From NCBI GenBank assembly GCA_963750165.1, contig CAVVPN010000012.1:928001-992000 (forward strand): a stretch of DNA of 64,000 bases, given 5' to 3'. Of this stretch, positions 1-64,000 are shown in pieces. Origin of the DNA: an uncultured Gemmataceae bacterium. GTDB taxonomy: Bacteria > Planctomycetota > Planctomycetia > Gemmatales > Gemmataceae. Under the pieces are notes generated by a model. It was given only the letters and a program-made list of their open reading frames with translations. It searched no databases and had not been told where the DNA came from. Positions within the stretch are counted from its first letter, which is position 1. Each line of letters opens with the position of its first letter. The position numbers and the translations under genes are program-made.

Positions 1-810
1 GAGCAACCGGCCGTGCGCGCCGCCGCGGTCGCCGCCCTGGCCTGCGTCGATGACCGCACCCTGGTCGAGGCGCTGGCGCAGTTCCTGCACGACCCCAGCG
101 TCGAGGTACGGCGGGCGGCCACCGAGGCGCTGTTCTGGGACACCGAGCGCCGCTGGACCTGGGTGTGCTTCGCCGTTCGCCGCGCGCTCGCCGACCCGCT
201 CTACCAGGGCGACGGGGCGCTGTGCCACAGCGGTGAACTGCTGACGCAGGAGGCCGTCAAGGATCTGACGGCGTGGTGTGCTGAAAAGGGCGTGCTGTCA
301 CAGCGGGCGTCGCTGACGCTGGCGGCCCACTACAGCCGGGCGCTGAGCGAACACCCCGAATCGGCCCTGGTGGAGTCGCTGCGCCAGCAGCTGGCCGACC
401 CGCAGACGCCCGCCAGCCTGCGCATCGAGCTGGGCCGACTGCTGCAGTATCACCAGGAACTGGAAACGCCGTTGCTGGGGAAGTTGCTGGACGTGTCCAA
501 TCCGGCGCCGTTGCGGCTGATCGCGGTGGAGACGCTGCTGGCCGAGCACACCGCCGACGAGGCGCTGCAGTCCACCGCGGTCACAACGCTGCGCGACCTG
601 GCGCGACTGCCCAACCGCGAGATCGCATTGGCGACCGCGGACGTGCTCCAGCGCCGTCTGGGCGTCGATCTGGGGCTGGGGCTGGGCCAGCCGTTGCCGC
701 CGATCCACACGCGGCAGGCCGCCGAGGTCACGCGCCGCGTCATGCTCTGGGCCGCCCAGTTCGACCAGGGCGACGACATGGAGAACTCGCACTTGCTGGC
801 GCAGTCGTGA
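1..810 (+). CDS. HEAT-repeat-like protein, 5' end outside the window
   Basis: Open from base 1 (EQPAVRAAAVAALA...LHDPSVEVRRAATEAL); helical HEAT/PBS-like repeats. Confidence 0.65.
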   Translation, partial: EQPAVRAAAVAALACVDDRTLVEALAQFLHDPSVEVRRAATEALFWDTERRWTWVCFAVRRALADPLYQGDGALCHSGELLTQEAVKDLTAWCAEKGVLSQRASLTLAAHYSRALSEHPESALVESLRQQLADPQTPASLRIELGRLLQYHQELETPLLGKLLDVSNPAPLRLIAVETLLAEHTADEALQSTAVTTLRDLARLPNREIALATADVLQRRLGVDLGLGLGQPLPPIHTRQAAEVTRRVMLWAAQFDQGDDMENSHLLAQS

Positions 811-867
811 AGCCGAGACCAGCGCGCTGAGGTGCGATTGATTCGACCCGCGCCGGCAACACCGTCC

Positions 868-1040
868 GGCACGGTTATGCCTGAGTGGGCACTTCAGGCG
901 GGCAACGGCGGGCGCCCGCCGGCACGGCCAGACGTGGGCGGCCGCCCGTTGGCCAATCGGGGGGTGAGAGAAACGTGAAATGAAACGGCAACCCCCTGTG
1001 TAAATAAGGGGTTATTTCATCTCACCTCTGTGAGACGAAA
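868..1040 (+). repeat. ~172-bp non-coding element, copy A (inverted copy at 12869-13040)
   Basis: Hand alignment to the reverse complement of 12869-13040 needs one gap and gives about three-quarters identity; four GTGAGAYGAAA-like boxes. Confidence 0.85.
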
Positions 1041-1050
1041 CGGCAGAACC

Positions 1051-2967
1051 TCACAGCCGCACCGTCAGCAGCGTCACGTCGTCGTCCGCCAGGCCGCCGT
1101 GGTCGCGCAGCCACTCCACCCACGCCGCGAAGGCGTTCTGCGGATCGGGCACTCCCGCCAGCCGCTCCAGCGCGTCCCACGGCTTCTGTCCCGCCTCAAC
1201 CTGACGCTGAAACCACTCCAGCATCGGCCCACTCGTCACAATCAGCCGGTCGTCTGTCTCACCCTTGCCGCCACCGCGCAGGAATGAATCTTCCAGGGCG
1301 TCATCCAGGTTGGAGCGCGAGCCCAACCAGCCGATGGCCTTCGTGACCTCCTCGGAGGGCCGCTGTGGGTACAGCGCTTCCAGCCGGCGGTCGCGGACCA
1401 CGAGCACGCCAGCGTCGCCACTGACCACCGCCTGCCAGCGTTTCTGGTCGCGGCCGAAGCGGTAGACCGCCACGCCGATGAACGACGCGAACACGCCCTG
1501 CTCCAGCACCGTCGCGTACGCCTTGCTCGTCTGCTTCTCGCGCACCTCCGACGCCCAGCGGCGCTGCAACGGCTCCAGCCAGTCACGCACGTCGGCCATC
1601 GGCGAGGCGTCGTTGCGCACGAAGTCGTCCGCCAGCAGCCGCGCCCACAGGTTGACCCAGCGGCCCTCGCGCACGCCGGAGGCCACGGCGAGACGGCCTC
1701 GGTCCACGTCCGCCGCGAACGCCTGGCGATACTGTGCCGCGGTGCGGCCGCGGCGCGGCAGCCAGAAGCGCTGGTAGCGCGGCTGCGCCGCCTGGCCGAT
1801 CCAGTTCGGCAGGATCGACCCCGGGGCCATCGGCGCCGCGGCCGGCTTCGGTGCCTCGGCGACTGGCAGCCCGCGCAGCGTCGGTTCTTCCGCTGACTGG
1901 GACTGCCACCACGGCGGCTCTTCGTCCTCCAGCAGGATCGGCTCCGCGTGCGGTATTTCCACGGCCGTGAGGCCGAGCAAGATGTCCTCCGGCGTCACGG
2001 ACAGCTGCCGATCCACGAGTTCCGCCTGGGCCGGCGACAGCGGTTTCGCGCCGCTGGACAGCCACACGTCCTCCAGCAGCGGCACGTCGGCCAGCGGCCC
2101 CTGCGCCGCCAGCATCAGATGGCCGGCCAGCGCCCGCAGGTCGGCGTCGTCCTGCTGCCACAGCTCGCGCAGCAGCGGCGAGTTGCCGGGCTCACGGAAG
2201 TCGCGTTCGCGGAACAGCAGGTTCTCGCCGTTGTCGTGGCGCTGCCAGAGCGACCCGCCGCCGACCACCAGGCAGCGCAGGGCCGTGAAGATGACCAGGT
2301 GCGCGAAGCGGTCCACTTCCCGGTGGTAAGGGGCGCTGCGGACGCGCTCGGGGTGCTGGAAATTGGGATGGCCGAGTTCACCGGAAGGTTTGTCCGCCAG
2401 GGCCGGCACCCACATGCCGTCGTAGTCGATCAGCCGCAGTTTGAGGGCGTTGGCCTTGGTGCCGCTGACGAGCAGGACGTTGCCGTGCTGCAGGTCGCCG
2501 TGGGCCATCTGGGCGTTGTGCAGTTGCTGGGCAAGCCGCAGCCACAACCCGGCGAGCTGTTCCATGTACCCCGGCTTGTCGGCGTGGTCGCGGACAAATT
2601 CGTTGAGGGTGAGACCCGCGACCCAACGCATCTTGACGACGGGGAACCATTCGCCGCGAACGCGGACGCCCTCGTCGAGGAAGGTGAACTGGACCATGAA
2701 GGACAGCTGGGCCTGGCCGAGGTGGTCGCTGATGGCGCGGTAGCGTTCGTGCAGGCCGTGGACCTCGCGCGTGAAGCACTTGACGGCCCAGGTTTGACCG
2801 CTGGAGGCGTCGCGCAGCTCGTAGACGTCGGCGAAGTTGCCGGAGCGCGTCCGCGGCAGACCGAAGAGGTCCACGGCGGCCTCGGCCTGTTGCAGGTCGG
2901 CATCGCGGAAGCACAGCGCCGGCGTTTGTAGCGCCTCGTTGTAGTCGGTCGCTTGCGGCCAGGCCAT
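1051..2967 (-). CDS. Atypical Ser/Thr kinase (YegI/TerY-P type) fused to a degenerate PP2C-like domain
   Basis: Kinase motifs AVKCF, HGDLQHGNVL, LIDYDG; Pro-rich linker; C-terminal PP2C-like segment ending DDDVTLLTVRL. Confidence 0.75.
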   Translation of the reverse strand: MAWPQATDYNEALQTPALCFRDADLQQAEAAVDLFGLPRTRSGNFADVYELRDASSGQTWAVKCFTREVHGLHERYRAISDHLGQAQLSFMVQFTFLDEGVRVRGEWFPVVKMRWVAGLTLNEFVRDHADKPGYMEQLAGLWLRLAQQLHNAQMAHGDLQHGNVLLVSGTKANALKLRLIDYDGMWVPALADKPSGELGHPNFQHPERVRSAPYHREVDRFAHLVIFTALRCLVVGGGSLWQRHDNGENLLFRERDFREPGNSPLLRELWQQDDADLRALAGHLMLAAQGPLADVPLLEDVWLSSGAKPLSPAQAELVDRQLSVTPEDILLGLTAVEIPHAEPILLEDEEPPWWQSQSAEEPTLRGLPVAEAPKPAAAPMAPGSILPNWIGQAAQPRYQRFWLPRRGRTAAQYRQAFAADVDRGRLAVASGVREGRWVNLWARLLADDFVRNDASPMADVRDWLEPLQRRWASEVREKQTSKAYATVLEQGVFASFIGVAVYRFGRDQKRWQAVVSGDAGVLVVRDRRLEALYPQRPSEEVTKAIGWLGSRSNLDDALEDSFLRGGGKGETDDRLIVTSGPMLEWFQRQVEAGQKPWDALERLAGVPDPQNAFAAWVEWLRDHGGLADDDVTLLTVRL

Positions 2968-2987
2968 GCGGCTGACCCCTTAAATAA

Positions 2988-3096
2988 TTCACCACAGAGA
3001 ACGCGGAGAACGCAGAGAAAAGACCAAGAAAAATTGTATCAAACCATTTCCGACTTTTTGTCTTTTCTCCGCGCGCTCTGCGTTCTCTGTGGTGAA
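2988..3096. repeat. Long palindrome, CACCAC...GTGGTG family
   Basis: ttcaccacagagaacgcggag...ctctgcgttctctgtggtgaa; relatives at 15627, 48138, 63700. Confidence 0.85.
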
Positions 3097-3103
3097 ATGC
3101 TTT

Positions 3104-3952
3104 TCAATTCCGCAGGTTGCGGGCATCCACACGAGTGCCGATGTCGAGGAAGCGAATCACCGACACCAAATCGGCGTTGAAGACAAAGCCGCGCGTCGTG
3201 TCGGTGACCGGGTAGCCCTCGCGCTGGGCGGCGTCGCGCATCTGCGGCGGCAGCACGCTCGACATGCGGAACAGCAGTTTCGCAAAGTCGTCCGGCAACC
3301 CCATATCGCCGGCCGGCAGCTCGATGGGCCGCTCGTTGCGCGAGGAAATGTGGATGTTGAACAGCAGGACGTTGCCGTCGCGGCTGGCCAGGTCGCGGAC
3401 GCAGCGCGAGTGCGCCTCGGGGTCGCCATCGGTGGCCCGGCCGTCGGTGATGTTGATGACCAGCGGCGGGAAGCAGTCGGGGTACTGGCCCAGGAACTCC
3501 GACAGACTGCTCCAGGCCTGGTCGAACGCCTGGCACATGGGCGTCTTGCCGTTGGCCTGCGGCTCGACCCAGACCGGGAAGCGAATGGTTTGTTGCAGGA
3601 TGCCGCCGGCGCCGTCATCGATGTGCTTGACGCGCTGCTCGATGCGCAGCGGCTGGGCGGCGAGCTTGCTGACCGGCACCAGGAGTTGACCGGCGAGGGT
3701 GCCGCCGAAGGCCGAACCGACGCGCAGCGAATTGTAGCCGATGACGCCCACGTGGAAGCGGTCGAGCACCTCATGGCCCTTGGCGCAACGCAACACGATG
3801 GTCTGCAACAGACGGTTGATGGCGTTGGCCACCTCGTCGGCCTTTTTCTTGTCCGGCTGGGCGGCGAATGGGTCGGCCATGGAGCCGGACTGATCGACGA
3901 GGAACAGAAAGCAGGTCGGGTTGGTGCGGCTGATCTCGGCCGTGTAGGCCAT
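3104..3952 (-). CDS. vWA domain protein (TerY-like)
   Basis: MIDAS motif DQSGSM, TPM and ITDG motifs; start MAYTAEIS with GGAG upstream. Confidence 0.85.
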   Translation of the reverse strand: MAYTAEISRTNPTCFLFLVDQSGSMADPFAAQPDKKKADEVANAINRLLQTIVLRCAKGHEVLDRFHVGVIGYNSLRVGSAFGGTLAGQLLVPVSKLAAQPLRIEQRVKHIDDGAGGILQQTIRFPVWVEPQANGKTPMCQAFDQAWSSLSEFLGQYPDCFPPLVINITDGRATDGDPEAHSRCVRDLASRDGNVLLFNIHISSRNERPIELPAGDMGLPDDFAKLLFRMSSVLPPQMRDAAQREGYPVTDTTRGFVFNADLVSVIRFLDIGTRVDARNLRN

Positions 3953-4112
3953 GGCGGCGTCTCCCCTGGGCCGGCGGTCCCGAAAGCCGGCGGTGCGTGT
4001 CTCCATCTGCCGATCTTAACAGATGGCAGTGGTCAGTGGCCAGTGGTTAGTCGTCCGAGCCCGAGCGCCAGCGCGGGGCAGAGTTGGCCCCGCGCTGGCG
4101 CTCGGGCTCCGA

Positions 4113-4983
4113 CTACTTCTCCAGCCGCAGTGCGTAGAAGCCGGTGTCGCGGTCCTGCAACCGCGACGAACCGGTGATGGCCCGGCCGTCGCCGGTGAAC
4201 AGGTAGCCGTGGAAGAACTGCGGTGTGCGCGGGAACGTAATCTTGAACGTCAGGCTGTGCAGCGGATCGCCGACCCTGCCGTCCACCTCGTATTTCTGAC
4301 CGTCCTTGTCCGAGTAGTACCAGCCCGTCACGTCCCGGTTGTTGTCCTTGACGCTCAGCACCAGCACGCCCGAACGACGGCCATCGTCGTAGAGGTGATA
4401 CTTGCCGGTGAAGTAGCGCGGCTCGAAGGTGGCGCCGACAACGAGCTTGTCCGCCTTCTTCGGCGTCGCCTCGGGGAAGCGTTTGGTGATGAGGTACAGT
4501 TCCGCCTTGCCCTCGGGCCGCAGCACCACCTTGTCGCCGACCGCGGCGCAGTGCAGGTCGCCGCCGACCGCCGCCGGCACCACCTGGCCCAGGTCGAGGT
4601 TGAAATGGAAGTCGCCGAACAGCCGGACGTTCTTGCCCTGGACGACGACGGTGCGCTCCTCGCCCTCCTTGAAGGTGACGAAACGCTCGACGAGCACGAT
4701 GGGCACGGTCTTGCCGCCGGGCACCTTCTGGCGCACCGGCCGCACCAGGAGCTTGCACCAGCGGCCCTCGTTGGTCTTGACGACGACAAACGCGGCGCTG
4801 TTGTCCTTGAGGACGCCGGCGTGGTCCGTGAGCAGGGCGGTGTCCAACTTCTTGACATGCTCGACGAAACCTGCCTTTTTCGGCAAAAGGGCGAGGATTT
4901 CATTGGTGTAGTTGTCGAAACTGTCGGCCCGCGCGGCCGGGCGCAGCCAGCACGGCCAGCAGAGACAGCCAAACGGTTCTCAT
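4113..4983 (-). CDS. Secreted hypothetical protein, frameshifted near 4940
   Basis: ATG 4983 gives signal-like MRTVWLSLLAVLAAP; another frame continues ARADSFDNYTNEILALLPKKAG into ORF 4113-4886. Confidence 0.6.
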
Positions 4984-5160
4984 GGTCCGGCTCCGTGAGG
5001 TGGAAAACCAGGGCCAGAACGGCCCTCCACGCTAGTGTACGGTGCGAACCGTGGTTGTGCCACCACGCCGCGGCCGCTTGCGGGCGCCGTCGCCATCCGT
5101 TATGTTCGGAAGGCGAAGTGCTCCTCATCCCCCGCTGCCGGCTACCGAAAGGCGTCGAAC

Positions 5161-5574
5161 ATGGACCAACTGGAGTTGTTTCGGCTCTACGGACACACCC
5201 TGGGTGGGGTGCTCGACTGGAGCGCCGTGCTACTGTTCGTCGTCATCGCCGTGGTGTATTTCCTGGCGCCGGTCGTCGGCTACCGCGCCGACCGGCGTGG
5301 CGGCTTGTCGGCGGCGCTGTTCCTGCTCATCGGCTACGCCTCACTGTCGATGATCCAAATTGTTGTGTGGTACACGAAGATGGTCGAGCCCCGACCGCCG
5401 ACCCGCCAGGAGTTGGGTGAACTGCACCTCCATTTCCTGTTCGCGATGCTGAAGATGGGCTCGTTCATCCTCTCGATGCTGGTGTTCGCGCTCGGCCTGC
5501 TGTCGCTGCGGTTGCGCCGGGACGAGAGCAACCCGTTCCAGCTGCCGCGGGCGCGGCCGGAGGAGCGCGACTGA
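5161..5574 (+). CDS. Small membrane protein, about 3 TM segments
   Basis: Three hydrophobic stretches; start MDQLELF. Confidence 0.65.
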   Translation: MDQLELFRLYGHTLGGVLDWSAVLLFVVIAVVYFLAPVVGYRADRRGGLSAALFLLIGYASLSMIQIVVWYTKMVEPRPPTRQELGELHLHFLFAMLKMGSFILSMLVFALGLLSLRLRRDESNPFQLPRARPEERD

Positions 5575-5631
5575 CCGCTGGAAGAACCGTCCATGATGCT
5601 CACGCGCCACGATCTGAAGAACCAGTGGCGC

Positions 5632-6138
5632 TCATCCTCGCTGTCGCAGAGGGAAGAATCCGTCAAACAACGGTCGTCCGTTGACGGTAGTGATGCCAAA
5701 ATGGCGAACGAGGGCAGCATCGTTGATGTCCTGAGAGTTATAGGTTTCGAGTTGGTCCTGCTCTTCGCTCGGCCGGGCCAGAACTACCGCCAGGCTGAAA
5801 AAATCCTGCTCGCGGTAATTCATTTCGACCGTGCGGATGCTCAACCCCTGGAGGATCCGCCAAACCATCACGAGCATCTCGGCCGAGCGTGTGGTCCCCA
5901 TTGCCTGGAGGAAGGCGCGGACCTTGTGTGGGTTACGCTCCACTTCGGCCAGGAGTGCCGCCGGAGTGAACGGGACGTTCACCCGGATGCGGTTGCGGTA
6001 CTCGGCGGCCACACGATCCAGTTGTTCAAGCAGGAAGGGGATCGCACGGTCACGGGGGGCGTACATGTCGATCATCCACCCGAGGCCGTTGCCTCGAAGG
6101 AGACGCTCGAGAACGACGGCGGAAGATTCAGGGCTCAT
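5632..6138 (-). CDS. Hypothetical protein, third gene of the toxin-like operon
   Basis: ATG 6138 with GGAGG; ATGA overlap with the upstream stop. Confidence 0.7.
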   Translation of the reverse strand: MSPESSAVVLERLLRGNGLGWMIDMYAPRDRAIPFLLEQLDRVAAEYRNRIRVNVPFTPAALLAEVERNPHKVRAFLQAMGTTRSAEMLVMVWRILQGLSIRTVEMNYREQDFFSLAVVLARPSEEQDQLETYNSQDINDAALVRHFGITTVNGRPLFDGFFPLRQRG

Positions 6139-6460
6139 GCGGCCTCCGCGTAATTTTCTGTATATTTCACCCACAGGATATTTCGGATCGATTCCAAGAG
6201 CGCTTGCATGTCAGGAGTTTTCGGGTCGTCCACCACCACTGTGACAAAATGATCGGACAGGATCAGGTAGAGCATGGAGTTCGGCGGCGAATCGGGACTG
6301 TCCGCGTCCCACGCGGTCTCGGCGTGGGCGTCCGGGTACGCGAGCAGTTCCCGCACTCGACCGAGGGGAATGTCGCCGATGCGTTGATACTTGTCGCCGG
6401 TGATGGCGTCCTCAAATCTGGCCTGGAGTTCCCCACGAAAAGTGGACACGGGGTTAACGG

Positions 6461-7315
6461 TTATTCGGACTGTTCATACTCGGCCGGGGACACGTACCCC
6501 AGCGACGAGTGCCGGCGCCGCGTGTTGTAGAAGACCTCGATGTACTCGACGAGCGCCGCCCGCGCCTCCGCCCGGGTGGCGAAGTCGGCGTCGTGCACCA
6601 GTTCCTTCTTCAAGGAGGCGAAGAAGCTCTCCATCGGGGCATTGTCCCAGCAGTCGGCCCGGCGGCTCATGCTGCAGGTGATGCCGTGCTTGCCCAGGAG
6701 GCGTTGGTAGTGGTCGCTGGCGTACTGGCTGCCCCGGTCGGAGTGGGCCAGCAGCCCCTCCCCCGGCAGCCGGCGCTGCACCGCCAGCTCCAGGGCATCG
6801 ACGACCAGCCGGCTCTCCAGGTGGTCGGCCATCGACCAGCCCACCACCCGCCGCGAGTACAGGTCCTCGACGACGGCCAGGTACAGCCAACCCTCTCGGG
6901 TCGGGATGTAGGTGATGTCCGCCACCCACGCCTCGTTGGCCGCGGCGGGGTTGAACTGCCGATCCAGGAGGTTCGCGGCCACGGGCAGGTCGTGGTTGGA
7001 GTCGGTCGTGCAGCGGAACTTGCGGGCCGTCTTGGCCCGGAGGTCGTGGTCGTGCATGAGCCGGGCCACGGTGTTGACGCAGCAGTCCTGGCCCCGGGCG
7101 ACCAGCTCGGCGTGGATGCGCGGGCTGCCGTAGCGGGCCTTGACCTCGGCGTGGATGGCGCGGATTTCCACGAGGAGGGTGTCGCGGCGCCGGGCGCGGT
7201 CGCTGGCGGGGCGGTCGCGCCAGGCGTAGTAGCCGGCGGTCGAGACCTCCAGGGTTTCGCAGAGCAGGCGCACGGGCCACTGGCCGCGGTGTTCCTCGAT
7301 GAAGCGGAAGGTCAT
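6461..7315 (-). CDS. IS3 transposase OrfB (DDE integrase core)
   Basis: WVADITYI, HSDRGSQY, DNAPMESFF motifs. Confidence 0.95.
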   Translation of the reverse strand: MTFRFIEEHRGQWPVRLLCETLEVSTAGYYAWRDRPASDRARRRDTLLVEIRAIHAEVKARYGSPRIHAELVARGQDCCVNTVARLMHDHDLRAKTARKFRCTTDSNHDLPVAANLLDRQFNPAAANEAWVADITYIPTREGWLYLAVVEDLYSRRVVGWSMADHLESRLVVDALELAVQRRLPGEGLLAHSDRGSQYASDHYQRLLGKHGITCSMSRRADCWDNAPMESFFASLKKELVHDADFATRAEARAALVEYIEVFYNTRRRHSSLGYVSPAEYEQSE

Positions 7316-7608
7316 GTCGCCTCCCTGGCGAAGAACGCCGTCGCTTTTTTTAGGATGTCGCGCTCCGCCAGGAGCCGCTGGTTCTCGGCCCGGAGGCGGC
7401 GGTTCTCTTCCTCGAAGGGGGAGAGCTTGCCCTGGCCGGGGAAGGCTTGGCCGCCCTTGGCCTCCAGCGCCTGCTTCCAGGAGCGGAGCAGGGTCTCGTG
7501 GATGCCGAGGGAGCGTACGGCCTCGGCGACGGAGTAGCCCTGCTCAGTGACGAGCTTGACGGCCTCGAGCTTGAACTCCGGGGTGTAGGTACGTCGGGTT
7601 CTGGCCAT
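7312..7608 (-). CDS. IS3 transposase OrfA (HTH)
   Basis: RRTYTPEFKLEAV...ERDILKKA; A7G slippery site at 7344-7351; ATGA overlap with orfB. Confidence 0.95.
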   Translation of the reverse strand: MARTRRTYTPEFKLEAVKLVTEQGYSVAEAVRSLGIHETLLRSWKQALEAKGGQAFPGQGKLSPFEEENRRLRAENQRLLAERDILKKATAFFAREAT

Positions 7609-7762
7609 GATGGACCTCCTCAGGAGAGTTTACACTCTTAACTGGGTGTCCACCATTCGTGGGGAGGTTCAGCCTGCGGCCAATACCGGCGGACGAGCCG
7701 CGCGCAAGCATCCAACTCCGCCGTGTCGCCAACCGCTGGGATCACGACATCAGTACCGCCGA

Positions 7763-8110
7763 TCATGGGAGGTTCTCCTGTACATCTTTCGTTGGGCCGT
7801 GCGCTACCTGGCGGTCTTTCTCCACAGAGTAATCATCCTCGCTGTAGAAAATAAATGCGCCTCTCCCTCCCTCAAGCGGCTTGAGGTCCTCTCCGCCAGT
7901 GAAGCAGAACACGTGGGTTACCTTATCTGCACATCCGCGAACGAAAAGTCATTTGGCCAGATTCTTGGTCCCTGGCGGGAGGCTCGTGAAGTAGGCAGCC
8001 TTCGGGTGATCGCACGGGGGCTTCGACGCTTTGAAGAGCCACACCTTCTGGGAACCGATGGCCTTGTGGCCCTTGTCGTTCGTGTAGTGAAACACAACCT
8101 TCTCTTTCAT
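7763..8110 (-). pseudogene. HYD1-signature ADP-ribosyltransferase toxin-like gene with internal TGA
   Basis: Own translation: MKEKVVFHYTNDKGHKAIGSQKVWLFKASKPPCDHPKAAYFTSLPPGTKNLAK*LFVRGCADKVTHVFCF...; HYT and aYFT motifs; TGA at 7949-7951; absent from the ORF track. Confidence 0.7.
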
Positions 8111-8146
8111 CTTACAGCATCGCTATTGCGTTTGCCGTACCTCAGT

Positions 8147-9115
8147 TCACGGTCGAGCGACTGCTTGGAGCCCGCTGCCCTGCCACCAGCGCCACGCCAG
8201 CGGCACCACACCCAGGCTCAGGTACAGCGTTAGCGTCCATACGCCCGACAGCGCCTCAATGCGCTTGCCGCGCCCGGCGTCCAGGCGCCGCAGATACTGC
8301 GCCGCCGTCAGCGCCGCCAGCGTCAGGCAACCGCCCAGCAGCACCGCCACCGGCAACACGAACCCGATCTGCCACGCTGCCAGCAGTGCCAGCGTCGCCG
8401 TCAGCGACAGCGCCCCCAGCCAGACGCCGACGGCCCCGCGCGGCCCCCACAGCACGCTGTAAGTGTTGACGCCGGCCTCCTCGTCCGCCGGGCTGCGGAC
8501 CTTGCGGCCGACCTCGATGACGACGCCGTTGCAGTAGCTGACCGCGACGAACCACTCCAGGCCGTGCGGCGGCGTCCCCTGGGCCGGCAGCCAGTCGCAG
8601 GCCGTGGCGTAGAAATCGACCAGCGGCATGATCATCATGTGCGACAGCAGGTAAATCACCGGCCGCGCCCGCAGCCAGTCCGCCGCGAAAAACTCCTTGC
8701 TCATCAGCGTGAAGTACGCCCACGTCAGCGCCAGCAGCAGCGCCAGCGCCGGCGACAGCCACAGCGCCAGGCCGAGCTGCACACCGCCCGCCAGCACGCC
8801 GAGCACGCCCAGCTCGCGCAGCCGGATGAGGCCGCGCGGCACCGGACGGTAGGGCCGATAGCGGGCGTCCTCCTCGAAATCCTTGAACTCGTCGGCGATG
8901 CGCAGTTGCAGGAAGAACAGGAACGACGTGGCGAACGCCACCAGCGCACCGGCGACCTCGACCGACGTGCGGCTGCGCAGCAGTGCTGAGTAGCTGACCG
9001 CAGACAGGCTGAACGCGACGATCAGCAGGCCGTGCGCCACAACCGGAAAGCGCTCGCGCTGATAGGTCCACCAGCGTGAAAGAAACGGCGTATCAGCGAG
9101 GGCGGGTTCACTCAT
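8147..9115 (-). CDS. UbiA-family prenyltransferase
   Basis: Multi-TM; Asp-rich LRIADEFKDFEEDARYRPYRPVPRG; start overlaps the HMGR stop. Confidence 0.85.
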   Translation of the reverse strand: MSEPALADTPFLSRWWTYQRERFPVVAHGLLIVAFSLSAVSYSALLRSRTSVEVAGALVAFATSFLFFLQLRIADEFKDFEEDARYRPYRPVPRGLIRLRELGVLGVLAGGVQLGLALWLSPALALLLALTWAYFTLMSKEFFAADWLRARPVIYLLSHMMIMPLVDFYATACDWLPAQGTPPHGLEWFVAVSYCNGVVIEVGRKVRSPADEEAGVNTYSVLWGPRGAVGVWLGALSLTATLALLAAWQIGFVLPVAVLLGGCLTLAALTAAQYLRRLDAGRGKRIEALSGVWTLTLYLSLGVVPLAWRWWQGSGLQAVARP

Positions 9116-10400
9116 GGGCGGCCGCCTTCTCCGCCAGCTTGCCGCGCGCGAGCAGGCGGTGCGCCCGGCTGAAGTCGCCGGAGCACAGCGCCCCAATGAT
9201 CGACAGTTCGCCCGCCAGGCACAGCGCCGCCGTCACCTCCGCGAGCGCCTGCGCCTTGCCGGGGCCGGCCAGCCCCAGCACCTCCAGGCACGCCCGCTGC
9301 GTCGGCAGACCGGTGCCGCCGCCGACCGTGCCGACCATGATGTTCGGCAGCGTCACACTGGCGTACAGGTCGCCGCCCTGCACCTCGAAGCGCGTCACGC
9401 CCACCGCCGACTCCGCCACGCACGCCACGTCCTGCCCCGTCGCCAGATACAGGGCGGCCAGGCCGTTGGCGTAGTGGCCATGCACGCCCACCGTGCCGCT
9501 CAGCACACCGCCCAGCGCCGACATCCGCCAGTAGTTGACCATGTGCTCCGGTGTCGTGTGCAGCCTTTTCTCCACCAGCGCCGCCGACAGCAGCGCTTCC
9601 GCCGACACTTTTTTGCCACGCACCAGCAGGAACGACTGAGCGCTGGCCTTCTTGTCGCCGGACAGGTTCGCCTCCACGAACGAATATTGCGGCGCCACCG
9701 GGCTGGCCTCGCGGATGTAGTCGCAGACGGCCTCGGTCGCCAGCGTCACCATGTTCTGGCCGGAGGCGTCGCCGGTCGTGAAGTCGAAGCTCAGATAGAC
9801 GTGGTTGCCCTCGATGGTGATGCGCAGGTCCACCAGCTTGCCGTGCCGCGTGGTCGCCTCGGCGCGGCGGCGGAACTCGTCCATCTGCGTGGTCACCCAG
9901 GCCAGGAACAGGCCCGTCTCCTGGAAGTTGCGGAAGGCGAAGCCGGGGGCGCGGCTGACGCCCTCGTTGAGCACGACCGCACTGCAACCGCCCGCCTCGC
10001 TCAGCAGTTGGCTGCCGCGGCTGTACGACGCCACCAGGGCCGCCTCGGTGGTCGCCAGCGGCACGTAGTAGTCACCCTGGGCGTGCAGACCGTTGACGCG
10101 CAGCGGCCCGGCCAGGCCGATCGGCAACCGGACCACGCCAATGAAGTTCTCAACGTTGTGTTTGTAGCACTCGCGCTGCTCCAGCGTCAGCGCGTCCAGC
10201 AGAGTGGGCCGGGCGTCCGCGGCGACGGACAGCAGCGCCCAGCGGCGTTCGAGGGCCTCGGCGGACAGGTCGGCGCCGCCGGGGATTTTCGGAGCGGGGT
10301 TGTCGGTGCGCGGCGCGAGGCGGCGCACCAGGTCTTCCTGCGTGCGGCCCTGGAGCAGACGCTCCAGGTAGCCGCTGGCGTGGCGGTGGTCGGCGGACAT
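9108..10400 (-). CDS. hmgA: Hydroxymethylglutaryl-CoA reductase (class I-like)
   Basis: ENFIG, PLATTEAALVAS, TGDASGQNM, GTVGGGT, GELS, C-terminal His. Confidence 0.9.
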   Translation of the reverse strand: MSADHRHASGYLERLLQGRTQEDLVRRLAPRTDNPAPKIPGGADLSAEALERRWALLSVAADARPTLLDALTLEQRECYKHNVENFIGVVRLPIGLAGPLRVNGLHAQGDYYVPLATTEAALVASYSRGSQLLSEAGGCSAVVLNEGVSRAPGFAFRNFQETGLFLAWVTTQMDEFRRRAEATTRHGKLVDLRITIEGNHVYLSFDFTTGDASGQNMVTLATEAVCDYIREASPVAPQYSFVEANLSGDKKASAQSFLLVRGKKVSAEALLSAALVEKRLHTTPEHMVNYWRMSALGGVLSGTVGVHGHYANGLAALYLATGQDVACVAESAVGVTRFEVQGGDLYASVTLPNIMVGTVGGGTGLPTQRACLEVLGLAGPGKAQALAEVTAALCLAGELSIIGALCSGDFSRAHRLLARGKLAEKAAAHE

Positions 10401-10571
10401 GGGCTTCTCCTTGGGGAGTGGATGTTTGCGCTCCAGGATACCCGGACGGCTGCTGCCGTGGCAACGGCTCCCAGGCGTGCTGAGACCCGATCACGGCTAC
10501 GCGCCGTCGTTCGCCCTTCTGCTCGAGGTAGTTGCCAGGTATAATCGGGCGCGATTTTGGAGGGCCATCGG

Positions 10572-11439
10572 ATGAGCAATGAGCGCGAAGTGCTGCGCGA
10601 CTGGCACCGGCTGTTCGGCCTGCTGCTGACCGACTTCTTCAGCGGCTCGCCCTTTGCGGGCGAACTCGAGCGCGACCTTTCGGTTCAGCAACAATTGCTC
10701 GATGTGCTGATCGTGCGTCGCGGCCGCGGGCGCTTCGCCGGCCGGCTGCCTGATGGCCTCGAAAATCTGCGACCGCATAACCTCGTCACCTTCAAGTCAC
10801 ACCACGAGGCGCTGACGCCGTGGGCCATGAAGGAGTTGACCGGCCTGGACGTGGCCTACCGCAAGTACGTCAACCCCTCGCCGTCCGACCTGCTCCCCGA
10901 CGATCACTTCGGGCTCTACGCGGTGGCGGCACGCTTCCCGCAGAACCTGGCGGCGCAAGTCCCCTGGCAGCAGCGGCAGCCGGGGGGTGTACGATTGTCG
11001 GTGGGGAACGGATACGATCCGCGTGGTGGTGCCGGGCGAATTGCCGCGCGAGCCGCACAACGCGCCGCTGCACCTGTTCAGCGCCGCGCCGGAGTTGGTG
11101 GCGTTCGGCAGTGGTGCCTACCGGCAGCGTTCAAAGAACACAAGCGCGCTACTCAAGCAGTTGTTCGAGCGGTTTCAGGGGGAGGGCTTGACCATGACCT
11201 ACACGATGCAGGACTTCCAGCGCCTGTACGCCAAGGATCACTTTCACGAGTTGACGCCCGAGGAACAAGCGGAGGTGCTCCAAGCGCTGCCGCCGGAGAA
11301 ACAGCAGGAGGTGTTGCAGGCGTTCCCGCTGGAGCGGCGCCTGGCTGGATTATCCCCGGAGCAGATTCGGCAGTACCTGGACCGACTCACCACCGGGAAG
11401 CCTGCCGCGCCGCGCAAGCCGCGCCGCAGGAAGTCCTGA
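10572..11439 (+). CDS. Hypothetical protein, possibly Rpn/PD-(D/E)XK-like, frameshifted in a G run near 10985
   Basis: DLSVQQQLLDVLIV...NLVTFKSHHEAL, then GVYDCRWG in another frame; C-terminal LTPEE/LSPEQ repeats. Confidence 0.55.
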
Positions 11440-11562
11440 TCAGTGCGTCATGTGGGTCAGCAAGGTATACAGCCAGACGAGCCCGCACAGGAAGGCGGGC
11501 GCCACCACAAACACCACCGGACAGTCGCGGTCGGTCGTCGGATTGGTCGGCAGGTTGTCCAT
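11440..11562 (-). CDS. Candidate 40-aa single-TM small protein
   Basis: MDNLPTNPTTDRDCPVVFVVAPAFLCGLVWLYTLLTHMTH; GAGGA upstream; below the ORF-track cutoff. Confidence 0.45.
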   Translation of the reverse strand: MDNLPTNPTTDRDCPVVFVVAPAFLCGLVWLYTLLTHMTH

Positions 11563-11674
11563 CGCGGAATCCTCGTGCAACGGGCGGGAGCTAGATGAAG
11601 GCAACGCCGCGCAGGCTGTCGCAGCCGTCGCTCCCCAACTCTAGGTCACGTTTCGGGTCAGTGACGGGCAGCGC

Positions 11675-11706
11675 AAAAAAAGGCCCCGGCGGGCTGACCG
11701 GGGCCT
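11675..11706 (-). terminator. Intrinsic terminator
   Basis: ggccccgg/ccggggcc stem followed by T7 on the minus strand, 40 bp after the stop at 11746. Confidence 0.8.
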
Positions 11707-11745
11707 GGGCAGGGCAGGGCGTCACCGAGCGACGGTTGGTTTGCC

Positions 11746-12723
11746 TTACTTGATGCCGGAAGCCTTTTTCAGGTTGAGCCGGCTCGGGAACGGATCGACC
11801 ATTTCCACCGGGCGCGTCGTGATGCGCTCACCGAGGATGCCCTCGAAGACCGCACCGTACACCTTCTCGATCTTGACCATGCAGTGGGCGGCCATCAGGT
11901 GATGGACGCGGCCCTGGTTGCCGAGCCGCCAACCCTTGCCGACGCGGTCTCGCACAATAGCGGTGGGGATCGCGCCCTTGGCCATCTTCGCTTGCAGGTG
12001 GAGCAGTTTCACGTCGGGGCCGTCGATGGGCGGCGGCGGCAGTTTCGGGGCCAGCGGTTGGCCGGTCGGGTCGCGGTAGGTCAGGGGGCTTTTGGGATCC
12101 TGCTCGTCGGGCGGGTCGAAGGTCACCGGCTGCACGACCAGGCCGTATTCGGTGCGCAACTTCTCGGCGTGGGCTTTCCGCAGAATCGCCTTGAAGGTGC
12201 CGCCGTCGCCCTTGCATTCCTTGATGGCCTTCTCGGTGGTCGCAACCACCCATTTGGCCTCGCGCAGCATCGTGGCGGCGTCCACCGGCCCGGCAATACA
12301 GTGCAGCACGCGGCCGTCGGGAGCGCAGAAGTACGCGGCAACGTTGCCGCCCTGCTTCTGCTTGCCGACGATGCGGAAGGTGCCGACGCGCTGGAACGAC
12401 GACACGAAATACTCGTTCAGATACTTCCCGACTTGCGGATTGGCCAGAGCGTTCACACGGAGCGCTTCCGCGTTGTTTCAGGTGAAGTCGGGGTCTTCAA
12501 AATCGCCCGAGACGTGGAGGACAAGCACGAGCTTCTCCTCCTTGAGGGCCTGTCGGGCGGCCTCGCTCGGGGTCTTGAGGAACTTGACGGACGTGCCGAA
12601 GTCGCCGGTGCAGACGCCGCCATCGCCCTGCAACGGGTTCTTGACCGTTTTGCCGCCCTGGGCGTGGCCGACACCCGCGCCGAGCAGCAGGGCCGCCACG
12701 ACACCCACAAGGATTCGACGCAC
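11746..12723 (-). CDS. Secreted thioredoxin-fold protein with in-frame TGA at codon 82; candidate selenoprotein (SelN-like), 325 aa
   Basis: ORFs 12478-12723 and 11746-12456 share one frame and are separated only by TGA plus 7 sense codons; AAGGAGG RBS and signal peptide. Confidence 0.7.
12448..12466 (-). promoter_or_regulatory. Candidate bacterial SECIS hairpin
   Basis: AGCGCTC-CGTGT-GAACGCT; loop begins 18 nt after the UGA with G at its second position; short stem with one mismatch. Confidence 0.4.
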
Positions 12724-12868
12724 TGCATCCCTCCTTTCGCCTGCTCTTCCCCATCAGGGGCTGCGAAACCCACGAGTCGCGCTCGCGGGTCTTCACCCAT
12801 TATGACGACTCAGGCGGGACGAAGTTTGTAACAATCGTGTCACGAGACAGCGGCAGCCTCGTTCCCGA

Positions 12869-13040
12869 TTTCATCTCACGAGGGTGATATGAAATAACTC
12901 ATTGGGCACAAAGCAGTTGCCGTTTCGTCTCACGTTTCTCTCACACCCCTATTGGCCAAACGACGCCCGTCCGGGTTCGGTTGTGCCTGCCGGCGCACGG
13001 CGTTGCCAGTGCGAAGTGCCCGCCTGGGCACAGCCGCGCC
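12869..13040 (-). repeat. ~172-bp non-coding element, copy B
   Basis: Reverse complement aligns to 868-1040. Confidence 0.85.
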
Positions 13041-13050
13041 GCTGGGTGCC

Positions 13051-13089
13051 TGCATGGTTTACGTGCAGCGCGTGCTTTACCACCTTGCA
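13051..13089. promoter_or_regulatory. Two NtrC-like enhancer sites
   Basis: TGCATGGTTTACGTGCA and TGCTTTACCACCTTGCA (TGC-N11-GCA), centres 22 bp apart, upstream of amt. Confidence 0.45.
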
Positions 13090-13186
13090 GGCCCGGCAAG
13101 CGTCTGGCCTGTTTCGCTCCATGCCAAACGACGTTATTGTTTGCTGTTGATGCACTTATGTTGACGAGATTCGCTCAATCAGGGCG

Positions 13187-13202
13187 CGGTATGGGAATTG
13201 CT
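13187..13202 (+). promoter_or_regulatory. Sigma-54 -24/-12 promoter candidate
   Basis: CGGTATGGGAATTGCT (GG-N10-GC) about 80 bp before the amt start. Confidence 0.55.
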
Positions 13203-13280
13203 GCACCCCTCCCCAACGTGACCGTTCACTCTCCGGTTGTCCAGTCTGACGACCAACAGCGTCACGTGGAGGTTACGCAC

Positions 13281-15076
13281 TTGAAACCGTTATGCTGGGC
13301 GTTGGCGGCCCTGGTCTGTCTATCCATTTGTGGTGATTTTGCACGGGCGGACGAACCCAAGGAACCACCGGTTACGAAAAGCCAGGTTGATGATGCCGCC
13401 GCGCACGGCGACATCGCCTGGATGCTGATCTCAACTGGCCTGGTGCTGTTCATGGTGCCCGGCCTGGCGCTGTTTTATGGCGGCATGGTGCGGCAAAAGA
13501 ATCTGCTCGGCACCATGATGCAGAGCATGGTGGCGCTGGGGTTGGTCGGCATTCACTGGGTGCTCATCGGCTACTGCCTGGCGTTCGGCCACACGCAGGG
13601 CGGTTGGATCGGTTGGTCTGGCGACTTCCTGGGGTTGCAGGGCATTCTGGAGTTGAACGAGAAGGGTGAATGGGTCCACAAAACATATCCCGGCACCTCG
13701 CTCCCGATTCTGCTGCACTGCATGTATCAGGGCATGTTCGCGATCATCACGCCGGCACTGATTAGCGGGGCGCTGGCGGAACGTATCCGGTTTGGGCCGT
13801 ACTGCCTGTTCATGCTGTTGTGGGCAACGCTGGTGTACGCGCCGCTGGCCCACTGGGTATGGGCGGTCAGGCCGCTGGCCGACAACAAGACGGAACCGGC
13901 GGGCTGGCTTGGGGCGCTGGGGGCGCTGGACTTCGCGGGCGGCACGGTGGTCCACATTGCCGCCGGCTTCTCGGCCCTGGCGGCGATCCTGGTGCTGCGC
14001 AGCGCCTGGGCTACCCGGAGCACGTCAGCCATCCGAACAGCATGGTGTTGACGCTGCTGGGCGCCGGCCTGTTGTGGTTCGGCTGGTTCGGCTTCAACGG
14101 CGGCAGTGCCCTGGCGAGCAATGGCCTGGCGGTCTCGGCGTTGGCGGCGTCGCAGGTGGCGGCGGCCGCGGCGGCCGTGTCGTGGATGGTGACCGAATGG
14201 TGGCACCGCGGCAAGCCGACCGCCCTGGGCTTTGCGTCCGGGCTGGTGGCCGGCCTGGTGGCGGTGACGCCGTCGTCCGGCTACGTGCTGCCCGGGCAGG
14301 CGCTGCTGATTGGCCTGATCGCCGGCGTCGTGTGCTACGGCATGGTGTGTCTGAAGCCGGTCCTCAAGTACGACGACTCGCTGGACGCCTTCGGCGTTCA
14401 CGGCGTCGGCGGGTTCCTGGGGGCGGTGCTGACGGGCGTGTTTGTCTCGACGGCGGTGCAGCAGGCGGGCGCCGGCACGGACCCGAAGGACGTGGGCGTT
14501 GTGCTCAAACACGGTCTGGCGGCCCAGGTGGGGGTGCAGTTGCTGGCCGCGCTGGTGGCGGCGGCCTTTTCCTTCGTGGCGTCGCTGGTACTGGTCAAGG
14601 TGGTTGACGTGCTGTGCGGCGGCTTCTGCCTGGACGCCCGTGCCGAGAATGAGGGCCTGGATCGCGTGGCCCACGGCGAGGTGGCTTTCGACCTGGGGCC
14701 GGCACTCGATGTGCCGGTGGACCACACGCCGCACCACGAACCGCGGCCCGCGCTGGTGCCGCCCAACGGCCAGAAGCGTTTCACGGTCGTCGTGGACGGC
14801 GTGCCCACCGAGCAACTGATCAACATCTGGTCGCAGTTGTGCCAGACGGGCGCGGCGCCGCCGAGCACGGAGTTTCTGACGGTGTATCCGTTCGTGACCA
14901 CGGTTCAGGGCAATCGCTTCCGCTTCCGCGGCGGCGATCCCACGGTGATGAAGGAGAGTTTGCAGCGGTTGTTTCAGCAACACTTCCACGGCTCGCTTCA
15001 GACCTATCTTGAAAGCGGCCCCGGCAACGGCCGTGTCCGGGCGGACGCCCTTGTGTCCGCCGGCACACCGGGCTAG
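13281..15076 (+). CDS. amtB: Ammonium transporter with C-terminal extension, frameshift near 14000
   Basis: PGLALFYGG, DFAGGTVVH, WFGWFGFNGGS, DDSLDAFGVHG; TTG start after GGAGG; two frames joined at ctgcgc-agcgc. Confidence 0.9.
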
Positions 15077-15194
15077 GAGCGCGACTTCCTGCGGTCGTCC
15101 AGCGGACGGCCCGCACCTGCCTTTGATTGCCAGTCCACGCGGGGCACGGAACGGAGCCGTACCGTGCCCCGCTTACTTTTCCTACACTGATTCC

Positions 15195-15250
15195 GTGGGG
15201 CAGACATTCCAGTCTGCCGGTCCCTCGGCAGGCTGGAATGTCTGCCCCAC
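15195..15250. repeat. REPIN-like palindrome, GTGGGGCAGACATTCC family
   Basis: Inverted pair; second copy at 44793-44848. Confidence 0.85.
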
Positions 15251-15270
15251 GAAGAAGAGGAACTCTCCCG

Positions 15271-15624
15271 ATGAAAATGGTGGTTGCGATCATCCGCCCC
15301 GAGCAGTTGGAGGCGGTGCAGGCGGCGCTGAATGAACATGACGTATATCTGATGACGGTCAGTGACGTGCGCGGCTGCGGCCGGCAGCGCGGCTACACGG
15401 AGGTATACCGCGGCACCGAATTTCAGGTGCGGTTGCTGCCGAAGGTGAAGCTGGAGATCGCGGTGAACGAGGCGTTTGTAGAGGCGGCCGTGGAGGCCAT
15501 TGTCCACGCGGCGCGCATGGGCGAGACGGGCCAGATCGGCGACGGCAAGATTTTCGTGCTGCCGCTGGACGATTGTGTCCGCATCCGCACCGGCGAACGC
15601 GGCCCGCAGGCGATTGGACCGTAA
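15271..15624 (+). CDS. glnK: P-II nitrogen regulatory protein
   Basis: AIIRPEQL, GRQRG, YRG, TGQIGDGKIFV, RIRTGERG; adjacent to amt. Confidence 0.93.
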   Translation: MKMVVAIIRPEQLEAVQAALNEHDVYLMTVSDVRGCGRQRGYTEVYRGTEFQVRLLPKVKLEIAVNEAFVEAAVEAIVHAARMGETGQIGDGKIFVLPLDDCVRIRTGERGPQAIGP

Positions 15625-15626
15625 AC

Positions 15627-15711
15627 AAATTCACCACAAAGACACAAAGGAAGACAGGAGATTTGTTAAATTGAATTCTCCTGTCTTTCTTTGTGTCTTT
15701 GTGGTGAATTT
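15627..15711. repeat. Long palindrome, CACCAC family, between convergent genes
   Basis: aaattcaccacaaagacacaaag...ctttgtgtctttgtggtgaattt. Confidence 0.85.
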
Positions 15712-17305
15712 ATGTTGCCAGCCGTAGATGGCCGGCGTTGCCGTTGACCGTCGGCGTCGGCGTGGCGATCTTCTTGGTCTGCAACTGCATCTCCTGCACG
15801 ATGCGCTGGCGGATGGCCAGGAAGGCGGTGGCGAACTCGGGGTCGAACTGCTTGCCGCGTTGCTTCTCGACCTCCGCGAAGGCCACGTCCGCCGCCAGGC
15901 CCTGGCGGTAGGGGCGATCCGAGGTCATGGCGTCGAAGGCGTCCGCCACCGCCACAATGCGGGCCAGGTGGTGGATGTTCTCGTCCTTCAGGTTGTCCGG
16001 GTAGCCCTGACCGTCCCAGCGCTCGTGATGCGAACGCACGATCGGGATCACCGGCGCCAGGTCCGGCACCTGCTCCAGAATCTTGGCGCCCATCGTCGTG
16101 TGCGCCTTCATCTTCTCGAACTCCTGCGTTGTCAACCGGCCGGGCTTTTGCAGGATGGCGTCCTCAATGCCGATCTTGCCGATGTCGTGCAGCGGCGTGC
16201 CGATGCGGATCAGGTGCATGTCCTCCGCCGACAACTGCAAGTGCTGGCCCAGCAGCAGCGAATACTCCGTGACGCGCTGTGTGTGGCCGCCGGTGTACTT
16301 GTCGCGCAGCTCGACCGCCTGGGCCAGAATGGTGATCGTGTTGTAGAACAGGTCGCGCTGCTTGCGCAGCAGTTGCGTCTGCTCGATGCCGGCCGAGACG
16401 TGCGCTGCCAGGGCGTCGGCGAGCATCAGGTCGTCCTTGTCGAACGGCTTCTGCATCGGGCCGCGGTCCAGGTGCAAGACGCCCAGCCGCTTGCGCGGCG
16501 TTCGCAGCAGAATGCACAGCACCGACGCCATCGTGCCCTCGGCGATGCTGCGGGCACCGACCAGTTCGGGATCCTCCTCGACGCTGGAGCACAGGATTGA
16601 TTCGCCACGGCTGAAGGAACGCTGGGCGAGGTTCTGGCTGAAGCCGGTGCGCGTCGCCATCTGGCTGGCGCCGCTGGCCAAAGCCCGCAACCGCAGCGGC
16701 CCGTTGGGACCGTCGGCCAGCACGATGGCGCCGCGCTGCGCTTCCAGCGTGCTCACGGCGTCGTTCAGGATCGAATGCAGCAGATCGTCTTCGCTCTCAA
16801 GGTGGCCGAGGTGGTGGCCGGCGCGCAGCAGCGCCAGGAGTTGTTCGCCAGGCCGGGGACAGCGATTGCTGTCGAAGGCCAGGCCCTCCATCGCCTCGTC
16901 CCAACTCTTGGAGGCGGCCGCCTCAACCAGCAGATTCTCGGGGGTGGGCATCTCCGCCTCGCGACCGTCACGCAGCGCGTCCACCACCAGGGTGATGTTG
17001 CCGCAGCGAATGATGTCGTGGACCCGCAGCGGCCATTCGCCGGTGCCCAGCCGGGTGCCGTTCAGAAAGGTGCCGTTGGTGCTGCCAAGATCCTTGACGC
17101 GCCAGCCGCTCGGCGTGGCCCGGACCTCCGCGTGACGGCGGCTGACGGAACTGTCGTCGAGGACAACCTCCAGCGAGGCCAGACGGCCCGCGCGCAGGAT
17201 CGAGTCGCCCTCCCAGACCAGATTCTCAACGTCGCCGTTGATGCCGCGCAATCGAATGTGCCGCTTCACACCGCGTCTCCCTTGAGACTGCTCCCCCGCT
17301 GTCAT
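15710..17305 (-). CDS. FHA-GAF-HD-GYP phosphodiesterase
   Basis: FHA GR/VSRRHA/STNGTFLNG; GAF; HDIGK, HHERWDGQGYP; start uncertain (alternative GTG 17269). Confidence 0.9.
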   Translation of the reverse strand: MTAGEQSQGRRGVKRHIRLRGINGDVENLVWEGDSILRAGRLASLEVVLDDSSVSRRHAEVRATPSGWRVKDLGSTNGTFLNGTRLGTGEWPLRVHDIIRCGNITLVVDALRDGREAEMPTPENLLVEAAASKSWDEAMEGLAFDSNRCPRPGEQLLALLRAGHHLGHLESEDDLLHSILNDAVSTLEAQRGAIVLADGPNGPLRLRALASGASQMATRTGFSQNLAQRSFSRGESILCSSVEEDPELVGARSIAEGTMASVLCILLRTPRKRLGVLHLDRGPMQKPFDKDDLMLADALAAHVSAGIEQTQLLRKQRDLFYNTITILAQAVELRDKYTGGHTQRVTEYSLLLGQHLQLSAEDMHLIRIGTPLHDIGKIGIEDAILQKPGRLTTQEFEKMKAHTTMGAKILEQVPDLAPVIPIVRSHHERWDGQGYPDNLKDENIHHLARIVAVADAFDAMTSDRPYRQGLAADVAFAEVEKQRGKQFDPEFATAFLAIRQRIVQEMQLQTKKIATPTPTVNGNAGHLRLAT

Positions 17306-17477
17306 CCACCGGGCGGGGAAGTGCAGGATGGCATTTCGTTGTAATATAGCTCACACTTCGGCCAGTGTTTACCCCATTTTCCGACGGTGGTCACAGCCGG
17401 TTTTCCGGCAATTGGCTTTCCGCCAGGACGGCCAGCCCTTATCATCACTACACCCACCTTCTTCGATGAGGTACACC

Positions 17478-19538
17478 ATGAATCGGTTCATCTCTCGCGC
17501 CGCCGTCCTGTTCGCCGGAATCCTGCTGGCCGGGCCGGTAGCTCCGAGCTGGGCTCAGAAACCACCGCCGCCCGTCAAGCCGAACCCGCTGGCCCCCGCC
17601 CTCACGACGGTTTCGCCGCCGGGCGCCCAGCGCGGCGCCACGGTGGAAGTCGTCCTGACCGGCAGCAACCTGGCCAACCCAACCGGTGTGCTGGCGAGCT
17701 TTCCCGGGACGATCACCATCCCGACCGACAACAAGAATGGCACCGAGGCGAACAAGCTCCGCGTCCAGTTGCAAGTGCCCGCGAATGCACCACTCGGCTA
17801 TCATACGTTACGGTTGGCGACCACGAAGGGGATGTCGAATTTCCGCCTCTTCTGCGTTGATGACCTGCCCCCGGTTACCTCCGCCGGGACAAACCGTGAC
17901 TTCACGAAGGCGCAGCCGTTGCCGCTGCCCTGTGTGGTGACCGGCACGCTGACGGTGGAGCAAGGGGATTACTACAAGATCACCGTCCAGGCTGGCCAGC
18001 GCTTATCCTTTGACGTACTGGGCCGGCGACTTGGTTCCGTAATCGATCCGCAAATTTCCATTTATCACTCCCAAACGAAACGTGAGTTGGCCCATGAAAA
18101 CGATTCGCCCGGCTGCCAGAACGACCCCCGGCTGAGCTACACCTTCAAGGACGCCGGCGACTACATCATTGAGGTCAAGGACACGCTCTTCCGCGGCGGC
18201 GCCGACTATGTGTATCGGCTGCGCGTTGGTGACTTCCCGCTGGCGACGACCGCGCTGCCGCTGGCGGCGAAGCGCGGCAGCAAGGTGGACGTTCACTTCT
18301 CTGGGCCGCAGGTCGCGGGTGTCGCGTCGGTCGCGGTTGCGGTGCCGACCGACCCCCGGGTCAACGTCCTCTGGGTGGCGCCGAAAGGCCCGAGCGGCCT
18401 GCACGGCTGGCCAGTGGCCCTGACGGTCAGCGATTTCGACGAGGTGCTGGAGCGCGAGCCGAACGACGAACCGGCCAAGGCCCAGCGGCTCACGGTGCCG
18501 GTCGGCGTGACCGGCCGCTTCCTGTCTGCGAAGCCCGGCGCGGCCGCCAGCCCCGACGTGGATTACTACATCTTCGGTGCCAAAAAGGGGCAGAAATTGC
18601 TGATCGAGGCCCAGACGCTGGAGCACTACTCACCGTCGCTGGTGTACATGCTGCTGAAGAACGCCAAGGGGGCGGAGATCGGCAAGACCAACCCGCAGGC
18701 GGTGCCGCCGCTGGACCAGCGCATCGAGTTCACCGCGGCGGAGGACGGCGACTACACGCTGGAAGTGCAGCACCTGAACTACCTCGTCGGCCCGAACGAG
18801 GTCTACCGCGTGACGGTGACGCCGAGCGAACCCAGCTTCGATGTGACGCTGGGCATCGACCGCTACGACGTGCCGGCCGGCGGCACGCTGGCGCTGCCGC
18901 TGATCGTCAACCGTCGCGGTTTCACCGGGCCGATTGAGGTCAGAACGGTCGGCGGCAAGGGGCTGTCCGGTCAGGTGACCGTGGCCGCCAACAAGCCGCC
19001 GCAGCCGAACCAGATCGGCGCCATGCTGGTGGTGAAGGTGGATCGCTCCACGCCGATCGGGCCGCAGCTCATCACGCTGGAGTGCCAGGCGGACATCAAC
19101 GGCAAGAAGGTGAAGCAGTACGTCAACCTGCGGACGCTGGTGAAGCAGTCGCTCGCCGGCCTGCCGTTCCCGCCGAATAACTGGTCGTCGGACGTGGCCG
19201 TTGCCATCACCGAGGCGGCGCCGTTCGAGGTACTGGTGGAGGGCGCGCCGCTGACGCTGACGCCCGGCGGCAAGGCGAAGATCAAGATCGTGACGGCCCG
19301 CGTCGCTGGCTATGACGGCCCCGTCGCGGTAGAGCTGCGTAACCTGCCGGTGAACGTGACCGCGACCAGGGGCGTCATCGACAAGGGCAAGAACGTATTG
19401 GAGGTGGAGGTGACCGCCAACGCCAAGGCCGCGGTGGGGAATTTCCAGGGTGTGGTCATTCACGGCACCGCGACCGGCCGCAATAATTTACAGGGCGCGT
19501 CGCCACCGTTCGTGATCTCGATCAAGAAGGCGAAGTGA
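17478..19538 (+). CDS. Secreted PPC (pre-peptidase C-terminal) repeat protein
   Basis: Signal peptide; PPGAQRG, EREPND, DVDYY motifs. Confidence 0.8.
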   Translation: MNRFISRAAVLFAGILLAGPVAPSWAQKPPPPVKPNPLAPALTTVSPPGAQRGATVEVVLTGSNLANPTGVLASFPGTITIPTDNKNGTEANKLRVQLQVPANAPLGYHTLRLATTKGMSNFRLFCVDDLPPVTSAGTNRDFTKAQPLPLPCVVTGTLTVEQGDYYKITVQAGQRLSFDVLGRRLGSVIDPQISIYHSQTKRELAHENDSPGCQNDPRLSYTFKDAGDYIIEVKDTLFRGGADYVYRLRVGDFPLATTALPLAAKRGSKVDVHFSGPQVAGVASVAVAVPTDPRVNVLWVAPKGPSGLHGWPVALTVSDFDEVLEREPNDEPAKAQRLTVPVGVTGRFLSAKPGAAASPDVDYYIFGAKKGQKLLIEAQTLEHYSPSLVYMLLKNAKGAEIGKTNPQAVPPLDQRIEFTAAEDGDYTLEVQHLNYLVGPNEVYRVTVTPSEPSFDVTLGIDRYDVPAGGTLALPLIVNRRGFTGPIEVRTVGGKGLSGQVTVAANKPPQPNQIGAMLVVKVDRSTPIGPQLITLECQADINGKKVKQYVNLRTLVKQSLAGLPFPPNNWSSDVAVAITEAAPFEVLVEGAPLTLTPGGKAKIKIVTARVAGYDGPVAVELRNLPVNVTATRGVIDKGKNVLEVEVTANAKAAVGNFQGVVIHGTATGRNNLQGASPPFVISIKKAK

Positions 19539-19548
19539 GGAGGAGCGC

Positions 19549-20106
19549 ATGAATCTCTTCGATAAGTTCCCGCAGGGCCTGGCGTACGTGGACTTCATCC
19601 AGAGGTACGCGACCGATGTGCAGAAGCAGCGCTGGCAGCAAACGTTCGAGCAGTTGAAGTTGACGGACGCTCAGCGGGCGTTGCTGGCGTCGTTCACGCG
19701 GCGGATGAACGTGCTGTGCCTGGCGGGCGCCTGGTGCGGCGACTGCATCAACCAGTGCCCGAATTTCGAGCGCTTCGCCCAGGCGGCGCCGGTGCTGGCG
19801 GTGCGTTACCTCGACCGCGACGAGCACGCCGACGCGCAGCGCGCGTTGCAGATCAACGGCGGCAATCGCGTGCCGGTGGTGGTGTTCTTCAGCGAGGACG
19901 GCCAGGAAGTGGCCCGCTACGGCGAGCGCACGCTGAGCAAGTATCGGCAGCTGATGCGCGACCAGGCCGGCGACAGCTGCCCGACCGGCCTGGCGGTGCC
20001 GGGCGACCTGGCGGCGCAGGTGACGCAGGACTGGCTGAACGAGTTCGAGCGCGTGCAGTGGCTGCTGCGACTGTCGCCGCGGCTGCGGCAGAAGTATGGC
20101 GATTGA
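19549..20106 (+). CDS. Thioredoxin-family protein
   Basis: WCGDC; NGGNRVP. Confidence 0.85.
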   Translation: MNLFDKFPQGLAYVDFIQRYATDVQKQRWQQTFEQLKLTDAQRALLASFTRRMNVLCLAGAWCGDCINQCPNFERFAQAAPVLAVRYLDRDEHADAQRALQINGGNRVPVVVFFSEDGQEVARYGERTLSKYRQLMRDQAGDSCPTGLAVPGDLAAQVTQDWLNEFERVQWLLRLSPRLRQKYGD

Positions 20107-20118
20107 TCGAGGGAACCC

Positions 20119-21186
20119 ATGAAACGCTGCCTTTCCCTCGCCCTGCTGCTGTTGGCCGCCCCTGGGCTGGGTGCCCAGCCCGCGTACCCGCCGCCGGCGG
20201 AGGTGCGGGCCGCGTTCAAGAAGTTGCTCGACCGGCCGAAGGTGGACCTGGACGTGAAGGCTGGCCCCGTCAAGCAGGACGGGGACCTGAACGTCGTCTC
20301 CTACAGTTTCGCCTCCGAAAAGAAGGCGGACGGGACCACCGAGCGCGTGCCCGCGCTGGTCGTTTGGCCGAAGGGCGTCACGGGCAAGCTGCCGGTGGTG
20401 ATCTGCCTGCACGGCACCGGCGGCACCAAGGAAGGCCAGATGGGTTTCATGCGTGAGCTGGCGAAGCGCGGCATTGCCGGCGTGGCCATCGACGGCCGCT
20501 ACCACGGCGCGCGGAAGACTGGCAAGGGCACTGCGGAATACAACGCCGCCATCATCCGCGCCTGGCGGACCAAACCCGGCGAACCGATGGAGCATCCGTT
20601 CTACTACGACACCGTCTGGGACGTGTGGCGCACGGTCGATTTCGTGAAAACGCTGCCGTTCCTTGACGGCGGCCGCGTCGGTCTGATCGGCTTCAGCAAG
20701 GGCGGCGTCGAAACCTGGCTGGCGGCGGCGGCGGACGAGCGGATCAAGGTCGCGGTGCCGGCCATCGGCGTGCAGAGCTTTCGCTGGAGCCTCGACAACG
20801 ACAAATGGCAGGGCCGCGCCAACACCATCAAGGCCGCGCACCAGGCCGCCGCCGCGGACCTCGGCGAGAAGGCGGTCAATCAAAAGGTGTGCCGGGCGTT
20901 GTGGAACAAGATTCTGCCCGGCATCCTCGACCAGTTCGACGGCCCGAGCATGCTGCGGCTGTTCGCGGGACGGGCGCTGCTGATCCTCAACGGCGAAAAG
21001 GATGGGAATTGTCCGCTGGGCGGCGCCAAACTGGCGTTTGCGGCGGCGGAGAAGGCGTTCCGGGACGCGGGCACGCCGGAGCGACTGCGGATCATCGTGG
21101 AGCCCGTCGGCCACGCGGTCACGCCGGCGCAGCGGCAGGCGGCGCTGGACTGGTTCGTGCGCTGGTTGAAGGAGAAGGCGAAATAA
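20119..21186 (+). CDS. Secreted alpha/beta hydrolase
   Basis: Signal peptide, HGTGG, GFSKGG nucleophile elbow, C-terminal GH. Confidence 0.85.
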   Translation: MKRCLSLALLLLAAPGLGAQPAYPPPAEVRAAFKKLLDRPKVDLDVKAGPVKQDGDLNVVSYSFASEKKADGTTERVPALVVWPKGVTGKLPVVICLHGTGGTKEGQMGFMRELAKRGIAGVAIDGRYHGARKTGKGTAEYNAAIIRAWRTKPGEPMEHPFYYDTVWDVWRTVDFVKTLPFLDGGRVGLIGFSKGGVETWLAAAADERIKVAVPAIGVQSFRWSLDNDKWQGRANTIKAAHQAAAADLGEKAVNQKVCRALWNKILPGILDQFDGPSMLRLFAGRALLILNGEKDGNCPLGGAKLAFAAAEKAFRDAGTPERLRIIVEPVGHAVTPAQRQAALDWFVRWLKEKAK

Positions 21187-21191
21187 CCGGG

Positions 21192-21737
21192 CTAGCGCTC
21201 CCCGAGCTTCAGGTCCGTCTTGCCGCCCAATTTCACGAACACCTGCAACGCGAAGTCGCCCAGGTCGCTGCCGAAGCCCAGAATCAGGCACTCCCGGCCC
21301 GGCGTGACGCGGATGTCCTTGTGGACGCCGGCGATGACCGTCGGCGTGGAGAAGTAGAAGTGGTAGGGCGTCTCGGCCAGCAGCGCCTTGGCCTGGCCGG
21401 CGACCACGTTGGCGACCTCGCCGAGACAGTCGTACTGCATGGCCTGTTCCCGGGCCTCCGGCAGTCCGGCGAGCACGCGCTCGGCCAGGGCCTGGGCGGT
21501 CGGCTGATCGAAGCCGAGCACCAGCGACCGGACGATGCCGGACAGCCGCAAGGCCGCCGACACCTCGCCAAGCGTTGTCGGTTCCGGCTTCCAGAAGGCG
21601 CCGCGCGGCGTCACCTCCAGGCACGCCATCTCGGCGAAGGTGTGGGTGACGGCTTCGGTGAACGGCCCCACCAGCTGTTGCTTGACCTCCGCGGGGACAG
21701 GCTGCGCCCCCGCCGCGGCCGCGGCCAGGATGTCCAA
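21192..21737 (-). CDS. cheX: Chemotaxis phosphatase CheX
   Basis: DCLGEVANVVAG and STPTVIAG; last gene of the che cluster. Confidence 0.85.
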   Translation of the reverse strand: MDILAAAAAGAQPVPAEVKQQLVGPFTEAVTHTFAEMACLEVTPRGAFWKPEPTTLGEVSAALRLSGIVRSLVLGFDQPTAQALAERVLAGLPEAREQAMQYDCLGEVANVVAGQAKALLAETPYHFYFSTPTVIAGVHKDIRVTPGRECLILGFGSDLGDFALQVFVKLGGKTDLKLGER

Positions 21738-21770
21738 GGTCGGCTCCTTACGCAGGGAATCCGTGGCGAT

Positions 21771-22586
21771 TCAACGGACGAGCTGATAATACCCCGATTT
21801 GACGTGCTCCGCGCGCTGGAAGGAGTCGTCGAGGTTGAACGTCGTTTCCGCGCTGCCCAGCAGCAGATAGCCGTCCGGCCGCAACTGCCGTGCCAGCCGG
21901 CCCAGAATGGTTTTCTTCGTCGCCACGTCGAAATAGATCATGACGTTACGGATCAGCGACAGGTCCATGCGCGGCAGCACCGGCCAGACCTGGGCCAGGT
22001 TGATCTCCTGGAACTGCACCATGGCGCGGATGTTTGGGTTGAGCTGCCAGTGGGTGCCGTGCTGGCGAAAGTACTTGACCAGCAGCGCCGCGGGCAGGCC
22101 GCGGTTGACCTCGATCTGGCTGAAGCAGGCCTGCCGCGCCCGCTCCAGCACCTCGCGCGACAGGTCGCTGGCCACGATGGTGACGCTCCAGTGGGCCAGT
22201 TCGGGGAAGTATTCCCGGATCAGGATGGCGAGGCTGTACGGTTCCTGGCCGGTCGAGCAGCCGGCGCACCAGAAGTGCAGACGGCGCTCCTCCCGGCGGC
22301 GCTTCATCAGGTCCGGCAGCACACTCTTGCGCAGCGCCTCCCACGGGTGGTGATCGCGGAAGAACGAGGTCTCGGTGGTGACCATCGCCTCCACGATGCG
22401 TGTGCTGAGCCCCGCGGAGGGTTGCGTTCGCAACTGCCCAACCAGATCCTCAATCGACTTCAGGTTCAATTGCCGCACCACGGGCGTCAGCCGGGTTTCG
22501 ACGAGGTATTCCTTTCCCGCCTCCAGGGTAATCGCACTACGTTCCTGGAGCAGTTTGCAAATGAAGTCGAAATCCTGTTCCGTCAT
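21771..22586 (-). CDS. cheR: Chemotaxis methyltransferase
   Basis: TTETSFFRD, CSTGQEPYS, RNVMIYF. Confidence 0.95.
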   Translation of the reverse strand: MTEQDFDFICKLLQERSAITLEAGKEYLVETRLTPVVRQLNLKSIEDLVGQLRTQPSAGLSTRIVEAMVTTETSFFRDHHPWEALRKSVLPDLMKRRREERRLHFWCAGCSTGQEPYSLAILIREYFPELAHWSVTIVASDLSREVLERARQACFSQIEVNRGLPAALLVKYFRQHGTHWQLNPNIRAMVQFQEINLAQVWPVLPRMDLSLIRNVMIYFDVATKKTILGRLARQLRPDGYLLLGSAETTFNLDDSFQRAEHVKSGYYQLVR

Positions 22587-22884
22587 GCCATCCACCTTGA
22601 GCGTCTTGGAGAGGGGCGGTTGAAGTTGCAGTTCACCAGCGGCTGGCATGGTTCGGTTCCCACGGAGTAAGGTGACTGGAAACGGCGCTCCCAGGTGTTT
22701 TGCCCCCGGCGGCTTCCTCTCCAGGGACAGAATTTGGTGTTAACCATTAACACCGGCGCCTCCTCGTGGTTCTGGTTCGCCCCCTGGTGGGGTTTGGGCT
22801 GACCGGCTCGACGCACTCAACACCCGCCGCCGCAATGGCTTCGACGAATAATTAAATTTTCATCATCTTGCGCATTGTCCTGGG

Positions 22885-23949
22885 TTATTTTACGCGGTGC
22901 AGAATCTCCTCGGCAATGTGAGAAATGGGCAATACCTGATCGGCCAGGCCAGCGCGGATGACGTTGCCGGGCATGCCCCAGACCACCGAGGTGGCCTCGT
23001 CCTGGGCCAAAACCTGGCCGCCGGCCTCGCGCACCGCCTCGCAGCCGCGCAGGCCGTCCTGGCCCATGCCGGTCAGGATGATGGCCAGCGCCGCCGTTCC
23101 GAACGTCTGGGCCACGGAACGAAAGAGCACATCCACCGCGGGCCGGCAGGAATTCTGCGGTGGGTCCTGGTGCAGCAACAGCCGTGCCTGTGGGCCGTTG
23201 CGGACGACGATCATGTGGTAGTCCCCGGGGGCGATCCAGACCTGGCCGGGCTGCAGCGCCGCCCCGGAGGTGCCCTCCTTGACGGCCAGCCCGAACTGGG
23301 CCGACATCCGCTCCGCCATCAACCGCGTGAACATCGGCGGCATGTGTTGTACTACCACGACCGGCACGGAAAGGTTTTTCGGCAGCCGCGAAAAGACCTC
23401 CGCCAGGGCGTTGGGGCCGCCGGTTGAGGCGCCGATGGCGACCACCTCCGCGTGTCGGGGGGCCGGGCCCCCGGCCGCACCGGCCGGCGTAGCCGCCTGG
23501 CTGCGGACGACCTTCTTGATCGCGCGCGTGTCGCGGCTGGCGGCGGCGTGCAGGGCCTTGATCTCCGGGATCAGCTGCTCGCGGATGACCGCCAGCGAAC
23601 CGTCCACACTGTGCGTGCCGGACGGCTTGGTGAAGTAGTCGGTGGCGCCCATCGCCAGGGCGTCGAGCGTCGCGGCGGCGCCGCGCTCCGTCAGGCTGCT
23701 GAACATGATGACCGGCAGCCGCGGATAACTGCGGCGCAGCTCGCCGAGCGTGGCCAAACCGTCCATCTCCGGCATTTCAAAGTCGAGGATGATGACATCG
23801 GGTTTGGCCTGGGCCATCTTGGCCAGGGCGATGCGGCCGTTGGCGGCGGTGCCGGCGACCTCCAGCTCCGGGTCGCGGGCCAGTTCGTCGGCCACAAGGC
23901 GGCGGAACACCACGGCGTCGTCCACGACCAGCACGCGGATCTTCCCCAT
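22885..23949 (-). CDS. cheB: Chemotaxis methylesterase
   Basis: REC domain plus GASTGGP, QHMP, LTGMGQDG. Confidence 0.95.
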   Translation of the reverse strand: MGKIRVLVVDDAVVFRRLVADELARDPELEVAGTAANGRIALAKMAQAKPDVIILDFEMPEMDGLATLGELRRSYPRLPVIMFSSLTERGAAATLDALAMGATDYFTKPSGTHSVDGSLAVIREQLIPEIKALHAAASRDTRAIKKVVRSQAATPAGAAGGPAPRHAEVVAIGASTGGPNALAEVFSRLPKNLSVPVVVVQHMPPMFTRLMAERMSAQFGLAVKEGTSGAALQPGQVWIAPGDYHMIVVRNGPQARLLLHQDPPQNSCRPAVDVLFRSVAQTFGTAALAIILTGMGQDGLRGCEAVREAGGQVLAQDEATSVVWGMPGNVIRAGLADQVLPISHIAEEILHRVK

Positions 23950-23954
23950 GACGG

Positions 23955-24326
23955 TTACTCCCGGACCACGTCCAGCAGATTGAGCTTGGCCACGAGCACG
24001 TCCTTGGTGAACGGCTTCATGAGGTATTCGTCGGCCCCGGCCTCCAGCGCCATTTTAACCTGGGCGGTCTCGGCTTCCGAGGTGACCATGAGGATGCGCA
24101 CACCGCGATAGGTCGGGTCGGCGCGCACCGCCTTGATAAACTCCAGGCCATTCATCGCCGGCATGTTCCAATCCACCAGCAGCAACTCGACCGCCGGCGA
24201 CCGCTGCAACACCTCCAGCGCCTCCAGGCCGTTGGCGGCCTGGAGCACGGACATGCCCATCTCCTTGAGGATGTTGCTGATGATGGACCGGGCCGCCCGG
24301 GAGTCATCGATCACGAGCGCGAGCAT
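23955..24326 (-). CDS. cheY: Single-domain response regulator
   Basis: IDDS, DWNMP, KPF. Confidence 0.9.
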   Translation of the reverse strand: MLALVIDDSRAARSIISNILKEMGMSVLQAANGLEALEVLQRSPAVELLLVDWNMPAMNGLEFIKAVRADPTYRGVRILMVTSEAETAQVKMALEAGADEYLMKPFTKDVLVAKLNLLDVVRE

Positions 24327-24338
24327 AGCTTCCCCCGT

Positions 24339-24454
24339 GGTCAGAAGTGAGAAGTCAGAAGTCAGAAGTCAGAGTTGACCGTCTGTTCTGCCGTTTGCGG
24401 CTTAGCGCTCTTCCTGACTTCTGACTTCTGACTTCTCCCTTCTGACTTCTGACC
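24339..24454. repeat. Inverted heptamer tandem array (GTCAGAA)n...(TTCTGAC)n
   Basis: About 5 units per arm around a spacer, between the MCP gene and cheY. Confidence 0.85.
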
Positions 24455-24455
24455 T

Positions 24456-26226
24456 TTAGTACTTGAACTGCGCCACCAGCTTTTGCAGATCCTGGGCCAT
24501 GCGCGACAGTTCGTCGGCGGAGCCCTTGGTGTTGCTGGCCCCCTCGGTGGTGCTGCGGGCCGCCTGGGCCACGCCGATGATGTTCTGGGCGATCTCGTTG
24601 CTGCCGCTGCGCCGCCTCGGCGACGTTGCGGCTGATCTCGCCGGTCGTCGAGGTCTGCTCCTCGACGGCGCTGGCGATCGTGTTCTGAATATCGTTGATC
24701 TGGTTGATGATTTTGCCGATCTGGGCGATGGCGTCCACGGCCCCCTTGGTGTCGCCCTGAATGGCCTCGATTTTACGGCTGATGTCCTCGGTCGCCTTGG
24801 CGGTCTGCTTGGCCAGCTCCTTGACCTCATTGGCGACCACCGCGAAGCCCTTGCCCGCCTCGCCGGCACGGGCCGCCTCAATGGTCGCGTTCAACGCCAG
24901 CAGGTTCGTCTGCTGGGCGATGCTGGTGATGACCTTGATGACGTTGCCGATCTCGGCACTGCTCTCGCCCAGCTTGGCCACAATGGAGTTGGTGCGCTCC
25001 GCCACCTTGACGGCACTCGTCGCCACCTTGGCGGCCTCGTTGGCGTTCTTGGCGATCTCCTTGATGCTGACGCCCATCTCCTCGGCGCCCGTCGCCACCG
25101 TGCTGACGTTCTTGCTAACCTCCTCGGCGGCCGCCGAGGCAACGTTGGCCTGCGTCGCCGTCTCCTCGGCGGTGGCGGCCATTTGCTGGCTGACGGCGGT
25201 CAATTCACGGCTGGCGCGGGCCAGCGACTGGGCCGTCTGCGAGATGTTGTGGACGTTGCCGCGCAGGTTGCTGAAGAACTTGCCCAGGCCCTCGCCCAGC
25301 TGGCCCACCGGGTCCGCGCCCTTGACCGTCATCTCGCGCGTCAGTTCGCCGCGCGCCGCGGCATGCACCGCTTCCAGCAGTGCCTCAATGCGGGTGCGAA
25401 ACTCCTCCACCTGCTGCCGTTCGCTCTCGAACTCCGCCAGGCGCTCGCGCTCCTCCTCCAGCCGTTCGGTCGCCACCTCCCAGGTGGCCAGTGGGCCGAG
25501 GAAGTTCTCGTCCGCGTCGTAGACGGCGGTGAACTGCACGTCGAGCACCTCGGGGCCGAGGTGAACGTTGACGCGGGCCGGCAGGTTGCGCGGGTCGCTG
25601 AGCGGCCTGCGCTGCCCGGCCGTGCTGCGTGGGAACAGGTCGTTGAGCGATGCGCCCACCACCTCGTCCGCCCGAACCTCCAGGTGGCGCTCCAGACGGG
25701 CCAGGGCCGCCAGCGCGGCGGGGTTGGCGTAGGTGATGGTCAGGTCACAGTCGGCCAGCAACAGGTTGACCGGAGCACTGTTCAGGATCGCGGCTGCAGG
25801 GGACGGCTCCGCCGCGCCCTGCCCGGCTTCCTCCCAGTTGACCACAAAACCCAGCGGGGCGTCCTCGGGGCCGGGCACGGCGTTGATGCTGGCGCGGAGA
25901 GTGACGGTGCCGAAGCCCAGTACCGCCTGGTACGGCAGGGCCGCCGGGTTGCGCAGGGTGCGTTCCAGCTGGCGTTTGTCCTTGTGGAGCCGGGACAGTG
26001 GCGTGCCGACGACCTCTTCCGGCTCGACGCCGATGGCCTTGCGGAGTTCGCCTTCGAGGCCGCGCAGCGTGTCGAGGGCGTGCGCGTTGGCGAAGACAAT
26101 GGTGCCCTTGGCGTCGGTCAGGAACACGTTGGCCTGAACCGCGGCCAGGCTGGCGCGGAGGAACTCGGGCGAGTCCAGGCTGCCGTTCAGGCCGGGGGTG
26201 GCGCGACCTTTCGAGGCGTTGTCCAT
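24456..26226 (-). CDS. Cytoplasmic PAS-PAS methyl-accepting chemotaxis protein, frameshift near 24607
   Basis: [34 protein letters not shown]; no TM; C-terminus GSNEIAQNI...QFKY lies in another frame. Confidence 0.9.
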
Positions 26227-26280
26227 CGTTGCGGCTCCGTTGCCACCGCGGGTGGCGTCGTTCGCTGGGTGCTGTCTCGT

Positions 26281-26339
26281 CGAGCGGGGTCGCGTCAGCG
26301 CCCGTGGGCTTGCACGGGGCGCTGACGCGACCCCGCTCG
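26281..26339. repeat. REP-like palindrome
   Basis: cgagcggggtcgcgtcagcgccc...gggcgctgacgcgaccccgctcg. Confidence 0.8.
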
Positions 26340-26354
26340 TCGGCGCGGTTGGTA

Positions 26355-26813
26355 TTAAATCCGTAGTTCAAAGTCGTGCCCCTTCTCCGAAAGGTTCACG
26401 GTGCGCTCCGCGTCCAAAATGAGCAGCAGCCGGCCCGGCAACTTGTAGGCGCCGACGATCAGGTCGCGGGCCACGCCCTGCAACGTTTCAGGGGCCGGCT
26501 CGAACGCCCGCTCCGGCACCTCCAGCACATCGCCGATCTCATCGACCAGCAGGCTGACGGCGCCGTCGTCGGTCTGCACCACGACGTTGACCGGCAGCTG
26601 GTCGCCGGGCCGATCCTTCAACTCCAGGCGGCGGCGCAGGTCGATGGCGGTCACGATCTGGCCGCGCAGGTTGATGAGGCCGCGCACCACCGGCGGCGTC
26701 AGCGGCACCCGCGTCATCTCCTGGTAGCGGATGACCTCCTGGACCTTGAGCACGTCCAGCCCGAGGTAGTGGCCGTCCAGGTAAAACGTACAGTATTGCC
26801 GCTCGCCGGCCAT
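26355..26813 (-). CDS. cheW: Chemotaxis adaptor
   Basis: [24 protein letters not shown]. Confidence 0.95.
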
Positions 26814-26833
26814 AGATGCTTGTACCTCTGTGT

Positions 26834-26910
26834 TCCGCCGCTTGCGGCTTGCGCGCTGCGACCCTTCTGACGTTAACTGGGTATCAGCGCGCTAAGCCAC
26901 AAGCGACGGA
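26834..26910. repeat. REP-like palindrome, CCGCTTGCGGCTT family
   Basis: Inverted arms overlapping the cheA 3' end; a fragment also occurs at ~24391. Confidence 0.75.
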
Positions 26911-29327
26911 CCAATCAAACCCCCGCGTGCGAACCCGCTTCGAGCTCCGAGGCCGGCCTGGCGCCCCGGCCGAGCGCTCCAGCCGCCGCGGCTGGCGTCC
27001 GTTGGGCTCGAAGAAGTCCGGGTCCGCCGTGAGCAGCAATCCCTCCACGTCCAGGAACTCCGTCACGCGCCCCTGAATGACCGCCGAGAACAGCACGCCG
27101 GGCCGGTTGGTGCGCGAGCGGATCGTGATCGCCTCCTCCACGATGTCAAGAATGCGGCCGACCACCAGGCCGACCTGCTGCCCCTCACCGGCGAAGACCA
27201 CCACCTGCACGGTGTCGCGGTGCTCGGCCGCCTCGGGCGGGGGGACGTCCGCCAGCCGGCGCGCGCTGCGCGGCAAACCGCGACCACCCTCCTGACGGCG
27301 CTTCTTCCGCAGCAACCGCGACACATGGAACAGTGGCAAAATCTCGTCCCGATACTGTACCACGTCCTGCGTGCCAACGCGCTCCAGGGCCGTGCGCGGG
27401 AACTCCTCCAGACGTGACACCTGCGACAGCGGAATGGCCATGCGGCTGCCGTCCTCAATGACGAACAGCAGCACCGTTTGCGTGTCCGCGGTCCGGCCCG
27501 GGGCGGCGGGGGCCTTCTCGGTCAGGGCGCTGTGCCGCATACCGGACAGGACGTTCGACTTCTGGGCCAGGCCCATGATGTCCAGGATCAGCGCCACCTT
27601 GCCGTCGCCCATGATGGTCGCGCCCGAGAACGCGGTGATGCCCTTGAGTTGCTTTTGCAACGGCTTGACGACGATCTCCTCGGTGTCGTGGATGGCGTCC
27701 ACCATCAGGCCGAACTGCCGGTCCTCCGCCTGCAGCACGACGATGTTGACCTCACCGGGCGGCGGTGTGGCGGCCTCGGTCAGGCCCAGTTCGCGGTTGA
27801 GGTAGACCAGCGGCAGCAGGTTGCCACGCAGCCGGTAGACCGGCGCTCCGTGAATGCGCTCGATGCCGCGCTGGGCCTGGTCGCCTTCGAGACGCACCAG
27901 CTCCAGCAGGCTCACCTGCGGGATGGCGTAGCGGTCGCCGCCGGTGGTGATGGTCAACGCCGGGATGATGGCCAGCGTCAGTGGGATTTTCATCTGCACG
28001 GTGGTGCCGCGGCCCAGGTGGCTCTCGATGCTGACAGTGCCGCCGGTCTTCTCGACGTTGGTGCGCACCACGTCCATACCGACGCCGCGGCCCGAGAACT
28101 GCGTGATGCGGTCCACGGTCGAGAAGCCGGGCAGGAATATCAGGTTGACCAGCTCGCCATCGGTCAGACGGTCGGCCTGATCGGGCGTGATGAGCTTGGC
28201 GTGGATGGCCTTTTCGCGGACGCGCAGCGGGTCGATCCCGGCGCCGTCGTCGGTGATCTCCAGGATCACCTTGCCGCCCTCGTGAAAGGCGTGCAGCGAC
28301 AGCCGGCCCTGCGCCGGCTTGCCCAGGGCCACGCGCCGGGCTGGCGGCTCAATGCCGTGGTCCACGGCGTTGCGCACCAGATGCGTCAGCGGGTCGCGCA
28401 CGGCCTCCAGGATGGTCTTGTCCAGTTCGGTGTCCTGGCCCTCCATTTCGACGCGCACCTGCTTGCCGCAGGCCACCGCCAGATCGCGGACCACGCGCGG
28501 GAACTTGCTCCAGATGTTGTTGATCGGCTGCATGCGCGTCTTCATGACGTTGGCTTGCAGTTCGGTCGTCAACAGGTTGAGCCGCTTGACCGTGCCCAGG
28601 AAGGAGGCGTCCTCGGAGGAAATGCTGAACTGCATGATCTGGTTGCGCGCCAGCACCAGTTCGCCGACGAGGGTCATGAGCTTGTCGAGCAGCAGCACGT
28701 CCACGCGGATGGCGCTGTCGGAGACGACGGGGCGCGCGGCTCGGCGCCTTCGAGGGTCGGCAGCTCGCCGGGGGCGAACATCACGCTCGGCGGTGAGACC
28801 ACGATCGGCGGCGGTGGCGCCGCAGCGGCGGGCGGGCGCGGGGCGGCCGGCCCGCGCGTCGGAGCCGGCGGCGGTGGGGGAGGCGGTGCGACGGCCACCG
28901 GCGCATCGTCATCCTCGCCGTTCGCCTCCACGTCGGCCAGCGGCCTGGCCTTGACCTCTTGCAGCGCTTCCAGGGCCTGGATCAGCTCGGAGAAGTCGGC
29001 CTCGCCCTCCTCGCCGGACACTTCCAGGGCCGTGAGCATGCGCCGCAGGGCGTCCACCACGGCCAGCAGGACGTTGGCGGTGTCGGCGTCGAAGACGAGA
29101 ACGCCATCGCGGAGGCGGCTGAACACCTGCTCGGCGGCGTGCGAGAGCGCTTGCAGCTGCTGCAGGCCGAGGAAGCCAGCGGTGCCCTTGATGGTGTGCA
29201 GGGTGCGGAAGGCCCGGGCCAGGGTCTCGCGCTCGGTCGGGTGCTTCTCCAGGGCGACCAGGTCGAGATCCAGCTGGGCCAGGTTTTCGTTCGTCTCCAG
29301 CAAGAAATCGCGCAGGATTTCGTTCAT
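26884..29327 (-). CDS. cheA: Chemotaxis histidine kinase with two CheW domains, frameshift near 28740
   Basis: HPT HTIKG; VRNAVDHG, DDGAG, SGRGVGMDVV; two C-terminal CheW-like domains. Confidence 0.93.
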
Positions 29328-29409
29328 GGACGTCTCACAGGTTGACTGAACCAGGCCGAGTAACTTCACCCCGTTGTGGCCCGGTCGGGAGACCGGGTCA
29401 CAACCTGGG

Positions 29410-30975
29410 TCACGCCAGCCGCGTCCGGCCCGCGACCAGGCACAGCGCCTCGACCAGTTCCTTTGGCGAAAACGGCTTGCGCAGCAGGATCGACTGAGCG
29501 CACATGGTGAATTGTTTGGTCTCGGCCCCCTGCGCCTCGCTGGAAATGAGCACGAAGCCGGGGGCGGGGTCGCGGTCGGCGCGGACCTGCTGGGCCAGCA
29601 ATACGCCGCTCATGTCTGCCAGGTGCAGAGCGCTGACAACCACGTCAGGCAGGTCGGCGGCCACCGCCCGCAGCGCCTCCGCCGCGGACTGCACGGCCAC
29701 GACCTGGCGAACATCATTCTCCTGCAAATATTTCTGGATGATGGCCGACTGGGTGCGCGACGGCTCGACCAGGAGCAGCTTCAGCGTCGGCAGGCGGCTG
29801 CGGTCGAACAGCGGCGGCTCGTCGGAATAAGCCGCCGGGGGCGTGTCGGCGCTGGTCTTGCCCGCGGGCGGCGGCACGGTCGAGGGCCGGTTGCCGTCCG
29901 CCTTCCCCGCCGCTGCCGCCGGCGCCGCGGTGGCGCCGGCGGCGCTCAAGCCCAGCGCCTCCAGGTCGCGCACGACCTCGGCCATCGACTGATAGCGGGC
30001 CTCGGGGGTCTTGGCCATCATGCGGCGGAACACCTCTTCCAGCGCGGCGGGCACATCGGGCCGGTCGGCGGTCAGCGCCGGGATCGGTAATTCGCGGTGC
30101 TTGATGAGCGTGTCCATCGGCGTCTGGCCGACGTAGGGAGCGTGGCCGGTCAGCAGGAAGTACAGGGTGGCGCCCAGGCTGTAAATGTCGCCGCGCTGAT
30201 CGGTGGCGGCCGGGTCCATCGCCTGCTCCGGCGACATGTAATCCACGGTGCCGAGGATGCCGCCGGCCTGCGTCAGACCGTTGGCCGCGGCGCCTGCGGG
30301 GCCGGTCAACCGGGTCAGGCCGAGGTCCAGCAGCTTGACGGTGCCGCTGGCGTCGCGCAGCAGATTGGCCGGCTTGATGTCGCGGTGGATCATCCGCTGG
30401 CGGTGAACGTAATCCAATCCGCGGGCCGCTTGCAGGATGCACTGCACCGCCTCGGCCACCGGCAGCGGTCCCTGTTTCTGCACCACGCCGGAGAGATCCT
30501 GGCCGTTGACGTACTCCATCACCAGGAAGTGGCCGGCCCTGGCCTCATCGGCGTCGAAGGCCATGACGATATTGGGGTGGCTCAGCTGGGCAATGGCCTC
30601 CACCTCACGCTGGAAGCGCTGGACAAACGTCTTGTCCTTGCACAGATTGCGGGTCAGGACTTTCAGGGCGACCACGCGCTTCATGCGGCGGTGCCGGGCC
30701 TTGTAGACGGCGCCCATGCCGCCGGCGCCGATTTTGTCGAGGATAACGTAGTTGCCGATGTGCAACTTCTCGTAGCGTTTGTTGAGCACGGCGTCGAGCT
30801 GAAACGGCGTCAACGTGCCCTGCTCGACCAGGGCCTGGGCCAGGGTGGTGCCGTCGGCGCCCGGGCACAGGGACTCGGCGTGCTCCAATTCCTCCGCGGA
30901 AAGGATTTTGCTTTCCTTGAGGCTGTCGAGCAGCTCCTGTCGGCCCAGGCCCGCTTGTATTTGCGCTTGCTTCAT
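29410..30975 (-). CDS. Hanks-type Ser/Thr kinase with C-terminal atypical receiver domain
   Basis: GAGGMG, VALK, HRDIKPAN, DLGL, YMSPEQ; C-terminal LLVEPS...VVSALHL...KPF. Confidence 0.88.
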   Translation of the reverse strand: MKQAQIQAGLGRQELLDSLKESKILSAEELEHAESLCPGADGTTLAQALVEQGTLTPFQLDAVLNKRYEKLHIGNYVILDKIGAGGMGAVYKARHRRMKRVVALKVLTRNLCKDKTFVQRFQREVEAIAQLSHPNIVMAFDADEARAGHFLVMEYVNGQDLSGVVQKQGPLPVAEAVQCILQAARGLDYVHRQRMIHRDIKPANLLRDASGTVKLLDLGLTRLTGPAGAAANGLTQAGGILGTVDYMSPEQAMDPAATDQRGDIYSLGATLYFLLTGHAPYVGQTPMDTLIKHRELPIPALTADRPDVPAALEEVFRRMMAKTPEARYQSMAEVVRDLEALGLSAAGATAAPAAAAGKADGNRPSTVPPPAGKTSADTPPAAYSDEPPLFDRSRLPTLKLLLVEPSRTQSAIIQKYLQENDVRQVVAVQSAAEALRAVAADLPDVVVSALHLADMSGVLLAQQVRADRDPAPGFVLISSEAQGAETKQFTMCAQSILLRKPFSPKELVEALCLVAGRTRLA

Positions 30976-31482
30976 GGATGACTTGTTGGGTTGCTGGGCT
31001 TTCAGGGCCCGCGGTTCGTGAACCGCAGGGAGTTGCCGTTCCGTTGCCAGACAACCTGTCTGCCGCAAACGGATGTTATTATAACTGACTGCCCCTGCCA
31101 ATCTACCAAATCTCGGATTTTCCGGCGGGATTTTGCGCAAGCCGGGGTGCCGCGTCGGCACAGGCGGGATTTGCCGCCGGGTGGACTGCGGTCGGTGCGG
31201 GATGGGCACGGACGGCCTGCCAGAGTGGCTCTGGGAGTCGTTGGCTGGCCGCGGCTGTCAGAGCAAGGGGGCCAAGACTGCCAAGGGGGCCAACTTTTTC
31301 ACACGTCGAGATCCGGGTCAAGAAAGGATCTGCTGCTACTTTTTCTGCTTTCCGCCCCACTTTTTGCCGAGCAGTGTCCTGGTTCGCCAGAGGGTGATCG
31401 TACCAATGCCCACTCCCTGGCACAGGACAGGTCGGATACATTATTTCTCAGCCATCATCGACCCCGCCACGGAGGAGCCGCC

Positions 31483-32658
31483 GTGACCGTCTCGCCGGAA
31501 ACCCGCGCCCTGCTGGCCCTGAACCTGGCGCCCGACCTTGGGCCGCTGCGCACCGCCGCGCTGATCGAGCGCTTCGGCTCCGCGGCGGCGGTGCTGCAGG
31601 CGTCGGCGGCCCAACTTGGTCAGGTCGATCACATCAGCGGCCGCCTCGCGGGGAAGCTCAGCGCCGCCCTGCGCGACATCAACGTGGACGAGGAGGTGGC
31701 ACTGCTGGCCGCCCATCAGACGCACCTGCGCGTCCTCGGCGGCCTGGATTACCCGCCGGCTCTGGCGACCATCGCCGCGGCGCCGCACCTGCTCTATGTC
31801 CGCGGCACCATCGAGCCGCGCGACGCCAACGCGGTGGCCCTGGTCGGTTCGCGCGACTGCACGACCTACGGCAAGCGCGTCGCCGAGCAACTGGCGGGCG
31901 ACCTGGCCCGGGCGGGCTTCACGGTGATTTCGGGGCTGGCTCGTGGCATCGACGCCTCAGCACACCGCGGAGCGCTGGAGGCCGGCGGCAGGACGCTGGC
32001 GGTGCTGGCGAACGGCCTGGCGAAGATTTATCCGCCGGAGCACAGGCAGCTGGCGCAGGAGGTCGCAGCCGCCGGGGCGCTGCTGAGCGAGGCGCCCATG
32101 CAGCAATCGCCGCTGCCGGGCATGTTTCCGGCGCGCAACCGGCTCATCTCCGGGCTGTCGCGGGCGGTGGTCATTGTCGAGGCGAACGAGAAGAGCGGAG
32201 CGCTGATCACCGCCGAGCACGCCGCGGAGCAGGGCCGGCCGGTGTTCGCGGTGCCGGGGCCGATCGACAGCCCCGCCAGCGCCGGCACGCACGCGCTCAT
32301 CCGCACCGGGGCCGTGCTGTGCCGCGGTGTGGCCGACATTCTCGAAGAACTGGCGAACCTGCCGCCGCCAGCGCCCGAGCCGCTGACCTGGCTGCCGGGC
32401 CTGCCGCCGTTGGCCGCGGTTGCCCCCGCCGCAGTGGCCGCGCCGATTCCTGCGCCGGTGCCTGCTGGGCCGCCGCCGGACCTCAGCGACGAGCAGCGGC
32501 GCGTGTGGGACTTCCTGGCGGAACAGCCGCGACATGTCGATGAGATGGCGCAACAGCTGGGGCTGGGCGTGCCGCAGCTCAGCGGCGTGCTGATGATGTT
32601 GGAGATGAAACGCGTGGTGCGGCGACTGGTGGGCAACCGTTACGAGCGCTGCGGCTGA
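31483..32658 (+). CDS. dprA: DNA-processing protein DprA
   Basis: VGSR, ISGLARGIDASAH, FPARNRLISGLS, SGALITA; GTG after GGAGGA. Confidence 0.95.
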   Translation: MTVSPETRALLALNLAPDLGPLRTAALIERFGSAAAVLQASAAQLGQVDHISGRLAGKLSAALRDINVDEEVALLAAHQTHLRVLGGLDYPPALATIAAAPHLLYVRGTIEPRDANAVALVGSRDCTTYGKRVAEQLAGDLARAGFTVISGLARGIDASAHRGALEAGGRTLAVLANGLAKIYPPEHRQLAQEVAAAGALLSEAPMQQSPLPGMFPARNRLISGLSRAVVIVEANEKSGALITAEHAAEQGRPVFAVPGPIDSPASAGTHALIRTGAVLCRGVADILEELANLPPPAPEPLTWLPGLPPLAAVAPAAVAAPIPAPVPAGPPPDLSDEQRRVWDFLAEQPRHVDEMAQQLGLGVPQLSGVLMMLEMKRVVRRLVGNRYERCG

Positions 32659-32665
32659 CCCCAGC

Positions 32666-32715
32666 TGACCCCGTTTACGTTTCGCGCAGGTAAAGTCCGC
32701 GCGAAATGTAAACGG
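32666..32715. repeat. REP-like palindrome, CCGTTTACGTTTCGCG family
   Basis: Second copy at 41432-41482; both lie between convergent genes. Confidence 0.85.
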
Positions 32716-32737
32716 AGTTCCGTGTTGGCCAGTGACA

Positions 32738-33406
32738 TTATAAATCCGGCCGCGGCCTGCCCGCCCCCTGCTGCTTCAGCAGCTTGACGCGCTCAAGCAA
32801 CTCGGGGTCGTGCGGCGTCACCCGCAACGCCTGCTCGTACAGCGCCAGCGCTCGTTCGGGATGCTCCAGCTGCTCGTACAGCAGACCCAGCTCCGTCAGG
32901 GCCATGACGTTGTGCGGGTCGAAGTGCAGCGCCCGTTGCAGCCGGCCCTTGGCCTCTTCATATTGCTGATCCAACCGCAGCCGCCAACCGTCCAGCGCGT
33001 ACGCCGACGCCAGTTCCGGCTCGCGCGCCAGCCAGTCCTCGACGAACTCCGCCGCCTTCTGGGTGCGGTCGGTCTTGCGCCACAGCAGCGCCAGCGCCTG
33101 CCGGCACGCGGCGTGCTTCGCGTTCTGGGCCAGGCACTTCTGGTAGTAGTCCTCCGCCTTGGTGCCGTCGTTCAGGCGGTCGTAACACTGGCCGACGTTG
33201 AAGAGCAGGTTGGCGTCGTTGGGATTCGCCTTGAGGGCAAACTCAAAGTCCTCGCGGGCCTCGCGGTACTGGCCGCGCTGGAACAGACTGACGCCATCCG
33301 CGGCAATGTCACGCAGGCGCTCCTGCTCCAGCGTCGGGCCGCAACCGCCCAGCGCCAGCAGTCCGGCGACGCACAGCGCCCAGTTTCGCCCGCTCCTCAT
33401 CGGCAT
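32738..33406 (-). CDS. TPR lipoprotein
   Basis: Lipobox-like LALGGC; TPR helices; GGAG RBS. Confidence 0.8.
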   Translation of the reverse strand: MPMRSGRNWALCVAGLLALGGCGPTLEQERLRDIAADGVSLFQRGQYREAREDFEFALKANPNDANLLFNVGQCYDRLNDGTKAEDYYQKCLAQNAKHAACRQALALLWRKTDRTQKAAEFVEDWLAREPELASAYALDGWRLRLDQQYEEAKGRLQRALHFDPHNVMALTELGLLYEQLEHPERALALYEQALRVTPHDPELLERVKLLKQQGAGRPRPDL

Positions 33407-33550
33407 GGTCAGTCTCCTCCCGAACACTTCCCATACCACGGTGGCGGAAAAAGGGAAGACGAACCTGGCGCGGCGACAGGCATTGACGGCCCCGGCGAAT
33501 CCGTCATAACGTAGCCCTGAGCGCCCGGCCGCAACCCGTACAGGACTGTC

Positions 33551-34687
33551 ATGGTCGATCCGGTTCGTCAGGAAGTGATCGCCCTGGCCCACACCGTCGT
33601 CGTCAAGGTCGGCACCAATGTGCTGACCGGCGCCGACGGCACGCTCAACCCGGAACGCCTGCAGGCCCTCGCCGATCAGGTGCAGCGCCTCCGCCAGACG
33701 GGCCGCAAGGTCGCCCTGGTCAGTTCCGGGGCCATCGGTGCCGGCGTCGGCCAACTCCGCCTCGGCCAGCGCCCCCGGGACCTCCGCCACCTGCAGGCCT
33801 GCGCTGCCGTCGGCCAGGGCCTGCTCATGCGCGCGTACCAGGAATACCTCGGCCGCCAGGGCGTGGACACGGCACAAATCCTGCTGACCGCCGGCGACTT
33901 CGACAGCCGTACACGCTACCTGAACGTTCGCAACACCATCCTGACGCTGTTCGAGTGGGGTGTGCTGCCGATCATCAACGAGAACGACACGGTCAGTGTT
34001 GCGGAGATCAAGTTCGGCGACAACGACCATTTGGCCGCGATGGTGTGCAACCTGCTGCAGGCGCCGCTGCTGGTGCTGCTGACCAACGTCGATGGGCTGT
34101 ACGCCAGCGACCCGGCCACCCACCCCGGCGCCGAACTGGTCGCGACGGTGCCGGAGATCGACGGCCGCGTTATGGACATGGCCGGCGGCAGCAAGAGCAT
34201 GCTCGGCACCGGTGGCATGCGCAGCAAGATCCGCGCCGCCCGGTTGGCGACCGCGGCCGGCGAGTCGGTCATCATGGCCAATGGCAGTCGTCCCGGCGTG
34301 CTCGACGAGATTTTCACGGCGGCGGCGGTGGGCACGCTGTTCCTGCCGCACGGCTCGACGGTGCCGGCGTGGAAGCGCTGGCTGGGTTTCACGGCCCAGC
34401 CGCGCGGCCGACTGGTCGTGGACGCCGGGGCCCGGCAGGCGGTGCAACATCAGGGCCGTAGCCTGCTGCCGATTGGCGTGCTGCAGGTGCTCGGCCAGTT
34501 CGACAAGGGCGACGTGGTGGCGCTGTGCGACCGCGACGGCACCGAGTTCGCCCGCGGCCTGACGAACTACCCGGCCGGCGACGCGGGCAAGATCATCGGG
34601 CTGCGCACGGAGCAAATCGGCGAATTGCTGGGCGCGGTGCCTTACGAAGAAGTGGTGCATCGTGATAATCTGGTGGTGATCGTGTGA
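33551..34687 (+). CDS. proB: Glutamate 5-kinase
   Basis: VVKVGT, NENDTV, FGDNDHL, GTGGMRSK, PUA domain. Confidence 0.96.
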   Translation: MVDPVRQEVIALAHTVVVKVGTNVLTGADGTLNPERLQALADQVQRLRQTGRKVALVSSGAIGAGVGQLRLGQRPRDLRHLQACAAVGQGLLMRAYQEYLGRQGVDTAQILLTAGDFDSRTRYLNVRNTILTLFEWGVLPIINENDTVSVAEIKFGDNDHLAAMVCNLLQAPLLVLLTNVDGLYASDPATHPGAELVATVPEIDGRVMDMAGGSKSMLGTGGMRSKIRAARLATAAGESVIMANGSRPGVLDEIFTAAAVGTLFLPHGSTVPAWKRWLGFTAQPRGRLVVDAGARQAVQHQGRSLLPIGVLQVLGQFDKGDVVALCDRDGTEFARGLTNYPAGDAGKIIGLRTEQIGELLGAVPYEEVVHRDNLVVIV

Positions 34688-34886
34688 AGGCGTTGGGGAA
34701 ATGCACAACCGCTGTTGTGGCCTGGTCTCCGGACCAGGCCACGGGCTGGACCGAAGGTCTCCTCCGGGTCGAAGCAGGGGAGACCTTCGGTCGGGCCGGG
34801 TGGCACGGTCCGGAGACCGTGCCACAACGGGGTGGTGCATCGTGATAATCTGGTGGTAGCGGTGTGAAGGCGGCGGGGAAATGCAC
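34652..34886. repeat. 55-bp direct duplication flanking a composite REP-like palindrome
   Basis: 34652-34706 vs 34832-34886, 6 mismatches; three hairpins between them. Confidence 0.9.
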
Positions 34887-34988
34887 GGAATTGGCCCGAC
34901 AGCGTTAGGGAACGCTCGCCCACTCGTCTGTGGAGTGGGGACATCAGCCCCCCGGGCTCCGGTCCTCGGGGTGGCGGCGGATGACACC

Positions 34989-35537
34989 ATGAAAGCGCGT
35001 TCGCGATCGACGGAGCCGCAGCGGGCGGAGTTCGAGGCGCTGTACCAGCGGCACAGCCGCGAGGTCTGGGCGCTGGCGTACGCCCGTTGGCTGAACGCGG
35101 ACCTGGCCCAGGACATCATGCAGGAGGCATTTCTGCGGCTGTGGCGGCAGTGGCAGGAGGGGGGCGAGAGCATCTTGAACCCCCGGGCCTGGCTGCTCCG
35201 GGTGGCGCGCAACCTGGCGGAGGACCACGCCAAGAGCGCCTTTCGCCGCAACGGCACCCACCCGCCGCAGACCATGAACGGCGTGCGCTCGCACGAGCCG
35301 CTGCCGCTCGAAGCGCTGGAACGAGAAGAAACCTTTGCGCAGCTGCGCGGCGTTCTGGAAGAACTCGCGCAACCGGATCGGGAAATTCTGACGCTGCGCT
35401 ACGGTCTGGACTATAATGCCAATGAAATCGCCGACTTGCTCGGGATCAACGCGACCGCCGTCCACATGCGCCTCAGTCGGGCGCGGCAACGGTTGGCGGA
35501 ACGCTTGACCGCGCAGGGCGTACATTATCAACCATGA
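34989..35537 (+). CDS. ECF sigma factor
   Basis: AQDIMQEAFLRLW, AWLLRVARN, EIADLLG, RLSRAR. Confidence 0.9.
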   Translation: MKARSRSTEPQRAEFEALYQRHSREVWALAYARWLNADLAQDIMQEAFLRLWRQWQEGGESILNPRAWLLRVARNLAEDHAKSAFRRNGTHPPQTMNGVRSHEPLPLEALEREETFAQLRGVLEELAQPDREILTLRYGLDYNANEIADLLGINATAVHMRLSRARQRLAERLTAQGVHYQP

Positions 35538-36025
35538 GGTCTACGATGCCGACAGGCGCTGCGCTCCCCCGCATGCACCGCCCCGCTGATGAGCTGGACG
35601 GGCTGCTTCGCGCGTACTTCCGCGCGGAACTGCCCCACCCGTGGCCCGCTGCCCCGGGCACCGCGTCGTCGCGCCGCGGCGTGACGCCGGCCTGGCAGCG
35701 CTGGCACCGCCACCTGGCGCTGGCCGCTGCCGTGTCGTTTTTTCTGGCCGGCTCGTTCCTGTTGACGCGCGGCTTTCCCGAGGTTAAACCAGGTGCCGCC
35801 CCGACCCTGTCTCCGGGGAAAGAAATTGGCAAGCAGCTGGAGCGACCCGCCAGCATCGACCGGGAAAAGACGCGCGAGCAACTGCCGGCCCACCAGGCGG
35901 ATCCGCCCCTGCTCAAGATTCTCTCCCTAGACGAGACCCCGTCCAAGAGCGGCCGACCCATTGGGTCGTACGGTGTTGAAACCAAGGGCGGCGTGCAAGT
36001 CATCATCACTAAACAATTGCCGTGA
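35534..36025 (+). CDS. Putative single-TM anti-sigma factor
   Basis: ATGA-coupled to the ECF gene; one TM segment. Confidence 0.55.
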   Translation: MRSTMPTGAALPRMHRPADELDGLLRAYFRAELPHPWPAAPGTASSRRGVTPAWQRWHRHLALAAAVSFFLAGSFLLTRGFPEVKPGAAPTLSPGKEIGKQLERPASIDREKTREQLPAHQADPPLLKILSLDETPSKSGRPIGSYGVETKGGVQVIITKQLP

Positions 36026-36061
36026 ACCTGGCGCCCGCCGGGCCGGCCAGGGAGTGGTCCG

Positions 36062-36757
36062 ATGAAATGGGGCGTGTTGGTCTTGACGTTGGCGTGGTCT
36101 CTGCTCGCCGTGCCGGCTCAGGGCCAGGTCAAGGTTGCGCAGCCAACCCCGGTGGATCCTGTCACGGAAATCGCCGCCCTCGGCCTGACGGTGGTGCCGG
36201 TGCCCGGGGTGCTGTACGAGCAACTCCAGTCCGCCCACCTGAAACCGGGGATGGGCGTCGTCATCGACCAGGTGTTGCCCCGGTCTGCCGCCGCACAGGT
36301 CGGCCTGAAGCGCTACGACATTCTCCTCTCCTTCCAAAAAACCCCCGTCCGCGACACGGCCCACTTCGCCCAATTGTTGCGGGCCGCGCCCCCGGATCGC
36401 AAGGCCCCCCTGTTGGTCTTGCGCGGCGGCAAGGAAGTGGCCCTGGAGGCGGGGTTGTCCACCAAACTGCTGGCGGTCGCGGACCCGACCGAACCGCCCA
36501 GGGGGCTCATCAAGCCCGACGGACCGCCAGCGGTCCACGTCGTCGCCAAGCCGCTCGAGGGTGGTAAGATGAACATCACGTTCACCTACTACTCCGAGGG
36601 CAAGGGGCGGTTGGAACGGCTGACCTGCTCCGGTTCGCTGGATCAGATTCAGGAACAGGTGCGAACCGCCAGCACGAACAAGCAAATGCCAGCCCCCGTG
36701 CGCGAACTCGTGGACGCCACCCTGAAGCGCATCCGCACACTCAATGCGCAACCCTGA
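36062..36757 (+). CDS. Secreted PDZ-domain protein
   Basis: Signal peptide; GVVIDQVLPRSAAAQVGLKRYDILL. Confidence 0.8.
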   Translation: MKWGVLVLTLAWSLLAVPAQGQVKVAQPTPVDPVTEIAALGLTVVPVPGVLYEQLQSAHLKPGMGVVIDQVLPRSAAAQVGLKRYDILLSFQKTPVRDTAHFAQLLRAAPPDRKAPLLVLRGGKEVALEAGLSTKLLAVADPTEPPRGLIKPDGPPAVHVVAKPLEGGKMNITFTYYSEGKGRLERLTCSGSLDQIQEQVRTASTNKQMPAPVRELVDATLKRIRTLNAQP

Positions 36758-36866
36758 AGCCGCTGCGCAGCGACGGCCCGCCTTTCTTTTTTCCCTTCCG
36801 CCTGGGTATAGTGGGGGTGTGAATGTTGGTGCGCCTTGCTTTGCCACCTTCCCATGAGTTCTGGTC

Positions 36867-37649
36867 ATGAATACGCATACCTTAACGCCCCCTCGGGCAG
36901 TCGTGTATCCCGAAGACGACGGAAACCCCTTGGCCGAGAACACCCTGCAATATGAGTACATCGCCACCACCCGAGTGGGTCTGGACGATGTGTTCGCCGA
37001 CGACCCGAACGTGTTCGTCGCGGCCGACCTGTTGTGGTATCCGGTCGAGGGCGACAACACCATCCGCCAGGCGCCAGACGTGATGGTGGCCTTCGGCCGA
37101 CCCAGGGGGTTTCGCGGCTCTTACCGCCAGTGGGAGGAGGACGGCATCGCGCCGCAGGTGGTGTTTGAGATCCTGTCGCCCAGCAACCGCGGCGGCGAAA
37201 TGGCTCGCAAGGCGTTGTTCTACCAGCGGTACGGCGTCGAGGAGTATTATGTGTACGACCCCGACGACGGCCGGTTGCAGGGTTGGGAACGGCAGGACGG
37301 CCAGTTCCGGGAGATCGCGCAGATGCAGGGCTGGGTGAGTCCGCGCCTCAAGGTGCGCTTCACCACCGTCGGGACCGACCTGCAATTGTTCATGCCGGAC
37401 GGCCGCCGCTTCGCCACCTACGAGGAACTGGTGCATCAGGGCCGGCAACTGGTGATCGCAAAGCACCAAGCCGAGCAGGAAAAACAACGCGCCGAACAGG
37501 AAAAACAACGCGCCGAACAGGAAAAACAACGCGCCGAACAGGCCGAGCAACGGGCCGAGGAGCAGAAACGCCGCGCGGAGGAGGCCCAAACTGAGCTGGA
37601 GCGACTGCGAGCGGAACTGAAGAAGCGCAACGAATCGCCACCCGGTTAG
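36867..37649 (+). CDS. Uma2-family endonuclease-like protein
   Basis: YPEDDG, APDVMV, FEILSPSN, YGVEEYY; 21-bp repeats encoding AEQEKQR. Confidence 0.9.
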   Translation: MNTHTLTPPRAVVYPEDDGNPLAENTLQYEYIATTRVGLDDVFADDPNVFVAADLLWYPVEGDNTIRQAPDVMVAFGRPRGFRGSYRQWEEDGIAPQVVFEILSPSNRGGEMARKALFYQRYGVEEYYVYDPDDGRLQGWERQDGQFREIAQMQGWVSPRLKVRFTTVGTDLQLFMPDGRRFATYEELVHQGRQLVIAKHQAEQEKQRAEQEKQRAEQEKQRAEQAEQRAEEQKRRAEEAQTELERLRAELKKRNESPPG

Positions 37650-37761
37650 TGCTGGACTTGGCCCACGAAAAGCCGTACAGTATCCGTAGAGAATATCATC
37701 AGACAAGTGGACGACATTCGTTTTGGAGGTTTGTTTGACAGTCGCATTGCTTGAGAAACCC

Positions 37762-38976
37762 ATGAGCGGTTTCCAACCCCTCAACCTTTCATCTTCTCTG
37801 CTGGCGGCCCTGGAGCGGGCCGCATATGTGCAACCCACCCCCATCCAGGCGGCCCTGATCCCGCACGTCCTGCAAGGGCGCGATGTCATGGGCCAGGCGC
37901 AGACCGGCACCGGCAAGACGGCGGCGTTTCTGCTACCGTTCCTGAACCAGTGGCGCAAGAGCGACGAGCACGGCCCGCAGGCCCTGGTGCTCGCCCCGAC
38001 GCGCGAACTGGTCGCCCAGGTCGCCGAAGAGGCCAAAAAACTGACGCCGAGCAAGGACTGCCGCACCCTGGCGGTGTACGGCGGCCAGGGCATGCGCCAG
38101 CAGATCGCGGCGCTGCAAAAGGGCGTCGCCATCGTCGTCGGCACTCCCGGCCGCGTCATCGACCACCTCGGCCGCGGCACGCTGACGTTCGATCAGGTGC
38201 GCTACGCCGTGCTCGACGAGGCCGACCGCATGCTGGACATCGGCTTCCGGCCGGACATCGAAAAGATTCTGCGGCGCTGCCCGAAAGCCCGGCAGACACT
38301 GCTGCTGTCGGCGACGCTACCGCCGCCGGTGCTACGGCTGGCGCAACGCTACCTCAACGACCCTGTTCACATCAACCTGTCGCCGGCCCGGGTCACGGTG
38401 GAGAACATTCGCCAGACCTACATCACGGTCGATGAGGACAGGAAGTTCGAGCTGCTGCTGAAGGTGATCGAGCGCGAGCAACCGCGGCAGTGCATTATCT
38501 TCTGCGAGCGCAAGCGCTGGGCGGACGAGGTGTACCGCGACCTGCGGCGCGCCGACAAGAAGGTGGCGGTGATGCACGGCGACCTGGAGCAGCCGGAGCG
38601 CGAGAAGATCATGAAGGGCTTCCGCGACGGCAAGGTGGTGTACCTGGTCGCCACGGATGTGGTGGGCCGCGGTATCGATGTCAGCGACATCTCGCACATC
38701 ATCAATTACGATTTGCCGCTCGACCCCGAGAACTATGTCCACCGCATCGGCCGCACCGGCCGCATGGGCAAGGACGGCATCGCCATCGCCTTCATCACGA
38801 AGGAACAGGGGCCGCAGCTGACCGCCATCGAAACGTTCATCAACCACCAGCTGGCCGAGGATCGCATCGCCGACTTCCAGGCGTACACGCCGCGGCAGCC
38901 GGCCGTCCCGGAGGCGCCGAAGACCGCGGCGCCCGTCTTCGGCCGTCGTGTCAAGCGCTACAGCAATCGGCTCTGA
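37762..38976 (+). CDS. DEAD-box RNA helicase
   Basis: Q motif, GTGKT, PTRELV, DEAD, SAT, HRIGRTGR. Confidence 0.96.
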   Translation: MSGFQPLNLSSSLLAALERAAYVQPTPIQAALIPHVLQGRDVMGQAQTGTGKTAAFLLPFLNQWRKSDEHGPQALVLAPTRELVAQVAEEAKKLTPSKDCRTLAVYGGQGMRQQIAALQKGVAIVVGTPGRVIDHLGRGTLTFDQVRYAVLDEADRMLDIGFRPDIEKILRRCPKARQTLLLSATLPPPVLRLAQRYLNDPVHINLSPARVTVENIRQTYITVDEDRKFELLLKVIEREQPRQCIIFCERKRWADEVYRDLRRADKKVAVMHGDLEQPEREKIMKGFRDGKVVYLVATDVVGRGIDVSDISHIINYDLPLDPENYVHRIGRTGRMGKDGIAIAFITKEQGPQLTAIETFINHQLAEDRIADFQAYTPRQPAVPEAPKTAAPVFGRRVKRYSNRL

Positions 38977-39071
38977 GCGCCGTCCGGGCCCCATTCAACC
39001 TCATTGATGGTTTCGCGCTCATCCGCGCGAAACCATAGATGAAACAACTCCCCCCCGAAAATGGCTCCGCC

Positions 39072-39107
39072 CTGGTGTAAGGATTCGCCTGCCCCCGGCG
39101 ACTCACG
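39072..39107 (+). promoter_or_regulatory. ECF promoter, autoregulatory copy
   Basis: CTGGTGTAAGGA-N15-CGACTCACG; same boxes and spacing at 39998-40033. Confidence 0.75.
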
Positions 39108-39157
39108 ACCTGGCAGAGACCCTTCATCGCCCGGCACACCAGGGGGAGGCGACCACG

Positions 39158-39754
39158 ATGGCCAGGCAAGTACCCGGCGAGGACCGCCAAGTGGGCCGCG
39201 AGCTGCCGCCGCCCGGCGAGTGGGTGGGGCGGTATGGCGACGCCCTGTATCGCTACGCCGTGTCGCGGCTGCGGCGACCGCCGGAAGCGGAGGAGGCCGT
39301 GCAGGAAACGTTCCTGGCGGCGCTGCAGGTCCGAGCACGCTTCGCGGGCCAAGCGGAGCCGTTGACCTGGCTGCTGGGCATTCTGCGGCATAAAATCGCT
39401 GATCGGCTGCGGGCGGCGGCGCGGCACGGCAACCGCGCCGATGTGGACGACCTGGACACCTGGTTCGATGCCAGTGGCCATTGGCGGCGGCCGACGGTGC
39501 GCTGGACGGACCCGGCGGAACTGGTCGAGCGGCAGGACTTCTGGCGCGTGGTGCGCGGCTGCCTGGCGAAACTGCCGGCGGCCATGGCCGAGGCGTTCGT
39601 ACTTCGCACCCTGGACGACTGCGCCGCTGCGGAGGTCTGCCGGACCTTGACCATCACGCCGGCCAACCTCTGGGTGCTGCTGCACCGCGCCCGGTTGCGA
39701 CTGCTGCGCTGCCTGCAAATCAACTGGTTCAACGCCGAGGAAAAACCGTGCTGA
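39158..39754 (+). CDS. ECF sigma factor
   Basis: AEEAVQETFLAA, TWLLGILRHK, NLWVLLHRAR. Confidence 0.9.
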   Translation: MARQVPGEDRQVGRELPPPGEWVGRYGDALYRYAVSRLRRPPEAEEAVQETFLAALQVRARFAGQAEPLTWLLGILRHKIADRLRAAARHGNRADVDDLDTWFDASGHWRRPTVRWTDPAELVERQDFWRVVRGCLAKLPAAMAEAFVLRTLDDCAAAEVCRTLTITPANLWVLLHRARLRLLRCLQINWFNAEEKPC

Positions 39755-39984
39755 GCTGTCGCCGCATGACGCAGGTGATTTCCGACGGACTGGACCGCCG
39801 GCTGTCCTGGCTGGAGCGGCTGGGACTGGCGATTCACCTGCTGGGGTGCTCGCCCTGCTGCCGTTTCCGCCAGGCCGTCCGCTGGCTGCACCGTTCGTTG
39901 GCGCAGGCGCCGTCCGAGGAGCAGCTGTCGCCCGAGGCGCGCGACCGCATCCGCCGCGCCTTGGAGGAGGCCGCCGGGGAGTAA
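39748..39984 (+). CDS. Zinc-finger (ZAS/zf-HC2) anti-sigma factor
   Basis: MLSC...HLLGCSPC (HxxxCxxC); overlaps the sigma stop. Confidence 0.85.
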   Translation: MLSCRRMTQVISDGLDRRLSWLERLGLAIHLLGCSPCCRFRQAVRWLHRSLAQAPSEEQLSPEARDRIRRALEEAAGE

Positions 39985-39997
39985 TTTTTTCGCGCCG

Positions 39998-40033
39998 CTG
40001 GTGTAAGGAACCCGGCGTCCGCGACGACTCACG
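39998..40033 (+). promoter_or_regulatory. ECF promoter, target-gene copy
   Basis: CTGGTGTAAGGA-N15-CGACTCACG. Confidence 0.75.
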
Positions 40034-40098
40034 GGCGATGAAGGGGAAGCCATCTCGGCCGGCTCCCCGCGACGACATCTCGCCTGTGAGGATGAACC

Positions 40099-41409
40099 AT
40101 GTTGAACTGGATCTGGACCCGCCGCCCGTTGCCGTGCCGCGCCGCCCGCCCGAAAAGTCTGCACCTGGAGGCCCTGGAGGACCGCATGGTCCCGTCGGCC
40201 GTCACCGTCTACACCGAGACGAACAACCCCGCCGCGGGCCAGAACGCCGTGCTGGCCTACCGCAGCAACCCGGTGACCGGCAACCTGACGCTGATCGGCA
40301 GCTTCTCGACCGGCGGCACCGGCGAACTGAACCTGCCCAAGGTGGTCGGTCCTGACGACGGCGACCACCAGGTCGTCGCCAGCCGGGACGGCCGCTTCCT
40401 GTACGCGGTGAACGAGGGCAGCAACTCGATCACGGCGTTCCGCATCGACCCCAACGGCCGCCTGGACCGCATTGGCACGGTGGACTCGGGCGGCATCGAA
40501 CCGGACGGCCTGAGCGTGGCGGGCAACCAGGTCTACGTGGCCAACCGCGGCGACGCGACACAGACGCAGCCGGGCACCGTGGCCCCGAACGTCACCGGCT
40601 TCAACGTCGGCCGCGACGGCCGCCTGTCGCTGATCGCCGGCTCGACGGTGTCGTTCCCGGTGGGCACCTTCGCCACGCAGGTGCTGGTGACGGCGAACGA
40701 CCGGCTGCTGTTCGTGCAGCTGGCATCGCTGAGCGGGGCGCCCGAGGGCAACACGGTGCAGCCGTTCCAGATTCAGGGCGACGGCACCCTGGTGGCGTCG
40801 CCGGGCGGCGGCGTGGGCCAGCCGATCAACCCGTCGGTGCAACTGGGCCTGGCGTTCAACCCGCACCTGAACATCATCTACGCGGGCCTGACCGGCAATG
40901 GCCAGGTGGGCGTCTACACCTACGACGAGACGGGGCGGATTTCGTTCGTCAGCGCCGCGTCAGACCAGGGGTCGGCGCCGTGCTGGATCACGGTCAGCGG
41001 CGACGGCCGCACGCTGTACGCCTCCAACACCGGGACGGACTCGGTCGGCGTTTATTCGCTGGCGAACCCGCTGCAGCCGGTCGAGATCCAGGAATTTTCG
41101 CTGGGCGGCCCGCACGGCCCGGCGGGCGGCCCCACCCAGACCGCCGACTTCGAACTCGCGCTGAGCCCGAACGGCCGCACGCTGTACGTGATCGGCCAGA
41201 ACACCAGCCCGACCGCCTCGTTCCCGCAGGGCAACCAGCTGCACATCCTGTCGGTGGCCCGCGACGGCACCCTGAGCGAGCCGGCGGGCCCGATCATCTT
41301 CCCGACGTCGCTGGTGCCGGCGGACGCTCACCCGCAGGGCCTGGCAGTGGTCGGCGGCACGACGAACGGGCACGGTTTCTTCGATTGGGATTTTGACGAC
41401 CGTGATTAA
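40099..41409 (+). CDS. Extracellular lactonase-like beta-propeller protein
   Basis: Planctomycete N-terminal motif LEALEDRMVPS; repeated SxDGRxLY blades. Confidence 0.8.
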   Translation: MLNWIWTRRPLPCRAARPKSLHLEALEDRMVPSAVTVYTETNNPAAGQNAVLAYRSNPVTGNLTLIGSFSTGGTGELNLPKVVGPDDGDHQVVASRDGRFLYAVNEGSNSITAFRIDPNGRLDRIGTVDSGGIEPDGLSVAGNQVYVANRGDATQTQPGTVAPNVTGFNVGRDGRLSLIAGSTVSFPVGTFATQVLVTANDRLLFVQLASLSGAPEGNTVQPFQIQGDGTLVASPGGGVGQPINPSVQLGLAFNPHLNIIYAGLTGNGQVGVYTYDETGRISFVSAASDQGSAPCWITVSGDGRTLYASNTGTDSVGVYSLANPLQPVEIQEFSLGGPHGPAGGPTQTADFELALSPNGRTLYVIGQNTSPTASFPQGNQLHILSVARDGTLSEPAGPIIFPTSLVPADAHPQGLAVVGGTTNGHGFFDWDFDDRD

Positions 41410-41431
41410 GGTTGAGGTGCCGGTGCCTTGA

Positions 41432-41482
41432 TGACCCCGTTTACGTTTCGCGCGGATTGAAGTGCACGCGAAACGTAAACGG
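41432..41482. repeat. REP-like palindrome, CCGTTTACGTTTCGCG family
   Basis: Matches 32666-32715. Confidence 0.85.
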
Positions 41483-41496
41483 CGTTCTCTTTCTTC

Positions 41497-42451
41497 TCAC
41501 GTCACTCCCGCCAGTTGCCGCACCCACGGCTTGGAATAATAGCGATCCCACGAATCCGCGAGCAGCGCCACCACGGGGCCGCGCACGTCGCCGCGTGCCG
41601 CCACCCGCAGCGCCGCCGCCACCGCCGTGCCCGACGAGCCGCCCACCAGCAGCCCCTCCTCGCGCAGCAGCCGGCCCGTCATCGCGAACGACTCCGCATC
41701 ACTGATCAGCTCCGCCGCGTCGAGCGCCGTCAGGTCGAGCGTCGCCGGCGGCACACTGGAGCCGATGCCCTCTACCTGGTAGGCCGCGTCCAGGTCGGGG
41801 TGGCGCGCGTCCACCAGGTGCGCCAGCCGCGAACCGACCGGGTCCGCCAGGACGATGCGCACGTGCGGCAGCAGCGGTTTCAGGTAGCGGCTGACGCCGG
41901 TCAGGGTGCCACCGGTGCCGGCCCCCGCCACGAACGCGCCGAGCTGGCCCTGCGTCTGGCGGAACAATTCCGGCCCGGTCGTCAGTTCGTGGACGCGCGG
42001 GTTGGCGGGGTTGGCGAACTGATCGGTCAAAAACCAGCCGTTTTCCGCGGCCAGGCGCTTCGCCACCTGCTGGAAGTTGCGCGGATCGTGCGGCGGCGCA
42101 TTCGCGGTCATCACCACCTGCGCCCAGCGCCGCCAGGGCGATGCGCTTATCGACGGACATCTTTTCGGGCATGACGCACACCAAACGGTAGCCGCGCGCC
42201 GCCGCGACCAGCGCCAGGCCGACGCCGGTGTTGCCCGCGGTGGCCTCGATGAGCGTGGCGCCCGGCTGCAGGACGCCACGCTGCTCGGCGTCCTCAACGA
42301 TGGCGCGGGCGATGCGATCCTTGACGCTGCCGCCGGGGTTGAGGTGCTCGCACTTGGCCAGCAACGGCACCGGCAGCCCGGCACCGATGCGCAGGAGCGG
42401 CACCAACGGGGTGTTGCCGATGTGGTCCAGAATGGTGGCGGCGGGGGACAT
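41497..42451 (-). CDS. cysK: Cysteine synthase family PLP enzyme, frameshift near 42121
   Basis: [32 protein letters not shown] across two frames; a CBS-like paralog cannot be excluded. Confidence 0.8.
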
Positions 42452-42565
42452 GGCACTCTGGGGGGAAAATCACTCAATACGCCCCATTTTGCTTCTCATG
42501 GTACGCCTTTCCGTGAACGGTGAACGTTATATGCTTTTTTGTCTTCCTGGCGGTTCTTCTGCTTT

Positions 42566-44740
42566 TCAACTTTCCTGCAGCCGCCATTTCAGCGCTGTAT
42601 AGCGTCGGGCCGTGTCCTGCCGTTGCACCGCCAGCGTCAGTGCCTTGCCGCTGCCGACCAGCACCACCAACTTCTTGCCGCGCGTGATGGCGGTATAGAG
42701 CAGGTTGCGCTGCAACATCATGTAATGCTGCGTGTGCAGCGGAATCACCACCGCCGGGTATTCGCTACCCTGAGACTTGTGAATCGACAAACAGTACGCC
42801 AGGGCCAACTCGTCCAGTTCGCCGAAATCATAACTGACTGCCCGGTCCTCGAAGTCCACGACCAGTTCGCGCTCGTTGAGATCAATGGACTTGACGCGGC
42901 CAATATCTCCGTTAAAGACTTCCTTGTCGTAGTTGTTAACCGTCTGCAGCACCTTGTCGCCGACGCGGTACGTCCAGCCGTAGCGCTCCACCTCGGCGAC
43001 GCCGAGCTGCGCCGGGTTCAGCACCTCCTGCAACCGCGTGTTCAGGTGCCGCGCCCCCAGTTCGCTGCGGTTCATCGGCGTCAGCACCTGCACGTCGCGG
43101 AACGGGTCCAGGCCGAAGCGCGCCGGGATGCGTTCGCGCACCAGTTGAATGATCCGCTCCAGAATCGCGTCCGGCGTCGCCGCCTCAATGTGATAGAAGT
43201 CGGTGAGTTGCCCCGGTGGCCCAGACTCGGGCACCTCGCCCTGGTTGACCTGGTGCGCCGCCTGCACGATGCGACTGTGGCCGGCCTGGCGGAAGATTTC
43301 GGTCAGCCGTACCACCGGCACCGCCCCGGACGCGATCACATCCGCCAGCACCGCCCCCGGCCCAACCGACGGCAGTTGATCCACGTCGCCGACCAGCACC
43401 AGGCATGCCCAGCGCGGCACCGCCCGCGCCAGCTGGTTCATCAGCACCACGTCCACCATCGACGCCTCATCGACGATCAGCAAATCCACGTCAAGATGAT
43501 GTTCGCGGTCGCGCTTGAAGCCGCCCAGGCCCGGGTCGAACTCCAGCAGCCGGTGGATGGTCAACGCTTCGCGGCCCGTCGTCTCGCTCAGCCGTTTCGC
43601 CGCCCGGCCCGTCGGCGCACCCAACGCGCAGCGCAGGCCCTTTATCGAGAATATTTCAAGTATCCCTCTCACAATCGTCGTTTTTCCGGTGCCCGGGCCG
43701 CCGGTAACGACCAGCACTTTTTGCGTCGCCGCCTGGCGGACGGCCTCGCGCTGCGTCGGCGCCAGCGTCAGCCGCATTCGCTGCTCAATGGCCGCCAGCG
43801 CCGCGTCGAGATCCACGCGCGGCAGCGGGTGGACGCCCTGCTTCAACTCCTTCAGCGTCCGCGCCACGCCCTGCTCCGCCAGGAACAGCGTGGTCAGGTA
43901 CAGCCACGGCTCGTCCGCCTGACCCTGGCTCCACGGTTCGCGGATGAGGCTTTTGTCCTCGCGCAGACTCTCGACGGCGGCGCGAACGATGTCCGGCGGG
44001 ATGCCCGTCAACTGACCGGTCTGCTCGACGACGCCCTGCTCGGGATAGCCGCAGTGGCCCTGACTGCTCAGCTGCTGCAACACGTAGCGCAGCGCCGCGG
44101 CCGCCCGCAGCGGTGAGGCGCGGTCGATGCCGAGCTTCTCCGCCAGCTGGTCGGCGCTCTGGAAGCCAACGCCCCAGATATCCGTCGCCAGCCGATACGG
44201 ATTGCTGCGCACCAGGTCCACGGCCTGGTCGCCGTAGGTCTTGTAGATGCGCACCGCCCGCGCCGTGCCGACGCCGTGCTCCTGGAGGAAGATCATGATC
44301 GAGCGCACCGCCTTCTGCTCGCGCCAGCTTTCGCGGATACGCTGGATGCGCTTGGGGCCGATGCCCTTGATCTCCTGCAGGAACGCCGGGCTCTCGTCGA
44401 TGACCGCCAGGGTGCGTTCGCCGAACACCTCGACAATCTTGCGGGCGTAGTGCTTGCCGATGCCCTTGACCAGGCCGGACGCCAGGAAGCGTTCGATGCC
44501 TTGTTTGGTGTGCGGCGGCGTCGTGACCAGGCGCTCCGCCTTGAACTGCAAGCCGTGCTGACGGTCCTGCTGCCAGGTGCCCTCGGCCTCGACGTACTCG
44601 CCGGCAACGGCGCTGGCCAGGACGCCGACCACGGTTGCCAGGCCGCGGCGCCCGGCGACCTGGACGCGCAGTACCGCAAAACCCGTGTCCGGGTTGTGGA
44701 ACGTCACCGTCTCAATGGTGCCCGTCAGCGCTTCGCTCAT
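42566..44740 (-). CDS. recD2: RecD2-like SF1B helicase
   Basis: KGIG HhH motifs, GGPGTGKT, DEASM, QLPSVGPG, HKSQGSEY. Confidence 0.95.
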   Translation of the reverse strand: MSEALTGTIETVTFHNPDTGFAVLRVQVAGRRGLATVVGVLASAVAGEYVEAEGTWQQDRQHGLQFKAERLVTTPPHTKQGIERFLASGLVKGIGKHYARKIVEVFGERTLAVIDESPAFLQEIKGIGPKRIQRIRESWREQKAVRSIMIFLQEHGVGTARAVRIYKTYGDQAVDLVRSNPYRLATDIWGVGFQSADQLAEKLGIDRASPLRAAAALRYVLQQLSSQGHCGYPEQGVVEQTGQLTGIPPDIVRAAVESLREDKSLIREPWSQGQADEPWLYLTTLFLAEQGVARTLKELKQGVHPLPRVDLDAALAAIEQRMRLTLAPTQREAVRQAATQKVLVVTGGPGTGKTTIVRGILEIFSIKGLRCALGAPTGRAAKRLSETTGREALTIHRLLEFDPGLGGFKRDREHHLDVDLLIVDEASMVDVVLMNQLARAVPRWACLVLVGDVDQLPSVGPGAVLADVIASGAVPVVRLTEIFRQAGHSRIVQAAHQVNQGEVPESGPPGQLTDFYHIEAATPDAILERIIQLVRERIPARFGLDPFRDVQVLTPMNRSELGARHLNTRLQEVLNPAQLGVAEVERYGWTYRVGDKVLQTVNNYDKEVFNGDIGRVKSIDLNERELVVDFEDRAVSYDFGELDELALAYCLSIHKSQGSEYPAVVIPLHTQHYMMLQRNLLYTAITRGKKLVVLVGSGKALTLAVQRQDTARRYTALKWRLQES

Positions 44741-44792
44741 GGTGTGATTGTAGCGGTTCGGGCCGCCGCCACGCATGTCAGCCGCCCTGGTC

Positions 44793-44848
44793 GTGGGGCC
44801 GACATTCCTGTCTGCCGGGTGCCCGGCAGACAGGAATGTCGGCCCCAC
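44793..44848. repeat. REPIN-like palindrome
   Basis: Same family as 15195-15250. Confidence 0.85.
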
Positions 44849-44941
44849 GATAAAAAGGCTTGCCGGCCGCGCCGCGCGGCGTGAAGATAAAGAAGCGTAA
44901 CCCCTTGCCGGTCGCTCTTCGTTCCGCCCTGAGATGTTTCC

Positions 44942-46141
44942 ATGCCGATCAATGTGACCTGTACGAATTGCTCCACCACCTTGAAGGCGCCGGACACGGC
45001 GGCCGGCAAGCGAGTCAAGTGTCCGAAGTGCGCCGCCATCCTGGACGTGCCCGCCGCGCACGGGGTCGTGGTGGAACCGCGGCCCATCACCGTCAATGTG
45101 CCGCCACCCGTGCCGGAGGTGCCCGAGTTGGTCGAGCCGCCGATGGAGGACGAGCCGCGCCGCCGGAGCCCGCGCCGCGACCGCGACGAGGACGAGTATG
45201 ACGACGAGCCGCGCCGCCGTCAGCGCCCCGCTCCCGCGGCGGCCGGGGACGACAGCGGCGGCGCGCAGATGGGCCTGGGCATCGGCTCGCTGTGCGTCGG
45301 CATCATCTCCTGCTTGCTGGGGTTCATCCCCTGTGTGGGGATGTTCATCTCCATCCCGCTGGCGATCATCGGCCTGATCCTGGGAGTCGTCGGACTCATC
45401 CTGGCCCTGACCAACAAGAACAAGGGCCTGGGCATGCCCATCGCGGGCGCCGCGGTTAACGGCCTGGCGATCCTCATTGTCGTCGTCATGTGGACCGTGG
45501 TCTTCGCCTGGCTCGGCGTCACCACCAACCAGGCCGTGAACACGGCGATCGACCAGGCCAAGAAAATGCAGGAAGACGCCGAGCGGCGGAAACGGGAAGC
45601 GGAACAAAAAACCCAGGAGGAACGCAGGAAAAGCCAGGACAACCTGCGCCAACTGGCCCTGGCCATGCAATCCTACCACGCCACTTACAAGCGATTTCCC
45701 AGCGCCAACAAGAATGGCCTGAGCTGGCGCGTCGAATTGCTGCCCTATCTCGAACAGATCGAGTTATACCAGCGATTCCGGTTGAACGAGCCCTGGAACA
45801 GCCAGAATAACTTCCCGTTGCGCAACCAGATGCCCGAGGTGTACAAGCCGGTGCGCAAGGGCATCGGCAACACCCACACGTTTTACCAGGTGTTCGCCGG
45901 CAAGGACGGTCTGTTCCGCGCGGACAGGGACGTGCGCATGCCTCTCTCATTCCCGTTGGGCACGTCCAACACGTTTCTGATCGTGGAAGGCGACCAGACC
46001 GTGGAGTGGACCAGTCCCAACGACATCTATTACGATCAACAACGCCTCGTCCCCCGGTTCGGCCAGATGTTCGATAATGGCTTCAACGTGGCCCTGGCGG
46101 ACACCGACGTCCGTTGGTTCGACCGCAACGCCCTCAATTAA
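44942..46141 (+). CDS. Zinc-ribbon + TM + DUF1559 protein, possibly prematurely stopped
   Basis: CxxC...CPKC; TM helices; SQDNLRQLALAM, LSWRVELLPYLEQ. Confidence 0.8.
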   Translation: MPINVTCTNCSTTLKAPDTAAGKRVKCPKCAAILDVPAAHGVVVEPRPITVNVPPPVPEVPELVEPPMEDEPRRRSPRRDRDEDEYDDEPRRRQRPAPAAAGDDSGGAQMGLGIGSLCVGIISCLLGFIPCVGMFISIPLAIIGLILGVVGLILALTNKNKGLGMPIAGAAVNGLAILIVVVMWTVVFAWLGVTTNQAVNTAIDQAKKMQEDAERRKREAEQKTQEERRKSQDNLRQLALAMQSYHATYKRFPSANKNGLSWRVELLPYLEQIELYQRFRLNEPWNSQNNFPLRNQMPEVYKPVRKGIGNTHTFYQVFAGKDGLFRADRDVRMPLSFPLGTSNTFLIVEGDQTVEWTSPNDIYYDQQRLVPRFGQMFDNGFNVALADTDVRWFDRNALN

Positions 46142-46230
46142 AACCAACTCCGGGCGGCGATCACGTCCGACCCGAACGGGCCGCCCTTGCCGCGAAAATA
46201 ACAAGACAATCTGAATCCCACGAGGCAACC

Positions 46231-47403
46231 ATGACCATTAGCGTGACCTGTGACGGCTGCGAACGGACCCTAAAAGCCCCGGACAGCACCGCCGGCCGCA
46301 AGATCAAGTGCCCGAAATGCGGCGCCGTTGTTCTCGTGCCCGAGCCGGACGAGGACGAGGAGGCGGCCTCCCCTGCCCTCAAAAAGGGTGCGGCTCCGGC
46401 TCAGCGCAAGCGCGCGGCGGCAGACGACGAAACGCCGCGCCGCAACGGCCGCCGGGACGAGGAGGATGAGGAAGACGAGACGCCGCGGCGCAAGAAGAAA
46501 AAGCGCAAGGCCCAGAAAAGCAGTCCCCTGCTGTGGGTGGGCATTGGCGGCGGCGTGCTGGCCTTGATTATCATCATCATCGTGATTCTGTTGCTCAACC
46601 GACCCGCGGCGCAGCCCCCCGCCAGGGACAACAAGGACGTGGCGAATCAGGACAAGAAAAAGGGCAAGGAACCGGTGGTGGAGCGGAAGCTAGACCTCGG
46701 GGCCGACGGCAAACTGGATTCGCCCAACAATGGGACCATCTCCGACTTTCACCAGAGCAAGGAAAACCTCCGCCAACTGGCCCTGGCGATGAAGACTTAC
46801 GAACTCGAACGGCGAAAGTTTCCAGGGGCCGCGATCCTTAGCAAGGACGGCAAGAAGACGCCGCTGTTGAGCTGGCGCGTCACCCTGCTGCCGTTCCTGG
46901 AGCAAGAGAACCTGTACCGGCAGTTCAAGCTGGACGAACCGTGGGACAGCGCGCACAACAAAAAACTGATTCAGTCGATGCCGAAGATCTATCAGCCGGT
47001 GCGGCGCGAGCACCCGGAGGGCGGCCGAACCTATTACCAGGTGCTCACGGGCAAATCGGGGCTCTTTGGGGAAGGGCGCGAGCCGCGCCCGAATCAGATC
47101 ACGGACGGCTCCTCCAATACGTTTTTGATTGTGGAAGGCATCGACCCGGTCGTGTGGACGAAGCCCGAAGATCTGGCGTATGACAACGAACTCAAGGGCG
47201 AAGCCGTCAAGAAAGAACCCGCGGCGAATTTCAAATTCAGGGGCGGTCAACCCGTGACCAAGATCGGGGGCATGTTTGCCAACGGCTTTTGCGCGGCCCT
47301 GGCGGACGGCCGCGCTGAGCGTTTCGCGCGGGAGATTCCCGCGTGGAAGATTCACGCGCTGATTACCTACAACGGTGGCGAAGTCTTCAACCTGGAGGAT
47401 TAA
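46231..47403 (+). CDS. Zinc-ribbon + TM + DUF1559 protein (tandem paralog)
   Basis: CDGC...CPKC; one TM; NLRQLALAM, LSWRVTLLPFLEQ, ITDGSSNT. Confidence 0.85.
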   Translation: MTISVTCDGCERTLKAPDSTAGRKIKCPKCGAVVLVPEPDEDEEAASPALKKGAAPAQRKRAAADDETPRRNGRRDEEDEEDETPRRKKKKRKAQKSSPLLWVGIGGGVLALIIIIIVILLLNRPAAQPPARDNKDVANQDKKKGKEPVVERKLDLGADGKLDSPNNGTISDFHQSKENLRQLALAMKTYELERRKFPGAAILSKDGKKTPLLSWRVTLLPFLEQENLYRQFKLDEPWDSAHNKKLIQSMPKIYQPVRREHPEGGRTYYQVLTGKSGLFGEGREPRPNQITDGSSNTFLIVEGIDPVVWTKPEDLAYDNELKGEAVKKEPAANFKFRGGQPVTKIGGMFANGFCAALADGRAERFAREIPAWKIHALITYNGGEVFNLED

Positions 47404-47442
47404 GGTTGCGCTACCGCCACGGCGCGTCGGGTTCGCCTTGAT

Positions 47443-47463
47443 ATAGGACCGCTTCGGTCCTAT
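47443..47463. promoter_or_regulatory. Probable Rrf2 operator
   Basis: ATAGGACC-gcttc-GGTCCTAT palindrome about 45 bp upstream of the Rrf2 gene. Confidence 0.6.
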
Positions 47464-47506
47464 TATCATAATGTCCTCCTGGGGCAGAACCTTCACCGGG
47501 CGCACC

Positions 47507-47974
47507 ATGACCCTGTTGCCGCGCAAAGTCGATTACGCCTTGCTGCTGCTGTGCTACCTGCGGCACCACCCCGAGGGCGCCTGCGCCCGCACCCTGGCGG
47601 ATCAACTCGCCCTGGGCCGACCGTTCGCCGCGAAGATTCTCAAACTCCTGTGCCGAACACGGTTTGTGGCGAGCCAGCGCGGCCTCAAGGGCGGCTATGT
47701 GCTGACGCCGGCCGCGGCGGGTCGCAGCCTGGCCGAGTTGCTCGACGCCCTGGACGACGGGTTCTTCCTGGCCGAGTGCAACCACGAGCCACCGGACACC
47801 TGCTGCGCCCTGTACGAGCGTTGCCCGGTCAAGGGGCCGATTGCCGAGGTGCATCGTCGGCTGCGGGAGGTGCTGGAACAGGTGACACTGGGAGAATTGT
47901 TCGCGCCGGGCGGCACCGTGATGAGGCTGCAACTGGACACGTCACGCTGCGAGGGGGCGGCGGTGTCCGTTTAG
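47507..47974 (+). CDS. Rrf2-family (IscR-like) regulator
   Basis: DYAL, SQRGLKGGY, Cys cluster C-x7-CC-x5-C; precedes iscS. Confidence 0.9.
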   Translation: MTLLPRKVDYALLLLCYLRHHPEGACARTLADQLALGRPFAAKILKLLCRTRFVASQRGLKGGYVLTPAAAGRSLAELLDALDDGFFLAECNHEPPDTCCALYERCPVKGPIAEVHRRLREVLEQVTLGELFAPGGTVMRLQLDTSRCEGAAVSV

Positions 47975-48004
47975 AGCGGTTCACAGCCGCGTGGATCACG
48001 CCCC

Positions 48005-48094
48005 GTAGGACGGCTCTCCAGAGCCGTCTCCGAGACAAGGACGGCTCTCCAGAGCCGTCTCCGAGACAAGGACGGCTCTCCAGAGCCGTCCCAC
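48005..48094. repeat. Tandem REP units GGACGGCTCTCCAGAGCCGTC, 31-bp period, 3 copies
   Basis: Starts with GTAG; same family as the inverted pair at 53368-53426. Confidence 0.9.
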
Positions 48095-48137
48095 AGGCTG
48101 TGCGCAAACCAAGTGTGAACGGCTCTAGGACGGAGGA

Positions 48138-48255
48138 TTTCACCACGGAGAACGCAGAGCACGCAGAGAAAAGACAACAGAGGATCCACAGATGACGCAG
48201 ATGGAACACAGATAAAGACATTTGAATTGGTCTTTATCTGTGTCATCTGTGGATC
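48138..48255. repeat. CACCAC-family half element plus ATCCACAGAT...ATCTGTGGAT palindrome
   Basis: caccacggagaacgcagag resembles the arm at 2988; followed by a related hairpin. Confidence 0.7.
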
Positions 48256-48280
48256 GATTCCTCGTCAGGACGGGGTTGCG

Positions 48281-49501
48281 ATGGTGACCTTGCCGATCTA
48301 CCTGGACAACAACGCCACGACACTCTGCGATCCGCGCGTCGTCGAGGCGCTGTTGCCCTATTTCGGTGAGGAGTACGGCAACGCCGCCAGCCGGCACCAC
48401 ATCTTCGGCCAGCGCGCCGAGGCGGCGGTGGAGCGGGGCCGCGAACAGGTGGCACAACTGATCGGCGCCGCGGCGAAGGAGATCGTCTTCACCAGCGGCG
48501 CCACCGAGGCGAACAACCTGGCCCTCAAGGGCGCGACCGCGATGCTGCGGCGGCAGGGCAACCACCTGGTCACGACGCAGACCGAGCACAAGGCGGTCCT
48601 GGACGTGTGCAAGCGGTTGCAGCGCGACGGCTGCGCGGTGACGTATCTGCCGGTCGATGGCCACGGCCGCGTCAGTGCTGAGCAGGTCGCCGCGGCGCTG
48701 ACGGAGCGCACTGTCCTGGTCAGCGTCATGGCGGCGAATAACGAAATCGGCACACTGCAACCAATCGCGGCGATTGGCCGGCTGTGCAAGGAGCGCGGCG
48801 TACTGTTGCACTGCGACGCGGCGCAGGCCGCCGGCAAGGTGCCGCTGGACGTGGAGGCGCTGGGCGTCGATCTGCTGAGCGTCAGCGCTCACAAGCTGTA
48901 CGGTCCCAAGGGTGTCGGGGCGCTGTACGTGCGCCGCCGCAATCCCCATGTACGTCTGGAACCGCTGCTCGACGGCGGCGGCCACGAGCGCGGCATGCGC
49001 AGTGGTACGCTGCCGGTGCCGTTGATCGTCGGCCTTGGCATGGCCTGCGATTTGTGTGGTGAAGAACTGCCCACGGAGGCCGAACGGCTGACGCGGTTGC
49101 GCGAGCGGCTGCGGCAGGGCATCCAGAGCCAGGTGACGGAGACGCGCCTGAACGGCCACCCAACGGAGCGGCTGCCGAACAACCTCAACCTGAGCTTCGC
49201 CCACGTCCACGGTGAGGCGCTGCTGATGGGGCTGCAGGACGTGGCGGTCAGTTCCGGCTCGGCGTGCACGTCGGCGAACGTGGAGCCGAGCTATGTGCTA
49301 CGGGCCATCGGACTGGACGACGAGCTGGCGCACGCCAGCCTGCGCTTCGGCCTGGGGCGGTTCACGACGGAGGAGGAAGTCGATTACACCGTGACGGCCG
49401 TGGCGCGCGTGGTGGCGCGGCTGCGGGCGCTCAGTCCGAGTTACGCGCTCGCCCAGAGGGATAAGGTTGCGATCACCGGCCCGGCGTGCGGGCCGCCTTG
49501 A
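48281..49501 (+). CDS. iscS: Cysteine desulfurase
   Basis: [35 protein letters not shown]. Confidence 0.95.
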
Positions 49502-49536
49502 GGTCGCGGTAACATCGCCCACAGGAGAGGTTTGAC

Positions 49537-50016
49537 ATGAGCATTGTGGTTACGGAAAAGGCCGCCAAGGCGGTCAAGCGGATCATCAACGAACAGCAGC
49601 AAGCAAGTCTGACGCCGGAACTGGTGCCGGTCTTTCAGGAAGTGCTGGCCCAGAATGGCGGCCGGCCGCCGGTGCTGAACGAACTGGCCGAGAAGGCTGG
49701 CGTCAGCGTCGAGGAGCTGAATCAGAAGCTGGGCCAGAACGCCGCGGCGTTCGGCAAGATTCACCTGCGCATGCGTGTGGTCGGCGGCGGTTGCAGCGGC
49801 TTCAAGCACAAGCTGGACCTGGACCCTGTCGTCAACGACAAGCTCGACGAGGTGTTCGAGATGCACGGTGTGCCGGTCGTCATCGACAAGCGCAGCATGA
49901 TGTACCTGGAGGGCGTGACAGTCGATTACCACGACGACATGAACCAGCCGGGTTTCAGCATCCAGAACCCCAGCGCCAAAGGCACCTGCGGCTGCGGCAG
50001 TTCGTTCTCGATGTGA
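49537..50016 (+). CDS. iscA: A-type Fe-S carrier (HesB/IscA) with internal insertion
   Basis: GGGCSG and CGCGSSF; about 50 extra residues after the first helix. Confidence 0.88.
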   Translation: MSIVVTEKAAKAVKRIINEQQQASLTPELVPVFQEVLAQNGGRPPVLNELAEKAGVSVEELNQKLGQNAAAFGKIHLRMRVVGGGCSGFKHKLDLDPVVNDKLDEVFEMHGVPVVIDKRSMMYLEGVTVDYHDDMNQPGFSIQNPSAKGTCGCGSSFSM

Positions 50017-50025
50017 GCGCTCTTT

Positions 50026-50057
50026 CTCCCCTCGCCCCCTGAAGGGGGCGAGGGGAG
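50026..50057. terminator. Hairpin between convergent iscA and glnA
   Basis: ctcccctcgcccc-ctgaag-ggggcgaggggag; terminator or REP-like. Confidence 0.55.
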
Positions 50058-50064
50058 TCAAGCT

Positions 50065-51477
50065 CTAAATGTCGTAGTACAGCATGAACTCATAGGGGTG
50101 GGGCCGCAGGCGGATGGCGTCCACCTCCTTCTCGCGCTTGTACCAGATCCAGGTGCTAATCACGTCGGGCGTGAACACGTCGCCCTGCAGCAAGAACTCG
50201 TGGTCCTTTTCCAGCGCCGCCAGCGCTTCTTCCAGCGAACCGGGCGTCTTCGGCACCTTCGCCAGTTCCTCCGGTTCCAGGTCGTAAATGTCCTTGTCGA
50301 GCGGTTCGCCCGGCTTCATCTTGCCCTTGATGCCGTCCAGCATCGCCATGAGCATCGCCGAGAACGCCAGGTACGGATTGCTGGAGCCGTCCGGACAGCG
50401 GAACTCCAGCCGCTTGGCCTTGGGGCTCGGCGAGTACACCGGGATGCGAAGCGCCGCGGAGCGGTTGCGGCGGCTGTACGCCAGGTTCACCGGCGCCTCG
50501 TAGCCCGGCACCATGCGCTTGTAACTGTTCGTCGTCGGGTTGGTGATGGCGCACAGCGCGGGAGCGTGCCGCAGCAAACCGCCGATGGCGTACATGGCCA
50601 TGTCCGACAGTCCCGCGTAACCGCTGCCAGCGTACAGGTTGACGCCGTTCTTCCACAGCGACGTGTGGACGTGCATGCCGCTGCCGTTGTCCATGAAGAT
50701 CGGCTTGGGCATGAACGTGGCAGTCTTGCCGTGCCGCCGGGCCACGTTCTTGACGACATACTTGTACTTGAGCACGTTGTCGGCCATCTCCACCAGCGGC
50801 GCGAAACGCATGTCGATCTCGCCCTGGCCGCCGGTCGCCACCTCGTGGTGCTGCGCCTCGACCTTCAGGCCGCACTCGATCATCGTCAACATCATCTCGC
50901 TGCGCAGGTCGTGCAGGGCGTCGGCCGGCGGCACCGGGAAGTAGCCCTCCTTGTAGCGCAGCTTGTAACCGAGGTTCGGCCGTTCGTCGCGGCCGGTGTT
51001 CCACGCCCCCTCCACGCTGTCGAGGTAGTAGTAGCCGGAGTGCTGGTTCTGGTCGAAGCGCACGTCGTCGAAGACGAAGAACTCCAGCTCCGGCCCGAAG
51101 TAGGCGGTGTCGGCGATGCCGGTGGACTTCATGTAGTTGACGGCCTTGCGAGCGACGTTGCGCGGGTCGCGCGAGTAATCCTCCTTGGTCAGCGGGTCCT
51201 GGATGTTGCAGACCATCGTCAGCGTCACGTCCTTGCAGAACGGATCGAGGAAGGCCGTCTCCGGCACCGGGATGACGAGCATGTCCGACTCGTTGATGGC
51301 GACCCAGCCACGAATGCTGGAGCCGTCGAAACCGAGGCCCTCTTCAAAGGTGTGCTCGGTCAGGGTGTCGGCGGGGATGGTGAAGTGCTGCCAGAGGCCG
51401 GGGAAGTCCATGAAGCGGAGATCAACCGCTTTGACTTCTTTCTCGCGGATCAGTGCCAGGATTTCTCGAGGTGTCAC
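50065..51477 (-). CDS. glnA: Glutamine synthetase type I
   Basis: FDGSSI, HHEVA, TFMPKP, NGSGMH, PGYEAP, DKDIYDL. Confidence 0.97.
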
Positions 51478-51498
51478 GGCCGATGGCCTTTCTTGATC

Positions 51499-51525
51499 GT
51501 GGCACAGGCGGGACGCCTGTGCCAC
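51499..51525. repeat. Single REP-like hairpin
   Basis: gtggcacaggcg-gga-cgcctgtgccac. Confidence 0.75.
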
Positions 51526-51531
51526 GGGGGA

Positions 51532-53300
51532 TCACTTCCGCATGTCCTGCAACCCCAGCGCCAGCCCGGCGTGCAGGAACGGCCGCAACCGCTCCTCGGT
51601 GCCCTCCAGCACTTCGCGCACAACACCCGACTGCCCCAGCCGGGCGTTGTGCCGGGCCAGCGCCTCCAGCGCCTGCGCGTAGGCCAGCGAGTCCTTGTCC
51701 GTGACCTCCTCGGCCGCGGACATCGGCTCCTGACTTTTGGACGACGCCAGGCGGGCCAGCAGGATTTCCAGTTGCGCCGCGCCTTCGTGGTTTTGTCCGG
51801 CAGCTGGGCGAGCATTTCCTTGGCCTCGGTGGTCTTGCCGGCCTGGGCCAGCAGGCGGCTCAGTTGCAGCAGATCCCACGCGGGGACGGTGACGCCGGCC
51901 TTGCGGGCCTTGGCGGCCTGCTCCCGGGCGAACACCAGCAACGGCCCCGCGACCTCCGCTTTCTCGGCCTGGAGCGCGACCGCCGCGACGCCCAGCGCCG
52001 CCTGCAAGCACTCCAGCGGCGGCCCCGCGGCCTTCGCCACGTCCTCGGCCTTGCTGAAATCGCCGCCGCGGGCGTAGCCCTCCGCGTACCCCTGCCGCGC
52101 GATTGGGTCGGCAGTATTCTTGTCGGGCGGGGCGGCGATGGCCTTCGCGTCCTCCGAGTGGTCCTTCAGCAAGAAGGCGATTTTTTGCGCCGACAGCGGT
52201 GTCTTCGCAGCCTTCTGTGCCGCCGTCTCGCCGCCGTCCGGGGGGGCCGCCTTCGTGTTGATGACGTTGACCACCTGCACGGCCAGAACCTGCGCCAGTT
52301 CCGGTTTGCCGGCCTTGATGAGTTTCCCGCCCACCTCGCGCAGGCCGGTCTGCAGCGCCTCCGGCGACCGGATCGCCAGCAGCACTTCGCCCAGCTCCTT
52401 CTGCACCTTCTTCCAGTGCAGTTTGACCTTGTCGAGGTCCTCCTCGTCGGTGCCGCCCAGGTCCACCCAGGTCAGGGCCAGATCGATCAGAAAGGCGTCG
52501 CGTTCCAGTTGCTGCGCGGCCGAGTCCTTGGTGGCGGCGAACGGCGCCTGCGCCGCCTTGCGGAAGGATTCCTGTGCCTTGTCCGCCTGACGTGTCCGCG
52601 TGTAGTACTCGCCCGCGGCCCGGTAGATCGCCGCGGACGGCAGCGGCGGCAGTTTCGCCTCCAGGGCCTTCTTCAGTTCGTCCTCCTGCTGGTTGTTCGT
52701 CAGGTAGTTGCTGAGGACGATCCAGCCGACGACCACCGCCGCCAGTCCCACGACCGCCAGGAGACCGCGGCGGACCCAGACCCGAACCGGCACCGGCTCC
52801 TTCTGTTCAGGCGGCAGGGCGCCCGCTTCCTCCAGCGCCCCCAGACTGACGCCGCCCTTCTCGTTGCTGCTCATGACGCCTTCGAGCTTCTCGTCGCGCA
52901 TGCGGGCGACGGCGGGGCCGCCCTTGACCTCGCGCCAGTTCTTGGGCCGATGGTCCTTGGGGATGGGCACCTTGACGATGCGCTTGCAGTGCGGACACGG
53001 CTCCTGTTTGCCGGCCAACTCGATGTTGAAGTGCAGTGCCTCGTCGCACCAGGAGCAGGTGAAGTCGATGGTTGTGGCGGCGGCTTCTTCCTCGGCCTGC
53101 TTGGCGGCGGGGTCTTCGAACAGGGCGGCCGCGGCGAGGGCCTCCACGTCTTCGGGCGGCGGCCCGGCGGGGGCGGCGGTCGGCACCGGGATGACCAGCG
53201 GCTTCTTGCACACCGGGCACGCCACGCGCTTGCCGGCCAGGTGCGGCTTGACGCTCAACGTCTTCTTGCAGCCCTCGCAGCGGACCTTGATCGGCACCAT
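51532..53300 (-). CDS. Double zinc-ribbon, single-TM helical protein, frameshift near 51778
   Basis: Four CxxC motifs, TM segment, helical repeats; C-terminus in ORF 51532-52011. Confidence 0.7.
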
Positions 53301-53367
53301 CGCTCATTCCTCTCCCCGCGGTTGCGGGGTCATTCGTTAGTGCAATCGCAAGGGACTTGGTACAATC

Positions 53368-53426
53368 GTGGGACGGCTCTCCAGAGCCGTCTTTGCCGAA
53401 GAGACGGCTCTGGAGAGCCGTCCCAC
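53368..53426. repeat. REPIN-like inverted pair, GGACGGCTCTCCAGAGCCGTC family
   Basis: gtgggacggctctccagagccgtc...gacggctctggagagccgtcccac. Confidence 0.9.
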
Positions 53427-53451
53427 GAACAGCAAGCCCCTTGCCGCTGCA

Positions 53452-54594
53452 TCAGGGTTGCAGCACGGGCAGCCGCAGACGGCCGGCGGCCAGCTCCGGT
53501 GTGCGACCCTTCTCCGCCTCTTCCTTTTCCCAGGCGTCAATCTCTTCGAGCAGGGCGTCCACCATTTCGCTCTCCTGCACATGGCGGACGATCTCGCCGC
53601 GCTTGAAGATGACGCCCTTGCCCTTGCCGGCGGCGATGCCCAGGTCCGCCTCGCGCGCCTCGCCGGGACCGTTGACCACGCAGCCGAGCACGCTCACTTT
53701 AATGGCGGTCGTGCGCCCTTCGAGGCGCTTCTCCAGCTGGGCGATGATGCCTTCCAGGTCGATCTCCAACCGGCCGCAGGTCGGGCAGGCGATCAACTCC
53801 GGTTTGCGCACGCGCCGCCGCGTCGCTTGCAAAATGTCGAAGGCGGCGGCGATCTCCGGCACCGGGTCGCCGAGCAGGCTGATGCGGATGGTGTCGCCGA
53901 TGCCGTCGAGGAGGATCGGCGCCAGGCCGCACGCCGACTTGGTGACCGCGTAGGGCGCCTTGCCCGCCTCGGTGATGCCGATGTGCGTCGGGTAGTTCGC
54001 CTGCTTCGCGTACAGCCGATACGCCTCCACGGCGGTAATCACGTCGCTGGACTTCAGCGATACGATCAGATCGTGGTAGCCCTCGGACTCGGCGATCTCG
54101 ATGTAGCGCAGGGCGCTGTCCACCATCGCCGGCGGGCACGGGAAGCCATATTTCATGGCGAATTCCCGCTCCAGGCTGCCGGCGTTGACGCCGATGCGCA
54201 TGGGGATGCCCCTGGCCTTGGCCTTGCGCAACACCTGGCGGAAGCGGTCCATGCCGCCGATGTTGCCGGGGTTGATGCGGATCTTGTCGATCGGATGGTC
54301 GAGGGCGGCCAGGGCCATCTTGTAGTCGAAGTGGATGTCGCAGATGAGCGGGATGCGGATGCGTTTCTTGATCTCGCCGAGGACCGCCGCGTCCTGCGGT
54401 TTGGGCACCGTGACGCGGACGATCTCGCAGCCGGCTTCTTCAAGGCGGTGGATTTCCTTGACGGTGGCTTCGAGGTCGTAGGTGTCGGGCGTGGTCATCG
54501 ACTGCACCCAGATGGGGTTGTCGCCGCCGACGATCAGATTGCCGACGCGAACTTCGCGCGTCTTGTGCCGGTGGAACGTGTGCTGGTAGGTCAT
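53452..54594 (-). CDS. ispG: HMBPP synthase (MEP pathway)
   Basis: VQSMT, DIHF, RINPGN, RIGVNAGSL, CPTCGR, GCVVNGPGE. Confidence 0.97.
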   Translation of the reverse strand: MTYQHTFHRHKTREVRVGNLIVGGDNPIWVQSMTTPDTYDLEATVKEIHRLEEAGCEIVRVTVPKPQDAAVLGEIKKRIRIPLICDIHFDYKMALAALDHPIDKIRINPGNIGGMDRFRQVLRKAKARGIPMRIGVNAGSLEREFAMKYGFPCPPAMVDSALRYIEIAESEGYHDLIVSLKSSDVITAVEAYRLYAKQANYPTHIGITEAGKAPYAVTKSACGLAPILLDGIGDTIRISLLGDPVPEIAAAFDILQATRRRVRKPELIACPTCGRLEIDLEGIIAQLEKRLEGRTTAIKVSVLGCVVNGPGEAREADLGIAAGKGKGVIFKRGEIVRHVQESEMVDALLEEIDAWEKEEAEKGRTPELAAGRLRLPVLQP

Positions 54595-54712
54595 CGCGTC
54601 CTCGGGAACTTCCGTGATGAAGGGAAACCGGTTCGGGACCGTCCTTGGAACCGTACTTTCTGGGTGCGCGCAACGGATCAGGTGTTATCCTAGTTTGCCG
54701 ACTGGCACGGCG

Positions 54713-54862
54713 TCAAGGCGTCAGGCCGTGGCCGCGGAGGCGCTGCAACTCCGCCTCCAGTTGCACAATGCGGGCTTCGAGTCGCTTGCGTGCTGACATT
54801 TCGATGACGCGATGACCGTAAGGGTGCGGGGCTGCCTCGCTCGACGGGTCCGTGGGTGTCAT
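54713..54862 (-). CDS. 49-aa mini-protein resembling the fused termini of the adjacent Uma2 gene
   Basis: PHPYGHR vs DPFRYGWR; LEAELQRLRG vs VEAELRRLRG; GGAGAG RBS. Confidence 0.5.
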   Translation of the reverse strand: MTPTDPSSEAAPHPYGHRVIEMSARKRLEARIVQLEAELQRLRGHGLTP

Positions 54863-54884
54863 GGCTCTCCTTCGCAAAGGGGTT

Positions 54885-55904
54885 CTATTGAGGAGACTCG
54901 CCACGCAGGCGGCGCAGCTCCGCTTCTACTTCACGGAGGCGCTGTTCGGCCGCCTGCCGAGCCTGCGCCTCCGCTTGCCGCGCTGCGGTCTCTGCGCGGG
55001 CGCGTTCCTCGGCAGCCTCCTGGGCCGCGGCCGCGGCGCGAGCGTGCTCCTCAGCTTCTTGCCTTGCAGTGGCCTCGGCCCGGGCGCGGTCCTCGGCCTC
55101 CTGCCGCGACCGCGCTTCCGCGTGGGCGCGGTCCTCGGCCTTCTGCCGCGACCGCGCTTCCGCGTGGGCGCGGTCCTCAGCCGCTTCCCGGCCGCGCTTC
55201 TCCACGGAATAGCTGCCGCTCAGTTCCTCGCCGGTGATCTCGTCGTAACAATACACCCGGTTGTCGCGCATCCCCAGGAACAGACCGAGTTCCGGCACCA
55301 GCACACGGCCATTCTGGTTCAGCGGGACCGGTTCGTAGCGATCGGGGGTGTGGCGGAAGGCCAGCAACTGCCGCGGCCCGCCGTCGCGCTGCTGATCGAC
55401 GATCACGTACAACGGCACACCAGCCACATAATACTCGGCGTACTTCCGCACCACGTCGTTGTAACGCGTGGCCGGGGACACTACCTCGATGGCCACCACG
55501 CAGCGCCCGCCGAAGTCTTGCAACCGATAGAGCCCGAACTGCGCGGGTAGCGGCGTGCGAACGTCCGCGAATACTGCCACATCCGGGGCAGTGTCGCCCT
55601 GGAGCGGAACGTTCCAGTCCACCAGACAATTCGCCAGCAACTTGCCGTTCGCCAGCCGCCCGAGGCGGTCCTGGAACACCTCGGCCAGGTAGCGACACTC
55701 GATGGAATGCAGATCGTCTTCAGAAATGTGATCGCTCTCCTCAGGGTGCAACGCGTCTTCCAGAGTCAGCGGCACCTGCACCAGGGCTTCGCTGCCATCC
55801 GGCAACTGCCGCTTGACGAAGCGCCAGCCGTAGCGGAAGGGGTCCTCCTTGGCCGGGGGCGTCTCGGCGGGGACCGGCGAAGGTGGAATCAGGCCCGTGC
55901 TCAT
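54885..55904 (-). CDS. Uma2-family endonuclease-like protein
   Basis: APDVAVF, IEVVSP, YYVAGVPLYVIVD; 42-bp coiled-coil repeats. Confidence 0.88.
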   Translation of the reverse strand: MSTGLIPPSPVPAETPPAKEDPFRYGWRFVKRQLPDGSEALVQVPLTLEDALHPEESDHISEDDLHSIECRYLAEVFQDRLGRLANGKLLANCLVDWNVPLQGDTAPDVAVFADVRTPLPAQFGLYRLQDFGGRCVVAIEVVSPATRYNDVVRKYAEYYVAGVPLYVIVDQQRDGGPRQLLAFRHTPDRYEPVPLNQNGRVLVPELGLFLGMRDNRVYCYDEITGEELSGSYSVEKRGREAAEDRAHAEARSRQKAEDRAHAEARSRQEAEDRARAEATARQEAEEHARAAAAAQEAAEERARAETAARQAEAQARQAAEQRLREVEAELRRLRGESPQ

Positions 55905-56043
55905 GGTAGATTCTCCTGTAGGGAGGACGTTGGGCGTTCTCACCCGGCATCTTACCCGAACGGCGCCGCACCGAACCAGCCCTGCATGGGGCGAAAACCC
56001 GCGGCGCGGCGAACCAACCAACCCCGGCGCTCGTCATACCAAC

Positions 56044-57240
56044 ATGGACAACCACCTGCAGCAGTTCACCGCGGAGCACCGATACCTGCTCGACCAGGCC
56101 GCCCAGCGGGCCGGCTTCAGCGATCCGGTCGCGGTCGTGCTCAACCAGTTCAACGACCCGCTGCTCAAGGCGGCGCGCAAGGGCGAACTGCTGCCCGTGG
56201 ACGGCGTGCTCGTCCGCGACTGGGCGCCGGAATACCATCGGCCGCACACCGGCATCCAGCTCGGCATGCGTCTCTACGAGGTGCAGGGCGTCCGCTTCGT
56301 CCAGGTCCAGGTCCACTACAGCGAACAGGTCACGTACTGGGCCTTCAACTTCACCGTCGTGGACCGCAAGGACTACCGCAAGCTGTACCGCATCGCGCGG
56401 AAGCAGCTGGAGCAGACGCAGCCGCCCAGTGTGCCGCCGGTGCTGCCGCCGGGGCAGTACGATGTGCTCGCCAAGAACACCATCGGCTATCTGGAAACGG
56501 GCAATCTGGAGCGCATCAAGGCGTACGGCGGCCGGGCCAAGCGCGGCGTGCTGCTGACGGGGGCGCCCGGCAACGGCAAGACGATGGCCTGTCGCTGGAT
56601 CTGGGAGCAGTGCCGGCGGCGCCGCTGGGAATGGCGGCTGGTCACGCCCGAGGCGTACCGCCAGGCGCGCTGCAGCGGCAACGCCGTCGAGGCGGTGCGC
56701 GGCCTGTTCACGGTGCAGCGCCGCGGTGTCGTCTTCTTCGATGACATGGACATCGCCCTGCGCGACCGCGAGACTGTCGGCGAGAGCGAGGACCAGGCCG
56801 TCTTCCTCAGCGCCATGGACGGCATCACGGTCAACGAGGGCGTCGTGTTTCTGTTCACGACCAACTGCTCGCTGGACCTGATCGACCGTGCGTTCAAGCG
56901 GCCGGGCCGGCTCGACGTGCTGCTGCACTTCAAGCCGCCGGACGCCGCCCTGCGCCGCGAATTGATGGGCCGCTGGCACGAGGACATTCGCGCTGGCATC
57001 GACCTGGAGCGAGCGGTGGCCTCCACGGACGGCTACAGTTTCGCGGAGGTCGAGGAGCTGAAGAACCTGCTGGTGATGCACTTCATCGACAGCGGCACCT
57101 GGGACTGGGGCTGGGCGCTGCACCAGTTCGACATCAACCGCAGCGAGCTGACGAAGCGGCACAGGAGGGCGCTCGGCTTCGGCCAGGACCTGGCCGCGGC
57201 CGGCAACGGTCATGACGCGGACCTCGACGAGCTGGAGTAG
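56044..57240 (+). CDS. AAA+ ATPase
   Basis: GAPGNGKT, VVFFDDMD, TTN, RPGRLD. Confidence 0.88.
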   Translation: MDNHLQQFTAEHRYLLDQAAQRAGFSDPVAVVLNQFNDPLLKAARKGELLPVDGVLVRDWAPEYHRPHTGIQLGMRLYEVQGVRFVQVQVHYSEQVTYWAFNFTVVDRKDYRKLYRIARKQLEQTQPPSVPPVLPPGQYDVLAKNTIGYLETGNLERIKAYGGRAKRGVLLTGAPGNGKTMACRWIWEQCRRRRWEWRLVTPEAYRQARCSGNAVEAVRGLFTVQRRGVVFFDDMDIALRDRETVGESEDQAVFLSAMDGITVNEGVVFLFTTNCSLDLIDRAFKRPGRLDVLLHFKPPDAALRRELMGRWHEDIRAGIDLERAVASTDGYSFAEVEELKNLLVMHFIDSGTWDWGWALHQFDINRSELTKRHRRALGFGQDLAAAGNGHDADLDELE

Positions 57241-57254
57241 CGCCCGGCTCGCCC

Positions 57255-57956
57255 TCAACCCGTCGCCAGCAGGTCCGCCAGCGCCCGCACCCGGTCTTCC
57301 GCAATCGCCCCGTCGCGCTCCCCCGCCGCGCAGGCGGCGCCGCGCACCGCGAACCAGTCCGGCCGCAGCGGCAGCAGCGCCTCAATCTCCGCCGGCCCAA
57401 GCGATCCCGCCAGCGCCAGCCGCACCCCTGCCTCGCGACAGTGCCGCCGCAGTCGGCCAACCTCGTGCAGCGACAAATGATCCAGCAGCGTCCGCCGCGG
57501 CGCTTTCTGCCAGGTGTCGATCAGCAACACGCCACCGGGCGTCTGTCGCGCGAACGCCAGCACTTCCTCAACCGACGGCGCCGCCGCCGACCGCCAGTCC
57601 GCATAGGCCACCGCTACCGCCGTGCAGCCCGGCCATGCGGCCGCCCGGCGCCGCAGCAACGTCTGCCAACCGGCTGCCGCCCCGGCCAGGCCCCACTTCA
57701 CGAACGCCAGCCCCAGACCATCAATGTCTGCCCCCGCCGCCTCGGCCAACTCGCCCAGCGCAGCGCTGACCGGCCGCCGGCCGCCGACCACGGCCACAAC
57801 CGCGGCAATGGCGTCGGCGTCTGCCCGGCCCAGGGCGCCGCGCCGCGGTTCCTTCACGTCGATCACGTCCGCCCCGCCGCGCAGCGCCGCCACCGCCTCC
57901 GCCGCGCCGCGGACGCTGACCAGCAGTCCCAGATTTCGCCCCGCCAACTCCACCAT
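57255..57956 (-). CDS. mfnB: (5-formylfuran-3-yl)methyl phosphate synthase
   Basis: LLVSV, GGADVIDVKEP-x2-GALG, IDTWQK, LAGSL, VRGAAC. Confidence 0.88.
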   Translation of the reverse strand: MVELAGRNLGLLVSVRGAAEAVAALRGGADVIDVKEPRRGALGRADADAIAAVVAVVGGRRPVSAALGELAEAAGADIDGLGLAFVKWGLAGAAAGWQTLLRRRAAAWPGCTAVAVAYADWRSAAAPSVEEVLAFARQTPGGVLLIDTWQKAPRRTLLDHLSLHEVGRLRRHCREAGVRLALAGSLGPAEIEALLPLRPDWFAVRGAACAAGERDGAIAEDRVRALADLLATG

Positions 57957-58164
57957 GAGCTATGCTACCATCAAGCGTTTCAGGTGCGGGCCGAAACAGT
58001 AGAGACTCCGAGCCGCGTTTGCGCCGGGGTGCAAACCGGCCGGCCCAGTTGCGGCGGCCCGCCTCCGGAGCTAAGGTTGAGCCGGGCGGACGTTTTCAGG
58101 TGTCACGGCAGACGATTTCTGCCGCTCGCGGACCGACCAGCATTCCCAGCCGGGAACCAAGCAG

Positions 58165-61100
58165 ATGGCGGTACGGGTTGAACATCAGGCCGAACCAATC
58201 CCCGGGTACCGGCTCATTGAACGCCTCGGTGGCGGCGGCTTCGGCGAGGTCTGGAAGGCCGAGGCCCCCGGCGGGCTCTTCAAGGCGATCAAGTTCGTTT
58301 ACGGCGACCTTGAATCCCTCGGTGAAGACGGCGCGCGCGCCGACCAGGAACTCAAGGCCCTCAAGCGCGTCAAGTCTGTTCACCATCCGTACATCCTGTC
58401 GCTCGAACGCTATGACATCATCGACGGCCAGTTGCTCATTGTCATGGAGCTGGCCGACCGCACGCTCTGGGACCGCTTCCGCGAATGTCGCGCCCAGGGC
58501 CTGCCCGGCATCCCGCGCGAGGAGTTGCTCAACTACCTCCGCGAGACCGCCGAGGCCCTCGACCTGATGAACATCCAGTATCAGTTGCAGCACCTGGACA
58601 TCAAGCCGCAGAACCTCTTCCTCATTCACAATCACGTCAAGGTCGCCGACTTCGGCCTGGTCAAGGATCTCGAAGGCATGATGGCGTCGGTGACCGGCGG
58701 CGTCACGCCCGGCTACGCGGCCCCGGAAACCTTCGACGGCTGGGTCAGCCGCTTTTGCGACCAGTATAGCCTGGCCATCGTCTATCAGGAACTGCTCACC
58801 GGCCAACGGCCCTTCGTCGGCACGACCGTGCGCCAGCTGGTGCTGCAACACCTCCAGGGCAAGCCCGATCTGTCACCGTTGCCGGCCCACGACAAGGCGA
58901 TCATTGCGCGGGCGCTGTCGAAGAACCCCGACCAGCGCTTCCCGACCTGCCAGGAACTGGCGCGGGAGCTGCGCGAGGCGGCCAGCGGCGGCCGGCCCAC
59001 GGCGCCGCCCCCCTCGCTGCCGCTGTTACCGCTCGAGTCCGGCACGGGAGCGGTGCCGACCCGCGAGATCGACAACGCCCCGCCCGCCGCCGAGACTCCC
59101 GGGGCCGCCCTGGGTCAGACGCCGGCCAGCCCCGAAGACGAAAAAACCCAGGGCGCTCCCCTGCGCCGGCCGCCGCCGATCCCCTCCCTGCCGACGCCCG
59201 GCGTCATGCCGTCGCACTCCGATCTCCACCCGCCGTTGGAGGTGGCCCCGTCGGCGCCGACGGTCGGCGGGGTCACGCCGCGGCCCGAGCCCAGTGAAAC
59301 GCCCGGCACCAGCAAGCCGCCCGTCACGCCGTCGTTCAGCAGCCGCAAGGATGCCGCCCGCCACCAGGCCGAGGGCGTCCTGCTGCCGGCCCTGGTCATC
59401 GGTCTGGGCCACCTCGGCCTGCGCACGCTCAAGGAACTGCGCCGCGAAATTCACGAGCGCTTCGGGCAGCGCCGCCGCCCTGCCCAACGTCCGCCTGCTA
59501 CACCTGGACACCGACGCCGAGACGACGCTGGCGGCGCCGCGCGGCAAGGCGCCCGCGGTGCTGCGGCCCAACGAGTCGCTGCTGGCCCGACTGTATCGGC
59601 CCAGCCACTACCTCAAGGGCGTCAGCGCCGGCCAGGGGGTGACCGGCTGGCTCAGTCCGAAGATGCTCTATCGTATCCCCCGGCAGCAGACCTCCGCTGG
59701 CCTGCGGGCGCTGGGCCGATTGGCCTTCGTGGACAACTACCCCAGCATTGTCCGCCGCCTGGAAGTCGAGTTGAGTGAGTGCTGCGACCCGGAGCGGCTG
59801 CAACAGGCCACCGAGCAGACCGGCCTGGCGGTGCGCGGCACCGTGCCGCGTGTCTACATCGTCACCAGCCTGGCGGGCGGCACCGGTAGCGGCATGTTCA
59901 TCGACCTGGCCTACGCGGTGCGGCACCTGCTCACGAAAATGGGCCAGGAGGCCGCCGAAGTCGTCGGCCTGTTCCTGGTGCCCGGCACCGAGGGCCCCGA
60001 CCCGCGGCGCGGGCCCCAGCTGGCCAACGCCTTCGCCGCCCTGACCGAACTGAACCACTTCGCCGGCCCCGACGCCGTGTTCGAGGCCCGCTACGCGCCG
60101 GAAGCGGGCGCGGCGCCGAAGCCGTTTCGGGCGTCCGGCCCGCCGCTGCACCGCTGCATTTTGATACCGCTGCCAGCCGACCCGCCCGGCTCCGAGCGCG
60201 TGCCCAGCGACGACGGCACGCCATCGCTGACCGAGGCCACGCAGACCGTGATCGCGCGCACCGGCCACTGCCTGTCCGCCGAGCTGGCCACCGCCCTGGG
60301 CAAGACCGCCGACCAGTTCCGCCAGCAACACGCCCTGCTGCGCGCCGCGCAGATCTGGCCGACCCGCCCGTCGGATGCGCCGCCCACGCTCGCTTACCAT
60401 ACGGTGGGCATTCATCGGCTGCTGTGGCCGCGGCGGCAGATGCTGGAGTTGGCGTCGCGGGGCCTGTGCCAGCGCCTGGTGAAGCGCTGGCTGAGCAAGG
60501 ACGCCAAGCCGTTGCGCGGGGTGGTCAAGGATTGGGTGGCGCAGCAGTGGGCGGAGTTCGGCCTGAGTCAGGAGCAGCTGATCGGCGATCTGCAACAGGC
60601 CTGCCGCGAAGCTCTGGGCAAGGCGCCGGAGGATGTGTTCGCAGACCTGGCGCTGCCGGTCTACCGCATGTTGACGCCGGTCAAGGGCAAGCCGCCCGAG
60701 CCGTCGCTCGCGCTGGGCGCGGTCGTCGAGACCCTGGAACAGTTTGAAGCGCTGGTCGGCATCCCCGAGGAGTACCGGGGCACGCCGAAGCCCGGCGAGC
60801 CGCTGGCCTATACGCCCGGCTCGCTGGAAGGCGTGCTGAGCGCCGCGGCGACGAAACTCGGTGACCGCTTTGAGCAGCGCGTCGCGGAGCTGGTCGTTCG
60901 TCTGATCGAGGCGCCGGAGGCCCGCCTGGCCGGCGCCGAAGAGGCCATTCGCCAGCTGAACGTGCTGATCGAACAGGCGCTGGCGAACCACGAGCAACTC
61001 AGCCAGGAGTTGCAGGAGCGGGCGACTGCCGTCTACGAGCGCCTGGCAGCGCTGCTGGAACAGCCCGCGCCCAACCCGGCCGGGCCCAAAACGCCCACCT

Positions 61101-62023
61101 GGAAGGCGCCGTTCACCCGCCGGCTGCCGGCCGCCACCTCGCTGGTCGCCCGGGAGTTGCAGGATTTGCTGCGGTCGTACCCGAAATACCGCTACCAAAG
61201 TTTGGTGCTGCAGCGCGTCAGCGGCCTGTACGTGGCGCTGCGCGGCCTGCTGTCGGACCAGTTGCGCGAGGTCGATTTCTGCCGGGCCCGCCTGACGGAG
61301 CTGCACGGGCTGTTCGAGGCCGGGGAGCAGACCTCGGCGGCGCGCGGCCAGGCGGTCGCTGGCCGCTGGCTGTTTCCCCCGGGCTGCGCCAGCCTGGACG
61401 ACGCGGTGCGCCGCCTGGAGGAGCGCGTGGGACCGGAGCAGTTGCTGGAACTGGATAAACACATTCAGGGCCTGCTGCGCAAGCAGTTCCGGGCGCTGCT
61501 GCAGGTGTGCATGTCGCCGGGCAACGTGCTGCGCGTGCTGATGCCGGCCATGATGCAAGAGACGGGCGCGTACCTGAGCCAGCACCTGGAGGACACCGCC
61601 GTGGCGGCGGTGTACCTGCGGCAGTACGGCGCCCAGCAGGAGAGCGGCAAGTACGCGCTGACGCCGCAGTTGCAAGAGGACCTGCAGGCGGCCTTCGGCA
61701 AGGCGGCGCCGGGCCTGGCCGGGGCGACGCCGGACGGCGAACTGTGCCTGCTGGCAGTGCCACAGGACGGTTGCGAACAGGTGTTCCGTCAGCTGGCCCA
61801 CCAGGCGCTGCCGGAGGCGCAGTGGAGCGTGGCGCCGGGAGGCGAGGAGATCATTTTTTACCGCGAACAGAGCCACCACTCGCTGTCGGCGTTCCAGCAG
61901 TTCGGGGCGCAGGCGCAGGAGGCGTATCAGCGGCTCAACGCCCTGGACCACGCGACGCCGCACGCCCGCGGGGACATCCCGGCCTGGCAGCCGCCCGACA
62001 CGAGCGGTCAGGCTTCCGCCTGA
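58165..62023 (+). CDS. Ser/Thr kinase fused to a tubulin-like GTPase domain, frameshift near 59465
   Basis: GGGGFG, HLDIKPQN, DFG, APE; VIGLGHLG and SLAGGTGSG tubulin signature. Confidence 0.85.
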
Positions 62024-62422
62024 GCCGCGCTCGAAGTGCCAAACGAACAGGCCCGCGGAGTCACCCCCGCGGGCCTGAGGCATTGCAAAATCGAGGTAGT
62101 GACTCCCAGCGCGAGACGGTTACTCAACGCGAGCACCGCCCAGTCACTACCTCGATGGTTCGCTGTGGCTGACACCCACAACGGTGGAAACATACCCGGC
62201 TCTCGCAGCACGGGCAAGCGCGGGCCCCGCCACGGGGCCGATTTTCCACCACCCGCCGCCGACGGTAGCGGCTGGCGCGGCTGCGCCGTTTATGTCGGTT
62301 AGGCAAGCGCTCGATCCGCCGTCCCGCCTGGCCGTCCCAGATTTCTCACCTCCCTGCCGGCGCCCCCAGCCGACAAGGAAAATACCTTTCTCATCCAGGT
62401 TTTCCACTGCCGTGAGGCGCAC

Positions 62423-62611
62423 ATGATGACGAGACGACTCCGCACGCCGTGGCTGCTGGTCGTGGGCGTGGCCCTGCTGATCCTCGGCGCCTGGGCTTTG
62501 CAACAGACGCTGCGGGGGCGGCCCAGCCCGCAGCGGCGGCCACAGCGGCTCGGAGCGGCCGCGCTGGTGTGGCCCGTGGTCGTGCCGGTCGTTCCCGGAT
62601 TGACGGCCTGA
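62423..62611 (+). CDS. Small hydrophobic protein
   Basis: One TM-like segment; GAGG upstream. Confidence 0.35.
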   Translation: MMTRRLRTPWLLVVGVALLILGAWALQQTLRGRPSPQRRPQRLGAAALVWPVVVPVVPGLTA

Positions 62612-62680
62612 GGGCCGGTCGCTATACCCCGCATCTGACCGTGGCCCGGAACAGCGGTCCAGCAACGCGGTGAGGTAGGG

Positions 62681-63700
62681 ATGACGCGGCAAATGTGGCG
62701 CCTGATCGTCGGAGCGGGGTGTTGCCTCAGCCTGCTGTCGGCGTGTGCGCAGGGCCCTGGCCGCCTGTATCAGACTGACTGCCGACCCTCCGCCGACAAG
62801 GCCGCGCTCGCCATCAAAGATCCGCCCCAGAGCAGCGCGGAGGAGCAGGAGCCGAAGGGACCGCCGCGGGAATCGCCCTACCACCTCATCCCGCCGCCGC
62901 CCATCGTCAAAAATCCAATCCCGATGCCACAGGCACCGCCACCGGCTGCCCTCTTCCCGGACACGCCGGCCAATGTGGGGCCGCCAGTTCAGCAGCTGGT
63001 AGCGCACCATGACGTGCCGCCGGAGGAGGTGAGCCGCCTGGTCAGTGCGTTAAACCTCTTCCTCAAGAAACGACCGCGCGAGGCGACGGCGGCCCTGAAG
63101 GGCTACAGCCCGCAGACGCAGGACTACCTGCTGCGGGTGCTGCCGACACTGGCGACCCTGGAGAAGACGAGCATTGAGCGGCTGTCGCCCGAAGAGGCGG
63201 CCGAATTGCAGGACCAGCTGGAAAACCTGGTGCAGACGCTGCGCAGTCGGGCCAACCTGGTCATTGGCGAAATGTGCCTGTGCGAGCGCATCCGGGGCTA
63301 CGGCGACTACGACCCGCTGCCGGCCGGCCATGCGTTCCAACCCACCCGTCAGGGACGGCCCGGCGACCTGGTGCAAATCTACCTGGAACTGCGGAACTTC
63401 GCCACCGAACCCCGCGACGGCTATTACCAGACCTGTCTGGACACCACCATCGAGCTGTTCCAGGATCACCAGGGCAAACCGGTGTCGGTCTGGAAGCGCA
63501 GCCTGCAGGACGGCCGCACCCCGCTGCGCAGCCTGACGCCGCGGCACGACTGCTTCAACAAGTACACCTTCTGTGTGCCGAACGTCGGGCCTGGCGAGTA
63601 TCAATTGACCATCCAGATAAAGGACCAGACGACGGCAGCGCGCGCCCGGCCGCCGGCTCACAAGACCATCCGCTTCGTCGTCGCCGAACCAACGCCCTGA
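62681..63700 (+). CDS. Hypothetical lipoprotein
   Basis: Lipobox LLSAC; Pro-rich linker; beta-rich C-terminus. Confidence 0.7.
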   Translation: MTRQMWRLIVGAGCCLSLLSACAQGPGRLYQTDCRPSADKAALAIKDPPQSSAEEQEPKGPPRESPYHLIPPPPIVKNPIPMPQAPPPAALFPDTPANVGPPVQQLVAHHDVPPEEVSRLVSALNLFLKKRPREATAALKGYSPQTQDYLLRVLPTLATLEKTSIERLSPEEAAELQDQLENLVQTLRSRANLVIGEMCLCERIRGYGDYDPLPAGHAFQPTRQGRPGDLVQIYLELRNFATEPRDGYYQTCLDTTIELFQDHQGKPVSVWKRSLQDGRTPLRSLTPRHDCFNKYTFCVPNVGPGEYQLTIQIKDQTTAARARPPAHKTIRFVVAEPTP

Positions 63701-63812
63701 AATCACCACAAAGACACAAAGAAACACAAAGGAAAGACCCAGGGAGAGTGAATCAACCTCTCCTTGTTCCTGTCTGCCTTCTTCGTGTTTCTTTGTGTCT
63801 TTGTGGTGATTT
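63700..63812. repeat. Long palindrome, CACCAC family
   Basis: aaatcaccacaaagacacaaagaaacac...gtgtttctttgtgtctttgtggtgattt. Confidence 0.85.
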
Positions 63813-63874
63813 TTGCCTCAACCGTTGTACAACACCCATTTCCCAGCAACTCACACCCGCACGGAGCCGCTGTT

Positions 63875-64000
63875 ATGAGCGAAGTCAAGGCGACCAACAT
63901 CACCTGGCACGAGGGCCACGTCACCCGCGAGGAGCGCGGCAAACTGCTCGGCCAGCAGGGAGCGACGCTGTGGTTCACCGGCCTGAGCGGCTCGGGCAAG
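63875..64000 (+). CDS. cysC: Adenylyl-sulfate kinase, partial
   Basis: [16 protein letters not shown]...[12 protein letters not shown]; runs off the window. Confidence 0.9.

Follow-up and report, generated by a model that had tools for sequence, protein, structure and literature searches.

A gene that standard annotation cuts in two at an in-frame TGA, in the genome of an uncultured Gemmataceae bacterium, probably encodes a single selenoprotein. We propose that its codon 82 is read as selenocysteine (Sec), yielding a 325-aa predicted exported thioredoxin-fold protein that is likely a single-selenol redox enzyme, and we give this reading as a whole a probability of about 0.82. Recoding of the UGA as Sec had been suggested by an earlier sequence-only reading of this DNA, and it is supported by conservation of the TGA, by the Sec machinery (selA, selB, selC and selD) present in the genome, by a conserved hairpin after the TGA and by thioredoxin-type profile matches of the family. 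On these comparative grounds the Sec reading of codon 82 itself is strongly supported, and Sec insertion, export, catalysis and the nature of the substrate are predicted from them.

Within the window (the whole stretch of 64,000 nucleotides that was analysed), an 81-aa open reading frame (ORF; 12723-12478) and a 236-aa ORF (12456-11746) lie in one minus-strand frame that, when translated, is broken only by the TGA (Table 1). The sequence-only reading had described this arrangement correctly, together with the F-T-U-N peptide context and a strong ribosome-binding site; GGAGG-type sites are also found upstream of most close homologues. The signal peptide that it had proposed fits a simple charge and hydrophobicity rule, as do the N termini of 26 of 29 close homologues. 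The single terminator that it had listed is present as a hairpin followed by a T run and is weak evidence taken alone, as the terminator scan found 2 sites against 1.6 expected by chance.

Table 1 Features of the candidate selenoprotein gene and its surroundings, in window coordinates
Feature	Position	Strand	Basis
Ribosome-binding site AAGGAGG (GTG start 6 nt downstream)	12730..12736	(-)	sequence
Complete 325-codon gene with TAA stop and a single in-frame TGA	11746..12723	(-)	frame translation
Predicted signal peptide, residues 1-21	12661..12723	(-)	charge/hydrophobicity heuristic
Cys38	12610..12612	(-)	kept in 24/27 locus rows of alignment A1, 3 gaps
Thioredoxin-like domain (Trx7/DUF255 type), ~residues 42-160	12244..12600	(-)	family profile matches
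TGA codon 82, likely selenocysteine	12478..12480	(-)	aligned to first Cys of CxxC
SECIS-like upper stem-loop, 11-nt spacer after UGA	12448..12466	(-)	conservation, folding
Hairpin loop CGUGU, 18 nt after UGA	12459-12455	(-)	folding
Arg89 (U+7), near-invariant; CGT codon inside the hairpin loop	12457..12459	(-)	homologue alignment
Val90 GTG, taken by gene callers as false start of the 236-aa ORF	12454..12456	(-)	ORF list
Cys133 in YFC-x-PDG	12325..12327	(-)	kept in 82/87 rows of A1 (close family)
C-terminal region without a known family, comprising a helix, a Pro-rich insert and a conserved end	11749..12243	(-)	
Intrinsic terminator-like hairpin, then T run	11681..11706	(-)	terminator scan

To assess conservation of the TGA, we scanned GTDB genomes with six seed patterns, none of which included the column itself. 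The scan returned 25 close loci, mostly titled Gemmataceae or Planctomycetota, and all 25 carry TGA at the column (24 in frame and 1 beside a frameshift). In a sample of 401 Planctomycetota genomes, a single-protein search found matches in 32, and a 27-sequence profile found matches in 115, at 242 places; the best 150 of these 242 places contained one TGA in 133 cases, no stop in 17 and TAA or TAG in none. A wider census, for which 100 further regions were fetched to cover most though not all of the listed places and from which 5 gap rows were dropped, comprised 169 distinct homologous genes, with TGA in 150, TGC or TGT in 17, TCG (Ser) in 1 and GCC (Ala) in 1; the census script scored TGA as Cys, which favours TGA, whereas the profile count of 133 of 150 treats all stops alike. 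Trp, Arg, TAA and TAG, the states that the sequence-only reading had named as evidence against recoding, were found in 0 of the 169 distinct genes. Conservation extends to the flanks on both sides of the column, and the Cys-containing homologues that the same reading had anticipated were found, in the form of 14 Cys genes seen at the DNA level and belonging to one distant subfamily. A further 5 closer database proteins have Cys at the column, known from the protein level with codons unseen. Two JGI proteins (P0152 and P0153) also show Cys, which may be a real Cys or a Sec written as C; a metagenome scan for close homologues whose codon at the column ends in a base other than A gave only 3 matches, all unrelated, so these two remain ambiguous and were not counted.

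The close and wide alignments, which share members, represent one family, and this family is much expanded. Five fully searched genomes contained 9 to 30 profile matches each, with 23 of the 30 in one genome carrying TGA by eye. The genome studied here has a paralogue on a second contig (L078:4586-5835, contig C3) with the same F-T-TGA-N-N-A-E context and hairpin, followed by a one-base frameshift that is probably an assembly error; its product has a long Pro-rich N terminus and a hydrophobic, anchor-like stretch. The sequence-only reading had set the TGA apart from indel errors nearby, and the distinction holds: indels break an amtB-like gene (into two frames) and the paralogue, and the TGA is common to many genomes. 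Neighbourhood clustering of 26 loci revealed no conservation of adjacent genes. The sole recurrent neighbour, a cystathionine gamma-lyase-like gene, occurs at 4 of the 26 loci and is absent beside the window copy; gene context therefore points to no substrate.

All four genes of the Sec machinery, whose presence had been proposed as a check, were found in the 9.6-Mb genome, which is 93% complete. The selA (E 3.6e-170), selB and selD matches were all above cut-offs, as was tRNA-Sec (selC; 71.6 bits) above that of Rfam. SelD of this genome has Cys, not Sec, in the stretch read, and a second tRNA-SeC call made by ARAGORN on contig C11 was rejected, being without Rfam support. As a positive control, the genome contains a molybdopterin oxidoreductase gene with an in-frame TGA in a U-H-S context (C3:1169930, minus strand), which we take from its motif to be of the fdhA type. 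This gene (I-U-H-S) is one of three further likely selenoprotein genes, the others being peroxiredoxin-like (C12:1195919, minus strand; W-U-P-F-C) and TlpA-like (C3:2187769, minus strand; G-U-I-N-C), and each has a hairpin after the TGA.

Across the phylum, selA was found in 288 of the 401 sampled genomes but in only 1 of 20 genomes of one family (f2), suggesting that Sec use is common in uncultured lineages. As descriptive counts rather than tests, given that the genomes are kin, selA was present in 29 of 30 other TGA-carrying genomes among the single-protein matches compared with 287 of 400 overall, and in 70 of 73 TGA carriers among the profile matches listed (by eye), the misses there being 67-84% complete. 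The one selA-less carrier in the former set (84% complete) has selB and no tRNA-Sec match. Cys forms are not limited to Sec-less genomes, as 10 of 14 Cys-carrying genomes have selA; the one Cys carrier among the single-protein matches, 100% complete, has no selA, selB or selC above cut-off.

The consensus hairpin of the close family pairs columns 15-33 after the T of the TGA, leaving an 11-nt spacer and presenting a CGUGU loop 18 nt after the UGA; a weaker lower stem may extend to 12471/12443. A loop at this distance had been claimed in the sequence-only reading, and it exists, but in the window copy folded alone a rival hairpin wins: the family hairpin then has a pairing probability of ~3%, and the window hairpin is not better than shuffles (z ~0). 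The family hairpin is the best fold once the first 11 nt after the UGA are omitted, and the ribosome would be expected to keep these nucleotides out of folding. Like fdhA- and fdhF-type genes, the gene has its hairpin in the coding region right after the UGA, with G in the first two loop positions and a loop at 16-37 nt. Compared with the hairpin of the fdhA-type gene of the same genome, it has the same spacer and loop position, but its upper stem is much weaker (-3.8 versus -14.2 kcal/mol) and contains a C-A mismatch. The bSECIS model, as given in the accessible text of PMC13188914, places G in the first two loop positions and the loop 16-37 nt from the UGA. Tested against this geometry, with a stem and an energy of -7.5 kcal/mol or lower in addition, the window hairpin agrees, with -8.2 kcal/mol for the full stem, although it is not the lowest-energy fold of the window copy.

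In this GC-rich genome a loose scan for SECIS-like hairpins gave 604 hits and was useless as evidence, so the hairpin is meaningful only through its conservation. One hairpin rule passes 146 of 148 TGA genes (2 frameshifted genes dropped), 0 of 14 Cys genes (the main Cys subfamily; 3 Cys domains outside it were left out) and 383 of 3539 in-frame background sites (11%), a contrast that is overstated as a statistic because the rule was adjusted with the data already in view and the genes are related. Arg at U+7 is found in 144 of 148 TGA genes and in 14 of 14 Cys genes; its codon is CGC, the commonest Arg codon in this genome, in 0 of the 144 TGA genes compared with 12 of the 14 Cys genes. Among 24 close homologues, Arg89 is encoded by CGT in 22, compared with 8% elsewhere, and codons 87, 88, 90 and 91 lack synonymous changes altogether; of all 13-codon windows in the gene, 79-91 is under the strongest constraint. 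A pre-set window (codons 83-95) gave P 0.02 overall and P 0.11 when restricted to four- and six-fold codons. Covariation in the close family was not above shuffles (93 of 500). In a set of 22 distant genes, a stem of 7 pairs, with the loop at 23 nt, shows 91.6% pairing and 11 two-sided changes, and covariation exceeds all 500 shuffles. The loop has moved from 18 to 23-24 nt in distant subfamilies with a CGUG-type loop retained, and the family offers a natural test of SECIS evolution, with a hairpin that shifts register between subfamilies and disappears in Cys forms.

The window protein alone had no sequence match in Pfam, NCBIfam or the PDB, and its fold was assigned at the level of the family. 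Of 27 members, 9 matched Thioredoxin_7 (PF13899) and 6 matched DUF255, and the family profile matched PDB 3ira (E 2.8e-6) as well as 2lst, 2kuc and AGR2/3. In the PDB profile alignments the U82 column falls on the first Cys of CxxC, in line with the earlier suggestion that the TGA occupies the redox-residue position of a thioredoxin fold. An Atlas model of a Cys relative resembled thioredoxin clusters with a TM of 0.59-0.67 and unnamed clusters from Cyanobacteriota, Myxococcota and Planctomycetota with a TM of 0.95-0.97. The N-terminal domain is therefore akin in fold to Thioredoxin_7 and Thioredox_DsbH (PF13899 and PF03190; 3ira, 2lst and 2kuc) and to AGR2/AGR3, but differs from them in having Sec for Cys with no second Cys at +3. 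In addition, the loop leading to the nucleophile is 5-7 residues longer, the second strand is followed by an insertion, and the C-terminal region is specific to the family. Position +3 is Gly in 73, Ala in 72, Leu in 2 and Asn in 1 of 148 TGA genes, such that a CxxC or UxxC dithiol motif is absent (Gly or Ala in 145 of 148, Cys in none).

We propose the following mechanism. During translation the ribosome would hold the UGA with the first ~11 nt behind it single-stranded, the hairpin at +12 to +30 would fold and bind SelB-Sec-tRNA, and Sec would be inserted at the UGA in competition with RF2. The protein would be exported via its signal peptide. Its U82 would take the position of the attacking Cys of thioredoxins, at the beginning of the active-site helix, and would likely be tuned by the Arg at U+7. 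Without a Cys at +3, U82 may target envelope substrates that carry an oxidised thiol, a disulfide or a peroxide, and may be re-reduced by the conserved Cys38 or Cys133, or by a partner reductase; Cys38 is a possible partner of either Cys133 or the Sec. As a role, our best guess is that the protein repairs or isomerises oxidised cysteines of exported proteins.

The sequence-only reading had likened the protein to human selenoprotein N (SELENON). According to the accessible text of PMC12839072 and PMC8967691, SELENON spans the membrane once, has a thioredoxin-like domain in the lumen and carries Sec462 in an SCUG motif; published numbering further gives Gly463, Arg466 (U+4) and Arg469 (U+7; from the accessible text of PMC3541580), with an EF-hand and a membrane anchor, and the available portions of PMC8584023 and PMC3541580 describe a coding-region hairpin (SRE) right after the UGA of SEPN1. 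The two have in common a thioredoxin-like domain that is extracytoplasmic (predicted here) and contains a single Sec, an Arg at U+7 and, in the coding region, a hairpin right after the UGA. Our family could, though we consider it unlikely, be a true bacterial homologue of the SELENON catalytic domain and work like it, as a Sec reductase on the opposite side of a membrane that reduces oxidised cysteines of a transporter or another membrane protein. The Arg corresponding to human R469 in 144 of 148 TGA genes speaks for such descent, as other residues occupy U+7 in four aligned PDB thioredoxin-type chains (3ira, AGR3, AGR2 and 2lst); so do the 47 of 148 relatives that have Cys at U-1, the 21 of 148 that have Arg at U+4, one distant member (L263) with C-U-G together with Arg+7, and the N-terminal hydrophobic anchor of the paralogue in this genome. 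Against it, only the Sec and the Arg at U+7 are shared by the window protein under published numbering, and a single Arg in common is slim evidence. Around the Sec the window protein reads F-T-U-N, with Glu at U+4, and lacks the SCUG motif with its S-C before and G after the Sec; Pfam found no EF-hand or other match, the N terminus has the shape of a predicted cleavable signal peptide instead of a membrane anchor, and the length is 325 rather than the 590 aa of SELENON, which is a protein of animals and some algae. No eukaryotic protein appeared among the best 45 and 120 matches listed (8000 candidates scored) or among the Atlas rows, in searches that are weak for distant relatives, and a search of 301 phylum genomes for a C-U-G-S-G-R gene pattern stayed at chance level relative to a reversed control.

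We therefore treat the SELENON resemblance as a tentative lead and not as membership. A bolder version, to which we give slightly less credence still, is that the family is one branch of a large bacterial selenoprotein superfamily hidden by annotation, to which the SELENON catalytic domain is related or from which it derives, with the SECIS over the Arg+7 codons as forerunner of the SRE. If so, the catalytic chemistry of a muscle-disease protein could be studied in small soluble models, and the family may be a main reason that most sampled Planctomycetota keep the Sec machinery; a SELENON link of any such kind would open tractable bacterial models for a human myopathy protein.

It is improbable that Sec is inserted at codon 82 but is non-catalytic, its selenol binding a metal or forming a stable Se-S link in an envelope binding or scaffold module. 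The lack of CxxC would fit such a module, as would the up to ~20 paralogues per genome with varied tails, which suggest substrate-binding diversity. Relatives also do without the residue: among the best 150 of 994 database representatives, 23 span the column, with Cys in 5, Ser in 5, Ala in 5, Gly in 3, Glu in 2, a gap in 2 and Leu in 1. The redox residue can thus be lost, and the domain may there have a non-redox role. Even so, the Sec sits at the nucleophile position of thioredoxin folds and is kept throughout the superfamily along with a costly hairpin, and most characterised thioredoxin-fold selenoproteins are redox enzymes (PMC13188914, accessible text).

It is very improbable that the TGA is a conserved real stop or is read through by a non-Sec route, whether in a two-gene operon, by Trp readthrough or under a reassigned code. 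TGA is the main stop of the genome, ending 1611 of the 2454 long coding-type ORFs, the window hairpin is weak, and the downstream half is stored in databases as a separate protein. This last point is what the sequence-only reading expected of standard annotation, and 105 of the best 150 database representatives indeed begin just after the column. The break, however, interrupts a single domain, TAA or TAG never takes the place of the TGA among the matches listed, Cys homologues are continuous, and both the hairpin and the codon bias track the TGA and vanish in Cys genes. Reassignment of TGA was considered and rejected, because TGA ends most long ORFs, the RF2 gene prfB is present and many homologues end in TGA. 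A sequencing error or pseudogene, in which a Cys or Trp codon was misread as or mutated to TGA, has frameshift-type breaks in the assembly in its favour and is refuted by the conservation of the same TGA in 150 distinct genes from dozens of genomes.

Comparison with known selenoproteins suggests that the family has gone uncatalogued. The only selenoprotein models matched repeatedly were those of the VPGUxxT family thioredoxin-like (seleno)proteins of types 1 and 2 (NF041382 and NF041383; OS_HP5), with matches from 6 members in a set of 27 and from 3 in a set of 46. These resemble our family in having Sec at the active-site turn of a Trx7-type fold, and the published representative has the same strand-Sec-helix layout (PMC12013277, accessible text). 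Unlike them, our family lacks the VPGU motif, having instead a G-x(6-8)-U loop with Arg at U+7; family scores were 18.4 and 13.2 bits against a cut-off of 275 (NF041383 being the nearest model, at 18.4), and the window protein itself matched neither model. The Trx7/PDZ selenoprotein model NF041199 (CxxU, PDZ) gave one weak member match in each search (27- and 46-member sets) and none for the window protein.

A 2026 catalogue of 119 entries contains none that fits by name or motif in the accessible text of PMC13188914, where no passage on a bacterial SELENON or on Planctomycetes was found; the families of Haft and Tolstoy 2025 were compared via the table of this 2026 review and NCBIfam only. 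A description of the family was likewise not found in the literature searched, which was mostly non-subscription and included the available text of PMC12013277, PMC13326102, PMC4807772 and PMC7539508. One 'hypothetical' candidate with a Rhodopirellula Cys homologue in Table S9 of PMC4807772, as far as that source was accessible, could be a member. The family is thus absent from the selenoprotein lists checked, and is large, much expanded and very probably Sec-encoding; it is invisible in annotation because gene callers cut at the UGA. It adds a single-Sec, predicted exported thioredoxin-type protein to a catalogue dominated by UxxC and CxxU motifs.

Several observations concern the wider family. 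Tandem pairs or runs of members are common (loci L184, L219, L073, L221, L225, L226 and L212), and at L219 and L205 Sec domains adjoin Cys-only domains in the same frame. A Planctomycetota subfamily (P0005, P0165, P0174 and similar proteins) that is ~50% identical to the window protein is missing ~13 residues, including the Sec site and Arg+7. Weaker matches (L248-L267) represent additional, separate subfamilies of thioredoxin type that carry a TGA, followed in each case by a hairpin, in the contexts W-U-P-A, H-C-U-A-T, Q-C-U-I-G-G, Y-C-U-L-G-G, D-C-U-A-G, C-T-U-N-N-G and W-U-G-Y-C. Contigs from soil RNA libraries of four studies cover parts of the gene, mostly at <90% identity and with a pile-up at the Sec/SECIS segment; as they represent relatives and not this strain, include no listed piece that bridges the TGA and, being contigs, cannot show expression, they were not counted as evidence.

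Elsewhere in the window, the ORF list contains an IS3-type transposase pair, as we judge from motifs, at 6461-7608 on the minus strand (orfA 7312-7608, orfB 6461-7315). At 8147-10400 on the same strand lie what are presumably, again by their motifs, genes for a hydroxymethylglutaryl-CoA reductase-like protein and, after it, a UbiA-like prenyltransferase. On the plus strand at 12981-15624, a transporter gene split over two frames is followed by a second gene; we take these to be an ammonium transporter (amtB-like) and a P-II (glnK-type) gene, likewise from motifs, and the two-frame break is probably an indel error. Between the divergent amtB-like gene and the candidate selenoprotein gene lies a 12-bp inverted repeat with a 4-nt gap (12868-12895), possibly a regulator site.
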